From the NCBI GenBank assembly GCA_965261025.1, contig OZ253438.1:540001-572000 (forward strand): a stretch of DNA of 32,000 bases. Reading direction: 5' to 3'. A model generated the notes under the pieces. It was not told where the DNA came from, ran no database searches, and was given only the letters and a program-made list of their open reading frames with translations. A program made the translations under genes and the position numbers. Each line of letters starts with the position of its first letter. Within the stretch, counting starts at the first letter, position 1. Source of the stretch: Chlamydiales bacterium. Its GTDB lineage: Bacteria > Chlamydiota > Chlamydiia > Chlamydiales > SM23-39. Positions 1 through 32,000 of the stretch are shown here, piece after piece.

Positions 1-34
1 GGCACCTGAAAATTTTCGTTTCAAGTGCCTTTTA
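1..34 (+). terminator. Stem-loop at the window edge followed by a short T-run; candidate (possibly bidirectional) terminator
   Basis: GGCACCTGAAA (1-11) pairs with TTTCAAGTGCC (19-29): 11 bp with one C:A mismatch and a 7-nt loop, followed by TTTT (30-33). It lies 13 nt beyond the tRNA-Asn 3' remnant at 43-87. The stem could extend beyond the window. Confidence 0.4.
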
Positions 35-42
35 GTCAAGAT

Positions 43-87
43 CTCCGGATGCTTGATTCGAACAAGCGATCAATGGATTAACAGTCC
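43..87 (-). repeat. 45-nt copy of the 3' part of tRNA-Asn (anticodon arm through discriminator); att-like direct repeat
   Basis: Positions 43-87 match 2421-2465 at 44 of 45 positions in the same orientation. The single mismatch is t70 versus c2448, in the variable loop. Similarity stops abruptly at 87/2465. Confidence 0.85.
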
Positions 88-89
88 TT

Positions 90-260
90 TTCCCTTCCAC
101 CCCCCACAACATCAGGCCAATCATAACAACTACAAAATTAAAAAGTTAGACTCTTCTTCTTTGTGGCGGTGATAAGGGATCTCAAACAAAAGATATATCT
201 AAAGCGAAGGACTACTTAAAAGATTACTTAAAGGAGAAGGAAAAACATGCCAAAAAGTAG
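90..260 (+). pseudogene. 5'-truncated, stop-interrupted remnant of a HigB/RelE-superfamily 'addiction module killer' toxin
   Basis: The frame through 150-260 reads TLLLCGGDKGSQTKDISKAKDYLKDYLKEKEKHAKK*. This is the LLCGGDK..Q.KDI..AK C-terminus characteristic of killer proteins encoded upstream of HigA-family antidotes. Its stop (258-260) overlaps the antitoxin start. An in-frame TAG lies at 147-149. The same frame upstream (..IRPIITTKLKS*) keeps family-like spacing but ends at the att repeat, so roughly the N-terminal half is missing. Confidence 0.6.
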
Positions 261-549
261 AAAATACCAAGACTTTTTAATAGAAGAATTAAAAGATCAC
301 GAACAAGCTGTAGCTTACCTTAATGGAGCCTTAGAAGAAAGTCTTAAAGGAGACGAAGAATCTCAAAATCTTTTTCTTCTGGCTCTTAGAAATGTAGCTG
401 AAGCTCAAGGTGGAATTGGAAATTTAGCAAAAAAAGCCCACTTAGGGAGAGAAAGCCTTTATAAGACTCTTTCCGGAAAAGGAAACCCTAGGTGGCATAC
501 ACTGGTTTCTTTAGTTATTGCTTTGGGTTTAAACTTGAGACTCTCCTAA
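247..549 (+). CDS. higA: HigA-family antitoxin (addiction module antidote protein, HTH DNA-binding)
   Basis: This 100-aa protein contains AQGGIGNLAKKAHLGRESLYKTLSGKGNPRWHTLVSLVIALGLNLRL. That matches the family signature ..G...LA...GLSRESLYRALS..GNP.....L.V..ALGL.L. AGGAGAAGG lies 5-6 nt upstream of the ATG. Confidence 0.85.
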   Translation: MPKSRKYQDFLIEELKDHEQAVAYLNGALEESLKGDEESQNLFLLALRNVAEAQGGIGNLAKKAHLGRESLYKTLSGKGNPRWHTLVSLVIALGLNLRLS

Positions 550-559
550 TAGCTTATTA

Positions 560-1162
560 TCACTTCTTCCAATTAGAAGGCTTTGCCGCTCCTCTTGTTT
601 TAGAAGCAATAACAGGCAATGACTGTCCTAGCTTTATAAGATTATTAATAGAAGAAAGACCTTCTGGATGGAGAGTAATTATGCTTTCTTTATGAATAGG
701 GTAATAGGAGGATTTTTCCATACAGCATTGAGTTGCTTTAATAATATCTTCTATAAAAAGCTCAAGACATATAAAAAAATAGCCATGTAAAATAGATAGA
801 TGAGCCTGAACTTGTGAGCGTTTCTGAAAAAATGCTAGAGAGGCAAATAAATCTCCCTCTCTACTTCCTGTTAATTGGTGAAGAAGACTACATCTAAAAT
901 TATGATAATCTTTCGCTTTAACTAGGGGGTCCTGTCCTTGTTTTTCTGTTTGCTTTTGAGAATATATCTTTTTGATGCCGGGAGAAACTTCGTAGTTAGG
1001 TAAATATTCCCGAAACCAACTGCAAAACTTACTTGCAGAGGTTTTTCCATCCTCAGAATCAATCGCTGAAATGACATCTATTGTTGTAAAAGCTCCAAGT
1101 AATGAAAGTAATGGCAAGTCTTGACTCAGTGAACGTTTAAGCTGATCAAGGTAATATTCCAT
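560..1162 (-). CDS. Hypothetical protein, 200 aa, with a HEPN-like Rx4H motif (candidate RNase/toxin-type domain)
   Basis: The ORF has a good SD (AGAGGGAGA, 4 nt before the ATG). It lies 51 nt downstream of fic on the same strand, with no hairpin between them. The motif YHNFRCSLLHQ (R90-x4-H95, nt 878-895) fits the HEPN Rx4-6H signature. I recognise no other family. Confidence 0.35.
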   Translation of the reverse strand: MEYYLDQLKRSLSQDLPLLSLLGAFTTIDVISAIDSEDGKTSASKFCSWFREYLPNYEVSPGIKKIYSQKQTEKQGQDPLVKAKDYHNFRCSLLHQLTGSREGDLFASLAFFQKRSQVQAHLSILHGYFFICLELFIEDIIKATQCCMEKSSYYPIHKESIITLHPEGLSSINNLIKLGQSLPVIASKTRGAAKPSNWKK

Positions 1163-1213
1163 TTAATCTCCCTCTTTTGATTGGTTAAATCTGAGAAATG
1201 ATATTCTTAATCA

Positions 1214-2305
1214 CTATTTCAGCAATTCTTCATATCGAGCTGACAACTTGTACTTGCGCCCCCTATTGGAAAAATCGATAATTGTAAGAAAGTCTTCTTT
1301 TACCCATTGAGAACAAAGAGCTGCACTTGTACGCGACTTATAACCAAATAGCTCCCCTATTTGATGACTTGTAACGACTTCAAATTGTTGAAATAATTCC
1401 AAAACCTTGCGTTGTTTAGGATCAAGTTTTTTTAATAAACTGCTTTGATCAGAAAAACCTTTTTCGCTCGCTTCTGACATATACTTCAAAACGTTTTCGA
1501 AAGAAAAAACCATCCCTTCAACAAAATATTCAATCCATTTTGTAATATCAGCATCCGCTCGTCCCATACAATAGTTATGAGACGTTCCAATACTTATTGC
1601 CTCATAATAAGCTCCCAAGTTACGAGCATAATATTCCTCTAATGAGTAGATTCCTTTTAAGTCATATTCACCTAGATATAAAATCAGCGTTGTAAAAAGC
1701 CTAGCTGTCCTTCCATTTCCATCATAATAAGGGTGAATAGTTGCAAATTGATAGTGAGTAATTGCAGCAATTAAAGGGCAAGGAAGGTCTTTATTGTGAT
1801 TAATCCAGTTTACAAGAGATACCATTAATTTATTAACATCCTTAGCTTCAGGAGGCATATAAATAATCGCTTTAGTTCGAGCGTCTCGAATTACATTCTG
1901 TCCATCACGGTATTTTGATAGCTGTACATTCTGCCTTCCATTAGCCATAACAAGCGCATGCAGGGTTTGAATATGTTTTTCTGTGATTTTTATATTTTTT
2001 GCCGTCCATTTCTCCACCTGCGTTAAAGCTATGTAATACCCCTTAACTTCATGCTCTTCTCGTTCTCTTCCAGGAAAATGTCCTTTATGCTTCACGACTT
2101 CCTGAATCTGATTAGGCTCAAGTTGATTGCCTTCAATCATCGTTGAATAATGTGTCGTGTACAAACGAGCTGTCTCCCTTAAAGAATTCAAAATCATTGG
2201 AGTCACAGGTAAATGCATTACTTTTTCTTTTGCAGACTCAATGCGCATAAGATAGGACATGACTTTAGGAGAAATAGTGTAGTTTGGCTTAAACTTTATC
2301 GGCAT
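1214..2305 (-). CDS. fic: Fic-domain protein (AMPylase-type) with an N-terminal autoinhibitory motif and a C-terminal winged-helix region
   Basis: The Fic active-site motif HPYYDGNGRTAR (residues 191-202, nt 1700-1735) fits HxFx(D/E)GNGRxxR. The Fic_N-type inhibitory motif STMIEG (residues 54-59, nt 2129-2146) fits (S/T)xxxE(G/N). The C-terminal roughly 70 aa (KQRKVLELFQQFEVVTSHQIGELFGYKSRTSAALCSQWV) looks like a wHTH. Confidence 0.9.
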   Translation of the reverse strand: MPIKFKPNYTISPKVMSYLMRIESAKEKVMHLPVTPMILNSLRETARLYTTHYSTMIEGNQLEPNQIQEVVKHKGHFPGREREEHEVKGYYIALTQVEKWTAKNIKITEKHIQTLHALVMANGRQNVQLSKYRDGQNVIRDARTKAIIYMPPEAKDVNKLMVSLVNWINHNKDLPCPLIAAITHYQFATIHPYYDGNGRTARLFTTLILYLGEYDLKGIYSLEEYYARNLGAYYEAISIGTSHNYCMGRADADITKWIEYFVEGMVFSFENVLKYMSEASEKGFSDQSSLLKKLDPKQRKVLELFQQFEVVTSHQIGELFGYKSRTSAALCSQWVKEDFLTIIDFSNRGRKYKLSARYEELLK

Positions 2306-2346
2306 AATAACAGCAATTTATCAGCATATTTTATACATTGTATTAT

Positions 2347-2366
2347 GCAGATAAAACGCAGATAAA
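2347..2366 (-). promoter_or_regulatory. Tandem 9-bp direct repeat (GCAGATAAA x2, 11-bp register) overlapping the likely fic promoter; candidate operator
   Basis: The repeats occupy 2347-2355 and 2358-2366. On the minus strand this reads TTTATCTGC-GT-TTTATCTGC, lying 17 nt upstream of a TACAAT -10-like hexamer (2342->2337) and about 45-60 nt upstream of the fic ATG. Confidence 0.3.
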
Positions 2367-2381
2367 GCCAATAATAAGGGG

Positions 2382-2415
2382 CAAAAAACAGAAACCCACT
2401 CAAAATGAGTGGGTT
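2382..2415 (-). terminator. Rho-independent terminator immediately downstream of tRNA-Asn
   Basis: A perfect 9-bp stem pairs AACCCACTC (2393-2401) with GAGTGGGTT (2407-2415) around a 5-nt loop. On the minus strand it is followed by TCTGTTTTTTG. It starts 5 nt after the tRNA 3' end. Confidence 0.75.
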
Positions 2416-2420
2416 AGAAA

Positions 2421-2492
2421 CTCCGGATGCTTGATTCGAACAAGCGACCAATGGATTAACAGTCCACTGCTCTACCGCTGAGCTAATCCGGA
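2421..2492 (-). tRNA. tRNA-Asn (anticodon GUU)
   Basis: The reverse complement folds by eye as a cloverleaf: TCCGGAT-TA-GCTC-AGCGGT-AGAGC-A-GTGGA-CTGTTAA-TCCAT-TGGTC-GCTTG-TTCGAAT-CAAGC-ATCCGGA-G. All four stems are complementary and the anticodon loop is CT-GTT-AA. CCA is not encoded. Confidence 0.9.
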
Positions 2493-2774
2493 TTAAAAAA
2501 CGGAAAATGACACCCCAAGGGTAAACCTCCCCGCCAAAGATCTTGGATACTAATATACAAGGTCTTTTAAGGAACGAATTGTAAGACGGAAAGTTCGAAA
2601 ATCGCAAGCAAAATTTACAGAATAGGGCAATTGTCCTATCTCAGTATCTCCGGTTTTGAATTACTGACTTTAAGAGCGCCTCGGGTAAAAACCTTCTTAA
2701 TTTCTTTCCAAGAACCTTGCCTGTTCAGGAAAGAAAATGCTAGAGTATCTGAAAATTGCCTAGATACGCCTCTT

Positions 2775-4937
2775 ATGGACTCTATAGCTGGTTTCATAGA
2801 AACTATTTTATACGTTAGCCCAGATACGGGTTTTACCATTGCCAAAATTAAGGAAGAAAAGAAAAAAACTCTTACTACTGTTCTCGGTTACATCCCTTCC
2901 GTACAGCCTGGAGAATCTCTACTTTGCAAAGGAAGCTGGAAGAGCCATCCCAAGCATGGCATGCAATTTGAAGTTTCCGAATATGAGATAACAGCTCCTT
3001 CTGATCTTATTGGAATTCAAAAGTATCTAGAATCAGGCCTTATTAAGGGAATTGGTCCTGTATACGCCAAGAAAATTATTCAAAAATTCAAGGAAAGAAC
3101 TCTTGAAATTCTAGAACAGACTCCTTATCGCCTTCTAGAACTTGAAGGAATAGGAAAGAAAAAAATCCAAAGTATCATCCAATGTTGGCAAGAACAAAAA
3201 TCCATCCGTAACGTGATGATTTTCCTGAGAAAGCATGAAGTAAGCCCTGCCTATGCCCAGAAAATCTTCAAAGCTTATGGCCAAGATAGCATAGAGCAGG
3301 TAAAAAAAAATCCCTATCAGCTAGCCAAAGAAGTATTTGGAATCGGCTTTAAAATAGCAGATAGCTTAGCAAAAAACTTAGGATTTGATCCTTCTTCTCC
3401 AGAAAGGCTTCAGGCTGCTTTAGAGTTTTTGTTATGGGATCTTTCTACTGAAGGGCATACCTGCTACCCAGAAAAAGCTCTGATAGAAAAAGCTTCTACT
3501 ATGTTAGAGGTAGAAAAACAGGAGATTGAAAAAAACTTAGCATCTCTTCTACAACTCCACCAAATCCGAAAAGAGAATAAACTTTTAGAAGGGGAAAATA
3601 TCCCCTTTATATGGCTTGCCCTCCTTTATAACAGCGAAAAAACTATCTGCAAAGAAATCACAAGAATTATAGAAGCGCCTTCTGCCATTCGTTCCATAGA
3701 CAAAGAAAAGGCCCTTTCCTGGGTAGAAGAAAAGCTTTTTATTTCTCTAGCAGAAAAACAAAAAGAGGCTCTTTTACAAGCTTTTTTACAAAAAATTCAT
3801 ATCATAACAGGAGGGCCCGGTACAGGAAAGAGTACTATTACGAAAGCGCTGCTTACTATTCTGCAAAAGCTCACTCCTAATTTACTCCTTTGTGCTCCCA
3901 CGGGAAAAGCCGCTAAAAGACTAACACAAATTACCCACAAAAAGGCCTTCACTATCCATAGTTTGCTCGAAATGGACTTTATAAGCGGTGGTTTTAAGAA
4001 AAATCGGAATAACCCTCTTTCTTGTGACTTTTTGATTGTAGATGAAGCTAGTATGATCGATACCTTTTTAATGCTTCATCTTCTCTCTGCTATTCCTTCT
4101 CATTCTCAAGTTCTTTTCATTGGAGACATTGATCAGCTTCCCAGTATTGGTCCGGGATCTGTACTAAAAGATCTTATTGCCTCCCAAAAAATCCCTGTTT
4201 CTACCCTTACTGAAATCTTTCGCCAAGCTTCTTATTCTAGGATTATTTTAAATGCACACCGAATTAACAAAGGAGATTTTCCCGATCTTTTTGAATCAGA
4301 AAAGAGTGATTTCCGTTTTTTTTCTGTGGAAGAACCAGAGAAAATTCAGGAAAAGATCGTAGAGCTTCTTCAGGAAATTCCTCGAAAAAAAAAGTGGAAT
4401 CCTTTGCAAGACATACAGGTGCTTTCTCCTATGAAAAAAGGCCTTATAGGAACAGAGCAATTAAATGAGCTTTTACAAAAAACCCTAAATCCTAGCTCCT
4501 CTCCTTTTTACAGAGGAGGAAGAAAGTTTCACAAGAAGGATAAGGTAATACAGGTCAAAAATAATTATCAAAAAAAAGTATTTAATGGGGACGTAGGCCT
4601 TATAGAAAGAATTGACCTTGCAGAGCAAAGGATGGTTATTTTATTTGAAGAAAAGGAAGTAGAATATGACTTTTCAGAACTAGATGAAATCTCTTTAGCT
4701 TATGCAGTTTCAGTGCATAAATACCAAGGCAGTGAATGCCCTTGTATCCTTATGCCAATTCATACAAGCCATTTTATCCTTTTGCAAAGAAACCTTCTTT
4801 ACACAGCAATAACTCGAGGAAAAAGGCTGGTTCTTCTCGTAGGATCCAAGAAAGCAGTAGCTCTTGCTGTGAAAAATGATAAAGTCTTAAAAAGATTTAC
4901 TGCTTTAGAAGCTTTTTTAAAAGAGTCTATAGCTTGA
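2775..4937 (+). CDS. recD2: RecD2-type ATP-dependent 5'-3' DNA helicase (SF1B)
   Basis: Evidence includes Walker A GGPGTGKST, LIVDEASM, FIGDIDQLPSIGPG, and C-terminal VHKYQGSE..LLYTAITRGK. The N-terminal HhH-rich region is typical of RecD2. The ORF-track start at 2631 is a TTG. The ATG at 2775 (MDSIAGFIETI..) fits the family N-terminus better. Confidence 0.85.
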   Translation: MDSIAGFIETILYVSPDTGFTIAKIKEEKKKTLTTVLGYIPSVQPGESLLCKGSWKSHPKHGMQFEVSEYEITAPSDLIGIQKYLESGLIKGIGPVYAKKIIQKFKERTLEILEQTPYRLLELEGIGKKKIQSIIQCWQEQKSIRNVMIFLRKHEVSPAYAQKIFKAYGQDSIEQVKKNPYQLAKEVFGIGFKIADSLAKNLGFDPSSPERLQAALEFLLWDLSTEGHTCYPEKALIEKASTMLEVEKQEIEKNLASLLQLHQIRKENKLLEGENIPFIWLALLYNSEKTICKEITRIIEAPSAIRSIDKEKALSWVEEKLFISLAEKQKEALLQAFLQKIHIITGGPGTGKSTITKALLTILQKLTPNLLLCAPTGKAAKRLTQITHKKAFTIHSLLEMDFISGGFKKNRNNPLSCDFLIVDEASMIDTFLMLHLLSAIPSHSQVLFIGDIDQLPSIGPGSVLKDLIASQKIPVSTLTEIFRQASYSRIILNAHRINKGDFPDLFESEKSDFRFFSVEEPEKIQEKIVELLQEIPRKKKWNPLQDIQVLSPMKKGLIGTEQLNELLQKTLNPSSSPFYRGGRKFHKKDKVIQVKNNYQKKVFNGDVGLIERIDLAEQRMVILFEEKEVEYDFSELDEISLAYAVSVHKYQGSECPCILMPIHTSHFILLQRNLLYTAITRGKRLVLLVGSKKAVALAVKNDKVLKRFTALEAFLKESIA

Positions 4938-4938
4938 G

Positions 4939-6942
4939 CTAGCTTACAATACTCCCTGCTGGAAGATCTTGGATAGAAGGAAGCTCCAACTTACCAAAAG
5001 ACTCTGCCGCCAAAATCATCCCTTCACTTTCTATTCCCATGATCTTAGCAGGTTTCAAATTAGCAACAAAAAGTACTTTTTTTCCTATTAAATTTTCTAA
5101 AGAAAAATAAGGAGCAATTCCTGATACCACTGTCCTTGTCTCCTTTCCTAAAGAAACTTCTATTTTTAATAACTTATGACTTTTTTCCACCTTCTCTACA
5201 GAAAGAATTTCTGCTATTTTCAGTTTCATTTTTTGAAACTCTTCAAAAGTAATAAAAGGATCTTTAGAAGGGGTATCTCCCTTGAGGTTTTCGAGTTCTT
5301 TTTCCATTTGCGCCTCCTCTATTTTTTGAAAAAGGGTAGTTGGCGTTTGTAGAGGTCCTTCTATTTTTTTCTGGATAGCCTCCTTCCAACTTCCCTGTAA
5401 AAGTCCTTCTAATCCTAAAAACTGCACTATTTTTGAAGCGCTTTCCGGAATAATGGGAAACGAGCTAATAGCCAATAGCTTTACACATTCTAAAAAGGAA
5501 TACAGAACGGAATAAAGTTTTTCTCTATCTTCTTCCCTTTTGAATAGAACCCAGGGTTTTGTTGCATCAAAATAGACATTAGCCTTTTGGGCTAAATTCA
5601 TAATCTCCTGACAAGCCCTTCTAGGAGAAAAAGATTCATAACAAAAAGCGACTTTTTCACAAAGAGCCCTTGCTTCACGAATAAACTTCTTTTCCTCTTC
5701 TAAAAGGGATATTTTAGGAAGAGGCTCATCTCCCCAGACCTTTTTACAAAAAAGGAGCGTTCTATGAACAAAATTCCCTAATTTTCCTAAAAGCTCGCTG
5801 TTGCTCCTCCTTTGAAAATCTTTAAAGCTAAACTCAGAATCAGCTGTCTCCGGGGCATTGGCACAAAGAGCATAGCGAAGCTGGTCTGAGGTATATCTTT
5901 TTAAAAAAGAGGCCAAATCTACAAACCACCCTTCAGATTTAGAAAATTGTTTCCCTTCCAAGAGAAAAAATTCATTGGCAGCAAGAACGTCTACTAGATG
6001 ATAAGGCTTTTTTAATCCCAAAAGCATAGCAGGAAAAAACGCAGCGTGAAAAGGAATATTATCCTTTCCAATAAACTGCACGTAGCAAACCTCTGGATCT
6101 TCCCAAAACTCTTTCCATTTTTCCTTCTCTCCTATTTTTTCTGCCCATTCTTGCGTTGCAGAAAGATAACCTATAGGAGCATCAAACCATACATAAAAAA
6201 CTTTATCCTTGGCCTCTTTTAAAGGAACCTCTACTCCCCAAGAAGAATCCCTTGTAATTGCCCTCGGCCTCAACTCTTCGATATAGTTTTTTGCAAAGCT
6301 CAGTACAGATTCCTTCCAAGGCTTTTCTTTAATCCATAAAAGAAGCTTTTCCTTGAAAAGGTCTAGTCTTAAATACCAGTGAAGACTCTCTTTTAAAACC
6401 AAAGAAGATCCAGTTAAGCTCGACCTTGGTTTGATCAGCTGTTCCGCTTCAAAACTAGCTCCACATTGGGGGCATTCATCTCCTCTAGCCTTTTCATAAG
6501 AACATTTAGGGCAGACACCCACTACATACCTATCTGCTAAAAACTTGCCTTCTTTTGAAGAGTAAAGATGGTTTTTCTTCTTCTTTTCTATATAGCCATT
6601 TTTCTCCATCTCCAAAAACATCTCTTGAACTAAGGGCTTATGAAATTGATTAGTGGTTCTCGAATAATGATCAAAAGAAATCTGCATGGAAGCAAGTAAC
6701 GAGGCATTCAGGGTATGAAAAAATTCTATATACTCCTGATAGGTTTTCCCTTCTTTTTCTGCATTCAAAGTAATAGGAAGACCATATTCATCAGACCCTG
6801 AGAGGAACAAAACCTTCTTATTTTGCATTCTTTGGAATCTAGCGTATACATCTGCTGGTAGAAAAGCCCCTGCCAAATGGCCAAAATGAAGGGGGCCGTT
6901 AGCATATAAAAGAGCTGCGGTAATAAGAACCTTTTGCTCCAT
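4939..6942 (-). CDS. metG: Methionyl-tRNA synthetase with a C-terminal tRNA-binding (Trbp111-like) domain
   Basis: The class I HIGH variant HFGHLAG and the KMSKS variant KFSKS are present. There is a zinc knuckle CPKC..CPQC. The C-terminal motif is LKIAEILSVEKVEKSHKLLKIEV. Confidence 0.95.
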   Translation of the reverse strand: MEQKVLITAALLYANGPLHFGHLAGAFLPADVYARFQRMQNKKVLFLSGSDEYGLPITLNAEKEGKTYQEYIEFFHTLNASLLASMQISFDHYSRTTNQFHKPLVQEMFLEMEKNGYIEKKKKNHLYSSKEGKFLADRYVVGVCPKCSYEKARGDECPQCGASFEAEQLIKPRSSLTGSSLVLKESLHWYLRLDLFKEKLLLWIKEKPWKESVLSFAKNYIEELRPRAITRDSSWGVEVPLKEAKDKVFYVWFDAPIGYLSATQEWAEKIGEKEKWKEFWEDPEVCYVQFIGKDNIPFHAAFFPAMLLGLKKPYHLVDVLAANEFFLLEGKQFSKSEGWFVDLASFLKRYTSDQLRYALCANAPETADSEFSFKDFQRRSNSELLGKLGNFVHRTLLFCKKVWGDEPLPKISLLEEEKKFIREARALCEKVAFCYESFSPRRACQEIMNLAQKANVYFDATKPWVLFKREEDREKLYSVLYSFLECVKLLAISSFPIIPESASKIVQFLGLEGLLQGSWKEAIQKKIEGPLQTPTTLFQKIEEAQMEKELENLKGDTPSKDPFITFEEFQKMKLKIAEILSVEKVEKSHKLLKIEVSLGKETRTVVSGIAPYFSLENLIGKKVLFVANLKPAKIMGIESEGMILAAESFGKLELPSIQDLPAGSIVS

Positions 6943-7152
6943 CTAAGAACGAAGACCTAATTCTTTTTTTTCTTCCTTGTCAGAAATAAGTTTTATCTGG
7001 GTTTCTATCTTCTCTAGTAAAGAATCTAAACTAGTAAAATCCCCTTCTTTTACTTCCTTTTTCCCTATTTTGATAGCAAAATTTGCCAAAGAAAAACTAC
7101 CAATAAAATACTTTCTCAAAAACTCATTGGATAAACTTTTTTTTCTTCTCAT
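6943..7152 (-). CDS. Small conserved-position ORF (69 aa) between gmk and metG; possibly a divergent RNA polymerase omega subunit
   Basis: The ORF lies immediately downstream of gmk, the classic gmk-rpoZ arrangement. GSFSLANFAIKIGKK loosely follows the omega pattern (aromatic-x-L-x3-A/S-x-K/R), and LDSLLEKIETQI resembles the ALEEI..G segment. The core ARRA is not conserved. Its stop abuts the metG ATG. Confidence 0.35.
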   Translation of the reverse strand: MRRKKSLSNEFLRKYFIGSFSLANFAIKIGKKEVKEGDFTSLDSLLEKIETQIKLISDKEEKKELGLRS

Positions 7153-7166
7153 ATATCTCCTATTTT

Positions 7167-7754
7167 TTAAGTTTTATGTTCTTCCGCTATTAAAATAGCC
7201 CGTAAAATTTCATAGGTAACAGAAAGCTTGTCATTCACAATTTGATAGTCATAATGAGACGCCATTTTTCTTTCTTTTTCCGCTTTTTTTAATCTTTCTT
7301 TTAGCTCTTCTTCTGTTTGTGCTCCTCTATCTTCTAGCCTTCTTTGTAACTCTTTTACAGAGGGTGGATGTAAAAAAATAAATACCGCCTCCCTTTTCTC
7401 CTTAATTTGAAGGGCTCCCTGGGTATCAATTACCATGATAAGGTGATGTCCTTTTTGCTCTTGTTTTTCTATAAATTTTTTGGAAGAACCGTAATAATTC
7501 CCAAAGATATTTACCCACTCTAAAAACTCTTTTTTTTCCCTCATCTGAAAAAATTCTTCCTGCGAGATAAAAAAATAATCGCTCCCCTCTTTTTCTTCTT
7601 TTCTTGGTTTTCTCGTCGTATAAGAAAGAACTTGCCTTACACAAGAAAACTCCTGTAAAAGCATTCTCACAAGAGTTGTCTTTCCTGTTCCTGCCGGAGC
7701 GCTTATCACAAATAATTTTCCCTTACAGGATTTTCCCAGTAGCTTCTCACTCAT
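7167..7754 (-). CDS. gmk: Guanylate kinase
   Basis: The P-loop ISAPAGTGKTT, the YTTRKPR motif and the DYFFIS motif are present. The start is placed at the internal ATG (MSEKLLGK..), which forms an ATGA overlap with the yicC stop. The ORF-track extension to 7904 runs inside yicC. Confidence 0.9.
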   Translation of the reverse strand: MSEKLLGKSCKGKLFVISAPAGTGKTTLVRMLLQEFSCVRQVLSYTTRKPRKEEKEGSDYFFISQEEFFQMREKKEFLEWVNIFGNYYGSSKKFIEKQEQKGHHLIMVIDTQGALQIKEKREAVFIFLHPPSVKELQRRLEDRGAQTEEELKERLKKAEKERKMASHYDYQIVNDKLSVTYEILRAILIAEEHKT

Positions 7755-8617
7755 TCTATATTCGCTGCTTGTTCTTTGATTTTTTCTATTTCTCCTTTCA
7801 TTTCCACAGAAAAAGCAATGACCTCTGAAGAACAAGACTTGGCACAGATAGTTCCTGCTTCCCGAATCATCTCCTGTACTAAAAAGTTCAGCTTTCTTCC
7901 ACAAAAACTCTCTTTTAAAGTCTTTTTAAATTGCTTTGCATGGGAATGAAGCCTGTGAATCTCTTCCGTAATATCCTTCTTTTCAAAAAAAGAAGCTACT
8001 TCTCGAATCAAAACTAGCTCTTCCCTGCTTTCCCAATGCAAAAAAGAAGCTACCTTTTCCTGAAGATCTTTTTTTTCCTTCTCTAAAAAAAGAGGAGTTT
8101 TTTTTTCTATTTTTCCCAAGTAAAAGAGCATCTTTGCAAGACTTTCTTCTATTTTCTCCTGCAAAAAGTTTCCTTCTTCAAGACGCATTTTTCGGGTCTT
8201 TTCTAGGGCTTTTTCTGTAGCATGCAATAAAAGCGTTTCTACCTTTTTTTGATCCTGCAAAAAAACCTCACTGCCGAGCTCTTTTACTCTATCCCATAAA
8301 AAAGAAAACTCTAAGGGAACTTCATATCCTAAAGATTTTGCTAAATCTTCCCATTCCTTCTTCACTTTTTTAAATAAAGAAATCTGGGGAAGGTGTTTTT
8401 TTTCATTCCACTCTATGCGCAACTTTACACTTACTGACCCTCTATGAAAAAAAGTAGCTATTCGCTTTTTTAAGACCCATTCAAAACAAGAAAACTCTCT
8501 CGGAACTTGAAGATAAACCTCTAAATGGCGGTGATTGACAGACTGTACTTCTACTGTGATCTTCCCCAAGAAAGAAGAGAGCTTATAAAGCCCGAATCCT
8601 GTCATACTATGAATCAT
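7751..8617 (-). CDS. yicC: YicC-family stress-induced protein (putative endoribonuclease)
   Basis: The N-terminus MIHSMTGFG and SVNHRHLEV match the family, as does the C-terminal DITEEIHRLHSH....NFLVQEMIREAGTI..K. The start is placed at ATG 8617 rather than TTG 8641. Confidence 0.85.
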   Translation of the reverse strand: MIHSMTGFGLYKLSSFLGKITVEVQSVNHRHLEVYLQVPREFSCFEWVLKKRIATFFHRGSVSVKLRIEWNEKKHLPQISLFKKVKKEWEDLAKSLGYEVPLEFSFLWDRVKELGSEVFLQDQKKVETLLLHATEKALEKTRKMRLEEGNFLQEKIEESLAKMLFYLGKIEKKTPLFLEKEKKDLQEKVASFLHWESREELVLIREVASFFEKKDITEEIHRLHSHAKQFKKTLKESFCGRKLNFLVQEMIREAGTICAKSCSSEVIAFSVEMKGEIEKIKEQAANIE

Positions 8618-8765
8618 AAAAATCCCTAAAAACGGGTCCAACCAATTTTAAACAAGCGAGTTAAGAGAGTCAAGTGAGATCTTTTAGGTATTGTTAAAAA
8701 ATCTTTCCTAGTACAATCCTTCAGACTATATCAAAAACTTTCTTTCAGTATAGTAGAGAAGCTAT

Positions 8766-9236
8766 ATGCCTTTATTTCATACTCATATAAGATTCAATGT
8801 ACTCTTGGCTCTGCCTTTTTGGCTTCTGCTTTTTGCCTTTTTTTTCCCTATACCTAAGAAATCTCTTTACGCTTTTTCTCTTTCTTTTTTATATGCTTCC
8901 TTTTTTTTTCATCCCGACCTAGATCTTGCCCACAAGACAAAACTTTTTTCTGTGAAAGGGATCCTTACTTTTCCTTTTCGCTCCTATAGCCTTTTTTTTA
9001 GACACCGAGGGATTTCTCATCACCCCCTTCTAGGAACTTTATCGAGGGTAGTTTGGATGATAGGATTCCTAGTTTTGCTACGCTATCTCTTTTTTCAAGG
9101 AAATACCCCTAAAGGCTTCACGTATTTGCTAGAAAAAAAGAAATCATTTCTTCCCTTTATCTTTTTAGGTTTTTTCTCTGCCGACTTGTCCCACATAGGG
9201 CTGGATTTTCTTTTTTCTAAGAAAAAAAGGCGTTAG
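8766..9236 (+). CDS. DUF2227-family membrane metal-binding protein
   Basis: MPLFHTH...HPDLDL....FPFRSYSLFFRHRGISHHPLLGTLSRV matches the remembered DUF2227/COG2389 pattern (H..., PDLD, PY..L.RHRS.LSH.P..GT..R). The hydrophobic segments are consistent with a membrane protein. Confidence 0.7.
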   Translation: MPLFHTHIRFNVLLALPFWLLLFAFFFPIPKKSLYAFSLSFLYASFFFHPDLDLAHKTKLFSVKGILTFPFRSYSLFFRHRGISHHPLLGTLSRVVWMIGFLVLLRYLFFQGNTPKGFTYLLEKKKSFLPFIFLGFFSADLSHIGLDFLFSKKKRR

Positions 9237-9880
9237 GTAAGTTTTTTCATAGGAGCAAAACTTTTCCTATGAAAAGGAGAGGGGCCATATTTTTCTAAAG
9301 CCTCTTTGTGCTTTTTCGTTCCATAGCCCTTGTGCATAGCAAAACCATATTCAGGAAAGGCCCTATGAGCTACCTCTTTCATATACTTATCTCTTTTTAC
9401 TTTAGCAATAATGGAAGCAGCCGCTATAGAAGTCGAAGAAGTATAAAACCCCTTTCCTTTCACTATCTTTTTCATAGGACAATTGAGCTGTAAAAGCTGA
9501 TTTCCATCTACTAAAACAAACGTAGGAGGCTCTTTTAAAGCTTCCACAGCTTTTTTCATAGCAAGTAGCGAAGCTTGTAAAATGTTGATCTTGTCAATAA
9601 TTTCCACACCAATAGAGACAAAACTGTATATGACAGAAGGGTTGTCTGTGATAGCCTGACAAAGGGCCTCTCTAATCTCTTCTGTGAGAGCTTTTGAATC
9701 TTTAAGTCCAGGAAGAGAAAAGTTTGGGGGCAAGATGCAAGCAGCTGCAAAGACAGGACCCGCTAAAGGACCTCTACCTACCTCGTCTACTCCCGCGACA
9801 AGCTCTCCTTGAAAATACAGCTCTTCCTCTATTAACCCCATCCTCTTTTCTGAAGCAGCTTTTTTTAGGGAAAAAGACAA
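9233..9880 (-). CDS. rnhB: Ribonuclease HII
   Basis: VAGVDEVGRGPLAGPV (catalytic DE..GRG), DSK and ASIIAKV..D are present. Its stop overlaps the convergent DUF2227 gene stop (TTAG). Confidence 0.9.
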   Translation of the reverse strand: MSFSLKKAASEKRMGLIEEELYFQGELVAGVDEVGRGPLAGPVFAAACILPPNFSLPGLKDSKALTEEIREALCQAITDNPSVIYSFVSIGVEIIDKINILQASLLAMKKAVEALKEPPTFVLVDGNQLLQLNCPMKKIVKGKGFYTSSTSIAAASIIAKVKRDKYMKEVAHRAFPEYGFAMHKGYGTKKHKEALEKYGPSPFHRKSFAPMKKLT

Positions 9881-9898
9881 AGATCCTCTCTAGGGTTT

Positions 9899-10309
9899 TT
9901 AGTTTGCTTGTCCCTCTTCTACGCTACTTACAGAAGCCTTTGATGAAACCGCTTTTGCCTTTAAAAGCTCTTGCACCCTCGCTTTTTTCCCTGACTGTCC
10001 TCTCAGATAGTACAGTTTGGCTCTCCTTACCTTTCCCCTTTTCTTTACAACAATTTTGGCTATCTTGGGGCTGTGCAAAAGAAACATCTTTTCCATGCTA
10101 GATCCATAGGCTAAACGGTAGACCAAAAAGGTTTCCGAGACACCGGTTCCTCTTTTCCCTATCACAGTTCCACCATAAATCTGGATCCTTTCTTTGTCTC
10201 CCTCTATAATGCGCATATGAACATCTACAGTATCCCCTACATGAAATAAAGGATGCTCTTGCCTTTTTTGCTCTTTTTCCACTTTTTCAATTAAGCTATT
10301 GCGACTCAC
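9899..10309 (-). CDS. rplS: 50S ribosomal protein L19 (with a C-terminal extension)
   Basis: FHVGDTVDVHMRIIEGDKERIQIYGGTVIGKRG.G..ETF.V and HSP.I..I.V..RGKVRRAKLYYLR match L19. Confidence 0.95.
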   Translation of the reverse strand: MSRNSLIEKVEKEQKRQEHPLFHVGDTVDVHMRIIEGDKERIQIYGGTVIGKRGTGVSETFLVYRLAYGSSMEKMFLLHSPKIAKIVVKKRGKVRRAKLYYLRGQSGKKARVQELLKAKAVSSKASVSSVEEGQAN

Positions 10310-11016
10310 GATAATTTCTCCTTTCCCTCAACAACAAAATCCTTTTTTTGCCAAAGGGCTCCTCTGTTTTGATAACTTTTTTCTAATGCTTTCTCTCTTC
10401 GATATTTTTCTATTTCCTGGTGGTTTCCAGAAACAAGCACCTCAGGAACGGCTTCCCCCCGGAAGATAAAAGGCCTTGTAAACTGCGGCCCCTCAAATAT
10501 TTCCCTTTTTTCAAAAGAATCCTGTTTTGCTGATTCCTCATTGCCTAACACTTTTGGGATAAACCGAATGATACTATCCAAAATAACAATGGCTGCTACA
10601 CATCCATTGGTTAAAACATAATCCCCAATACTAATCTCCTCGTCTATCTCCTGGTGTATTACCCTCTCATCAATACCCTCATAGTGACCACACACCAAAA
10701 CCAAATGTTTTTTCTCCGCAAGCCTTCTACACATTTTATGGTCCAAAAGTTTTCCTTGAGGAGAGAGATAAACTACATAAGCATCCCGATCCCTTACAGA
10801 TTCAATTGCCTCCACCAAAGGTCCCGCTGATAAAACCATCCCAGGCCCCCCTCCATAAGGACGATCATCTACTTGCTGATGCCTTCCCTTAGCAAAATCC
10901 CTTATATTCGTAAGAGAAATAGAAATAAGATCCCTTTCTAAAGCCCTCCTTACTATACTTGTAGAGAAAGGACCCTGAAAATACTCCGGAAAAAGAGAAA
11001 GAATATCAAAGTGCAT
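10306..11016 (-). CDS. trmD: tRNA (guanine37-N1)-methyltransferase
   Basis: MHFDILSLFPEYF, VDDRPYGGGPGMV, CGHYEGIDERV, SIGDYVLTNG and LSGNH..I..YR are present. There is a 4-nt overlap with rplS. Confidence 0.95.
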   Translation of the reverse strand: MHFDILSLFPEYFQGPFSTSIVRRALERDLISISLTNIRDFAKGRHQQVDDRPYGGGPGMVLSAGPLVEAIESVRDRDAYVVYLSPQGKLLDHKMCRRLAEKKHLVLVCGHYEGIDERVIHQEIDEEISIGDYVLTNGCVAAIVILDSIIRFIPKVLGNEESAKQDSFEKREIFEGPQFTRPFIFRGEAVPEVLVSGNHQEIEKYRREKALEKSYQNRGALWQKKDFVVEGKEKLS

Positions 11017-11025
11017 CCCTAAAAT

Positions 11026-11343
11026 TTATTCCTTATCAGTCGTCTTACCCTTTTTTTTCTCCGAAGATTTATCCTTCTTCTTTGCTTTTTTTTCTAAAGC
11101 CTGAGGAGCAAGTCTTTTTACCAGAGCTCTGGCCCTCTCGCTTATCTCAGCTCCTTGCTCAAGCCAAAAAAACACTCTTTCTTGGTTTACACAAGCTTGC
11201 TTTTCCCCTTCTTGAAAAGGGTCATACCAGCCTAACTTTTCTATATATTTCCCATCTCTTGGATTCCTTTTTTCCGTGAGGACCAACCGATAGGTTTGCT
11301 TGTTTTTTGCTCCTTGCTGTCTTAAACGTATCACTAACGCCAT
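11026..11343 (-). CDS. rpsP: 30S ribosomal protein S16 (Lys-rich C-terminal tail)
   Basis: MALVIRLRQQGAKNKQTYRLV...RNPRDGKYIEKLGWYDP matches S16. Its start overlaps the ffh 3' end by 10 nt. Confidence 0.95.
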   Translation of the reverse strand: MALVIRLRQQGAKNKQTYRLVLTEKRNPRDGKYIEKLGWYDPFQEGEKQACVNQERVFFWLEQGAEISERARALVKRLAPQALEKKAKKKDKSSEKKKGKTTDKE

Positions 11344-12683
11344 TTTATGTTCCCCATAGGGTTAAAAGATTGTACATCGGGTCCGTTCTTTCCCATTTTC
11401 GGCATTTTTTTCATCATCTTCTTTGCTTTCTCAAACTTTTTTATGAGCTGATCTACCTTTTCCATTTTTACTCCTGCCCCCAAAGCAATTCTCTTTCTTC
11501 GGTGAAAATGAAGCTCTACCCTCTCCTCTCTTTCCTCTGGAGTCATAGAAAAGATCATAGCTTCCATCGATTTTAAATCCGCCTCAGAAGCAGAAAAATC
11601 CTTAACCATCTCAGAAGCCCCTGGAACCATCTTGAGAAGATTCGATAAAGAGCCCATATTCTTCATACGAGAAATCTGTTCCAAATAATCTTTAAAATTG
11701 AAAGAAGACTTTCTTGCTTTCTGCTCTATTTTTTCTCTCTCTTGCTCTGAAAAATTCTCCTCTGCTTTTCTTACCAAGTTAATTACATCACCCATTCCTA
11801 AAATTCGATCTGCCATAGAGCGAGGATGAAAAAGCTGAAAGTCCACTACCTTTTCTCCTACTCCTTCAAATTTCAAAGGTTTTTGGGTTACTTCTTGTAT
11901 AGAAATAGCAGCTCCAGCCCTTGCATCACCGTCTAACATCGTCAAAATAGAGCCTGTGACCCCTATCTTTTGGTCAAATTCTACAACACTACGAAGTACA
12001 TCTTGCCCTTGAGTTGCATTAGCTACAAATAAGACCTCTGAAGGGTCCAAAGCTTGTCTCATCTTCTCGAGCTCTTCCATCAAATTCTGATCTATGTGAA
12101 GCCTTCCTGCCGTATCCACTATTAAAACCTCAAAACCCTCTCTTCGAGCCTTTTCTACAGCTGCTAAAGCAACTTGGAGAGGCTTTTTTGTTTTTTCTTC
12201 CGAAGAAAAAACTTCCACAGCAGCTTGCTCTCCTAATACTTTAAGCTGCTCTACCGCAGCAGGTCTTTGTAAATCGCAGGCAGCAACCAATGTTTTCTTC
12301 TTTAAAACATTTTGTAAATAGTAAGCCAGCTTCACAGAAGAAGTAGTCTTTCCCGAACCCTGAAGGCCTACCAAAAAAAATACGGAAGGATTCCCCTTAA
12401 AACTTAGAGAAGCTTCTTCTTTTCCCATCAGCTCTACCAGTTCGTCGTGAACAATTTTTATAAATTGTTCCGTAGGTTTTACAGATTTTATCAGTTTCTG
12501 CCCAATAGCCTTCTCTTTAATTCTTTGCACTAGCTTAGAAGCCACTGAATAATTTACATCTGCATCCAAAAGAGCTAAACGAACTTTTCTGGTAACATCT
12601 ACTAAAGCCGCTTCATTTAACTCCTTTGTTTTAGAAAAGAGGGAAACTACTTTTTTTAATTTCTCTGTTAAACCATCGAACAT
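11334..12683 (-). CDS. ffh: Signal recognition particle protein Ffh
   Basis: GLQGSGKTT, DTAGR and TMLDGDARAG are present. The methionine-rich M domain includes LGMGD. Confidence 0.95.
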   Translation of the reverse strand: MFDGLTEKLKKVVSLFSKTKELNEAALVDVTRKVRLALLDADVNYSVASKLVQRIKEKAIGQKLIKSVKPTEQFIKIVHDELVELMGKEEASLSFKGNPSVFFLVGLQGSGKTTSSVKLAYYLQNVLKKKTLVAACDLQRPAAVEQLKVLGEQAAVEVFSSEEKTKKPLQVALAAVEKARREGFEVLIVDTAGRLHIDQNLMEELEKMRQALDPSEVLFVANATQGQDVLRSVVEFDQKIGVTGSILTMLDGDARAGAAISIQEVTQKPLKFEGVGEKVVDFQLFHPRSMADRILGMGDVINLVRKAEENFSEQEREKIEQKARKSSFNFKDYLEQISRMKNMGSLSNLLKMVPGASEMVKDFSASEADLKSMEAMIFSMTPEEREERVELHFHRRKRIALGAGVKMEKVDQLIKKFEKAKKMMKKMPKMGKNGPDVQSFNPMGNIKWR

Positions 12684-12729
12684 AAAAGCTTTCTATTGAC
12701 AATAGCTGTAAACAGATTACTCTAGAAAA

Positions 12730-13575
12730 TCATTCTATTTCAAGAAAAAAGAAACGATCCTTTCCGCTCCAGTCGCGAAGAATTTCTTTGTTTTTCCAAA
12801 AAGAGTCAGAAAAAATTTGAAAAACCTTCTCTCCCTGCCTTTCTCCTATTTCTAAGGCAATCTTCGCCCCGCGATTTAAAAAAAGAGGAAGCTCTTCTTC
12901 TATTCTTCTATAAAACTCTTCTCCCGTTTTTCCTGAGACCAAAGCCTCTTTGGGTTCATGAAGACGAACTTGAGGGTCTAAATACCTATACTCTTTTTCT
13001 GAGATATAAGGGGGGTTTGCTACGAAGAAATCCACCTTGTCCTCCTTAGAAAAATTCTCTAAAAAATCCCCTCTTTTAAAAGAAACTTTTACCTTATTTT
13101 TCTCTCCATTTTCTTTTGCTAAAAAAAGCGCCTTTTCACTGATGTCAGACAAGGTCACTTTTAACTGAGGAAAATTTTTCTTAAAAGAAAGCCCTATTAC
13201 CCCCGTTCCACAAAAAATGTCCCAAAACTCTCCTCCTAAAGCAAGCTTTTCTTTCCATTTTTTCCTAGCAAGATCTACTAAAATTTCTGTCTCTTGCCTA
13301 GGTAAAAGAGCCTCACGACCTACTTTATATTTAAGACCATAAAACTCTATTTCTTCAAAAAGATATCCCAGGGGAGTTCCTTCCGCTCTTTTTTTGGCTA
13401 AATCTACAAGCCTTTTTTTCGCCAAAAAAGGCTTTTTCCACTCCAGGTAAATATCCAGTTTTTTTACCCCTAAAACAAAAGAAAGAATCTCCTCCGCACT
13501 CCGTTTTGGATGCTCTATTTTTTTTTCTGTAAAGAAGGTAACTAAAAAAAGAAAAGCCTCTTCTACCGTGTTCAT
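12730..13575 (-). CDS. prmC: Release factor glutamine N5-methyltransferase (HemK/PrmC)
   Basis: The SAM-binding motif [10 protein letters not shown] and the catalytic motif VANPPYI are present. It has a 4-nt overlap with prfA, giving the classic prfA-prmC arrangement. Confidence 0.9.
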
Positions 13576-14636
13576 AAGGCTAGCTTTTCTTGATGAAAAA
13601 AAGAAACCAAGGCTCTAGTTATTTCAGAAAGATCCCCTTCCATTACTTTATCTAAACTATAAAGAGTGAGTTGAATACGGTGATCGGTTACCCTGTTTTG
13701 AGAGAAATTATAGGTCCGAATCCTTTCAGAGCGGTCTCCTGTTCCTACTTGAGAAGAACGAAGCTCTGAAAGCTGTTTTTGTTGCTTTTTCCTTTCCGTT
13801 TCTAAAATTTTTGCTTTTAAAAGACGCATTGCTTTATCTCGGTTTTTATGCTGAGATCTTTCTTGCTGACAACTTACCACGGTATTAGTAGGAATGTGGG
13901 TAATTCTTACAGCAGAATCTGTTGTATTTACATGCTGCCCTCCCGCTCCCGAAGCACGGTATGTCTCAATACGAAGATCCGCTTCCTTAATTTCTAACTT
14001 CTCTTCTTCAGAAGCCTCAGGTAAGACAGCTACTGTAATCGCAGAAGTGTGAACCCTACCCTGAGACTCCGTTTCAGGAACTCTTTGAACCCTGTGAGTC
14101 CCTGCTTCATACTGCATGAAACGAAAAACATTCTTCCCACTAATTGCTAAAACGTACTCTTTAAAACCACCTTGCCCTGATTCAGTAGCAGAAAGAGACT
14201 CAACTTCCCATTTATTCCTCACTGCATAGTTTTTGTACATACGAATGCAGTCTGCTACAAATAAACTAGCCTCTTCTCCTCCTGTCCCAGCCCGAAGTTC
14301 TAAAATTACATTACAGTTATCTCTTGGATCAGGCGGAACTAATAAAAGCTCTAGTTCTTGGGAAAGCTTCTTCAATTCTTCTTCTCTTAAAGAAATCTCT
14401 TCCTGAAGAAATTGCACCATCTCCTCTTCCTTTTCTAGGCGGAGAAGTTCTTGAGAGTCCCTACAGTCCCGCTCAAGCTGAAGTTTTTTTTCAAAAACCT
14501 GCTTTACTTCAAGTAAGTAAGAATATTCTTGGGAAAGCTTTTTATATAATTTTGAGTCAGACAAAGCCTCTGGACTGCTAATCTCTTTTTCTACCTGCTG
14601 GTATCGCTTGAGAAGCTTTGCGATTTTCCTTTCCAT
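13572..14636 (-). CDS. prfA: Peptide chain release factor 1
   Basis: The GGQ motif ([16 protein letters not shown]) is present. The RF1-type tripeptide region reads [17 protein letters not shown]. Confidence 0.95.
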
Positions 14637-14645
14637 GAAGAAAAA

Positions 14646-14975
14646 CTACTTTTTTCTCTTCTTAGCCTTAGCAGCTTCTATTTTCTTCTTTTCTTCTTCC
14701 TGTTTTTCCTGCTCCGAAGAAATCGCTTCCTGTTTTCTTTTATACCGCTTGGTAAACTTATCTACCCTTCCTTCAGAGTCAACAAATTGCTTACTTCCCG
14801 TAAAGAAAGGATGAGAGGCAGAAGATATAGAAACCCTACAAACGGGGTATTCTTTTCCCTCAAATACTTCCTTTTCTTTGGAAGATAAAGTGGATCCAAT
14901 AACAAATTTAGTACCATTGGAGGAATCTATAAACAAAACGTCTTGATAAAATGGATGCGTATTTTTCTTTTTCAT
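14646..14975 (-). CDS. rpmE2: 50S ribosomal protein L31, type B (non-zinc), with a long Lys/Glu-rich C-terminal tail
   Basis: [15 protein letters not shown]...G..F....T and [10 protein letters not shown] match L31. The CxxC zinc motif is absent, which indicates type B. The start is placed at ATG 14975 rather than TTG 15005. Confidence 0.85.
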
Positions 14976-15168
14976 ATGACCTTTTAAGAAGCTTTTACGG
15001 GGCAAGTGTATCCCTTTTTGGATAAAAACTTCAAGAAATTCTAACTTTCCCTTCGAAAGCTCCCAGAATAAAGAAAGGCTTAAAGACCCTCTTTTTACCC
15101 TACCTAGGCAGAGCTTATTTCTACCTATTAAGGTAGACTACAAAACTCTTTTTTGTTATTATTCCTCC

Positions 15169-15927
15169 ATGATTTTCAAAAAAATTTTACGCTCTTTTTT
15201 CGCAAATACCACTAGACCTTTACAAGTCTTTTTAGGGCTTCTTCTCCTTTTTTCTGGGGGGTACCTTTTTTTTGAAATGTTCTTTTCCCCTTTTGCTCAA
15301 AAGACCCTCTACCCTCTTTTTGCTTTCTCTTATAAAGGTCTTAAGGAGCAAAAATGGTGGCAATTCCTTACTTTTTTTTGGATTGATTCACCAGAAAAAA
15401 ATATTTCCTTTGGATTTCTTTTTTCCTTCTTTATGAAATTTTACGTTCTTCGATTCGTGGCTATTTCTATTACGCAGATAAAAGGGTTTTTTTCCTTCTG
15501 CATCCTCTATGTTTTCAGTGCCTTAGCAGGCCTTCTCTTTCTTCTACCTATTTTACCTTTTTCCCTTTCTTTCACAGGCTTTGTGGGACCTATTTATGCA
15601 ATAGCTCTTGCCTGGATCATGCTTCATTGTAACAGTCGTTTTTTTCTGTTTTTCCGAGTCCCCTTCAAAGCAGTTTCTGTTTTTGGCTGGGTCTTTTTTT
15701 CTAGTCTGATCCTTGATTTTTTCGACGAGAAATATCTAGAAATTTTGTTCTATACAGGGTGCACCCTTTTTGGTTATCTCTATGCCTTGCTAAAATGGGG
15801 TTGCCTAGGCCCTTTTCCAAGGATGCACAAATGGGAAAAAAAGATCCTTTCATACACCTATTTCCTAAGAAAACGGAAAAGTAAATGCCAAATTTACGAT
15901 ATAGGATCTTCTGGGGGAAACTCTTAG
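15169..15927 (+). CDS. Polytopic membrane protein, rhomboid-like but apparently lacking the catalytic Ser/His
   Basis: WWQFLTFFW aligns with rhomboid WR..T..F.H. TGFVGPIYAIA aligns with GGLSGVVYALM, with Val at the catalytic Ser position. FYTGCTLFGYLYA aligns with AHIAGLAVGLAMA, with Tyr at the His position. There are about 6 hydrophobic segments. Confidence 0.45.
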   Translation: MIFKKILRSFFANTTRPLQVFLGLLLLFSGGYLFFEMFFSPFAQKTLYPLFAFSYKGLKEQKWWQFLTFFWIDSPEKNISFGFLFSFFMKFYVLRFVAISITQIKGFFSFCILYVFSALAGLLFLLPILPFSLSFTGFVGPIYAIALAWIMLHCNSRFFLFFRVPFKAVSVFGWVFFSSLILDFFDEKYLEILFYTGCTLFGYLYALLKWGCLGPFPRMHKWEKKILSYTYFLRKRKSKCQIYDIGSSGGNS

Positions 15928-16430
15928 AAAGATTTAGAGGAATAAGGCTTTTCTTTCCTTCTTCGAAGAAAAAATTCTTTCATCAAAAGAGCACTTTCCT
16001 CCTTTAAGATCCCTTTTGTTACCTCCATCTTCCACATCGGATGCTTTAAGGAGAAGAAATCAAAGAAGCTCCCATTAGCTCCTAAACGAAGATCTGGAGC
16101 TCCCCAAACAAGCCTTTTTATCCTACAAGAAAACATAGCTCCAGCACACATAGCACATGGCTCCAAAGTAGAATAAAGGGTAGCTGTTTCATAACGCCAA
16201 TTTTGTAAAACACCACTTGCCGAACAAAGACAGAGCATCTCTGCATGGGCTGTAGCATCTTGTAAAAGCTCTACCTGATTACACCCTCTAGCTACCACCT
16301 TTTCTTTCACCACCAGTATAGCCCCTACCGGCACCTCTTCCTGAGAAAAGGCTCTTTTTGCCTCTTTCAAAGCAAGCCTCATGAAGTAGGTGTCTTTTTC
16401 TTTTTGTAAAAGATTTTTTTGAACTTCCAA
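15924..16430 (-). CDS. tadA: tRNA-specific adenosine deaminase (CDA-fold)
   Basis: The zinc ligand motifs HAEM and PCAMCAGA are present. The N-terminal FMRLALKEAKRA....VPVGAILV is typical of TadA. The annotated start is a TTG, so the exact start is uncertain. Confidence 0.85.
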   Translation of the reverse strand: MEVQKNLLQKEKDTYFMRLALKEAKRAFSQEEVPVGAILVVKEKVVARGCNQVELLQDATAHAEMLCLCSASGVLQNWRYETATLYSTLEPCAMCAGAMFSCRIKRLVWGAPDLRLGANGSFFDFFSLKHPMWKMEVTKGILKEESALLMKEFFLRRRKEKPYSSKSF

Positions 16431-16540
16431 ACTCCTCTCCCCATCTAGAACAACCCTATTTTAGGAAGTCTTCTCAGAAAAATCTAGTTACTTAAGGAGA
16501 ATAAGGTTTTTTTTAAGTCTCTATGAGTAAGGATTCTTGC

Positions 16541-16569
16541 TTGATCTATAAAGGCTTTTCTAGTACAAT
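16541..16569 (+). promoter_or_regulatory. Candidate sigma-70-type promoter of rpsO-pnp
   Basis: TTGATC (16541-16546), a 17-nt spacer, then TACAAT (16564-16569). It lies about 30 nt upstream of the rpsO start. Confidence 0.45.
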
Positions 16570-16602
16570 CGAGCTTTTAGGAAATTAAAGGAGATGCCTC
16601 CA

Positions 16603-16872
16603 ATGTCTTTAGATAAGGGAACCAAAGAAGAGATTACGAAAAAATTTCAGCTACATGAAAAAGATACAGGCTCTGCAGATGTTCAAATCGCTATTTTAAC
16701 TGAAAGGATCCTAGAACTTACGGAACATTTGAAACTTTCTCCTAAAGACCAAGCCTCTAGACTGGCACTTTTAAAGCTAGTGGGGCAAAGAAGAAAACTC
16801 TTAGATTATCTAAATTCCACAGACACAAAAAGATATCAAACTTTATTAACCCGTTTAAACTTACGTAAATAA
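16603..16872 (+). CDS. rpsO: 30S ribosomal protein S15
   Basis: [40 protein letters not shown]....[17 protein letters not shown] matches S15. The AAAGGAG SD sits 9 nt before ATG 16603 but directly abuts ATG 16594, so the shorter form is preferred. Confidence 0.95.
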
Positions 16873-16917
16873 ATTTATATCAAACTTTTATCAAAAAAAC
16901 CTTTAAAAGATAGAGAA

Positions 16918-16963
16918 CAGAAACGATTGCTTGATTGGGCAAGACAGCAAGGATTCGTTTCTG
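16918..16963 (+). promoter_or_regulatory. Long imperfect hairpin in the rpsO-pnp spacer (candidate rpsO attenuator and/or RNase III-type pnp leader structure)
   Basis: CAGAAACGATTGCTTG (16918-16933) pairs with CAAGGATTCGTTTCTG (16948-16963), 14 of 16 bp, around a 14-nt loop. It is followed by CTTTCTATTTTCTTCTT. Confidence 0.5.
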
Positions 16964-17034
16964 CTTTCTATTTTCTTCTTACAAGGGATTTTTGATAAAA
17001 GTCTTTAGCCCTAATTCACGAGGAGAATGATTCT

Positions 17035-19146
17035 ATGAATGCACAAAAACACACCATATTTTTAGAAAGTCAAGAAATTATTTTAGAAACAGGAGCTATA
17101 GCTCGCCAGGCTGGAGGATCTGTACTTCTTCATTCTGGAGATACTACTATTTTAGCAACGGCTTGCGCTTCTAAAGCCCCTTTGGAAGGGGTTAATTTTT
17201 TACCTCTGCGAGTAGATTATCAGGAAAAATTTTCTTCAGCAGGAAAGACCCTGGGTGGTTTTATCAAAAGAGAAGGTAGACCCACAGAAAGAGAGATTCT
17301 GGTAAGCCGGTTCATCGACCGTCCTATTCGTCCCTTATTTGAAGAAGGATACCATCATGATATACAACTTTTAGCTTATGTGTACTCTTTTGACCCATCT
17401 CATAAACCGGATGTATTGGCTATTTGTGCTGCTTCTTGTGCCCTTTGCCTTTCTGATATTCCTTTCAAAAAAAGTATAGGAGCTGTGAGGGTAGGAAGAG
17501 TCGAGGGAAAATGGGTTTTAAACCCCAGTGAGGAAATACTAAAAACCTCAGAGCTTGATTTGGTTTTAGCAGGAACTGAAGAAGCCATTTTGATGATTGA
17601 AGGATTTGCTGATTTTCTTACAGAAGAGCAAGTTCTAGAGGCCGTCGAATATGGCCATAAAGCTATCCAAAAAATCTGCCAAGAAATTGACGCTTTTACC
17701 AAAAAAGCGGGAAAACCAAAGTCATCTGAGCTTTTAAAACAGCTCCCCTCTTTACTTATAGAAGAAGCAAAAAAACTGGTTGAACCTGTACTAAAAAAAG
17801 CTCTTCAGATAGCAGAAAAAGGGGAAAGAGAAAAGGCTCTTTCTGAGATAGAGAAAAACCTTATAGACACGTTAAGCCCTTCTTCTGAAGAAGCCAAGTA
17901 TGATCCGCAACAGGTGATGTTGGCTTATAAAAAGATTCTTTCTTCTTCTATGAGAGATCAAATCTTGGAGAAAAAAGTTCGAATAGACGGAAGAAAAACT
18001 ACCGAGATCCGTTCTATTTCGGGAAAATCTTCTCTTTTCCCAAGAACTCATGGGAGCGCTCTCTTTACTAGAGGAGAAACACAATCTATAGCGGTTTGTA
18101 CTTTAGGGGGAGAAAGCATGGGACAGCGTTATGAAACCTTAGAAGGAGAAGGAGCTCACCGCTTTTATATGCAATATTTCTTTCCTCCTTTTTCTGTAGG
18201 AGAAGTAGGAAGAATGGGACCTCCAGGAAGAAGAGAGCTAGGCCATGGAAAACTTGCTGAAAGGGCTCTTGAAGCAACACTTCCTTCTGAAGAAGCTTTT
18301 CCGTATGTAATTCGCCTAGAATCTAATATTACAGAATCCAATGGCTCTTCTTCTATGGCCTCTGTTTGCGGAGGGTGTCTTGCTATGATGGATGCAGGAG
18401 TTCCTATTAAAAGACCTGTAGCAGGCATTGCAATGGGATTAATTTTAGAAGAGGATCGCTATGAAATCTTATCTGATATCTTGGGAGTAGAAGATGCTTT
18501 AGGGGATATGGATTTTAAAATTGCAGGAGATGAGAAGGGAATTACCGCTTTTCAAATGGATATTAAAGTAGAAGGTATTACCCCCTCCATCATGAAACAA
18601 GCTCTTTTTCAGGCAAAAGAAGGAAGAATTCATATTTTACAAGAAATGTTAAAGATCCTTTCTAGTTCTAGAGAAGAGCTCTCTGAACACGCTCCCAGAA
18701 TTGAAAGAATACAGATTAACCCAAATAAGATCGCTATAGTGATAGGCCCTGGCGGAAAACAAATTAGGGCTATCATAGAAGAAACAGGGGTGGATATTAA
18801 CATTAACGATAGCGGTATAGTAAGTATAGCTTCAAATAATCCAGAGGCTATGGAGAAAGCAAAAAATATTATTCATGGACTAACTGCAGAGGCAGAAAAA
18901 GGAAAGGTCTATAAAGGGAAAATTACCTCTATTGTTTCCTTTGGACTTTTCGTAGAGATTCTTCCTGGAAAAGAAGGTCTTTGCCATATTTCCCAAATAT
19001 CTCATTCTCGTATTCAAGGAGAAGAAGAGCTAAAAAAGAGGTTCAAAGTGGGAGATCTTTTAGAGGTAAAAGTCACAGATATCACAGACAAAGGAGTCCA
19101 GCTTAGCCATAAGGTACTTCTTGCTACCGAAAACCTTACAACATAA
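17035..19146 (+). CDS. pnp: Polyribonucleotide nucleotidyltransferase (PNPase)
   Basis: There are two RNase PH-like domains, with the motifs (F)SVGE and HGKLAERAL. KH (GPGGKQIR) and S1 (G.ITSIVSFGLFVEILPGKEGLCHISQ) domains follow. GAGGAG lies 9 nt upstream of the ATG. Confidence 0.95.
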   Translation: MNAQKHTIFLESQEIILETGAIARQAGGSVLLHSGDTTILATACASKAPLEGVNFLPLRVDYQEKFSSAGKTLGGFIKREGRPTEREILVSRFIDRPIRPLFEEGYHHDIQLLAYVYSFDPSHKPDVLAICAASCALCLSDIPFKKSIGAVRVGRVEGKWVLNPSEEILKTSELDLVLAGTEEAILMIEGFADFLTEEQVLEAVEYGHKAIQKICQEIDAFTKKAGKPKSSELLKQLPSLLIEEAKKLVEPVLKKALQIAEKGEREKALSEIEKNLIDTLSPSSEEAKYDPQQVMLAYKKILSSSMRDQILEKKVRIDGRKTTEIRSISGKSSLFPRTHGSALFTRGETQSIAVCTLGGESMGQRYETLEGEGAHRFYMQYFFPPFSVGEVGRMGPPGRRELGHGKLAERALEATLPSEEAFPYVIRLESNITESNGSSSMASVCGGCLAMMDAGVPIKRPVAGIAMGLILEEDRYEILSDILGVEDALGDMDFKIAGDEKGITAFQMDIKVEGITPSIMKQALFQAKEGRIHILQEMLKILSSSREELSEHAPRIERIQINPNKIAIVIGPGGKQIRAIIEETGVDININDSGIVSIASNNPEAMEKAKNIIHGLTAEAEKGKVYKGKITSIVSFGLFVEILPGKEGLCHISQISHSRIQGEEELKKRFKVGDLLEVKVTDITDKGVQLSHKVLLATENLTT

Positions 19147-19176
19147 AAAAGGATCCCCCTTTTTTTTTCGTATCAC

Positions 19177-19210
19177 AAAAAAACCACCCATCAGACTGGG
19201 TGGTTTTTTT
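19177..19210. terminator. Bidirectional rho-independent terminator between convergent pnp and ftsH
   Basis: A7 (19177-19183), CCACCCA (19184-19190), loop TCAGAC, TGGGTGG (19197-19203), T7 (19204-19210). A weaker A/T-rich hairpin (19145-19165, A6GG/CCT6) directly follows the pnp stop. Confidence 0.85.
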
Positions 19211-19223
19211 GGGTCTGAGGCTT

Positions 19224-21953
19224 TTAAGAAATCCCCGGTTCTAAAGGGGGGGGGCCTCCCTCAGGAAGTTTTGGAGGAGGAGGGGGGGGGGTTCCGTAGA
19301 GTTTTTTCTCTTCTTTCAAGCGCTCCCTTTTCTTTTCTGAATCCCAGGTTCCTTCCATGATTTCTTTGATATCATCTGCTTCAAGTGTTTCAAATTCCAT
19401 GAGCATGCTTACCATAAGCTCTATTTTCTCTTTATTTTCTTCCACAATCTTCACTGCCTGCTTATAAGCCGCTTGTACCAGAAGATAAATCTCTTGATCA
19501 ATCTTCTTTGCAGTCTCTTCAGAATAAACTTTGTCGTGATAGTCTTTCATTCCCAGGTATTTTCCTGATTCACTTCTTTCATCATAAGAAACAAGACCTA
19601 GAATCTCACTCATTCCCCATTCACAAACCATACTTCTTGCCAAATGCGTTGCTTGTGCAATATCTTGCTGGGCCCCCGAAGACATGTCTTTTACAAATAC
19701 CTCTTCGGCAGCTCTTCCCCCCATCAAAACAGCCAAAAGATCCAAAGCCTCTTTTTTCCAATAACCCAACCGATTTTTCTTCGGCATAAAATGCGTAGCT
19801 CCTAAAGACATACCTCTAGGAATGATGGTAACCTTATCAACAGGATCAGAGTTTTCCACTTTTAGTCCTACAATAGCATGTCCTGCTTCATGATATGCTG
19901 TCCTTTTTCTCTCTTCTTCATCCATTTCCAGGCTTCTTCTTTCTTTACCAAAACGAACTTTATCACAAGCCTCTTTTACCTCCCCACTGGTAACAGAGGC
20001 TTTTCCTCTTCTCGCAGCCAAAAGAGCGGCTTCATTCAAAATATTTTCTAAATCAGCTCCTGAAGCACCTGGTGTATTCCGAGCAATATCCATGAGCTCC
20101 ACTTTAGAATCTATTTTAATCCTACGAGCATGAACCTTTAGGATTTCAAAACGCCCTTTCACATCAGGAAGATCCAATACTACTCTTCGATCAAATCTCC
20201 CTGGTCTTAAAAGAGCTCTGTCTAAGATATCTGGCCTGTTAGTTGCAGCCATAAGAATAACCCCTTCCCTCGTATCAAATCCGTCCATCTCTACTAGAAG
20301 TTGGTTCAAAGTCTGCTCTCTTTCGTCATGGCCTCCCCCAATTCCAGCCCCTCTATGTCTTCCAACTGCATCAATCTCATCCATGAATATGATGCAAGGA
20401 GCATTTTTTTTTGCCTGATCAAACATATCTCGAATCCGGCTAGCTCCTACCCCTACAAACATCTCTACAAAATCAGAACCAGAAATAGAGAAAAAAGGGC
20501 GATTGGCCTCTCCTGCTACTGCTTTAGCTACTAAAGTCTTTCCAGTCCCTGGAGATCCTACTAATAAAACCCCCTTCGGAATCCTAGCTCCTAAAGCTGT
20601 AAATTTAGAAGGGTCTTTCAAGAAATCAACAATTTCTTTTAGCTCCTCCTTAGCTTCTTCAGCACCTGCTACATCTTTAAAAGTCACTTTATTCGATTCT
20701 TTAGTAAGCAGTTTTGCAGGAGATTTTCCAAAATTCATGGCCCCAGAGCCTACCCCTTTCATCTGTCTTGAAAAAACAAAATAGAGCAAAAAGAGCAAAA
20801 TAAGAACGGGAAGAAAGGTAAATAGATAGCTTAAATAGTTTGGGGAGGGCTCTTGGCTTTTAAATTGTTTTTCTAAGACCCTATTCCTAGGTTGATCTGG
20901 CGCTTTGAAGGAAAGCCCCTTGTTCTTAGCGAAATTATTCCACTCTTCTATAGCGCCGTTATACCAGTGATGAAACTTTTCTGTATCCTGCTTTTCTAAA
21001 GCGGTAGTAGAGAGTTCTTCATTATTAAAAAACCAAATAACATCTGCTACCTTCTGCCTTGCCTTATTCAAAAGAACTTCATTTTCTCCTAGCTCTTGGG
21101 ATATAACCCCATACTGGTCTATATGTTCAACATAAGAGCGAACGGCTCTTAGCCCAAGCAGCCTAATTCCCTCTTCCGATTGATTCAAACGCTTACTTAG
21201 ACGGAGGAGATGGTTCAAAACAAGACCATACTGCTCAAGCTTCTCGCTAGAGGCAGAGGAGGATTTTGCTTTGGTAAGGTCATTTTCTAACCCCTTTAGC
21301 TCCCTCTTAAGGTTTTCATCTCCTACCCCTAAAGTAGGAGAGAGAAAAAGCTTGACCAAAGTAGAAAGCCTTACTCCAAAAGAAGAAACTTTATCTAAAG
21401 AGCTGCCCTGCAAAAGGACTTTATACTCCCTTTCGAGATTAGTAAGACAATCAGGATCTTTTTTTACAGATCTCTTCAAAAGAATCTCATTTGACCTATC
21501 CGAGGTATTATACATAGCTCCCACTACTGAATACCCCGATTCTAGGACAGAAAACCCTGTGATTCTTAGAAAGAAAAGTGCAGCTTGCCTAGCTTGTTCT
21601 TCCCCTTTTTCCAAGCTCTGAAAAAGGACGCCTTTTTCTCTAGAAAGCTCATGATTTTTCTGTAAAAGCCGTAAATACTGAATTCTGTCTTGCCCTCTTT
21701 CACTCTCTTGCTCCTTAAATTTTCCACTGAAAGTAACTAGGCTATCATTCAAAGCGGTTTTTTTATTTTCTTCCGGATGAACGAGATCTAAATTAACTAA
21801 ATGCTCTAACTGGTGGCTAAAGGAAACTCTACCCGACTTATCGGAAGAGACCGATTGAAATGTCAGCAAAACTACCATACCTATTAAAACTAAAAGAAAG
21901 AAGCCTCCGGGAAAGCCTCTTTTTTCGGGTCTTTTACGATTATCTTTATTCAT
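19224..21953 (-). CDS. ftsH: ATP-dependent zinc metalloprotease FtsH, long form with a roughly 340-aa extracytoplasmic insert and a Pro-rich C-terminal tail
   Basis: Two TM segments flank a large N-terminal domain. Walker A is GSPGTGKTL, Walker B is IIFMDEID, the SRH is present, and the zinc motif is HEAGHA. The tail reads [23 protein letters not shown]. Confidence 0.95.
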
Positions 21954-22178
21954 ATTGCAAACAAAAGGGGTTGATTTTTCTCTAAACGGCAGTCCTTAAA
22001 ATATGGCATATCCCAACGATCTTAACTCCAGAGCCTCCTACGAGGAGGCCAAAAACACTACCTTCTCTTATATATTTTAATAACATTAAAAGTTAAATAA
22101 AATAAAGCTTTTATTTAATAAAACGAAATTAAACGGAAATTAATCCACGTAAGGTTTTGTAAAAAATTACAAATAAAC

Positions 22179-23171
22179 CTATTCTTTAGTCTCTTTCCGG
22201 ACCAAGCCTTTTTCTTCTGCGGAAAGGGCTTTTCCTTTCTTATACCATAAAAGTCTCTTCTTATTCCAAAAAATATTCTCTCCTATCTGAAAAGTCTGTT
22301 TTCTTTGCCAAAATGCCTCCAACAACCTTTCCTCTTCTTGTCGTAAAAGAGTCTTACCAAAAAAACAGCATAGCAGATACCGGGTTTCCCAACGGGAAAG
22401 AGGAGGTAGCTTCTCTATAAAAAGTATCTTTACTAAAGGAGTTTCTTCTTGGGCTAATTTCAATATCGGAAACACCTTCTCCTGGAGATGCTGCTTCATT
22501 TCAGAAGACTGCTTTGATAAAAAACATAAAGGATTTCTTGGGTTTTTCCCAAATTCCTTCTCCAAGAAAGGGAATATTTTCTTTCTGAGTCTAGTTCGCA
22601 AAAAATGAGGGTCTTCATTTGTCTCATCCACTAAAAAGGAGCTTTTTTCCACTAAAAGAAAATTCTCTAAGTCTTTTTTAGTAAAGCCAAGAAAAGGACG
22701 AAATAGCTTCATATTCAAAAAAAAAGAGATAGGCTTCATCCCTTCTAAATGAAAAAGACGAGCTCCTTCCAAAACCCGCTTTAAAACCGTTTCTGCTAAA
22801 TCATCTGCATGATGAGCGAGCAAAACCGCTTCATACTCCTGCTTTTTTTGTAGAGAAGAAAAAAATTGATATCGAAAATCTCTAGAGGAAGCCTCCAGAT
22901 TTTTATCTTCTCTAAAGGGTTTTCGGGCAAAGTGAAAGATTAGCCCCTTTTCTTCCGCTTTTTTTTGAAGAAGTAAAGCCTCTTTTGCACTAGACTCTCT
23001 CCATCCATGATCTACATGAGCAAGATGCAAGCAAAAATCTTTCTTTTTTTTACACTGCAAAAGCGCTTGTAAAAGCGCTTGAGAATCTCCTCCTCCAGAA
23101 TAAGCGAGAAGAAGGGGTTTTTTATAGGAAAAATATTTTTGTAAAAATTGGGATAAAAAAAAAGAGAGCAT
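22179..23171 (-). CDS. tilS: tRNA(Ile)-lysidine synthase
   Basis: The PP-loop AYSGGGDSQAL, the motif HVDHGWR and the motif LAHHADD are present. The first ATG is at 23171; the ORF-track start at 23174 is a TTG. Confidence 0.85.
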   Translation of the reverse strand: MLSFFLSQFLQKYFSYKKPLLLAYSGGGDSQALLQALLQCKKKKDFCLHLAHVDHGWRESSAKEALLLQKKAEEKGLIFHFARKPFREDKNLEASSRDFRYQFFSSLQKKQEYEAVLLAHHADDLAETVLKRVLEGARLFHLEGMKPISFFLNMKLFRPFLGFTKKDLENFLLVEKSSFLVDETNEDPHFLRTRLRKKIFPFLEKEFGKNPRNPLCFLSKQSSEMKQHLQEKVFPILKLAQEETPLVKILFIEKLPPLSRWETRYLLCCFFGKTLLRQEEERLLEAFWQRKQTFQIGENIFWNKKRLLWYKKGKALSAEEKGLVRKETKE

Positions 23172-23266
23172 CAAAAGGAGTCTTTTACCTAGTTCTAGAA
23201 AAACGGTTTCCTAAAATAACTACTTAGAGCCATGATAGCCTTTAAGAGCCATTTAAACCAGCTTTT

Positions 23267-24346
23267 ATGCCCCTTTTTTGGACTTATCTTTTAAAGAAAT
23301 ATTTTCGTGTTTTTACCCTTTCTACTTTTGGGTTTATTACTATTTTGATGTCGGCAAAACTAAAAGATATAGCCCAATTTTCCGTTCTCTCTTCTAGTCT
23401 GAAAAATACCCTGCTGTTTGCATTACTTCAGACCCCCCATATCTTGTCTATAGCTCTTCCTATTTCTTCTCTTATTGCCTCTTTTACTTTGTTTCGCCAT
23501 CTAACTCTTTCTTCTGAAATTACGGCTCTTCGCTGTTTTAAAATGAGCCTTTTGCCTATATATGCTCCTATCTTTATCGCCTCTTTTTTCCTTTTTTTAT
23601 CCCACTTTTATATCTGTTCTGAGCTGACTACCTACTCCAAGCATAAATCAAGAGAGATGGTACTAAAAAGCACTACGGAAAACCCTCTGCTTCTTTTAAA
23701 AAGACAAAAGCTTTTGAGGCTTCCTAAAAGCTATATCGACTTTACGTTGAGTAGCGATGGAAAAAGAGCACAAAATATGACGCTTATCTTCAAAAATCCT
23801 GATACTAAAGGGCTCTTACTAGTCTCGGCAAAGAAAATGCTTTTAAAAAAGCAAAACCTAATAGGGGAAAAATGCTCTTTTTTATCTACTTTTAAACCGA
23901 CAAAGGAAGGGTTTGATAAAATTATTTTGGAAAACCAAGAAACTATTACCTCCTACGCCCCAGAGATCTCTTCTTTTATGAAAAAGAGTAAAGAAAGAAT
24001 GAATGCCACTTCTCTACCTTTAAGGATCCTACTTTTGTATTCGGAAAAAACAGAAAAAATGGCTTCTTTTTTAAAAGAGCTCACAAGAAGATTTTCCCTT
24101 GCTTTTTCCGTAATTTCCTTTACCTTCGTAGGATTTTGTTTTAGCCTATCCCTTTCTCGTTTTGTCTCTTTCAAAAAACTATTTCAACTCTCTCTTCTTG
24201 TTTTATTTTTTTTTCTCTCTTATTTCCTGGCAAAAGGATGGAAAGTCTCCTTCTTTTTTTCTATTTCCCTCTTTATCTTGCCTCATTTTATTTTATTTTT
24301 CTTTGGGGCTTTTTCCCTACTTAAAATCAGAAGGGGTATTGAATGA
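23267..24346 (+). CDS. lptF: LPS export ABC permease, YjgP/YjgQ family (LptF-like)
   Basis: The N-terminus L.KYF.....F..... matches the family. The topology is 3 TM, a soluble loop, then 3 TM. It is paired with a paralog through an ATGA overlap. The F-versus-G assignment is by order only. Confidence 0.65.
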   Translation: MPLFWTYLLKKYFRVFTLSTFGFITILMSAKLKDIAQFSVLSSSLKNTLLFALLQTPHILSIALPISSLIASFTLFRHLTLSSEITALRCFKMSLLPIYAPIFIASFFLFLSHFYICSELTTYSKHKSREMVLKSTTENPLLLLKRQKLLRLPKSYIDFTLSSDGKRAQNMTLIFKNPDTKGLLLVSAKKMLLKKQNLIGEKCSFLSTFKPTKEGFDKIILENQETITSYAPEISSFMKKSKERMNATSLPLRILLLYSEKTEKMASFLKELTRRFSLAFSVISFTFVGFCFSLSLSRFVSFKKLFQLSLLVLFFFLSYFLAKGWKVSFFFSISLFILPHFILFFFGAFSLLKIRRGIE

Positions 24347-25437
24347 GGTTCTTTTTTTGGCAAAGAAAGTGGCTTCAAAAGCTTTTCCTTTCTTTTATTT
24401 TTCTTTTATCTCTCTTTTTTTTCCTATTTCTCTTGGTAGATATGAGTTTAGGCGGTGGGAAACTGTTGAACCGCTCTAGTTTTTCTTTTGCCTCTTTTTT
24501 TCTGTATTATCTATGTCAATTTAGCCTTTACTTAGACCTTTTTTTCCCTGCCAGCTGCTTATTAACCTTGGTTCACTTTCTCATAAAAAAAAGAAATCAC
24601 CTAGAAATTGCTGGGTTACAAATAGCGGGCTTTAGCAGAAGGGAGCTTTTTCTTCCTTTTCTTTTTTTTTCCTTTATCCTAATGCTTTTCTTATATGGTC
24701 ATATGCAGTGGGGCCTACCAAAATCAGCACAATATCTGCAAGCTTTCCAAAAGGAAAAAAAGGGGTTATTTACTCTCCCTTTAAGGGATGGATCTAAACT
24801 GGTTTTTGAAAGATATGTTCCTTCTTTGCATAAAATCTTTGATGCTTTTTGGATAAAAAATCCTGATGAGATTTGGCATCTTCACTCCCTTTCCACTGGA
24901 AAAGAAAAAGAGGGGTTTTATGCAGATCGTTTTTTACGAAATGAAAAGGGTTTTTTAACAAAAACGGTTTCCCTAACAAAGATTTCTTTTCCCTCATTTA
25001 CCCTTCCTCAAAAACTCCTTTTCCTCCCCACAAAATTTCAACCTCTTTCGCTTCTTTACCAGCAGACCCAAAAAACCTCTCTGCTTTTTGAAGAAGATAC
25101 TTCCCTTTTACATACTTCCCTTTTCCATCACCTAAGCTCTCCTCTTCTTTTACCCCTTCTTGCTTTTGCTATTTTTCCTTTTTTTCTTTCTTTTCAAAGA
25201 AGAAATATCCATTTTCTTTTCTACGCTTTTTCTCTATTAGGATTTATCCTTTTTGAAGCCCTTTTAAATTCCCTTTTGATTTTTAGTGAAAACGGGGTTT
25301 TTTCTCCCTCTTTAGCTATTTTTTCTCTCTACGGCCTTTCCTTTCTGTTTTTTTCTTTTTTCTACTTTTTCCCTCCTGTTAAAAGGAGAAACTTCAATTT
25401 TTCTTTGAAAAGAAAAGAAAGCCTTTCTATGTTTTAG
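24343..25437 (+). CDS. lptG: LPS export ABC permease, YjgP/YjgQ family (LptG-like)
   Basis: It has the same architecture as the upstream paralog and is translationally coupled to it. Confidence 0.6.
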   Translation: MRFFFWQRKWLQKLFLSFIFLLSLFFFLFLLVDMSLGGGKLLNRSSFSFASFFLYYLCQFSLYLDLFFPASCLLTLVHFLIKKRNHLEIAGLQIAGFSRRELFLPFLFFSFILMLFLYGHMQWGLPKSAQYLQAFQKEKKGLFTLPLRDGSKLVFERYVPSLHKIFDAFWIKNPDEIWHLHSLSTGKEKEGFYADRFLRNEKGFLTKTVSLTKISFPSFTLPQKLLFLPTKFQPLSLLYQQTQKTSLLFEEDTSLLHTSLFHHLSSPLLLPLLAFAIFPFFLSFQRRNIHFLFYAFSLLGFILFEALLNSLLIFSENGVFSPSLAIFSLYGLSFLFFSFFYFFPPVKRRNFNFSLKRKESLSMF

Positions 25438-25452
25438 AAAAGGGTCTTCTTT

Positions 25453-26493
25453 ATGAAATTTTTCTTCTTTTGTCTCAGTCTTATCTCTTTTCTATTTGCA
25501 GAGAGTCTTCCTAGAAAAGAAACCCTTGTAAAACCAAAAAAAAATGCCCCTCCCATGATAGAGGGATATAATGCTCCTTCTAGAATTGATCTAAGGTCTA
25601 GTTGGAACCTTTTTTTTGGAGGAGGAGCGCTTTACCAGATAGCAAAAGAAAGAGGGCTTGACTTCACGCTCTCTGATGTGACTTCTACTTCCACTTTAGT
25701 CTTCGGAAAAAAACTGGAGCCTGATTACAAATTCAAGCTCGGATTTAGTGCTCTTTTTGGGTTTTTTACAGATTTTGATAATTGGGATTTTCAGGCAGCA
25801 TTCTTTCGCTATCATCCTCATATTACCACTTCAGTAAACGCCCTACCCACAGGAGCTTTAGTTATGCGCTGGTTTTCCTCTTCTCCTAGGGCCTCTTCTG
25901 CTGTTTCTAGGTGGAATCTTCTATGGAATCAAGTAGATACAGAGATGGGGCGATCTTTTTTTGTAGGGAAAGAGCTTTCTATGAGGCCTTTTTTAGGTCC
26001 CCGCCTTCTTTGGGGAAAGCAAAGATATAAGATTTCTGCCTCTATTTCTGATTTAGACGGACAAGAGAAAATTTCTAGAAATACCAGCCAATATTGGTGC
26101 TTGGGGCCAAGACTTGGGCTTTGTAGTAACTGGCATCTTACCAAAAGTTTTACTATACAGGGAAAGCTGGCCTCTTCTTTCATTTACGAAAAAAACCGAG
26201 TTCACGCTGTTATCGACGATGCCACCACAAGCTCTTTTCAAAAAAGTTTTGATGTAAAAACCCTCTACCGTGAGATAAAACCCCAACTAGATGCTAGAAT
26301 AGGGATCCATTGTGGAACCTATTTTTCTCATTACAAATGGCACTTTAAACTTCTTTTGGACTATGTTTTCCAGATCTTTTGGGAAGAGAATAAGATGAGA
26401 GCCTTAGTGGATGAGCTAGTAGCTCAAACTGGGGCAAGCCCTGGAGCCTTAAGTATACACGGAGCAAACGTCTCCTTAGAATTTAGTTTCTAA
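25453..26493 (+). CDS. Secreted beta-barrel outer membrane protein, Legionella/Chlamydia MOMP-like
   Basis: The signal peptide is MKFFFFCLSLISFLFA/E. The C-terminus VSLEFSF ends in Phe, a beta-barrel targeting signature. Amphipathic beta-strand patterning is present. ALYQIAKERGLDF resembles the LYW.A.E.GL.Y motif remembered from that family. Confidence 0.55.
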   Translation: MKFFFFCLSLISFLFAESLPRKETLVKPKKNAPPMIEGYNAPSRIDLRSSWNLFFGGGALYQIAKERGLDFTLSDVTSTSTLVFGKKLEPDYKFKLGFSALFGFFTDFDNWDFQAAFFRYHPHITTSVNALPTGALVMRWFSSSPRASSAVSRWNLLWNQVDTEMGRSFFVGKELSMRPFLGPRLLWGKQRYKISASISDLDGQEKISRNTSQYWCLGPRLGLCSNWHLTKSFTIQGKLASSFIYEKNRVHAVIDDATTSSFQKSFDVKTLYREIKPQLDARIGIHCGTYFSHYKWHFKLLLDYVFQIFWEENKMRALVDELVAQTGASPGALSIHGANVSLEFSF

Positions 26494-26749
26494 AATCTCC
26501 CTTGATTTAGTTCAAAATGACATGGCCTGATGGACCTATAAGAGGACTTCAGTAGGTGAACTTGAGAAAGTCTATTACTTGGAATTAGAATGTAGGAAAA
26601 ATTCGGATACCTATTTAAGATCCACGTCTGAGCTTTAAAGACCGCTTATTTCCCAAAATTGGGAAAAGGGCACTTCCTGAAAAAATTTTGCTCCGTCAGC
26701 TCTCTCTTCTCCTTGCAAAATAAAGAAAAAGAAAGAAAAATGAGGCTCT

Positions 26750-27394
26750 ATGAAAAAATACTTTTTCACAGGGCTAGTAATCCTTTTACCCTTGACGGTG
26801 ACTATTGCCGTTGTCGTGTTCTTGGTTAACCTCCTTACTAAGCCTTTTCTTGGTTTTGTAAGCCATTTTCTCTCCCTGACTAAGTTACAAAACTTCCAGC
26901 TCTTCATGATTCCCCCAGAAAAGCTCATCCGCTATGGCAGTCAGTTTCTAATTATAGTGGGACTTTTTTTTATTACTCTTTTGCTAGGGTTAATTGGAAG
27001 ATGGGTCATATTTCGGTTTTTCTTCTCAATTTCTGACAAGATTATACAGAAAATTCCTTTAGTGAATAAAGTTTATAAAACTACGCAAGATATTATTAAA
27101 AATTTGTTTGCTTCGGATAAAAACTCCTTTAAGCAGGTCGTAATGGCTCCTTTTCCTTACAAAGGAGTTTATTCTATTGGTCTCATTGCGGGAGATTCCC
27201 CTGAAAATTGTAAAGCTTCCTTGCAGGCTTCTTTGGTTTCTGTCTTTATTCCGACCACTCCAAATCCTACTACGGGCTTTCTTTTATTATTTAAAAAGGA
27301 GGATTTAATCTTTATTGATATGAAAACAGAAGAAGCGGTCAAATATATCGTTTCTTGTGGGGTAATCATCCCTGAAAAAAAAGGAGAAGAATGA
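26750..27394 (+). CDS. DUF502-family membrane protein (paralog 1)
   Basis: MKKYFFTGLVILLPLTVTI, the P.VN.VY motif and the C-terminal IPTTPNPTTGFLLLF......IDM..EEA.K.IVS.G match the remembered DUF502/COG2928 pattern. Confidence 0.8.
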   Translation: MKKYFFTGLVILLPLTVTIAVVVFLVNLLTKPFLGFVSHFLSLTKLQNFQLFMIPPEKLIRYGSQFLIIVGLFFITLLLGLIGRWVIFRFFFSISDKIIQKIPLVNKVYKTTQDIIKNLFASDKNSFKQVVMAPFPYKGVYSIGLIAGDSPENCKASLQASLVSVFIPTTPNPTTGFLLLFKKEDLIFIDMKTEEAVKYIVSCGVIIPEKKGEE

Positions 27395-28017
27395 AACGCT
27401 ATTTTTTCACAGGATTGATCATCTTGCTTCCTCTTGCTCTAACTCTTTGGCTTTTCTGGTACTTGCTAGATCTTTTTACAGCCCCTTTTCTCCCTTTTTT
27501 ATTACAAAAATTCTCCTTGCACTACCCCTCTATCCCCTTTGATTTCATTATTTTTCTTTCTCGTTTAACTATCTTGTTTTTATTAACTCTCTTCACTTTT
27601 TTCTTAGGGATTATTGCAAGGTGGTTTTTTATTCGTTCCTTAATCCAGCTTACGCAGAAAATTTTTTCTAAGCTTCCTGTAATTCGCACTGTATATAGAG
27701 TATCCAAGGATATTATTAGCGCTTTTTTTTCAGAAAAAAAGGCAAAAGCTTTTCGAAACCCTATTATTATTCCTTTCCCAGAGGAAAATACTCATTCAAT
27801 TGGCTTTGAAACAGGAGTTGTCCCCTTTTGTTGCCAAGAAAAAATAAAAGACCCTTTAAAAACCGTCTTTGTACCAACGGCTCCGCACCCCATATCCGGT
27901 TATCTGCTCATGGTACCAGAAAAAAATTTAAAAAATCTTTCTATGACAAACGAAGAAGCCTTAAAATTTACTATTTCCTGTGGCCTGGTAACTTCTACGA
28001 ATCATTCCCCCAATTAA
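27391..28017 (+). CDS. DUF502-family membrane protein (paralog 2)
   Basis: MKRYFFTGLIILLPLALTLW, PVIRTVY and VPTAPHPISGYLLMV......LSMTNEEALKFTISCG are present. It has an ATGA overlap with paralog 1. Confidence 0.8.
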   Translation: MKRYFFTGLIILLPLALTLWLFWYLLDLFTAPFLPFLLQKFSLHYPSIPFDFIIFLSRLTILFLLTLFTFFLGIIARWFFIRSLIQLTQKIFSKLPVIRTVYRVSKDIISAFFSEKKAKAFRNPIIIPFPEENTHSIGFETGVVPFCCQEKIKDPLKTVFVPTAPHPISGYLLMVPEKNLKNLSMTNEEALKFTISCGLVTSTNHSPN

Positions 28018-28032
28018 TTTCCTTTAAAATCT

Positions 28033-29295
28033 TTAGGAAAGAATCTTTTGATCTAGGAAATTTCTTGGGATCTTCCCCATTTGAAAAGCAGCATAAAACC
28101 AAAGAAGAGAAACTATCCCCAACAAAATGGTAGAAAAAAGCAGGGGCTTTATAGAAAAAAAACTCGGAAAAAAAAGGAGGAAAAAAGAAGCAAGGGCTTT
28201 TGCACTTCTATAGGCAAAAACATCAATAAAGGCCTTTACCCGAAACTTTTCATCCAGAGGTAAAGGAGCGTATAAAAGCTCTCTTAATACCCCAAAGAAA
28301 GAGTAATCTACTGATTTTAGACTCACATAAGAATAGGAAACAGTGGAAAGGGAAGGGAATAAAAAAGTCATAAAAATATTACACCCTAAAAAAAGGGGGA
28401 TCATGCAATGGCCTACAGCAGGAGCTATCCAAGATAATAAAAAAATTCCCAGTAAAACCTGGAAGGAAGTAGAGACTAGGTTAGTAACAGATACTACCCT
28501 AGCATAATACTGAGTTCTAAAATCTAAATCTTGAATGGCACCTTCCAAAAAAGATCCAAACTGAAAGTCAATCAAAGCAACGGATGTTTGCATAGAAATT
28601 ACTAAAAAAAGAAGAAGAAAAAGGTATTTGGAAGAAACTATCTTTCCCACAACAGAAAAACCTTTGGAAGAGGCAGAAAAGAGATTTTTTCCTTGAGATA
28701 CCTCGCTCCTTCTATAAGCAAAGCGGTAAGCAAAAAATACAACCAAGTAAAAGGGAACTGTTAAAATCAATAATTTTTCTGATCCAGTATGAATTGCTAA
28801 AAAACCCGGAAAAAGACTGCCTATAACAGAGCCTACCCCTCCTGCTGCAAAAATAATTCCATATAAGCTCTTAGCTGAGGAGGAGGGTATAGTAGAATGA
28901 ATCATCGACCAGAGTTGTTTGAACATAAAAAGAATGTAGATATCCTTCCAGATAAAGTGAAAAAAAGAAATGCTGGGATAATCTTTGATAAACCAAAAGC
29001 TAATACAGCTAATTCCCATCACAAAACAGACAAAAGCCCGAAAAAATCGATAAGCCCCTATTTTCGGTAGCACCCAGTTATAAAAAGAGATAATCCCTAA
29101 ATTTAGAAGAAGGGAAAATAGCCATGCATAAGGGAAGAGTTTGGCAGAAAAATGGGTAATAAAAAAGGCATTGCTAGTGGGTCTGCTTACACCATATTCT
29201 GCACTGATGAAAAAACCACAAAGCATCGCAGCAAAAAAAAAGAACTTTTTAGTAGATATAAGTCCTTTGTAGTGTGCTTTTACCTGACTAAACAT
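28033..29295 (-). CDS. TLC (ATP/ADP-translocase / Npt-like) family membrane transporter, short form; substrate unknown
   Basis: There are about 11-12 TM segments. WKDIYILFMFKQLWSMIHSTIPSSSAKSLYGIIFAAGGVGSVIGS parallels chlamydial Npt ELWGSV.LSL.FW.FANEI....EAKRFY.LFG.GAN. YAPLPLDEKFRVKAFIDVFAYRSAKA parallels YIPLD.E.K.KGKAAIDVV..R.GKS. This comparison is from memory, not an alignment. Confidence 0.6.
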   Translation of the reverse strand: MFSQVKAHYKGLISTKKFFFFAAMLCGFFISAEYGVSRPTSNAFFITHFSAKLFPYAWLFSLLLNLGIISFYNWVLPKIGAYRFFRAFVCFVMGISCISFWFIKDYPSISFFHFIWKDIYILFMFKQLWSMIHSTIPSSSAKSLYGIIFAAGGVGSVIGSLFPGFLAIHTGSEKLLILTVPFYLVVFFAYRFAYRRSEVSQGKNLFSASSKGFSVVGKIVSSKYLFLLLFLVISMQTSVALIDFQFGSFLEGAIQDLDFRTQYYARVVSVTNLVSTSFQVLLGIFLLSWIAPAVGHCMIPLFLGCNIFMTFLFPSLSTVSYSYVSLKSVDYSFFGVLRELLYAPLPLDEKFRVKAFIDVFAYRSAKALASFFLLFFPSFFSIKPLLFSTILLGIVSLLWFYAAFQMGKIPRNFLDQKILS

Positions 29296-29297
29296 TT

Positions 29298-30593
29298 TTA
29301 CCCCTTGTAATTCTTCAGAGCCTCTAAAAGAAGCTCCTCGTAATCAGGAGAAAAATAAATCCAACTAGAACAAGGATTATTTACCTTGCCCAACAGCTCA
29401 GAACACTCTTTAGCTGTTTCTACCATAAGATGCTTTCTAGAAACAGGAAAACAAAGAGCTTCTTGAGATACAGACGGCTTTTGCTTTTCCCAAGCTACAA
29501 AAGAAGCAGGAATCCCTACCTTCTTACAAAGACTTGCAAAGGATTTCTCAGCCATAGCAAAAGATAAGGGCATCGCTTTAAATCTATGTTCTTTAGATAA
29601 AATCCTCTTCGCTTCTTCATACCCTTTTTTCTCAGGATTTTTGGCACACTGAAAAAGGGCAGATAACACTTCTGTATCTCTATAAGATAGAAAAGTTTCT
29701 ATATCAGTAAGATTTATTCCTTCGAAGAAAAAGGACAAAAACCTTTTCAGGTGAAAATTATATGCCTTCACCGAGGAGTATTGATAAACTCTTTTATGCA
29801 TAAAATGTCTAGCCAGTAAAAGAGCTTCACAAGACTCTACACCATTTTCGTTAATTCCCAAAGCCAACCCCCCTTGCGGACAAGGTAAAATACGAAGCAT
29901 TTCTATAAGCTGTTCATAGTCAAAAAGGCCATAGGCCACTCCAGTGCTTTTCGAGTCTCTCAAGAGATAATCAATTCGGTCGGCTCCAAAAAAATCTCCA
30001 GTAATGATATGGGAGACTATTTTTTCCCAAGGAGTAAGATGTTTTCCAAAAAACTGGTAATACTTTTTTTCTCCTATAGCAATCTTAGCTACATCCTCTC
30101 GAAAATCTCTATCTGGGAAAATTTGAGTAAACTCCTCCTGAATTGGATCGAAAACGGTTTTTAAATAAGAGCTATGGATAATTTGATAAGTCATCCACTC
30201 ATGTCCTTTTTCCCCTAAAAGCTCTTCTTCCGCTACATGAGAAAAAGGGGGATGTCCCAAGTCATGACATAAAGCTGCCAAACGGAGCACCTTTCTCCAA
30301 TAATGGTATTCTTCAGAGCCTTTTCTGGGGACTAGGTCAAAAATATCGGGTCTTACATTTTTACATAAATTATGAAAAATCCGGGTTGCAAGCTCCATTA
30401 CCCCTAAAGAGTGCTCAAAGCGAGTGTGGGTAGCTCCAGGATACACGAGATACGAAAGTCCTAGCTGACGAATATAATGGAGTCTTTGGAAGGGTTCTGA
30501 GCTAATTAATTTTTTTACAGAAGAGCCAAAACGGATAAATCCATGCAAAGAATCATAAATTTTTTTGTCTTTGGAAAGAAAATCCTTACCCAC
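29298..30593 (-). CDS. HD-domain phosphohydrolase of the SAMHD1 / dNTP triphosphohydrolase-like group (COG1078 type)
   Basis: IYDSLHGFIRF......EPFQRLHYIRQLG....YPGATHTRFEHSLGV, CHDLGHPPFSH and GADRIDYLLRDS..TGV are present. Confidence 0.85.
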   Translation of the reverse strand: MGKDFLSKDKKIYDSLHGFIRFGSSVKKLISSEPFQRLHYIRQLGLSYLVYPGATHTRFEHSLGVMELATRIFHNLCKNVRPDIFDLVPRKGSEEYHYWRKVLRLAALCHDLGHPPFSHVAEEELLGEKGHEWMTYQIIHSSYLKTVFDPIQEEFTQIFPDRDFREDVAKIAIGEKKYYQFFGKHLTPWEKIVSHIITGDFFGADRIDYLLRDSKSTGVAYGLFDYEQLIEMLRILPCPQGGLALGINENGVESCEALLLARHFMHKRVYQYSSVKAYNFHLKRFLSFFFEGINLTDIETFLSYRDTEVLSALFQCAKNPEKKGYEEAKRILSKEHRFKAMPLSFAMAEKSFASLCKKVGIPASFVAWEKQKPSVSQEALCFPVSRKHLMVETAKECSELLGKVNNPCSSWIYFSPDYEELLLEALKNYKG

Positions 30594-30666
30594 GGCTCCA
30601 TCTCCTACTAGATCCCCATATTATCGCAAGAAGAGGTTTTCCTTATAGATAGAAAATCTTTTAGAC

Positions 30667-30702
30667 AGAAAGGGGCCTCTATAATAAAAAAGCCCCTTCT
30701 TC
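30667..30702 (-). terminator. Stem-loop downstream of the Nudix gene (weak terminator candidate)
   Basis: AAGGGGC (30670-30676) pairs with GCCCCTT (30692-30698), 7 bp around a 15-nt A/T loop. On the minus strand it is followed by TCTGTCT, so the U-tract is poor. Confidence 0.3.
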
Positions 30703-30722
30703 TTCAAAACCAGTGAAAACTA

Positions 30723-31931
30723 CTAAATCGGCAATAGGTTCGGATTTTTCCTCTGGAGAAAAGCCCCCGAAAATACCCCCAGAAAAAGTAGACCCAAAAG
30801 AACAAAGAGCCTTAAAGCCGCACCAATGACACTAAAGAGGCCGCTTCTATTCTCAATCCTCTTTCCTATAAGGTCGTCTTCGAATGAAATCTTTTTTTCC
30901 CGTTTTCCAGATCCAGTAATAACCGGAAAAAAACTCTTCATAAATCCACTATCAAAGGTCTGTTTTATACGAACACCTAAGTGATAGACCCGAAGAGCCT
31001 CTAAAAAATCCTTAGATAACTTGAATACAGACATAGGAACAAGATCTAAAGAGCCCTTACCTGGCTCAACCTCTATAGAAAGCGTCTTTCCTTCCTTTAT
31101 ATTCTTCACTCTCTTCCAAAAATGGGGACTGCCAATCTGTTCCTTAGAAAGCTCTATATTTTTCCCTTTAGAGTCAAAAAAAAGGATGTTTGGAGGAGTA
31201 AACTTTGTGTGGTAATCTTGGCCCGAAGTAGGGTTTGATCCAATCTGTTCAGAATCGATTTGAGAACCATCAGCACTTAAGTAAAAAGGCCCTTGAGAAC
31301 GAGAAAAAACCCCCTCTTCTTCTTTTGTAAGAGGACTCATAAGAGCAACATCACCCAATCCGGGATCTCTTTTCAAATAGATACGTACATCCTCCAGAGA
31401 TTTTTTCCCGGAGAGAAAGGATTGAAGTGTAGGATGGTTTATGAGACCGTTTTTACCAGTTAAAAATACCCTACACCTACTGGTAATTTTTCCTCCATCT
31501 GTATCTGTTTTAGCTGAAACACCCGAAGCCCTTTCTTCTACCCTACAAAGATACAAGAAATTCAAAGCTGGAGCAAGCCCGTGATTATCAAAACGAAGTC
31601 CTCCTAAGCATGAATCACTTTTTACTCTAAATCCAAGCTCCTCGTAAGCTTCTCTTATCGCCGCCGCCTCTACATCCTCCCCATCTGCTCCACCTCCAGC
31701 AAACTGAATTCTTCCATTTTTGATAATAAAATATAATTCTTGGGAACCATCAAAACTTGTTTTCAAGGGAAAAACTGTTCCCCCCATAACGTAAGATGGA
31801 TTCTGCCCTAAAACATTTTGAAAGACCTTTTGACTATAACAGTGGGTATACTTAATGACTTGATCCCTCGCGCTCTGAGCTATAAGAAGACTTGAACCGG
31901 GGACTTGCATATCTCCAGGGATCAAAGACAT
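30723..31931 (-). CDS. Nudix-box protein with a large uncharacterised C-terminal region and a C-terminal hydrophobic anchor
   Basis: A complete Nudix box is present: G80-x5-E-x7-REAYEELGF (nt 31629-31697; GGGADGEDVEAAAIREAYEELGF). C-terminal residues about 366-393 (LFSVIGAALRLFVLLGLLFLGVFSGAFL) are hydrophobic. There is no signal peptide. The start is ATG 31931 or GTG 31934. Confidence 0.7.
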   Translation of the reverse strand: MSLIPGDMQVPGSSLLIAQSARDQVIKYTHCYSQKVFQNVLGQNPSYVMGGTVFPLKTSFDGSQELYFIIKNGRIQFAGGGADGEDVEAAAIREAYEELGFRVKSDSCLGGLRFDNHGLAPALNFLYLCRVEERASGVSAKTDTDGGKITSRCRVFLTGKNGLINHPTLQSFLSGKKSLEDVRIYLKRDPGLGDVALMSPLTKEEEGVFSRSQGPFYLSADGSQIDSEQIGSNPTSGQDYHTKFTPPNILFFDSKGKNIELSKEQIGSPHFWKRVKNIKEGKTLSIEVEPGKGSLDLVPMSVFKLSKDFLEALRVYHLGVRIKQTFDSGFMKSFFPVITGSGKREKKISFEDDLIGKRIENRSGLFSVIGAALRLFVLLGLLFLGVFSGAFLQRKNPNLLPI

Positions 31932-32000
31932 CACAGGAGCTTGTATACCTATTTGAAACCAAAGAGAAAAAGAGAGAAAATCTTGGTTCTTCGCGCTATT

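What the first reader, a model, noticed from the sequence alone, without database searches (positions are those of the whole stretch)
43..2492. Decayed integrase-less islet at tRNA-Asn, bounded by a 45-nt direct repeat of the tRNA 3' part
An intact tRNA-Asn (2421-2492, minus strand) and a 44/45-identical copy of its 3' 45 nt (43-87, same orientation) bracket about 2.3 kb. This is the classic footprint of site-specific integration into a tRNA 3' end. Each tRNA 3' copy is followed within 5-13 nt by its own terminator hairpin (2393-2415 and 1-29). That fits an element-borne 3' end plus the displaced original. The cargo consists only of conflict-type genes: a HigB remnant, HigA, a HEPN-like ORF and Fic. 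No integrase is present, and the toxin remnant is cut exactly at the repeat boundary, which implies secondary deletion. Such an islet is notable inside otherwise strongly conserved, streamlined core synteny of an apparent obligate intracellular lineage.
Basis: partly seen in the sequence, partly recalled or inferred. Interest (0 to 1): 0.7.

Follow-up and report, generated by a model that had tools for sequence, protein, structure and literature searches.

The report
Integrase-less integration scar at tRNA-Asn
This is a real but ordinary leftover of mobile DNA that inserted into the end of a tRNA-Asn gene in an environmental chlamydia; the site is a recurrent landing pad whose cargo of toxin-antitoxin and phage-defence genes differs between related genomes.

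Summary
tRNA-Asn(GTT) lies at 2421-2492 (-). A 44/45 copy of its 3' 45 nt lies at 43-87. Each copy is followed by a stable hairpin.

The integration-scar reading is supported by relatives in the Parachlamydiales.
- The closest relative found (L001/L019, RecD2 79% identical) carries an intact 7.6-kb element at the same tRNA-Asn. It has a tyrosine integrase next to the tRNA and a 44-nt tRNA 3' copy at its far end.
- That far end is followed by the same hairpin that follows the intact tRNA in the window. The window is therefore the empty site for that element.
- The frame "att copy, flank, higBA ... hairpin, tRNA-Asn" recurs in L019 and L021; L027 keeps it without the att copy. The cargo differs each time: SoFic-type Fic plus a 200-aa ORF here, Bro-N/PDC-S13, RHS plus Abi_C, or a 175-aa protein.
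- More distant relatives have their own integrase-less islets (L005, L014, L034) or no copy at all (L004).

Three corrections apply. HigB is not cut at the repeat boundary; about 380 nt were lost further in. The "HEPN-like" label is unproven. The islet is probably a multi-event mosaic.

This is a new member of a known kind and of modest interest.

The parts
1..29 (-). Distal hairpin downstream of the relic tRNA 3' copy. It is a candidate for the displaced ancestral tRNA-Asn terminator.
   Evidence: It folds at -14.4 kcal/mol, z -4.8. Its tail lies off the window, so a T-run cannot be checked. The stem start GGCACTT and the preceding tail resemble the tRNA-proximal tails of L034 and L005 (my reading of the table).
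43..87 (-). Relic att copy, identical to the 3' 45 nt of tRNA-Asn (anticodon stem to discriminator) at 44 of 45 bases.
   Evidence: E 4.8e-19. The same boundary, GACTGTTAA, is seen in copies in L019 (two), L021, L034 and L014.
88..125 (+). Conserved att-flanking segment, interpreted as the distal arm of the old element.
   Evidence: The window stretch 55-170 is 90.5% identical to the old arm in L019, and 39-173 is 73.7% identical to L021. It is weakly similar, in register, to the distal arm of L019's intact element: Smith-Waterman score 17 against shuffles of 8.2 +/- 1.6, reached by 1 of 1000 shuffles.
126..260 (+). HigB (HI1419, RelE/ParE-type) remnant. It holds about 42 C-terminal codons with an in-frame stop at 147-149. 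The deletion junction lies near 157-172, and the remnant's stop at 258-260 overlaps the higA start.
   Evidence: Frame-3 translation. BLAST alignments are in register from 126 (L021), 133 (L024) and 157 (L001). The intact 109-aa HigB of L021 matches TIGR02683 at E 1e-34.
247..549 (+). HigA antitoxin (HI1420 family), intact but orphaned.
   Evidence: PF21716 at E 3.6e-16 and TIGR02684 above its cut-off. It is 88-91% identical to HigA in L019, L021 and L027.
560..1162 (-). 200-aa ORF of an uncharacterised family with an invariant R90-x4-H95 (FRCSLLHQ, encoded at 878-895).
   Evidence: It has no match in Pfam, NCBIfam or PADLOC. A full phmmer search finds 98 remote homologues, aligned as A1. The AlphaFold2 model has pLDDT 88.8. 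Foldseek finds no PDB match but matches an Arthrobacter phage protein at E 2.7e-9. It matches phrog_18591. A 50% homologue lies at the same locus in L034.
1214..2305 (-). Fic protein of the SoFic type. The catalytic motif HPYYDGNGRTAR is at residues 191-202 (window 1700-1735), and the inhibitory motif STMIEG is at residues 54-59.
   Evidence: PF02661. The PADLOC SoFic model matches at E 4.3e-51 over the full length. PDB relatives are 4rgl, FICD and SoFic.
2393..2415 (-). Intrinsic-terminator hairpin directly after the intact tRNA-Asn.
   Evidence: It is orthologous to the hairpin after the displaced copy in the relative (L001 2264-2300; 90% over 81 nt together with the core).
2421..2492 (-). 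Intact tRNA-Asn(GTT), the attachment site.
   Evidence: Its position next to RecD2 is conserved in all nine chlamydial loci where the tRNA could be scanned, counting L001 and L019 as one.
2631..4937 (+). RecD2-type helicase, the conserved chromosomal flank used as an anchor.
   Evidence: Identity to relatives is 55-79%.

Best explanation
Positions 43-2492 are the decayed product of tyrosine-integrase-mediated insertion into the 3' part of tRNA-Asn in a member of the Parachlamydiales.

**Shown**
- An element carrying a copy of the tRNA 3' 44-45 nt recombines with the gene. This leaves a functional tRNA at one end and a partial copy at the other. The process is seen intact in relative L019.
- The site is hit repeatedly in this order.

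**Inferred**
- The integrase and replication module of the element or elements that delivered the window's islet was later deleted.
- The far-end segment survived: the att copy, the flanking arm and a higBA addiction module. One or two blocks of conflict cargo also survived, namely the 200-aa ORF and a SoFic-type Fic gene with its own terminator.
- A further deletion of about 380 nt removed the higB promoter and the 5' two-thirds of the toxin gene. It occurred between the arm's short higB-like stretch and the real higB. The result is an orphan HigA.

Without an integrase, the islet is now an immobile part of the chromosome. The intact tRNA-Asn remains a usable attachment site.
For: 1. **Repeat and tRNA.**
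2. **Intact comparator.** In L001/L019 (RecD2 79% identical) the order is as follows:
   - tRNA-Asn;
   - a 353-aa tyrosine integrase (PF00589, phrog_1);
   - a 289-aa ORF, an HNH protein, a 158-aa ORF, a T5orf172 protein, two small ORFs and a DUF3987 helicase;
   - a 44/44 tRNA 3' copy.
3. **Empty site.** Window 2384-2464 (hairpin plus core) matches L001 2264-2344, the far end of that element, at 90%. Window 2415-2493 matches the tRNA junction of the relative at 99%. No protein of that element has a remnant in the window.
4. **Shared frame, different cargo.**
   - L021 has hairpin, att copy, arm, spacer, intact HigB, HigA, a 139-aa ORF, Bro-N/PDC-S13, hairpin and tRNA.
   - L027 has 3'-truncated HigB, HigA, two DUF7336 genes, an RHS gene and Abi_C, then tRNA.
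   - L019 has HepT/MNT, frameshifted HigB, HigA and a 175-aa ORF.
5. **Stacking.** L019 and L014 each hold three copies. In L034 an att copy separates two cargo blocks, and the homologue of the 200-aa ORF sits beside HigA.
6. **Consistent copy boundary.** The copy starts at the anticodon stem in six independent copies. A second class starts at the variable loop in L005 and L014.
7. **Mobile cargo.**
   - The Fic protein is 70-92% identical across Chlamydiae and is also found in a Rickettsia endosymbiont, Gammaproteobacteria and Verrucomicrobia.
   - In L035 it lies next to a relaxase, TraD and IS605.
Against: - No integrase remnant survives in the window, so the element that delivered this particular cargo is not identified.
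- GC content is not atypical.
- No internal att relic separates the HigBA/200-aa block from Fic. The best match is 23 of 45, which is chance level. The multi-event history is therefore inferred only from relatives.
- The window starts at the distal hairpin and the source genome could not be fetched. The left chromosomal flank is unseen.
- No genome was found with tRNA-Asn followed directly by the 1-29 hairpin.
Confidence: 0.85

Rival explanations
1. Single-element model. One element carrying higBA, the 200-aa ORF, Fic and an integrase inserted once. One secondary deletion then removed the integrase and clipped higB.
For: There are only two att copies and no internal relic. The cargo is compact, and Fic and the 200-aa ORF are co-oriented only 51 nt apart.
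Against: - In L019 the integrase sits at the tRNA-proximal end, while higB sits at the far end. One deletion cannot remove both and spare Fic, the 200-aa ORF and HigA.
- The HigBA/200-aa block and the tRNA-proximal cargo are separated by an att copy in L034.
- The proximal cargo differs between relatives that share the frame.
Confidence: 0.15
2. Cassette exchange by homologous recombination. The frame (att relic, higBA, terminator, tRNA) is inherited vertically. The cargo between higA and the tRNA is swapped by recombination in the conserved flanks with incoming DNA, without site-specific integration each time.
For: - The same frame holds four different cargos.
- No internal att relic exists in the window.
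- HigA is 88-91% identical everywhere, which gives long homology.
Against: - Integrase-mediated stacking is seen directly in L019, L014 and L034.
- HigA is equally similar at unrelated loci (L024 and L030), so the shared frame may reflect independent acquisitions and not vertical descent.
Confidence: 0.2
3. The 43-87 copy is not an integration scar. It is the remains of a second tRNA-Asn gene or of a local segmental duplication.
For: A permissive Rfam scan gives a sub-threshold full-length tRNA alignment at 44-116 (17.2 bits, E 0.68).
Against: - That score is below the gathering score and is carried by the 3' 45 nt.
- ARAGORN finds nothing there.
- The 5' side is a flank conserved in L019 and L021, and it resembles the arm of an intact element.
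- The same boundary recurs at a proven integrase element.
Confidence: 0.03

Closest known systems
tRNA-targeting genomic islands with P4-like or phage-type tyrosine integrases, for example islands at asn tRNA genes in Enterobacteria such as the Yersinia HPI (from my own knowledge)
   Same: They insert into the 3' part of a tRNA gene and leave a direct repeat of the tRNA 3' end at the far border. The integrase sits next to the tRNA (seen in L019), successive insertions stack, and decay produces integrase-less islets.
   Different: The host is an environmental chlamydia. The repeat is long (44-45 nt, from the anticodon stem). The window copy has no integrase. The cargo is toxin-antitoxin and defence genes, not virulence or metabolic genes.
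Pam100G, the 100-kb genomic island of Protochlamydia amoebophila UWE25 (PMC548262)
   Same: It is a chlamydial chromosomal island bounded by direct repeats. The abstract reports two 17-bp direct repeats.
   Different: Pam100G is 100 kb and carries an F-like tra system. The feature here is a 2.3-kb remnant at tRNA-Asn, related to a 7.6-kb integrase and DUF3987-helicase element. I read only the abstract.
Defence-island hotspots occupied by small integrative elements or satellites with variable defence cargo (from my own knowledge of P4-like satellite hotspots in E. coli)
   Same: The attachment site and frame are fixed while the cargo varies. The cargo includes known or candidate anti-phage genes: SoFic, PDC-S13, AbiE, Abi_C and HepT/MNT.
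   Different: No capsid-hijacking or satellite genes were identified. The mobile state was seen in only one relative. Anti-phage function is untested.
SoFic single-gene anti-phage system (PADLOC PDLC03963; PMC12249575)
   Same: The Fic protein matches the model over its full length at E 4e-51. It has the HxFx(D/E)GNGRxxR-type motif and an N-terminal (S/T)xxxE(G/N) inhibitory motif.
   Different: It scores only 65 bits against the NCBIfam SoFic equivalog, whose cut-off is 550. The downstream gene is a 200-aa protein, not the 47-aa AS1 described in E. coli.
HigBA of the HI1419/HI1420 type (TIGR02683 and TIGR02684)
   Same: The antitoxin matches above the cut-off. The toxin lies upstream and overlaps the antitoxin. 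An intact pair is present in L021.
   Different: The toxin here is a 3' remnant with an internal stop, and its promoter is deleted.

Membership tests
tRNA-integrated genomic islet (relic of an integrative element) | An intact tRNA gene at one border | tested here: met
   tRNA-Asn at 2421-2492(-)
tRNA-integrated genomic islet (relic of an integrative element) | A direct repeat of the tRNA 3' part at the other border | tested here: met
   Positions 43-87, 44 of 45 bases, E 4.8e-19
tRNA-integrated genomic islet (relic of an integrative element) | A site-specific recombinase gene inside, next to the tRNA | tested here: not met
   There is no integrase domain and no remnant in the window. The feature is met in relative L019, which has a 353-aa PF00589 protein next to the tRNA. 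The window therefore holds a relic, not a functional element.
tRNA-integrated genomic islet (relic of an integrative element) | Presence/absence polymorphism at the same site in relatives | tested here: met
   The window lacks L019's 7.6-kb element, and the junctions match. L004 has no copy. L005, L014, L021 and L034 have different islets. An exact empty site for the window's own islet was not found.
tRNA-integrated genomic islet (relic of an integrative element) | Atypical base composition | tested here: not met
   GC is 0.35-0.37 inside and 0.36-0.40 outside. This feature is not essential for old or within-phylum transfers.
HigBA (HI1419/HI1420) type II toxin-antitoxin module | Antitoxin matches the HI1420 family above the curated cut-off | tested here: met
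   TIGR02684 at 60.1 bits against 53.7, and PF21716 at 59.2 bits against 27
HigBA (HI1419/HI1420) type II toxin-antitoxin module | An intact toxin gene upstream | tested here: not met
   Only about 42 C-terminal codons remain, with a stop at 147-149. The intact toxin is 109 aa in L021.
SoFic anti-phage system | Fic fold with catalytic motif HxFx(D/E)GNGRxxR | tested here: met
   HPYYDGNGRTAR at residues 191-202, with Y in place of F; PF02661
SoFic anti-phage system | Full-length match to a SoFic model | tested here: inconclusive
   The PADLOC SoFic model matches at E 4.3e-51 over residues 22-353. The NCBIfam equivalog gives 65 bits against a cut-off of 550.
SoFic anti-phage system | Protection against phage through AMPylation | not testable with these tools
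   This needs an experiment.
HEPN domain (claimed for the 200-aa ORF) | A conserved Rx4-6H motif | tested here: met
   R90 and H95 are invariant in 43 aligned family members.
HEPN domain (claimed for the 200-aa ORF) | An all-alpha HEPN fold, or a match to a HEPN profile | tested here: inconclusive
   - No member matches any Pfam family, and there is no NCBIfam or PADLOC match.
- The pLDDT 88.8 model is alpha+beta.
- Foldseek against the PDB finds nothing.

The most novel reading that the evidence does not exclude
In this clade of Parachlamydiales the tRNA-Asn site works as a long-lived cassette-exchange hotspot.

- A family of small integrase and DUF3987-helicase elements, with higBA at their far end, repeatedly delivers different defence genes and then decays.
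- The relic att copies stay recombinationally active. In every genome except L005 the relic copy carries that genome's own tRNA T-arm variant. This suggests that the elements or their relics exchange sequence with the functional tRNA-Asn gene and so rewrite its T-arm.
- The toxin was lost three independent ways while HigA stayed intact. The orphan HigA may be kept as anti-addiction immunity against incoming higBA elements.
Probability: 0.3. Interest if true: 0.55.

Novelty: new member of a known kind. Interest (0 to 1): 0.35.

Why it matters
- It documents an active integration site, and a candidate 7.6-kb integrative element, in environmental chlamydiae. These bacteria are obligate intracellular and genetic tools for them are scarce.
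- A defined attB (the 44-nt tRNA-Asn core) with a cognate integrase (L019) could serve as a chromosomal integration tool.
- One small locus concentrates toxin-antitoxin and anti-phage genes in these genomes: SoFic, PDC-S13, AbiE, Abi_C, HepT/MNT and HigBA. This makes the locus a convenient place to look for new defence genes.
- One such candidate is the uncharacterised 200-aa family with an invariant Rx4H dyad. It is also found in phages.

As a type of feature the islet itself is textbook.

Tried and rejected
- **Fetching the source genome's left flank.**
  - Five exact look-ups of window proteins failed.
  - HigA and the 200-aa protein are nevertheless in the protein collection, on a 1.42-Mb contig.
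- **Remnants of the L019 element's proteins in the window.** tblastn found none.
- **A third, internal att relic between the 200-aa ORF and Fic.** I thought I saw one by eye near 1166. A scan found nothing above chance; the best match is 23 of 45, at 1127.
- **Homology of the arm 88-156 to higB genes at the DNA level.**
  - On its own it is not significant (15-39 of 500 shuffles reach the score).
  - Only the in-register extension of the longer BLAST alignment back to about 126 supports it.
- **Similarity of att-flanking arms between the window and the islets in L005 and L014.** There is none, so those islets come from other element families.
- **The single-sequence structure model** was useless (pLDDT 38).
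- **The metagenome scan with RecD2** added only two chlamydial loci.
- **The 40-nt spacer motif upstream of higB** is absent from the window.
Full report
**1. Observation**

The window holds one tRNA gene, tRNA-Asn(GTT), at 2421-2492 on the minus strand (ARAGORN; Rfam 70.6 bits). Positions 43-87 repeat its 3' 45 nt in the same orientation at 44 of 45 bases (E 4.8e-19). The only difference is position 71, which is G46 to A in the tRNA.

Identity stops at the anticodon stem. A permissive Rfam scan gives only a sub-threshold 17.2-bit alignment for 44-116. ARAGORN sees no second gene.

Both copies are followed by stable hairpins:
- 2393-2415 folds at -14.7 kcal/mol and has a T-rich tail.
- 1-29 folds at -14.4 kcal/mol, and its tail runs off the window.

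Between the two copies lie four features:
- a HigB C-terminal remnant;
- an intact HigA at 247-549 (PF21716 and TIGR02684);
- a 200-aa ORF at 560-1162(-);
- a Fic gene at 1214-2305(-).

There is no integrase. GC content is unremarkable.

**2. Lineage and conserved anchor**

RecD2 (2631-4937) finds its best relatives in Parachlamydiales and Chlamydiae metagenome-assembled genomes. HigA and the 200-aa protein are on record from a 1.42-Mb contig, but that contig could not be fetched (failures).

tRNA-Asn sits directly upstream of recD2 in every chlamydial locus where the tRNA could be scanned: L001/L019, L004, L005, L013, L014, L021, L027 and L034. RecD2 identity to the window is shown below.

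| Locus | RecD2 identity to window |
|---|---|
| L001/L019 | 79% |
| L021 | 72% |
| L027 | 60% |
| L013 | 60% |
| L014 | 57% |
| L034 | 57% |
| L005 | 56% |
| L004 | 55% |

**3. An intact element at the same site; the window is its empty site**

In L001/L019 the tRNA-Asn is followed by these genes:
- a 353-aa tyrosine integrase (PF00589, phrog_1);
- a 289-aa ORF, an HNH protein, a 158-aa ORF and a T5orf172 protein;
- two small ORFs and a DUF3987 helicase-like protein;
- small ORFs.

About 7.6 kb from the tRNA lies a 44/44 copy of the tRNA 3' part. Beyond that copy comes the hairpin ACCCACTC...GAGTGGGT. It is orthologous to the hairpin that follows the intact tRNA in the window: window 2384-2464 matches L001 2264-2344 at 90%. 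The window's tRNA junction also matches L019's tRNA at 99%.

The window therefore has the unoccupied arrangement for this element. This shows the integrative mechanism directly. None of the element's proteins has a remnant in the window.

**4. The islet's frame recurs with different cargo**

L021 (HigA 91% identical) has, in order:
- a hairpin and a 45-nt tRNA copy that carries the same G46A;
- a flank homologous to window 88-173;
- a spacer of about 130 nt;
- intact HigB (109 aa; TIGR02683, E 1e-34) and HigA;
- a 139-aa ORF and a Bro-N protein (PADLOC PDC-S13, E 1e-120);
- a hairpin, tRNA-Asn and RecD2.

L019, beyond its intact element, has:
- a 175-aa membrane ORF, HigA and a frameshifted HigB;
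- a HepT/MNT pair bracketed by two copies of a 40-nt spacer motif;
- the same flank (90.5% identical to window 55-170);
- a truncated third tRNA copy;
- a 77-nt remnant of the window's 200-aa gene.

L027 has a 3'-truncated HigB, HigA, two DUF7336 genes, an RHS gene and Abi_C before the tRNA.

L034 has tRNA-Asn, five genes, a 43/44 tRNA copy, a 50% homologue of the 200-aa ORF, HigA/HigB, BrnTA and a further HigBA-like pair.

More distant genomes differ again:
- L005 has an AbiEi/AbiEii islet bounded by a 31-32-nt copy.
- L014 has two successive copies (41 nt and 32 nt).
- L004 has no copy.

Copy boundaries fall in two classes, at the anticodon stem or at the variable loop. This suggests at least two integrase specificities.

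**5. What happened to higB**

BLAST aligns window 126-539 in register with L021 higB-higA and 157-543 with L001. Window 39-173 also aligns with L021's att copy plus flank.

The overlap at 126-172 therefore resembles two things in L021: a short higB-like stretch in the flank, and the real higB. L021 contains both, about 380 nt apart.

The simplest reading is a deletion between these two stretches. It removed the spacer, the promoter and about 65 codons of higB. This is my inference.

The toxin is therefore not cut at the repeat boundary. It has also been inactivated in three different ways across relatives:
- a 5' deletion in the window;
- a frameshift in L019;
- a 3' deletion in L027.

HigA is always intact.

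**6. Cargo**

*Fic.* It has the catalytic motif HPYYDGNGRTAR and the class II inhibitory motif STMIEG. It matches the PADLOC SoFic model over its full length (E 4e-51) but falls far below NCBIfam's SoFic equivalog cut-off.

SoFic is described as an abortive-infection AMPylase. In E. coli it has a 47-aa downstream antitoxin (PMC12249575).

Fic homologues at 70-92% identity occur across Chlamydiae, and also in a Rickettsia endosymbiont, Gammaproteobacteria and Verrucomicrobia. In a Rhabdochlamydiaceae contig the homologue lies beside a relaxase, TraD and IS605. It is mobile cargo.

*The 200-aa ORF.* It belongs to an unannotated family:
- A full phmmer search finds 98 remote homologues.
- W49, R90, H95 and F136 are invariant, and the motif is FRCSLLHQ.
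- It matches phrog_18591.
- A confident model (pLDDT 88.8) is alpha+beta. It has no PDB match but matches an Arthrobacter phage protein.

HEPN membership is unproven.

**7. Interpretation**

I add four points:
- The site is a recurrent hotspot across the order.
- The window is the empty site for a live-looking element.
- The islet is more likely a mosaic of successive insertions and deletions than one element with one deletion.
- Its variable slot carries defence-type genes.

Two histories of the shared frame remain open. One is vertical inheritance with cargo replacement. The other is independent acquisition of related elements that carry higBA at their far end. Three observations bear on this:
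- HigA is 88-91% identical at the same locus and at unrelated loci.
- The non-coding flank is more similar between the window and L019 than higA is.
- Each relic copy carries its own genome's T-arm variant.

These three points are unexplained and are recorded in the notebook.

**8. Comparison and novelty**

This is the classic tRNA-island pattern. A chlamydial precedent exists in Pam100G (PMC548262). I found no paper on a tRNA-Asn hotspot or on defence islets in environmental chlamydiae in three searches. This is weak negative evidence.

Verdict: a real feature, a new member of a known kind, of modest interest.

Noticed in passing
L019 10922-18469 (= L001 2345-9892): A 7.6-kb integrative element at tRNA-Asn that looks intact. 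It carries a tyrosine integrase, a 289-aa ORF, an HNH protein, a T5orf172 protein, a DUF3987 helicase-like protein (phrog_2373) and small HTH-like ORFs. It is a candidate mobile element, and a possible integration tool, for environmental chlamydiae.
   Followed up: partly
Table (window 43-87 and 2421-2465; L021 2068-2112 and 4345-4416; L034, L014, L005): In five of six genomes the relic tRNA copy has the same T-stem variant as that genome's functional tRNA-Asn, although T-stems differ between genomes. The relic copies in the window and in L021 share the same G46A change.
   Followed up: partly
L005 6926-6956; L014 103-133, against the long copies elsewhere: There are two classes of tRNA-Asn partial copy. 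One is 44-45 nt and starts at the anticodon stem. The other is 31-32 nt and starts at the variable loop. This suggests at least two integrase families target the same gene.
   Followed up: no
window 247-549; L019, L021, L024, L027, L030: This HigA family is unusually uniform. About 970 clusters were found, the best 120 all at 80% identity or more. Copies are 88-91% identical whether at the tRNA-Asn locus or elsewhere, while RecD2 is 55-79% identical.
   Followed up: partly
L019 8635-8660 and 9572-9597; L021 2215-2240: A spacer motif of about 40 nt (TTTTGTGAYCRA.TGGG.AAAAWTTG) lies upstream of higB. It occurs twice in L019, bracketing a HepT/MNT pair as if that pair had been inserted as a cassette. 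In one frame it reads as a conserved hydrophobic peptide (WLLFVI-K/N-W). It is absent from the window.
   Followed up: partly
L024 9446-10303: A closely related higBA pair lies directly downstream of tRNA-Leu(TAA) in another chlamydial contig, followed by ankyrin and AAA_14 genes. It may be another tRNA-associated islet.
   Followed up: no
window 560-1162; alignment A1; model m45e3a6071ad8: The 200-aa ORF defines an unannotated family of proteins, typically about 165-190 aa. W, R-x4-H and F are invariant. It matches phrog_18591 and has a structural match to an Arthrobacter phage Nandita protein (TM 0.72). No Pfam family covers it.
   Followed up: partly
L035 3671-13451: An 85%-identical Fic gene in a Rhabdochlamydiaceae genome lies among TraD, a MobA/TraI-type relaxase, IS605 TnpA/TnpB, a second Fic-HTH pair and an RHS protein. 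The stretch looks like a plasmid or an integrative conjugative element.
   Followed up: no
L014 93-353: A transposase fragment, which looks DDE/IS630-like by my reading of the translation, lies beside the outermost tRNA-Asn partial copy.
   Followed up: no
window 1214-2305: The word-index protein search returned no 100% self-hit for Fic (best 92%). HigA and the 200-aa ORF from the same genome were both found at 100%. The Fic gene may be annotated differently, or not called, in the source record.
   Followed up: no

Follow-up and report, generated by a model that had tools for sequence, protein, structure and literature searches.

The closest described systems to the locus reported here are found among the Fic and the HEPN proteins. 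In class II Fic proteins the inhibitory helix motif lies N-terminally and in the same polypeptide as the catalytic core (PMC12249575). One Fic protein, SoFic, is reported to act as a single-gene anti-phage defence of the abortive-infection kind (Millman et al. 2022; PMC12249575), and for one SoFic, that of E. coli, a 47-residue protein encoded downstream, AS1, has been reported as an antitoxin (PMC12249575). Fic AMP-transferases are also deployed by several pathogens as effectors aimed at their hosts (PMC12249575).

HEPN domains form a four-helix up-down bundle with a variable insert between helices 2 and 3, and carry, where core helix 3 ends C-terminally and the next loop begins, an Rx4-6H motif (PMC3710099). 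The Arg is usually followed directly by a polar residue (N, D or H), and an acidic residue of helix 2, often within Ex3[KR], lies near the motif (PMC3710099). The superfamily includes solitary Abi-type proteins (Anantharaman et al. 2013, PMC3710099). A solitary example is HepS ('HEPN Solo'), an abortive-infection anticodon nuclease of the Salmonella prophage Gifsy-1, whose Rx4H motif is R100-H105 (PMC13043305).

Here we analyse a 32,000-nucleotide stretch of a Chlamydiales genome (the window), near one end of which a fic gene is followed on the same strand by an open reading frame (ORF) for a protein of 200 residues. An initial annotation of the window, made from its letters alone, had proposed that the two might form a defence module, or a pair of host-targeting effectors, with the second protein a HEPN-like RNase. 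We asked what the two genes are, where their relatives occur and whether they belong together.

Results

A small islet bounded by repeats of a tRNA gene

The tRNA islet recognised in the initial annotation has well-defined limits. The tRNA-Asn (GTT) gene lies at 2421-2492 on the minus strand, and its 3' 45 nt (2421-2465), the proximal att site, recur at 43-87 with a single mismatch (44/45 identical). This distal, att-like direct repeat marks the left boundary, and the 2.3 kb between the repeats are cargo only, ORF calls and a Pfam scan having found no integrase inside the islet.

The cargo begins at the left with the debris of a HigB/HigA-like (HI1419/HI1420) type II toxin-antitoxin pair, of which the antitoxin is intact and the upstream toxin gene is not. 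What is left of the Gp49/HI1419-type (HigB-like) toxin gene (150-260, plus strand) is 5'-truncated and consists of its last 36 codons, preceded by a stop codon; their translation, TLLLCGGDKGSQTKDISKAKDYLKDYLKEKEKHAKK up to the terminal stop, fits the C-terminus of the intact toxin of a related genome, L004 (VLLLLGGNKNGQSKDINQAKK...). The orphan antitoxin, an HTH protein of the dnstrm_HI1420 family (247-549, plus strand), matches Pfam PF21716 (E=3.6e-16) and scores 60.1 bits against TIGR02684, above the 53.7-bit cutoff. It is convergent with the ORF for the 200-residue protein (560-1162, minus strand), and in L004 an antitoxin copy 70-77% identical in protein stands convergent to the homolog of that ORF in the same way. 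A 51-nt spacer (1163-1213) and the fic gene (1214-2305, minus strand) follow. Upstream of fic are a promoter-like site on the minus strand (2342-2371, TTGGCT-18-CATAAT), which is a consensus match only in a region where the number of such sites does not exceed the shuffled expectation, and a terminator-like hairpin with a T-run (2393-2415, minus strand), placed directly after the tRNA-Asn gene.

Beside RecD2, the tRNA-Asn gene bears three different cargos in three related chlamydial genomes, namely the window, L004 and L109. In L109, the closest relative genome, the gene holds a 7.5-kb tyrosine-integrase element flanked by the identical att core of 44-45 nt. By this comparison the tRNA-Asn gene is an integration hotspot in a deep-branching chlamydial lineage, with an identifiable att core of 45 nt. 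The islet of the window resembles integrase-less, att-flanked tRNA islets (remnants like cis-mobilizable elements) in having its 2.3-kb cargo between 45-nt repeats, which share the att core of L109; it differs from them in being decayed, with its toxin gene truncated.

The Fic protein resembles SoFic

The 363-residue Fic protein matches the Pfam Fic family (E=1.4e-19), and both motifs claimed for it by the initial annotation are present. The active-site motif, HPYYDGNGRTAR, occupies residues 191-202, with Tyr in place of the Phe of HxFx(D/E)GNGRxxR. STMIEG, at residues 54-59 and therefore N-terminal to the Fic core of the same polypeptide, fits the inhibitory consensus (S/T)xxxE(G/N). The PADLOC model for SoFic aligns over its positions 29-349 of 361 to residues 22-353 (E=4.3e-51), and the C-terminal region is HTH-like on the strength of a weak Pfam match to Sigma70_r4 (residues 290-321, E=0.004). 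By its motifs and profile matches the protein is thus of class II, autoinhibited by a predicted N-terminal helix, and resembles SoFic, with which it shares the Fic motif, the inhibitory helix, a length of about 360 residues that includes a C-terminal domain, and a full-length PADLOC match.

The likeness stops short of equivalence. Against the NCBIfam SoFic equivalog NF046030 the protein scores 65.3 bits where the cutoff is 550, which is below equivalog level, and its best relatives by sequence in the PDB are the Fic/FICD AMP-transferases (4rgl, FICD) and not SoFic of S. oneidensis. A further difference is that the window locus has no small ORF like that of AS1. We also looked for such an ORF downstream of fic in two metagenome contigs with fic copies about 90% identical in protein (L001 and L002) and saw no convincing candidate.

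The junction between the two genes

The initial annotation described a same-strand pair separated by 51 nt, with no hairpin and a strong Shine-Dalgarno site, and each of these elements is there. The strand in question is the minus strand; the spacer measures exactly 51 nt, and AAGAGGGAGATTAA-ATG at its end provides a good Shine-Dalgarno site (GAGGGAG). No terminator-like site was found in the gap, and its folding is no better than that of shuffled sequence (z=0.06). Because the junction left no terminator, fic and the ORF are probably co-transcribed in the window. An origin of the ORF's Shine-Dalgarno site in the GGAG of an att site was considered, but L004 gives it no support, as the ATG is about 20 nt away there.

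The metagenome contigs bear on the history of the junction. DNA homology of the window to L001 and L002, at 86.7% nucleotide identity, spans only the Fic cassette (1174-2431, minus strand), including the terminator-like hairpin behind the tRNA gene, and it ends inside the gap, 12 nt short of the ATG of the ORF. The encoded Fic proteins fall into the same 90%-identity cluster as that of the window and are 89.8% identical to it; the gene that comes next is an S41 peptidase and not the ORF. On these contigs the Fic cassette is flanked by direct repeats that also separate other single-gene cassettes, and its neighbours differ from those in the window.

The absence of linkage holds from the other side as well. 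Among 105 loci that carry homologs of the ORF (946 kb), not one contains a Fic motif, and the closest homologs of the ORF are likewise without Fic. Across 47 genome loci there is no recurrent neighbour family; the genes around the homologs are mostly housekeeping genes, and defence genes occur only sporadically. Fic and the ORF are not a conserved two-gene system, and the module suggested by the initial annotation must be given up. However, since near-perfect att repeats enclose both genes, the two may by now form a single unit of mobility and transcription.

A large unnamed family in bacteria, archaea and phages

The 200-residue protein had been described as having no family that could be placed. 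This is correct for Pfam, NCBIfam and PADLOC, none of which holds a family for it, and no longer correct once phage families are included, as the protein matches phrog_18591 (function unknown) with E=2.4e-14. The sensitivity of the search mattered: a word-indexed homolog search with the single protein returned the protein itself and one marginal match, and an exhaustive search (E<=1e-3) was needed to recover 98 family representatives at the 50% identity level. A profile search gave 333 matches. Family members are solitary proteins of about 165-190 residues, with no Pfam, NCBIfam or PADLOC model. A search with a 15-sequence subset of the alignment placed them at 55 genome loci in many bacterial phyla and in archaea; they are also found in CPR bacteria, in free-living bacteria and on genomic islets. 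Plasmids contributed only eight matches, all of them to a 'hypothetical protein' or to unannotated stretches. The closest homolog, at about 44-50% identity by different methods, is that of L004, which occupies the same tRNA-Asn hotspot without Fic.

In an alignment of 111 family sequences, with a mean column identity of 31%, only three residues are invariant: W49, R90 and H95. At least 90% of the sequences keep D29, C91, L94, Q96 and H121, and D132 is an additional conserved residue. R90 and H95 lie in YHNFRCSLLHQ (residues 86-96), at the positions given earlier. An Rx4H motif alone means little, because about 0.19 occurrences are expected by chance in 200 residues; we nevertheless judge the motif to be real, because R90 and H95 make up two of the three columns that never vary. 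That the ORF might be a pseudogene was considered and rejected, all of the invariant and nearly all of the near-invariant residues of the family being intact in it. By its conservation the ORF is a genuine gene, a member of a large unnamed family.

Phages carry the family in quantity. Members were found on 36 viral contigs, with the Rx4H motif in 34 of the 36 copies, and in 37 records of cultured phages, all but two of which (35/37) are Arthrobacter phages. About 28 viral contigs have the gene in inverted orientation, flanked by the holin and endolysin genes and close to an integrase; Arthrobacter phage Bridgette carries it with the lysis genes on one side and the integrase on the other. The family gene thus holds a 'moron' (accessory-gene) position in temperate phages.

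Predicted fold and comparison with HEPN proteins

We examined AlphaFold models of the 200-residue protein (pLDDT 87.7) and of a compact member of the family (pLDDT 96.5). In both, the motif is at the C-terminal end of a helix, with R90 and H95 in helix 83-96 of the former and R71 and H76 in helix 64-77 of the latter. D29 lies in helix 17-34, which is helix 2, and there is an insert between helices 2 and 3. With the HEPN superfamily the family has in common an Rx4H motif that closes a core helix, an acidic residue in the predicted helix 2, an insert at the same place and occurrence in mobile and conflict contexts. There are also differences. Where HEPN proteins have N, D or H after the Arg, the family has a Cys (Cys91); Asp29 is outside any Ex3[KR] motif; and between the motif helix and the long helix after it lies a beta segment of about 37 residues, with an extra region at the C-terminus. 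Given the beta segment and the C-terminal region, the fold may be something else.

Similarity searches did not settle the matter in favour of HEPN. No HEPN model was matched at E<=1, and so not even weakly, in scans of Pfam (55 members) and NCBIfam (110 members) or in a search of the PDB with the family profile, and a PDB sequence search with the 200-residue protein alone returned nothing. A Foldseek search of the PDB gave no match for the first model (the 200-residue protein); for the second the best HEPN match was 2hsb, which is non-significant (E=1.9, probability 0.20), and the HEPN-containing structures 2hsb and 6qzt (Csx1) were among the top five matches, again without significance. The HEPN assignment of the initial annotation therefore holds in part: the motif is invariant and sits where a HEPN motif should in two models, whose helix layout fits, but no HEPN family or structure is matched significantly. 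More generally, none of the solved structures in the PDB is significantly similar to the confident models of the family. A weak local match to the anti-CRISPR AcrVIA1 (6vrb_C, E=0.63; KYxxWF...YxFRCxLL) was set aside, as the alignment ends before the His, 6vrb appears in neither Foldseek run and the fragment does not occur in the phage collection.

Like HepS, the family consists of small single proteins bearing an Rx4H motif (R100-H105 in HepS, R90-H95 here), is found in an accessory-gene position in temperate phages, lacks a conserved partner and is widely but patchily distributed. It differs in the residue after the Arg, Asn in HepS and Cys in the family, and in having the beta segment behind the motif helix and the C-terminal extension. 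Searches of the PDB copy by sequence and by Foldseek detected no similarity for the family, and among the translated ORFs of the Gifsy-1 record of strain LT2 none has Rx4H at residues 100-105. Another partial likeness is to DzbB of Dazbog (PADLOC PDLC03836), with which the motif helix of 9 of 110 members aligns at about positions 278-314 of the 341 in the profile (best E=2e-4). However, the match is short and local (about 30 residues), DzbB is about twice as long as the family proteins, the 200-residue protein of the window does not itself match DzbB in PADLOC, and no locus bearing the family has a neighbouring DzbA (DUF262, DGQQR motif).

Discussion

On balance we favour the view that fic and the ORF are independent single-gene mobile cassettes, and that the ORF is a solitary gene, probably for a HEPN-like RNase or an abortive-infection protein. 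Serial insertion and deletion at the tRNA-Asn hotspot of an uncultured member of the Chlamydiota would have put the two cassettes side by side. The product of fic would be a class II AMP-transferase, with the active site around H191 blocked by its own inhibitory helix (S54-G59). The second cassette would belong to a family spreading on temperate phages, from its moron positions, and on genomic islets. In its protein, R90-x4-H95 at the end of the core helix may form, with Asp29 of helix 2, a metal-independent RNase site of the HEPN type, which would probably be completed across a homodimer. Such a protein could be expected to lie dormant until triggered by a phage or by stress, and then to cut RNA and halt growth in the manner of the solo HepS. 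Although probably transcribed together in the window, neither gene would need the other. In this reading the layout of the locus, the conservation of the family, the separateness of the two genes, the make-up of the hotspot and the placing in phages are observed, and the RNase chemistry, the dimeric site, the part in defence and the co-transcription are inferred. A role of the family in defence is suggested by analogy and by the position of its genes; the mostly housekeeping neighbours of its genomic copies speak against it. The more specific proposal, that the protein stands for a hitherto unrecognised family, divergent in structure, whose members act alone as RNase-type proteins of abortive infection or defence and may have their catalytic helix in common with the uncharacterised DzbB, we consider possible but somewhat short of an even chance.

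Other readings must be weighed against this. It is improbable, in our estimation, that Fic and the 200-residue protein work as a two-gene module in which the latter is an antitoxin or regulator like AS1, or a second effector set off along with Fic. The shared strand, the short gap with its strong Shine-Dalgarno site and no terminator, and the single pair of att repeats around both genes would all suit such a module, as would the antitoxin reported downstream of one SoFic (PMC12249575), and TGSREG (residues 98-103) of the ORF even fits the Fic-inhibitory consensus (S/T)xxxE(G/N). However, this consensus is short enough for chance matches, TGSREG is not in the family consensus (GSSQH...), and a second match, TLHPEG (163-168), fits no better. 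Fic already has an inhibitory helix of its own, and AS1, at 47 residues, is unrelated in size. Co-occurrence is absent in both directions, the homology of the other Fic cassettes stops before the ORF and the ORF family is solitary everywhere else. Less probable still, to the point of being a distant prospect, is the secretion of one or both proteins as effectors against the eukaryotic host of this obligate intracellular chlamydial bacterium. The organism belongs to the Chlamydiota, as homologs of its MetRS show, its relatives carry TLC and CT398 genes, Fic AMP-transferases serve several pathogens in this way (PMC12249575) and an NCBIfam scan gave a weak match of Fic to XopAC (E=9e-7). Yet the architecture of Fic is that of bacterial SoFic over its full length, with inhibitory helix and HTH-like C-terminal region; the gene lies on an islet with toxin-antitoxin debris, and no secretion signal or eukaryote-like domain was seen. 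The spread of the ORF family through free-living bacteria, archaea, CPR bacteria and phages argues for a role inside prokaryotes.

A greater challenge to the favoured reading is that the family is not a HEPN RNase at all, which we regard as unlikely while according it appreciable weight. The protein might instead be a metal-dependent hydrolase (using D29, C91, H95 and H121), a phage accessory for superinfection exclusion or the timing of lysis, or an anti-defence protein, with Rx4H in a purely structural or ligand-binding role. The want of a significant HEPN match by sequence or by Foldseek is consistent with this, as are the conserved C91, Q96, H121 and D132 and the beta segment, which are untypical of HEPN, the frequent placing of the gene inside phage lysis cassettes and the weak local similarity of the motif helix to DzbB in a minority of members. 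Against it, the order of elements (an H1-H2 hairpin, an insert, the motif ending H3 and a next long helix) and the acidic residue of helix 2 fit HEPN, and the only fold matches with any probability are to HEPN proteins. A role specific to lysis is unlikely, since bacteria, archaea and islets carry the gene as well, at a distance from any lysis genes.

There being no such conserved unit, 'Fic plus HEPN' is not worth following up as a new two-gene defence system. The 200-residue family is by itself a well-defined candidate, being widespread, with an invariant Rx4H motif, a very confidently predicted structure and an accessory-gene position of the kind typical for prophages. Should it prove to be a solo RNase defence like HepS, it would constitute a new family of single-gene immunity that current defence finders have missed, and might also give a handle on the biochemistry of DzbB. 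The tRNA-Asn hotspot bears on how the reduced genomes of intracellular bacteria still gain mobile conflict genes. In this chlamydia-like bacterium two unrelated genes of that kind, fic and the ORF, adjoin on one small islet at a tRNA gene.

Results

The arrangement first described is confirmed, with both genes on the minus strand: the Fic ORF (363 aa) occupies 1214-2305, and a second ORF of 200 aa occupies 560-1162. The 3' end of a tRNA-Asn(GTT) gene (2421-2492, minus strand) forms an att-like direct repeat pair, with 45 nt at 2421-2465 recurring at 43-87 with one mismatch; the genes therefore lie within a bounded 2.3-kb islet, bearing out the tRNA islet of the initial annotation. The spacer between them measures 51 nt, ends in GAGGGAGATTAA-ATG and has no terminator-like site or unusual folding, in agreement with the hairpin-free gap originally noted. 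An intact HI1420-type antitoxin gene (247-549, plus strand) is an orphan beside the islet boundary, its Gp49/HI1419-type (HigB-like) toxin gene just upstream (150-260) having been cut down to the last 36 codons. No integrase was found in the islet, and its G+C content (35.6%) is close to that outside (37.8%). A perfect hairpin-forming sequence, GGCACCTGAAAATTTTCGTTTCAAGTGCC, occupies positions 1-42 just outside the distal att copy and probably terminates the flanking core gene.

The remaining window is core genome, encoding RecD2, MetRS, YicC, Ffh, RF1, PNPase, a 909-aa FtsH, TilS and LptF/G. The MetRS has named homologs from Chlamydiae, Chlamydiales, Simkaniaceae and Anoxychlamydiales, the closest 76% identical. 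The 1.42-Mb contig comes from an uncultured bacterium that branches deeply within the Chlamydiota. In the closest relative (locus L109, GCA_964351495.1) core synteny is identical through RecD2 and the tRNA-Asn, after which comes a 7.5-kb element with tyrosine integrase, HNH, T5orf172 and DUF3987 proteins; its borders are exact 44-45-nt copies (14278-14322 and 21871-21914) of the same core as in the window. In a second relative (locus L004, GCA_018333475.1) the same tRNA-Asn precedes a 3.6-kb island whose end is marked by a 94% copy of the tRNA's 3' end; past that copy come an ORF homologous to the 200-aa one and several toxin-antitoxin pairs. Because three genomes hold three different cargos at one site, the tRNA-Asn is a genuine integration hotspot. 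The window's islet is a product of this hotspot that lacks an integrase and has partly decayed, and the 44-45-nt segment shared with L109 marks out the att core for a family of elements targeting tRNA-Asn in this chlamydial lineage.

The Fic protein was as first described, with the catalytic motif HPYYDGNGRTAR (residues 191-202) and the auto-inhibitory motif STMIEG (54-59) both intact in one polypeptide. Pfam Fic (E=1.4e-19) and PHROG 5978 both match the protein, the PADLOC SoFic model aligns with it along almost the full length (E=4.3e-51), and its best solved relatives are the bacterial Fic 4rgl and the FICD AMP-transferases. As the N-terminal (S/T)xxxE(G/N) helix is within the same chain, the definition used in the SoFic literature (PMC12249575), this is a class II Fic. 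SoFic-type proteins are reported to be single-gene abortive-infection defences (PMC12249575). Against the NCBIfam equivalog model for S. oneidensis SoFic the window's Fic scores 65 bits, below the cutoff of 550, and is not an equivalog. The gene is an ordinary one and adds to an already known kind.

The 200-aa ORF belongs to a larger family: an exhaustive search (E<=1e-3) gave 98 representatives at 50% identity, and a profile search gave 333 clusters at 90% identity. Members are mostly single-domain proteins of 160-190 aa, named, where a name is given, "hypothetical protein"; none of the 333 clusters has a Pfam domain. Genomic copies occur in Nitrospirota, Chloroflexota, Acidobacteriota, Verrucomicrobiota, Planctomycetota, Firmicutes, many CPR lineages and many Proteobacteria, including Legionella anisa and Pseudoalteromonas, as well as in the archaeal Bathyarchaeota and Pacearchaeota. 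Among cultured phages the gene is found in 37 records (35 from Arthrobacter phages), and it is also on 36 IMG/VR viral contigs. Phage Bridgette has it flanked by lysis genes on one side and integrases on the other, reversed relative to its upstream neighbours; in about 28 of the 36 viral contigs (within L075-L103), which are related to one another, it is inverted between holin and endolysin, splitting the lysis cassette. The one holin-endolysin contig examined for an integrase (L088, 3087-5283) has one about 1.5 kb from the family gene. Such positions are classic "moron" sites of prophage-expressed genes.

Discussion

The initial annotation had read Fic and the ORF as a pair, and we reject them as a unit. 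A Fic of the same 90%-identity cluster (89.8% identical) is present on two metagenome contigs, L001 and L002, where it is followed some 430 nt later by an S41 peptidase instead of the ORF. Nucleotide identity to these contigs (86.7%) is confined to window positions 1174-2431, ending 12 nt short of the ORF's ATG. There the Fic segment is bracketed by copies of a 28-55-nt direct repeat (AAGTTCGWA...CCARYAACTGGAG), present three times per contig and separating single-gene cassettes, so the fic gene is a self-contained cassette. Seen from the ORF, no Fic gene adjoins the closest homolog, P0013 (about 44-50% identical, according to the method used), or those that come after it (P0015, P0017). The proposed check for co-occurrence returned no Fic motif in six-frame translations of 105 loci with a homolog, 946 kb in all. 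All-against-all BLAST of neighbours at 47 genome loci gave no recurrent partner, and in Pfam and PADLOC scans of 149 neighbours no family exceeded three loci; housekeeping genes were mixed with a few of defence type (Abi_alpha, AbiEi, mad2, PD-T4-6). The window and L004 both have the ORF with a convergent HI1420 antitoxin (70-77% identical in protein), an association not seen across the wider family. Two independent cassettes thus share an att-bounded islet at a hotspot.

Whether the ORF is a HEPN protein, as suggested from YHNFRCSLLHQ (residues 86-96, with R90 and H95 placed as described), is a closer matter. Only W49, R90 and H95 are invariant among 111 sequences, with D29, C91, L94, Q96, H121 and others conserved in at least 90%, and the window's ORF keeps every invariant residue. 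AlphaFold2 models of the window protein (pLDDT 87.7, pTM 0.84) and of the compact member P0111 (pLDDT 96.5, pTM 0.90) begin with helix 1 and helix 2, the latter bearing D29; next come an insert whose short helix carries W49, the helix with R-x4-H at its end, a beta segment of three strands, a long helix and a small C-terminal portion. The place of R-x4-H at the end of a helix fits the published HEPN description (PMC3710099). Family searches of Pfam, NCBIfam and PDB profiles matched no HEPN model, and Foldseek against the PDB gave no match for the first model (the window protein). For the best model two of the five top hits contain HEPN, neither significant: 2hsb (AF_0298 HEPN; probability 0.20, TM 0.44, E=1.9) and 6qzt (Csx1; E=4.8). 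The family also differs from HEPN in having Cys after the Arg, where HEPN usually has N, D or H, and in its unusual beta insert. On balance the HEPN-like reading is strengthened, short of proof, and we lean slightly towards membership of the superfamily.

Weak local matches to DzbB, the uncharacterised second protein of the Dazbog defence system, occur in 9 of 110 members and coincide exactly with the motif helix (best E=2e-4; P0217 73-104, P0185 78-104 and P0035 93-113, against positions 278-314 of 341, in the C-terminal part of the DzbB profile). No DzbA-type (DUF262) neighbour was found at family-bearing loci, and this sequence similarity is a new lead. A weak local likeness to the anti-CRISPR AcrVIA1 (family profile 41-80 against 6vrb chain C 42-74, KYNKWF...YSFRCHLL, E=0.63) is probably chance; the alignment stops before the His, and 6vrb appeared in neither Foldseek run.

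By analogy, Fic would be a SoFic-like latent AMP-transferase, toxic once released from auto-inhibition. The ORF may act like HepS, the solo HEPN defence protein of prophage Gifsy-1, an inactive oligomer that a phage protein opens into an RNase (PMC13043305). The junction of the two genes has no terminator, and here they are probably co-transcribed through an accident of insertion. The unannotated ORF family can reasonably be put forward as a candidate new family of solitary, RNase-type defence proteins.

Some further observations deserve mention. In L004 a minimal nucleotidyltransferase (MNT) and the ORF homolog (5404-5706 and 6001-6588) are divergent and about 300 nt apart, with the att copy between. 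MNT is the usual antitoxin partner of HEPN; we judge its presence coincidental, and it does not recur in the ORF family. The conserved AAGTTCGWA..CCARYAACTGGAG repeat, here about 28-35 nt long and absent from the window, has a small CCAG/CTGG palindrome within it and looks like the 3' end of a tRNA. Its copies (L001 5010-5037, 5858-5885 and 7130-7157; L002 909-936, 1757-1784 and 3029-3056; L004 7653-7687 and 8801-8835, flanking a BrnT/BrnA pair) lie in one shared orientation between consecutive single-gene or toxin-antitoxin cassettes (a 108-aa gene, Fic, BrnT/BrnA), in what looks like a cassette array. L001 also carries, at 1-1322 and 4110-4970, genes for a Schlafen/AlbA_2 plus HATPase_c_4 protein and for a Bro-N protein, together with a fragment that is 82% identical to the window's antitoxin gene, a content that points to a related mobile-gene hotspot, shuffled.

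Follow-up and report, generated by a model that had tools for sequence, protein, structure and literature searches.

A gene for an HD-domain phosphohydrolase and a gene for a nucleotide-transporter-like (NTT/TLC) carrier lie next to each other on the reverse strand of a 32,000-nucleotide stretch of a Chlamydiales genome (hereafter, the window). They are proposed to form a conserved bicistronic and translationally coupled operon, ancestral to most Chlamydiota, whose products would act jointly in the handling of (deoxy)nucleotides, probably purines; we assign to this reading a probability of roughly 0.55. NTT carriers are central to the theft of nucleotides and energy from the host by chlamydiae and other intracellular microbes, and the branch to which this carrier belongs, typified by NTT4 of Simkania negevensis (SnNTT4), is widespread, given that 243 matching stretches were found in contigs representing one genome per species. 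The conserved adjacency of the HD and carrier genes offers a first testable clue to the cargo of this orphan type of transporter. The features of the locus, in the order in which they would be transcribed, are the following:

30723..31934, reverse strand: Nudix-domain protein (403 aa) whose C terminus is a hydrophobic tail (Pfam NUDIX, 31 bits; Nudix box)
30601..30606, reverse strand: HD ribosome-binding site AGGAGA, 7 nt 5' of the HD GTG (direct sequence reading)
29298..30593, reverse strand: HD-domain phosphohydrolase of the family of SAMHD1, EF1143 and 2HEK, with a GTG start and 431 aa (Pfam, PDB matches, motifs)
29301..29306, reverse strand: AAGGGG Shine-Dalgarno-like motif, formed by the last two HD codons and ending 5 nt before the carrier ATG
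29293..29300, reverse strand: gene junction, consisting of the HD TAA, a 2-nt AA and the carrier ATG (direct sequence reading)
28033..29295, reverse strand: NTT/TLC carrier of the SnNTT4 clade, 420 aa, 12 predicted transmembrane helices

At the junction, the stop codon of the HD gene (29298-29300) is followed by the dinucleotide AA (29296-29297) and the carrier start codon (29293-29295). The coordinates, the 2-nt spacing and the AAGGGG inside the 3' end of the HD gene were all as the original prediction described them, and the geometry fits the translational coupling that it put forward, with AAGGGG as the putative Shine-Dalgarno sequence of the carrier. By itself, a 2-nt spacer is little proof in a compact genome; the HD-carrier spacing is raised above chance because it is conserved across relatives. 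No promoter-like or terminator-like sites above the shuffled expectation were detected at the junction, and a search for RNA elements with Rfam gave only a distant tRNA-Asn; an internal promoter, a terminator or an RNA element at this position was for these reasons dropped. The two genes are probably co-transcribed, in which case the HD protein would be produced in a fixed proportion with the carrier from one mRNA.

The assignment of the upstream gene product to the SAMHD1 type, as originally predicted, was supported. The protein matches Pfam HD (35.1 bits) and HD_assoc_2 (29.5 bits), and its matches in the PDB are 2hek (E=2e-50), 9mr6 (8.5e-28), EF1143 (2o6i, 9e-27) and SAMHD1 (about 2e-23). 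The nearest of these structures, 2HEK from Aquifex aeolicus, is annotated as a hypothetical protein and is uncharacterised; among relatives that have been characterised, the nearest are EF1143, from Enterococcus faecalis, and SAMHD1, both dNTP triphosphohydrolases. Since relatives align from residue 1, the GTG start (431 aa) is preferred over the 416-aa database call. The motifs HTRFEH, HDLGHPPFSH, GHE, DRIDYLLRD and HKRVYQ align with the catalytic residues of SAMHD1, and every one of the latter that was compared (R164, H167, H206, D207, H210, H215, H233, E234, D311, Y315, D319, H370, Y374 and Q375) is present, as R58, H61, H110-D111, H114, H119, H131-E132, D205, Y209, D213, H266, Y270 and Q271. 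In contrast with SAMHD1, there is no SAM domain, and only the N-terminal ~270-340 residues align with SAMHD1 and EF1143, the alignment being lost in the C-terminal third, from about residue 290-340 onwards. What we take to be allosteric site 1 of SAMHD1 is partly kept, with Q36 present and S31 and H39 instead of D137 and R145. The Dgt-type model TIGR01353 scored 42.9 bits, below its cutoff of 152. From these comparisons, the HD protein most likely cleaves (d)NTPs to a nucleoside and triphosphate.

The carrier is a member of the NTT/TLC superfamily with a collinear, 12-helix fold, and not of an unrelated MFS family, the outcome that would have contradicted the original assignment to TLC. It matches Pfam TLC (PF03219; TC 2.A.12) with 25.6 bits (cutoff 21), and the same model is matched by all 23 aligned members of its family (best E=1.6e-13). 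A profile of the family detected the NTT1 structures of Chlamydia pneumoniae (9j3n, E=2.5e-15) and Arabidopsis (7e-15), and residues 111-409 were aligned on 154-491 of 9j3n. The AF2 model (pLDDT 86.7, pTM 0.87) contains 12 long helices, and its three best Foldseek matches, with TM values of 0.75-0.81, were 9j3l and 9j3m (AtNTT1) and 9j3n; these are nucleotide-bound NTT1 structures, and generic MFS proteins ranked below them. Four charged residues of AtNTT1, K155, E245, E385 and K527, are presumably critical for nucleotide transport. In the alignment, K527 corresponds to the invariant K354 of the carrier and E385 to D243; the equivalents of the other two are not conserved, K155 falling on W58 or a gap and E245 on K117, with D118 adjacent.

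The carrier differs in several respects from the canonical NTTs, that is, Npt1 and Npt2 of C. trachomatis, PamNTT1-3, PamNTT5, CpNTT1 and AtNTT1. BLASTP values against these proteins are only about 1e-6, and the canonical model TIGR00769 gave 29.3 bits, far below its cutoff of 387.2. It is also about 90 residues shorter: a loop of ~29 aa that follows helix 3 is absent, two later loops are reduced by ~10 aa and ~17 aa, and there is no C-terminal tail. This shortness was noted in the original prediction and is real; nevertheless, the protein is not a shortened Npt1 or Npt2, since about 420 aa is a normal length in the SnNTT4 clade (about 400-430 aa). The phylogeny placed it in that clade: in a neighbour-joining tree that included characterised NTT/Npt isoforms, the carrier fell inside the SnNTT4 clade of the NTT superfamily, apart from the clade of Npt1 and Npt2. 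BLASTP against SnNTT4 (WP_013943569.1) gave an alignment of 376 aa in which 39% of the residues are identical (E=1e-86); the next groups were Poribacteria (1e-28), Halobacteriovorax (4e-23) and, at the values given above, the canonical NTTs. Both proteins are of similar length and have in common the motifs AEY..P.SN, PYAWL, IWKD(I/V)Y, an AKYLYG-like motif and IDVFAYRSAKALAS. By its sequence, the carrier is therefore an orthologue of SnNTT4 and not an Npt1/Npt2-like protein. The name 'nucleotide transporter 5' is attached to one homologue; orthology to PamNTT5 (Q6MBI2) was rejected, since this protein belongs to the canonical clade, is separate in the tree and gave a BLASTP E of 0.003.

According to papers of 2017-2024, from which the assay result is taken at second hand, SnNTT4 expressed in E. 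coli did not transport nucleotides, and its substrate was called undetermined. Since the orthologue showed no nucleotide uptake in these accounts, the import of host nucleotides does not follow from family membership, as was originally suggested, and can only be put forward as a hypothesis. On the other hand, transport of purine nucleotides has been reported for PtNTT5 from a diatom. In our neighbour-joining tree, as in Major et al. 2017, the chlamydial SnNTT4 clade has PtNTT5/TpNTT6 and the NTT-like proteins of Poribacteria and Halobacteriovorax as its sister groups, with only 21-30% identity between the carrier and these proteins.

The adjacency of the HD and carrier genes, predicted to occur in other chlamydiae, proved to be widespread. 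The contigs of one genome per species were scanned for the carrier family, and the neighbourhoods were taken from the best 80 of the 243 matching stretches; the pair counts rest on these 80 loci, which belong to different species. In 73 of the 80 related loci, or 73 of 79 informative chlamydial species genomes, an HD homologue was found upstream of the carrier and in the same orientation. Where both ORFs could be delimited, with start codons picked by a heuristic, the carrier start was located between -64 and +12 nt from the HD stop in 54/71 loci, among which 28 show a 4-nt start/stop overlap and 7 a 1-nt overlap. The spacing between the IMPDH/GMP-reductase-like (GMPR-like) gene and the HD gene is looser, with a median of 58 nt. 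When the neighbours were scored, HD was present in 54/65 loci (by a rule that afterwards proved too stringent), the GMPR-like gene upstream in 51/65 and a downstream malic enzyme gene in 35/53. The HD-carrier link is the tightest and best kept of the neighbourhood; in the window, the pair is the sole remnant of the ancestral neighbourhood, as no other ancestral neighbour was found within its 32 kb.

The conservation of the pair has exceptions. One clade, which includes Anoxychlamydiales MAGs, has the carrier without an adjacent HD gene at the locus, and its members keep the residues conserved in the carrier. In Simkaniaceae, NTT4 is also encoded downstream of an HD gene, but a gene for an M48 peptidase intervenes, in contrast with the 2 nt that separate the pair of the window; amino-acid permease genes precede HD in this family. 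The chlamydial synteny around the pair also takes in genes for GT2, malic enzyme and thiol peroxidase (Tpx), which have no nucleotide role, so that inherited gene order accounts for part of the adjacency. At three Halobacteriovoraceae loci no HD neighbour was detected, and a coupling to HD beyond Chlamydiota was for this reason dropped; the carrier genes of Halobacteriovoraceae overlap a gene for an M3 peptidase. Canonical NTTs of ~505-511 aa are encoded separately in related genomes, sometimes directly adjoining the SnNTT4-type gene.

The original prediction also described three nucleotide-handling genes in a row, with a Nudix gene upstream of HD. This is correct for the lineage of the window and for its closest relative, in which a diverged Nudix counterpart occupies the same position; elsewhere, the place upstream of HD is filled in most chlamydiae by the IMPDH/GMP-reductase-like gene, and no Nudix neighbour was detectable in the remaining loci among the best 80 of 243. 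The Nudix ORF of the window is separated by 129 nt from the HD start; its translation contains a complete Nudix box, GGGADGEDVEAAAIREAYEELGF (motif GX5EX7REUXEEXGU), and its Pfam score exceeds the cutoff of 21.1 bits. The Nudix gene is thus a lineage-specific neighbour. In both arrangements, the gene directly 5' of HD is nucleotide-related.

In the weighing of joint nucleotide handling, the tight and conserved junction, the intact HD residues, the NTT fold, K354 and D243, PtNTT5 and the nucleotide-related upstream gene were counted in its favour. Counted against it were the reported inactivity of SnNTT4 with nucleotides in E. coli and the loss of the K155 and E245 equivalents; the synteny with malic enzyme and thiol peroxidase, the clade with a carrier and no HD, the M48 insertion in Simkaniaceae and the Halobacteriovoraceae without an HD neighbour were likewise counted against. 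Several of these points would also be explained if HD were a housekeeping enzyme of the dNTP pool and the carrier unrelated to it, the two genes being kept together by slow rearrangement in compact genomes. Such an adjacency without common function is possible, though doubtful: it agrees with the extension of synteny to the functionally unrelated GT2, malic enzyme and Tpx genes, with the clade of the Anoxychlamydiales MAGs, where the carrier and its conserved residues persist with no adjacent HD, with the M48 gene between HD and carrier in Simkaniaceae, and with the non-chlamydial carrier relatives that have no HD neighbour. However, the HD-carrier junction is the most conserved and the tightest of the region, the pair outlasted the rearrangement that cleared all the other ancestral neighbours from the window, and the upstream gene of HD is nucleotide-related in either arrangement. 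An anti-phage role of HD, in which the enzyme would deplete dNTPs and the carrier would be a passenger gene, is very improbable. Depletion of dNTPs is a known strategy of anti-phage defence, and weak matches to dGTPases were obtained with PADLOC (44 bits) and with the NCBIfam anti-phage dGTPase model (28.9 bits versus a cutoff of 400); nevertheless, these matches are confined to the HD motif region, all the dGTPase matches are sub-threshold, and across the phylum the gene is inherited vertically as a single copy, in synteny and in a housekeeping context, unlike the genes of mobile defence islands. A defence identity for HD was therefore dropped.

The remaining alternatives concern the cargo. 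The carriers of the SnNTT4 clade may move another, probably anionic, metabolite, and HD would then act on that compound or be unrelated to it. The uptake assays of SnNTT4, reported as negative for nucleotides, would agree with this, as would the loss of the K155 and E245 equivalents, the strong divergence from the canonical proteins (29 versus 387 bits with TIGR00769, BLASTP about 1e-6) and the peptidase genes that adjoin the carrier gene, M48 in Simkaniaceae and the overlapping M3 in Halobacteriovoraceae. We consider this unlikely, because the sister-group protein PtNTT5 was reported as a purine nucleotide transporter, structures of NTT1 with bound nucleotide head the list of structural matches, K354 and D243 match residues of AtNTT1 presumed to be needed for nucleotide transport, and nucleotide enzymes are encoded alongside. 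An importer of the classical Npt kind, which would take up host nucleotides for energy or nucleotide parasitism and whose cargo HD would then dephosphorylate, seems less plausible again. The TLC superfamily, the NTT fold, the dNTPase-type HD and the conserved pair are all in line with it; yet the carrier is outside the Npt1/Npt2 clade, separate canonical NTTs of ~505-511 aa exist in related genomes, and the SnNTT4 orthologue reportedly failed to import the nucleotides tested. Hydrolysis of imported NTPs to nucleosides would also be wasteful without nucleoside kinases, which chlamydiae are not known to possess.

In the preferred reading of joint nucleotide handling, HD would be a cytoplasmic enzyme of the SAMHD1/EF1143 family, cleaving (d)NTPs to nucleoside and triphosphate, and the carrier an inner-membrane protein that would move a nucleotide-type substrate across this membrane; HD may trim or convert the nucleotide pool that the carrier handles. 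Given the pairing with HD and the GMPR-like or Nudix neighbours, (deoxy)purine nucleotides and the products of their hydrolysis become the main candidates for the substrate. If the link is true, a module for the control of dNTP or purine pools would be added to chlamydial metabolism; if it is false, the pair would be two annotated genes held together by synteny. A speculative extension, to which we give a small likelihood, is that the carrier works only with the co-encoded HD, for instance by importing host (deoxy)purine NTPs against the triphosphate or nucleoside released by HD, or by exporting the products. Hydrolysis would in that case drive net uptake by the carrier; this would be a new mode of transport plus hydrolysis for the NTT family, and would account for the apparent inactivity of SnNTT4 when expressed alone in E. 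coli.

An ancient link between GT2 and NTT4, suggestive of nucleotide-sugar transport, was also considered and dropped, since the GT2 sets of chlamydiae and Halobacteriovoraceae are dissimilar at E<1e-3. In both groups, a GT2 gene is located divergently upstream.

Three consecutive ORFs on the minus strand of the window encode a Nudix protein, an HD-domain protein (HD) and a membrane protein of the NTT/TLC type (the carrier), in this order:

31934 to 30723, minus strand: Nudix-domain protein, ORF of 403 aa
30593 to 29298, minus strand: HD-domain protein, 431 aa, GTG start
29295 to 28033, minus strand: membrane protein (carrier), ORF of 420 aa

The junction between HD and the carrier gene reads ...AAG GGG TAA AA ATG...; the HD stop codon (29298-29300) is followed after a 2-nt spacer by the carrier ATG (29293-29295), and an AAGGGG motif (29301-29306) ends 5 nt before this ATG, as the original prediction had described. 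HD has its own AGGAGA, 7 nt ahead of the GTG and inside the 129-nt spacer that separates it from the Nudix gene. The public gene call for HD (P0124) has 416 aa, beginning 15 codons after the GTG; since the HD proteins of the relatives align from residue 1, with the additional residues conserved, and the AGGAGA site is present, the 431-aa form is probably correct and the public call too short. Across the HD-carrier region, promoter-like and terminator-like consensus matches did not exceed the shuffled expectation, and a search against Rfam gave no match.

The near-overlapping HD-carrier pair is conserved phylum-wide in the chlamydiae. A carrier scan using one genome per species gave 243 matching stretches, the best 80 of which were taken as loci (L001-L080), and their neighbourhoods were compared by clustering every ORF. 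Each of the 80 either has a chlamydial title or is a misfiled chlamydia-like MAG. In 73 of these best 80 loci the carrier gene has an HD homologue upstream in the same orientation, so that the adjacency is shared by other Chlamydiae; among the seven loci without a scored HD, one has upstream sequence too short to judge. With start codons chosen heuristically, 54 of 71 relatives have the predicted carrier start at -64 to +12 nt from the HD stop, including 28 with a 4-nt (A/G)TGA overlap and seven with a 1-nt overlap. The usual order begins with a GT2 glycosyltransferase gene (-) and continues with four plus-strand genes, namely a CBS-less IMPDH/GMP-reductase-like (GMPR-like) gene, HD, the gene of a carrier like NTT4 of Simkania negevensis (SnNTT4) and malic enzyme; thiol peroxidase (-) follows. 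In contrast with the tight HD-carrier junction, the median spacer between the GMPR-like gene and HD is 58 nt, and links to the flanking genes are retained less often than the HD-carrier link; in the 32-kb window, HD and the carrier gene are retained and all other ancestral neighbours are gone. We infer that the pair forms one transcript with coupled translation.

The carrier by itself scores 25.6 bits against Pfam TLC (cutoff 21), in its C-terminal part only, and 29 bits against the NTP/NDP exchanger model TIGR00769, below the cutoff of 387. Its family is large, with lengths of 385-431 aa and with chlamydial MAGs as the source of almost every member; all 23 members sampled match Pfam TLC, and the family profile is collinear with the solved NTT1 of C. 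pneumoniae (CpNTT1, E=2.5e-15) and Arabidopsis (AtNTT1, E=7e-15). An AF2 model (pLDDT 86.7, pTM 0.87) has 12 long helices, and its top three structural matches in the PDB are AtNTT1 and CpNTT1 (TM up to 0.81), with generic MFS carriers ranking lower. Despite its marginal single-sequence Pfam score, the carrier is a genuine member of the NTT/TLC superfamily, in agreement with the TLC assignment made originally. In BLASTP against the NTT reference set supplied with Major et al. 2017, it matched SnNTT4 (E=1e-86, 39% identity), followed by Poribacteria (E=1e-28), Halobacteriovorax (E=4e-23), PtNTT5 (E=5e-10) and canonical NTTs such as Npt1 and PamNTT1 (E about 1e-6). The NJ tree nests it in the chlamydial SnNTT4 clade, which is sister to Halobacteriovorax, Poribacteria and diatom PtNTT5/TpNTT6 sequences and separate from the canonical, PamNTT4-type and HEAT-type groups; the published topology (Major et al. 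2017) agrees with this placement. The name PamNTT5, suggested by one database, was rejected, as PamNTT5 is a different protein of the canonical clade. The carrier had been described as a short TLC permease in comparison with Npt1/Npt2: the shortfall of approx. 90 residues stands, while Npt1/Npt2 are not the proper comparison class, as BLASTP and the tree place it in the separate SnNTT4 clade. Because the deletions, in three loops and the C-terminal tail, are common to the whole clade, a length of about 420 aa is its norm and does not reflect a truncation. Out of four charged residues that we take to be critical in AtNTT1 (K155, E245, E385 and K527), the carrier keeps equivalents of K527 (K354, invariant) and E385 (D243), and lacks those of K155 and E245.

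HD contains the Pfam domains HD and HD_assoc_2. Among solved structures, the uncharacterised 2HEK of Aquifex comes nearest (E=2e-50), ahead of 9mr6, the dNTPase EF1143 (9e-27) and SAMHD1 (about 2e-23). All SAMHD1 catalytic residues compared (R164, H167, H206, D207, H210, H215, H233, E234, D311, Y315, D319, H370, Y374 and Q375) have identical counterparts in HD, and K312 is conservatively replaced by R206. The allosteric-site residues of SAMHD1 are conserved in part only, and the C-terminal third of HD does not align. With the models for Dgt-type and for anti-phage dGTPases, HD stays far under the cutoffs. The SAMHD1-type label is thus appropriate at the family level, and HD is likely a (d)NTP triphosphohydrolase.

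The Nudix protein has a perfect Nudix box and a hydrophobic C-terminal tail. In the closest relative, L001, proteins are 66-82% identical to those of the window (82% for HD), and a Nudix protein with a similar tail, encoded at the same position (L001:3049-4359), shows only 24% identity (E=2e-7); with their tail-anchor-like ends, the two look like a fast-evolving, membrane-anchored Nudix protein. No Nudix counterpart was found beside HD in the compared loci other than L001; since only the window and L001 carry it there, the Nudix-HD-carrier run is lineage-specific. The three nucleotide genes in a row of the original prediction are therefore present in these two, whereas other loci have the GMPR-like gene instead, so that the slot upstream of HD holds a nucleotide enzyme in either arrangement. 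The GMPR-like gene (~336 aa, same strand) is directly upstream of HD in most of L002-L080 (e.g., L023:1103-2122) and is missing from the window; its CBS-less product scores 303 bits with Pfam IMPDH and is collinear with GMP reductase models, with scores under their equivalog cutoffs.

Several lineages depart from the usual order. In Simkaniaceae-type loci (L008, L016, L023, L026, L029, L033, L040, L046, L053, L054 and L073; e.g., L023:4700-5953) HD is separated from the carrier gene by an M48 peptidase gene and is itself preceded by one or two genes for amino-acid permeases. In a clade with Anoxychlamydiales MAGs among its members (L011, L013, L018, L059, L063 and L064) the GMPR-like gene is followed directly by the carrier gene, and the ORF comparison revealed no HD at this site. 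The Halobacteriovoraceae (L081-L083) lack HD beside the gene of the related carrier, which instead adjoins an M3 peptidase gene or overlaps with it. From these exceptions, HD coupling is a chlamydial trait and not general to the whole transporter clade. A peptidase gene thus adjoins the carrier gene in two unrelated lineages, M48 in Simkaniaceae-type loci and M3 in Halobacteriovoraceae. Nine loci (L010, L022, L028, L030, L035, L036, L044, L045 and L050) have a canonical NTT gene of ~505-511 aa downstream on the opposite strand, immediately adjoining the NTT4-like gene in most of them; that of L028 (L028:7219-8754) scores 593 bits with Pfam TLC.

We favour, with a probability of roughly 0.55, a shared role of HD and the carrier in (deoxy)purine nucleotide handling, in which HD would hydrolyse (d)NTPs and the carrier would move a nucleotide-type substrate tied to this reaction. 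This reading is based on how close and how well kept the junction is, on the nucleotide-related genes upstream, on the NTT fold and on the purine nucleotide activity reported for PtNTT5 (Major et al. 2017). The main alternative, that the pair is inherited synteny with no common function, is possible but doubtful; functionally unrelated genes are also syntenic with the pair, and some lineages break it. It is rather unlikely, in a reading that overlaps the others, that the carrier is no nucleotide transporter at all, although the loss of the K155 and E245 equivalents points in this direction, as do the negative nucleotide assays reported for SnNTT4. An obligate cooperation, e.g., (d)NTP uptake exchanged for the triphosphate product of HD, would account for those assays, and is an unlikely reading.

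HD and the carrier are new members of known families, that of the carrier being known but orphan; the finding is real and reveals no new kind of system. In the literature searched, no mention of an HD association of SnNTT4-type carriers was found. The pair makes the question of their substrate experimentally specific.

The remainder of the window is ordinary housekeeping; the large ORFs scanned include RecD2, MetRS, Ffh, RF1, PNPase, FtsH, TilS-like and LptF/G. Other features are:

26750-28017, plus strand: two tandem DUF502 paralogues, 214 and 208 aa, with a 4-nt overlap at 27391-27394
25453-26493, plus strand: protein of 346 aa, hydrophobic leader at the N-terminus, match of 80 bits to the Pfam family of the Legionella major outer membrane protein
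1214-2305, minus strand: Fic/DOC-domain protein gene, adjoining tRNA-Asn
2421-2492, minus strand: tRNA-Asn (GTT), the sole RNA gene in the window

The DUF502 pair is convergent with the carrier gene; only 15 nt separate the stop codons at 28017 and 28033, and a terminator-like site was not detected there. The product of 25453-26493 is probably a porin-like protein in the outer membrane of a chlamydia outside the Chlamydiaceae.
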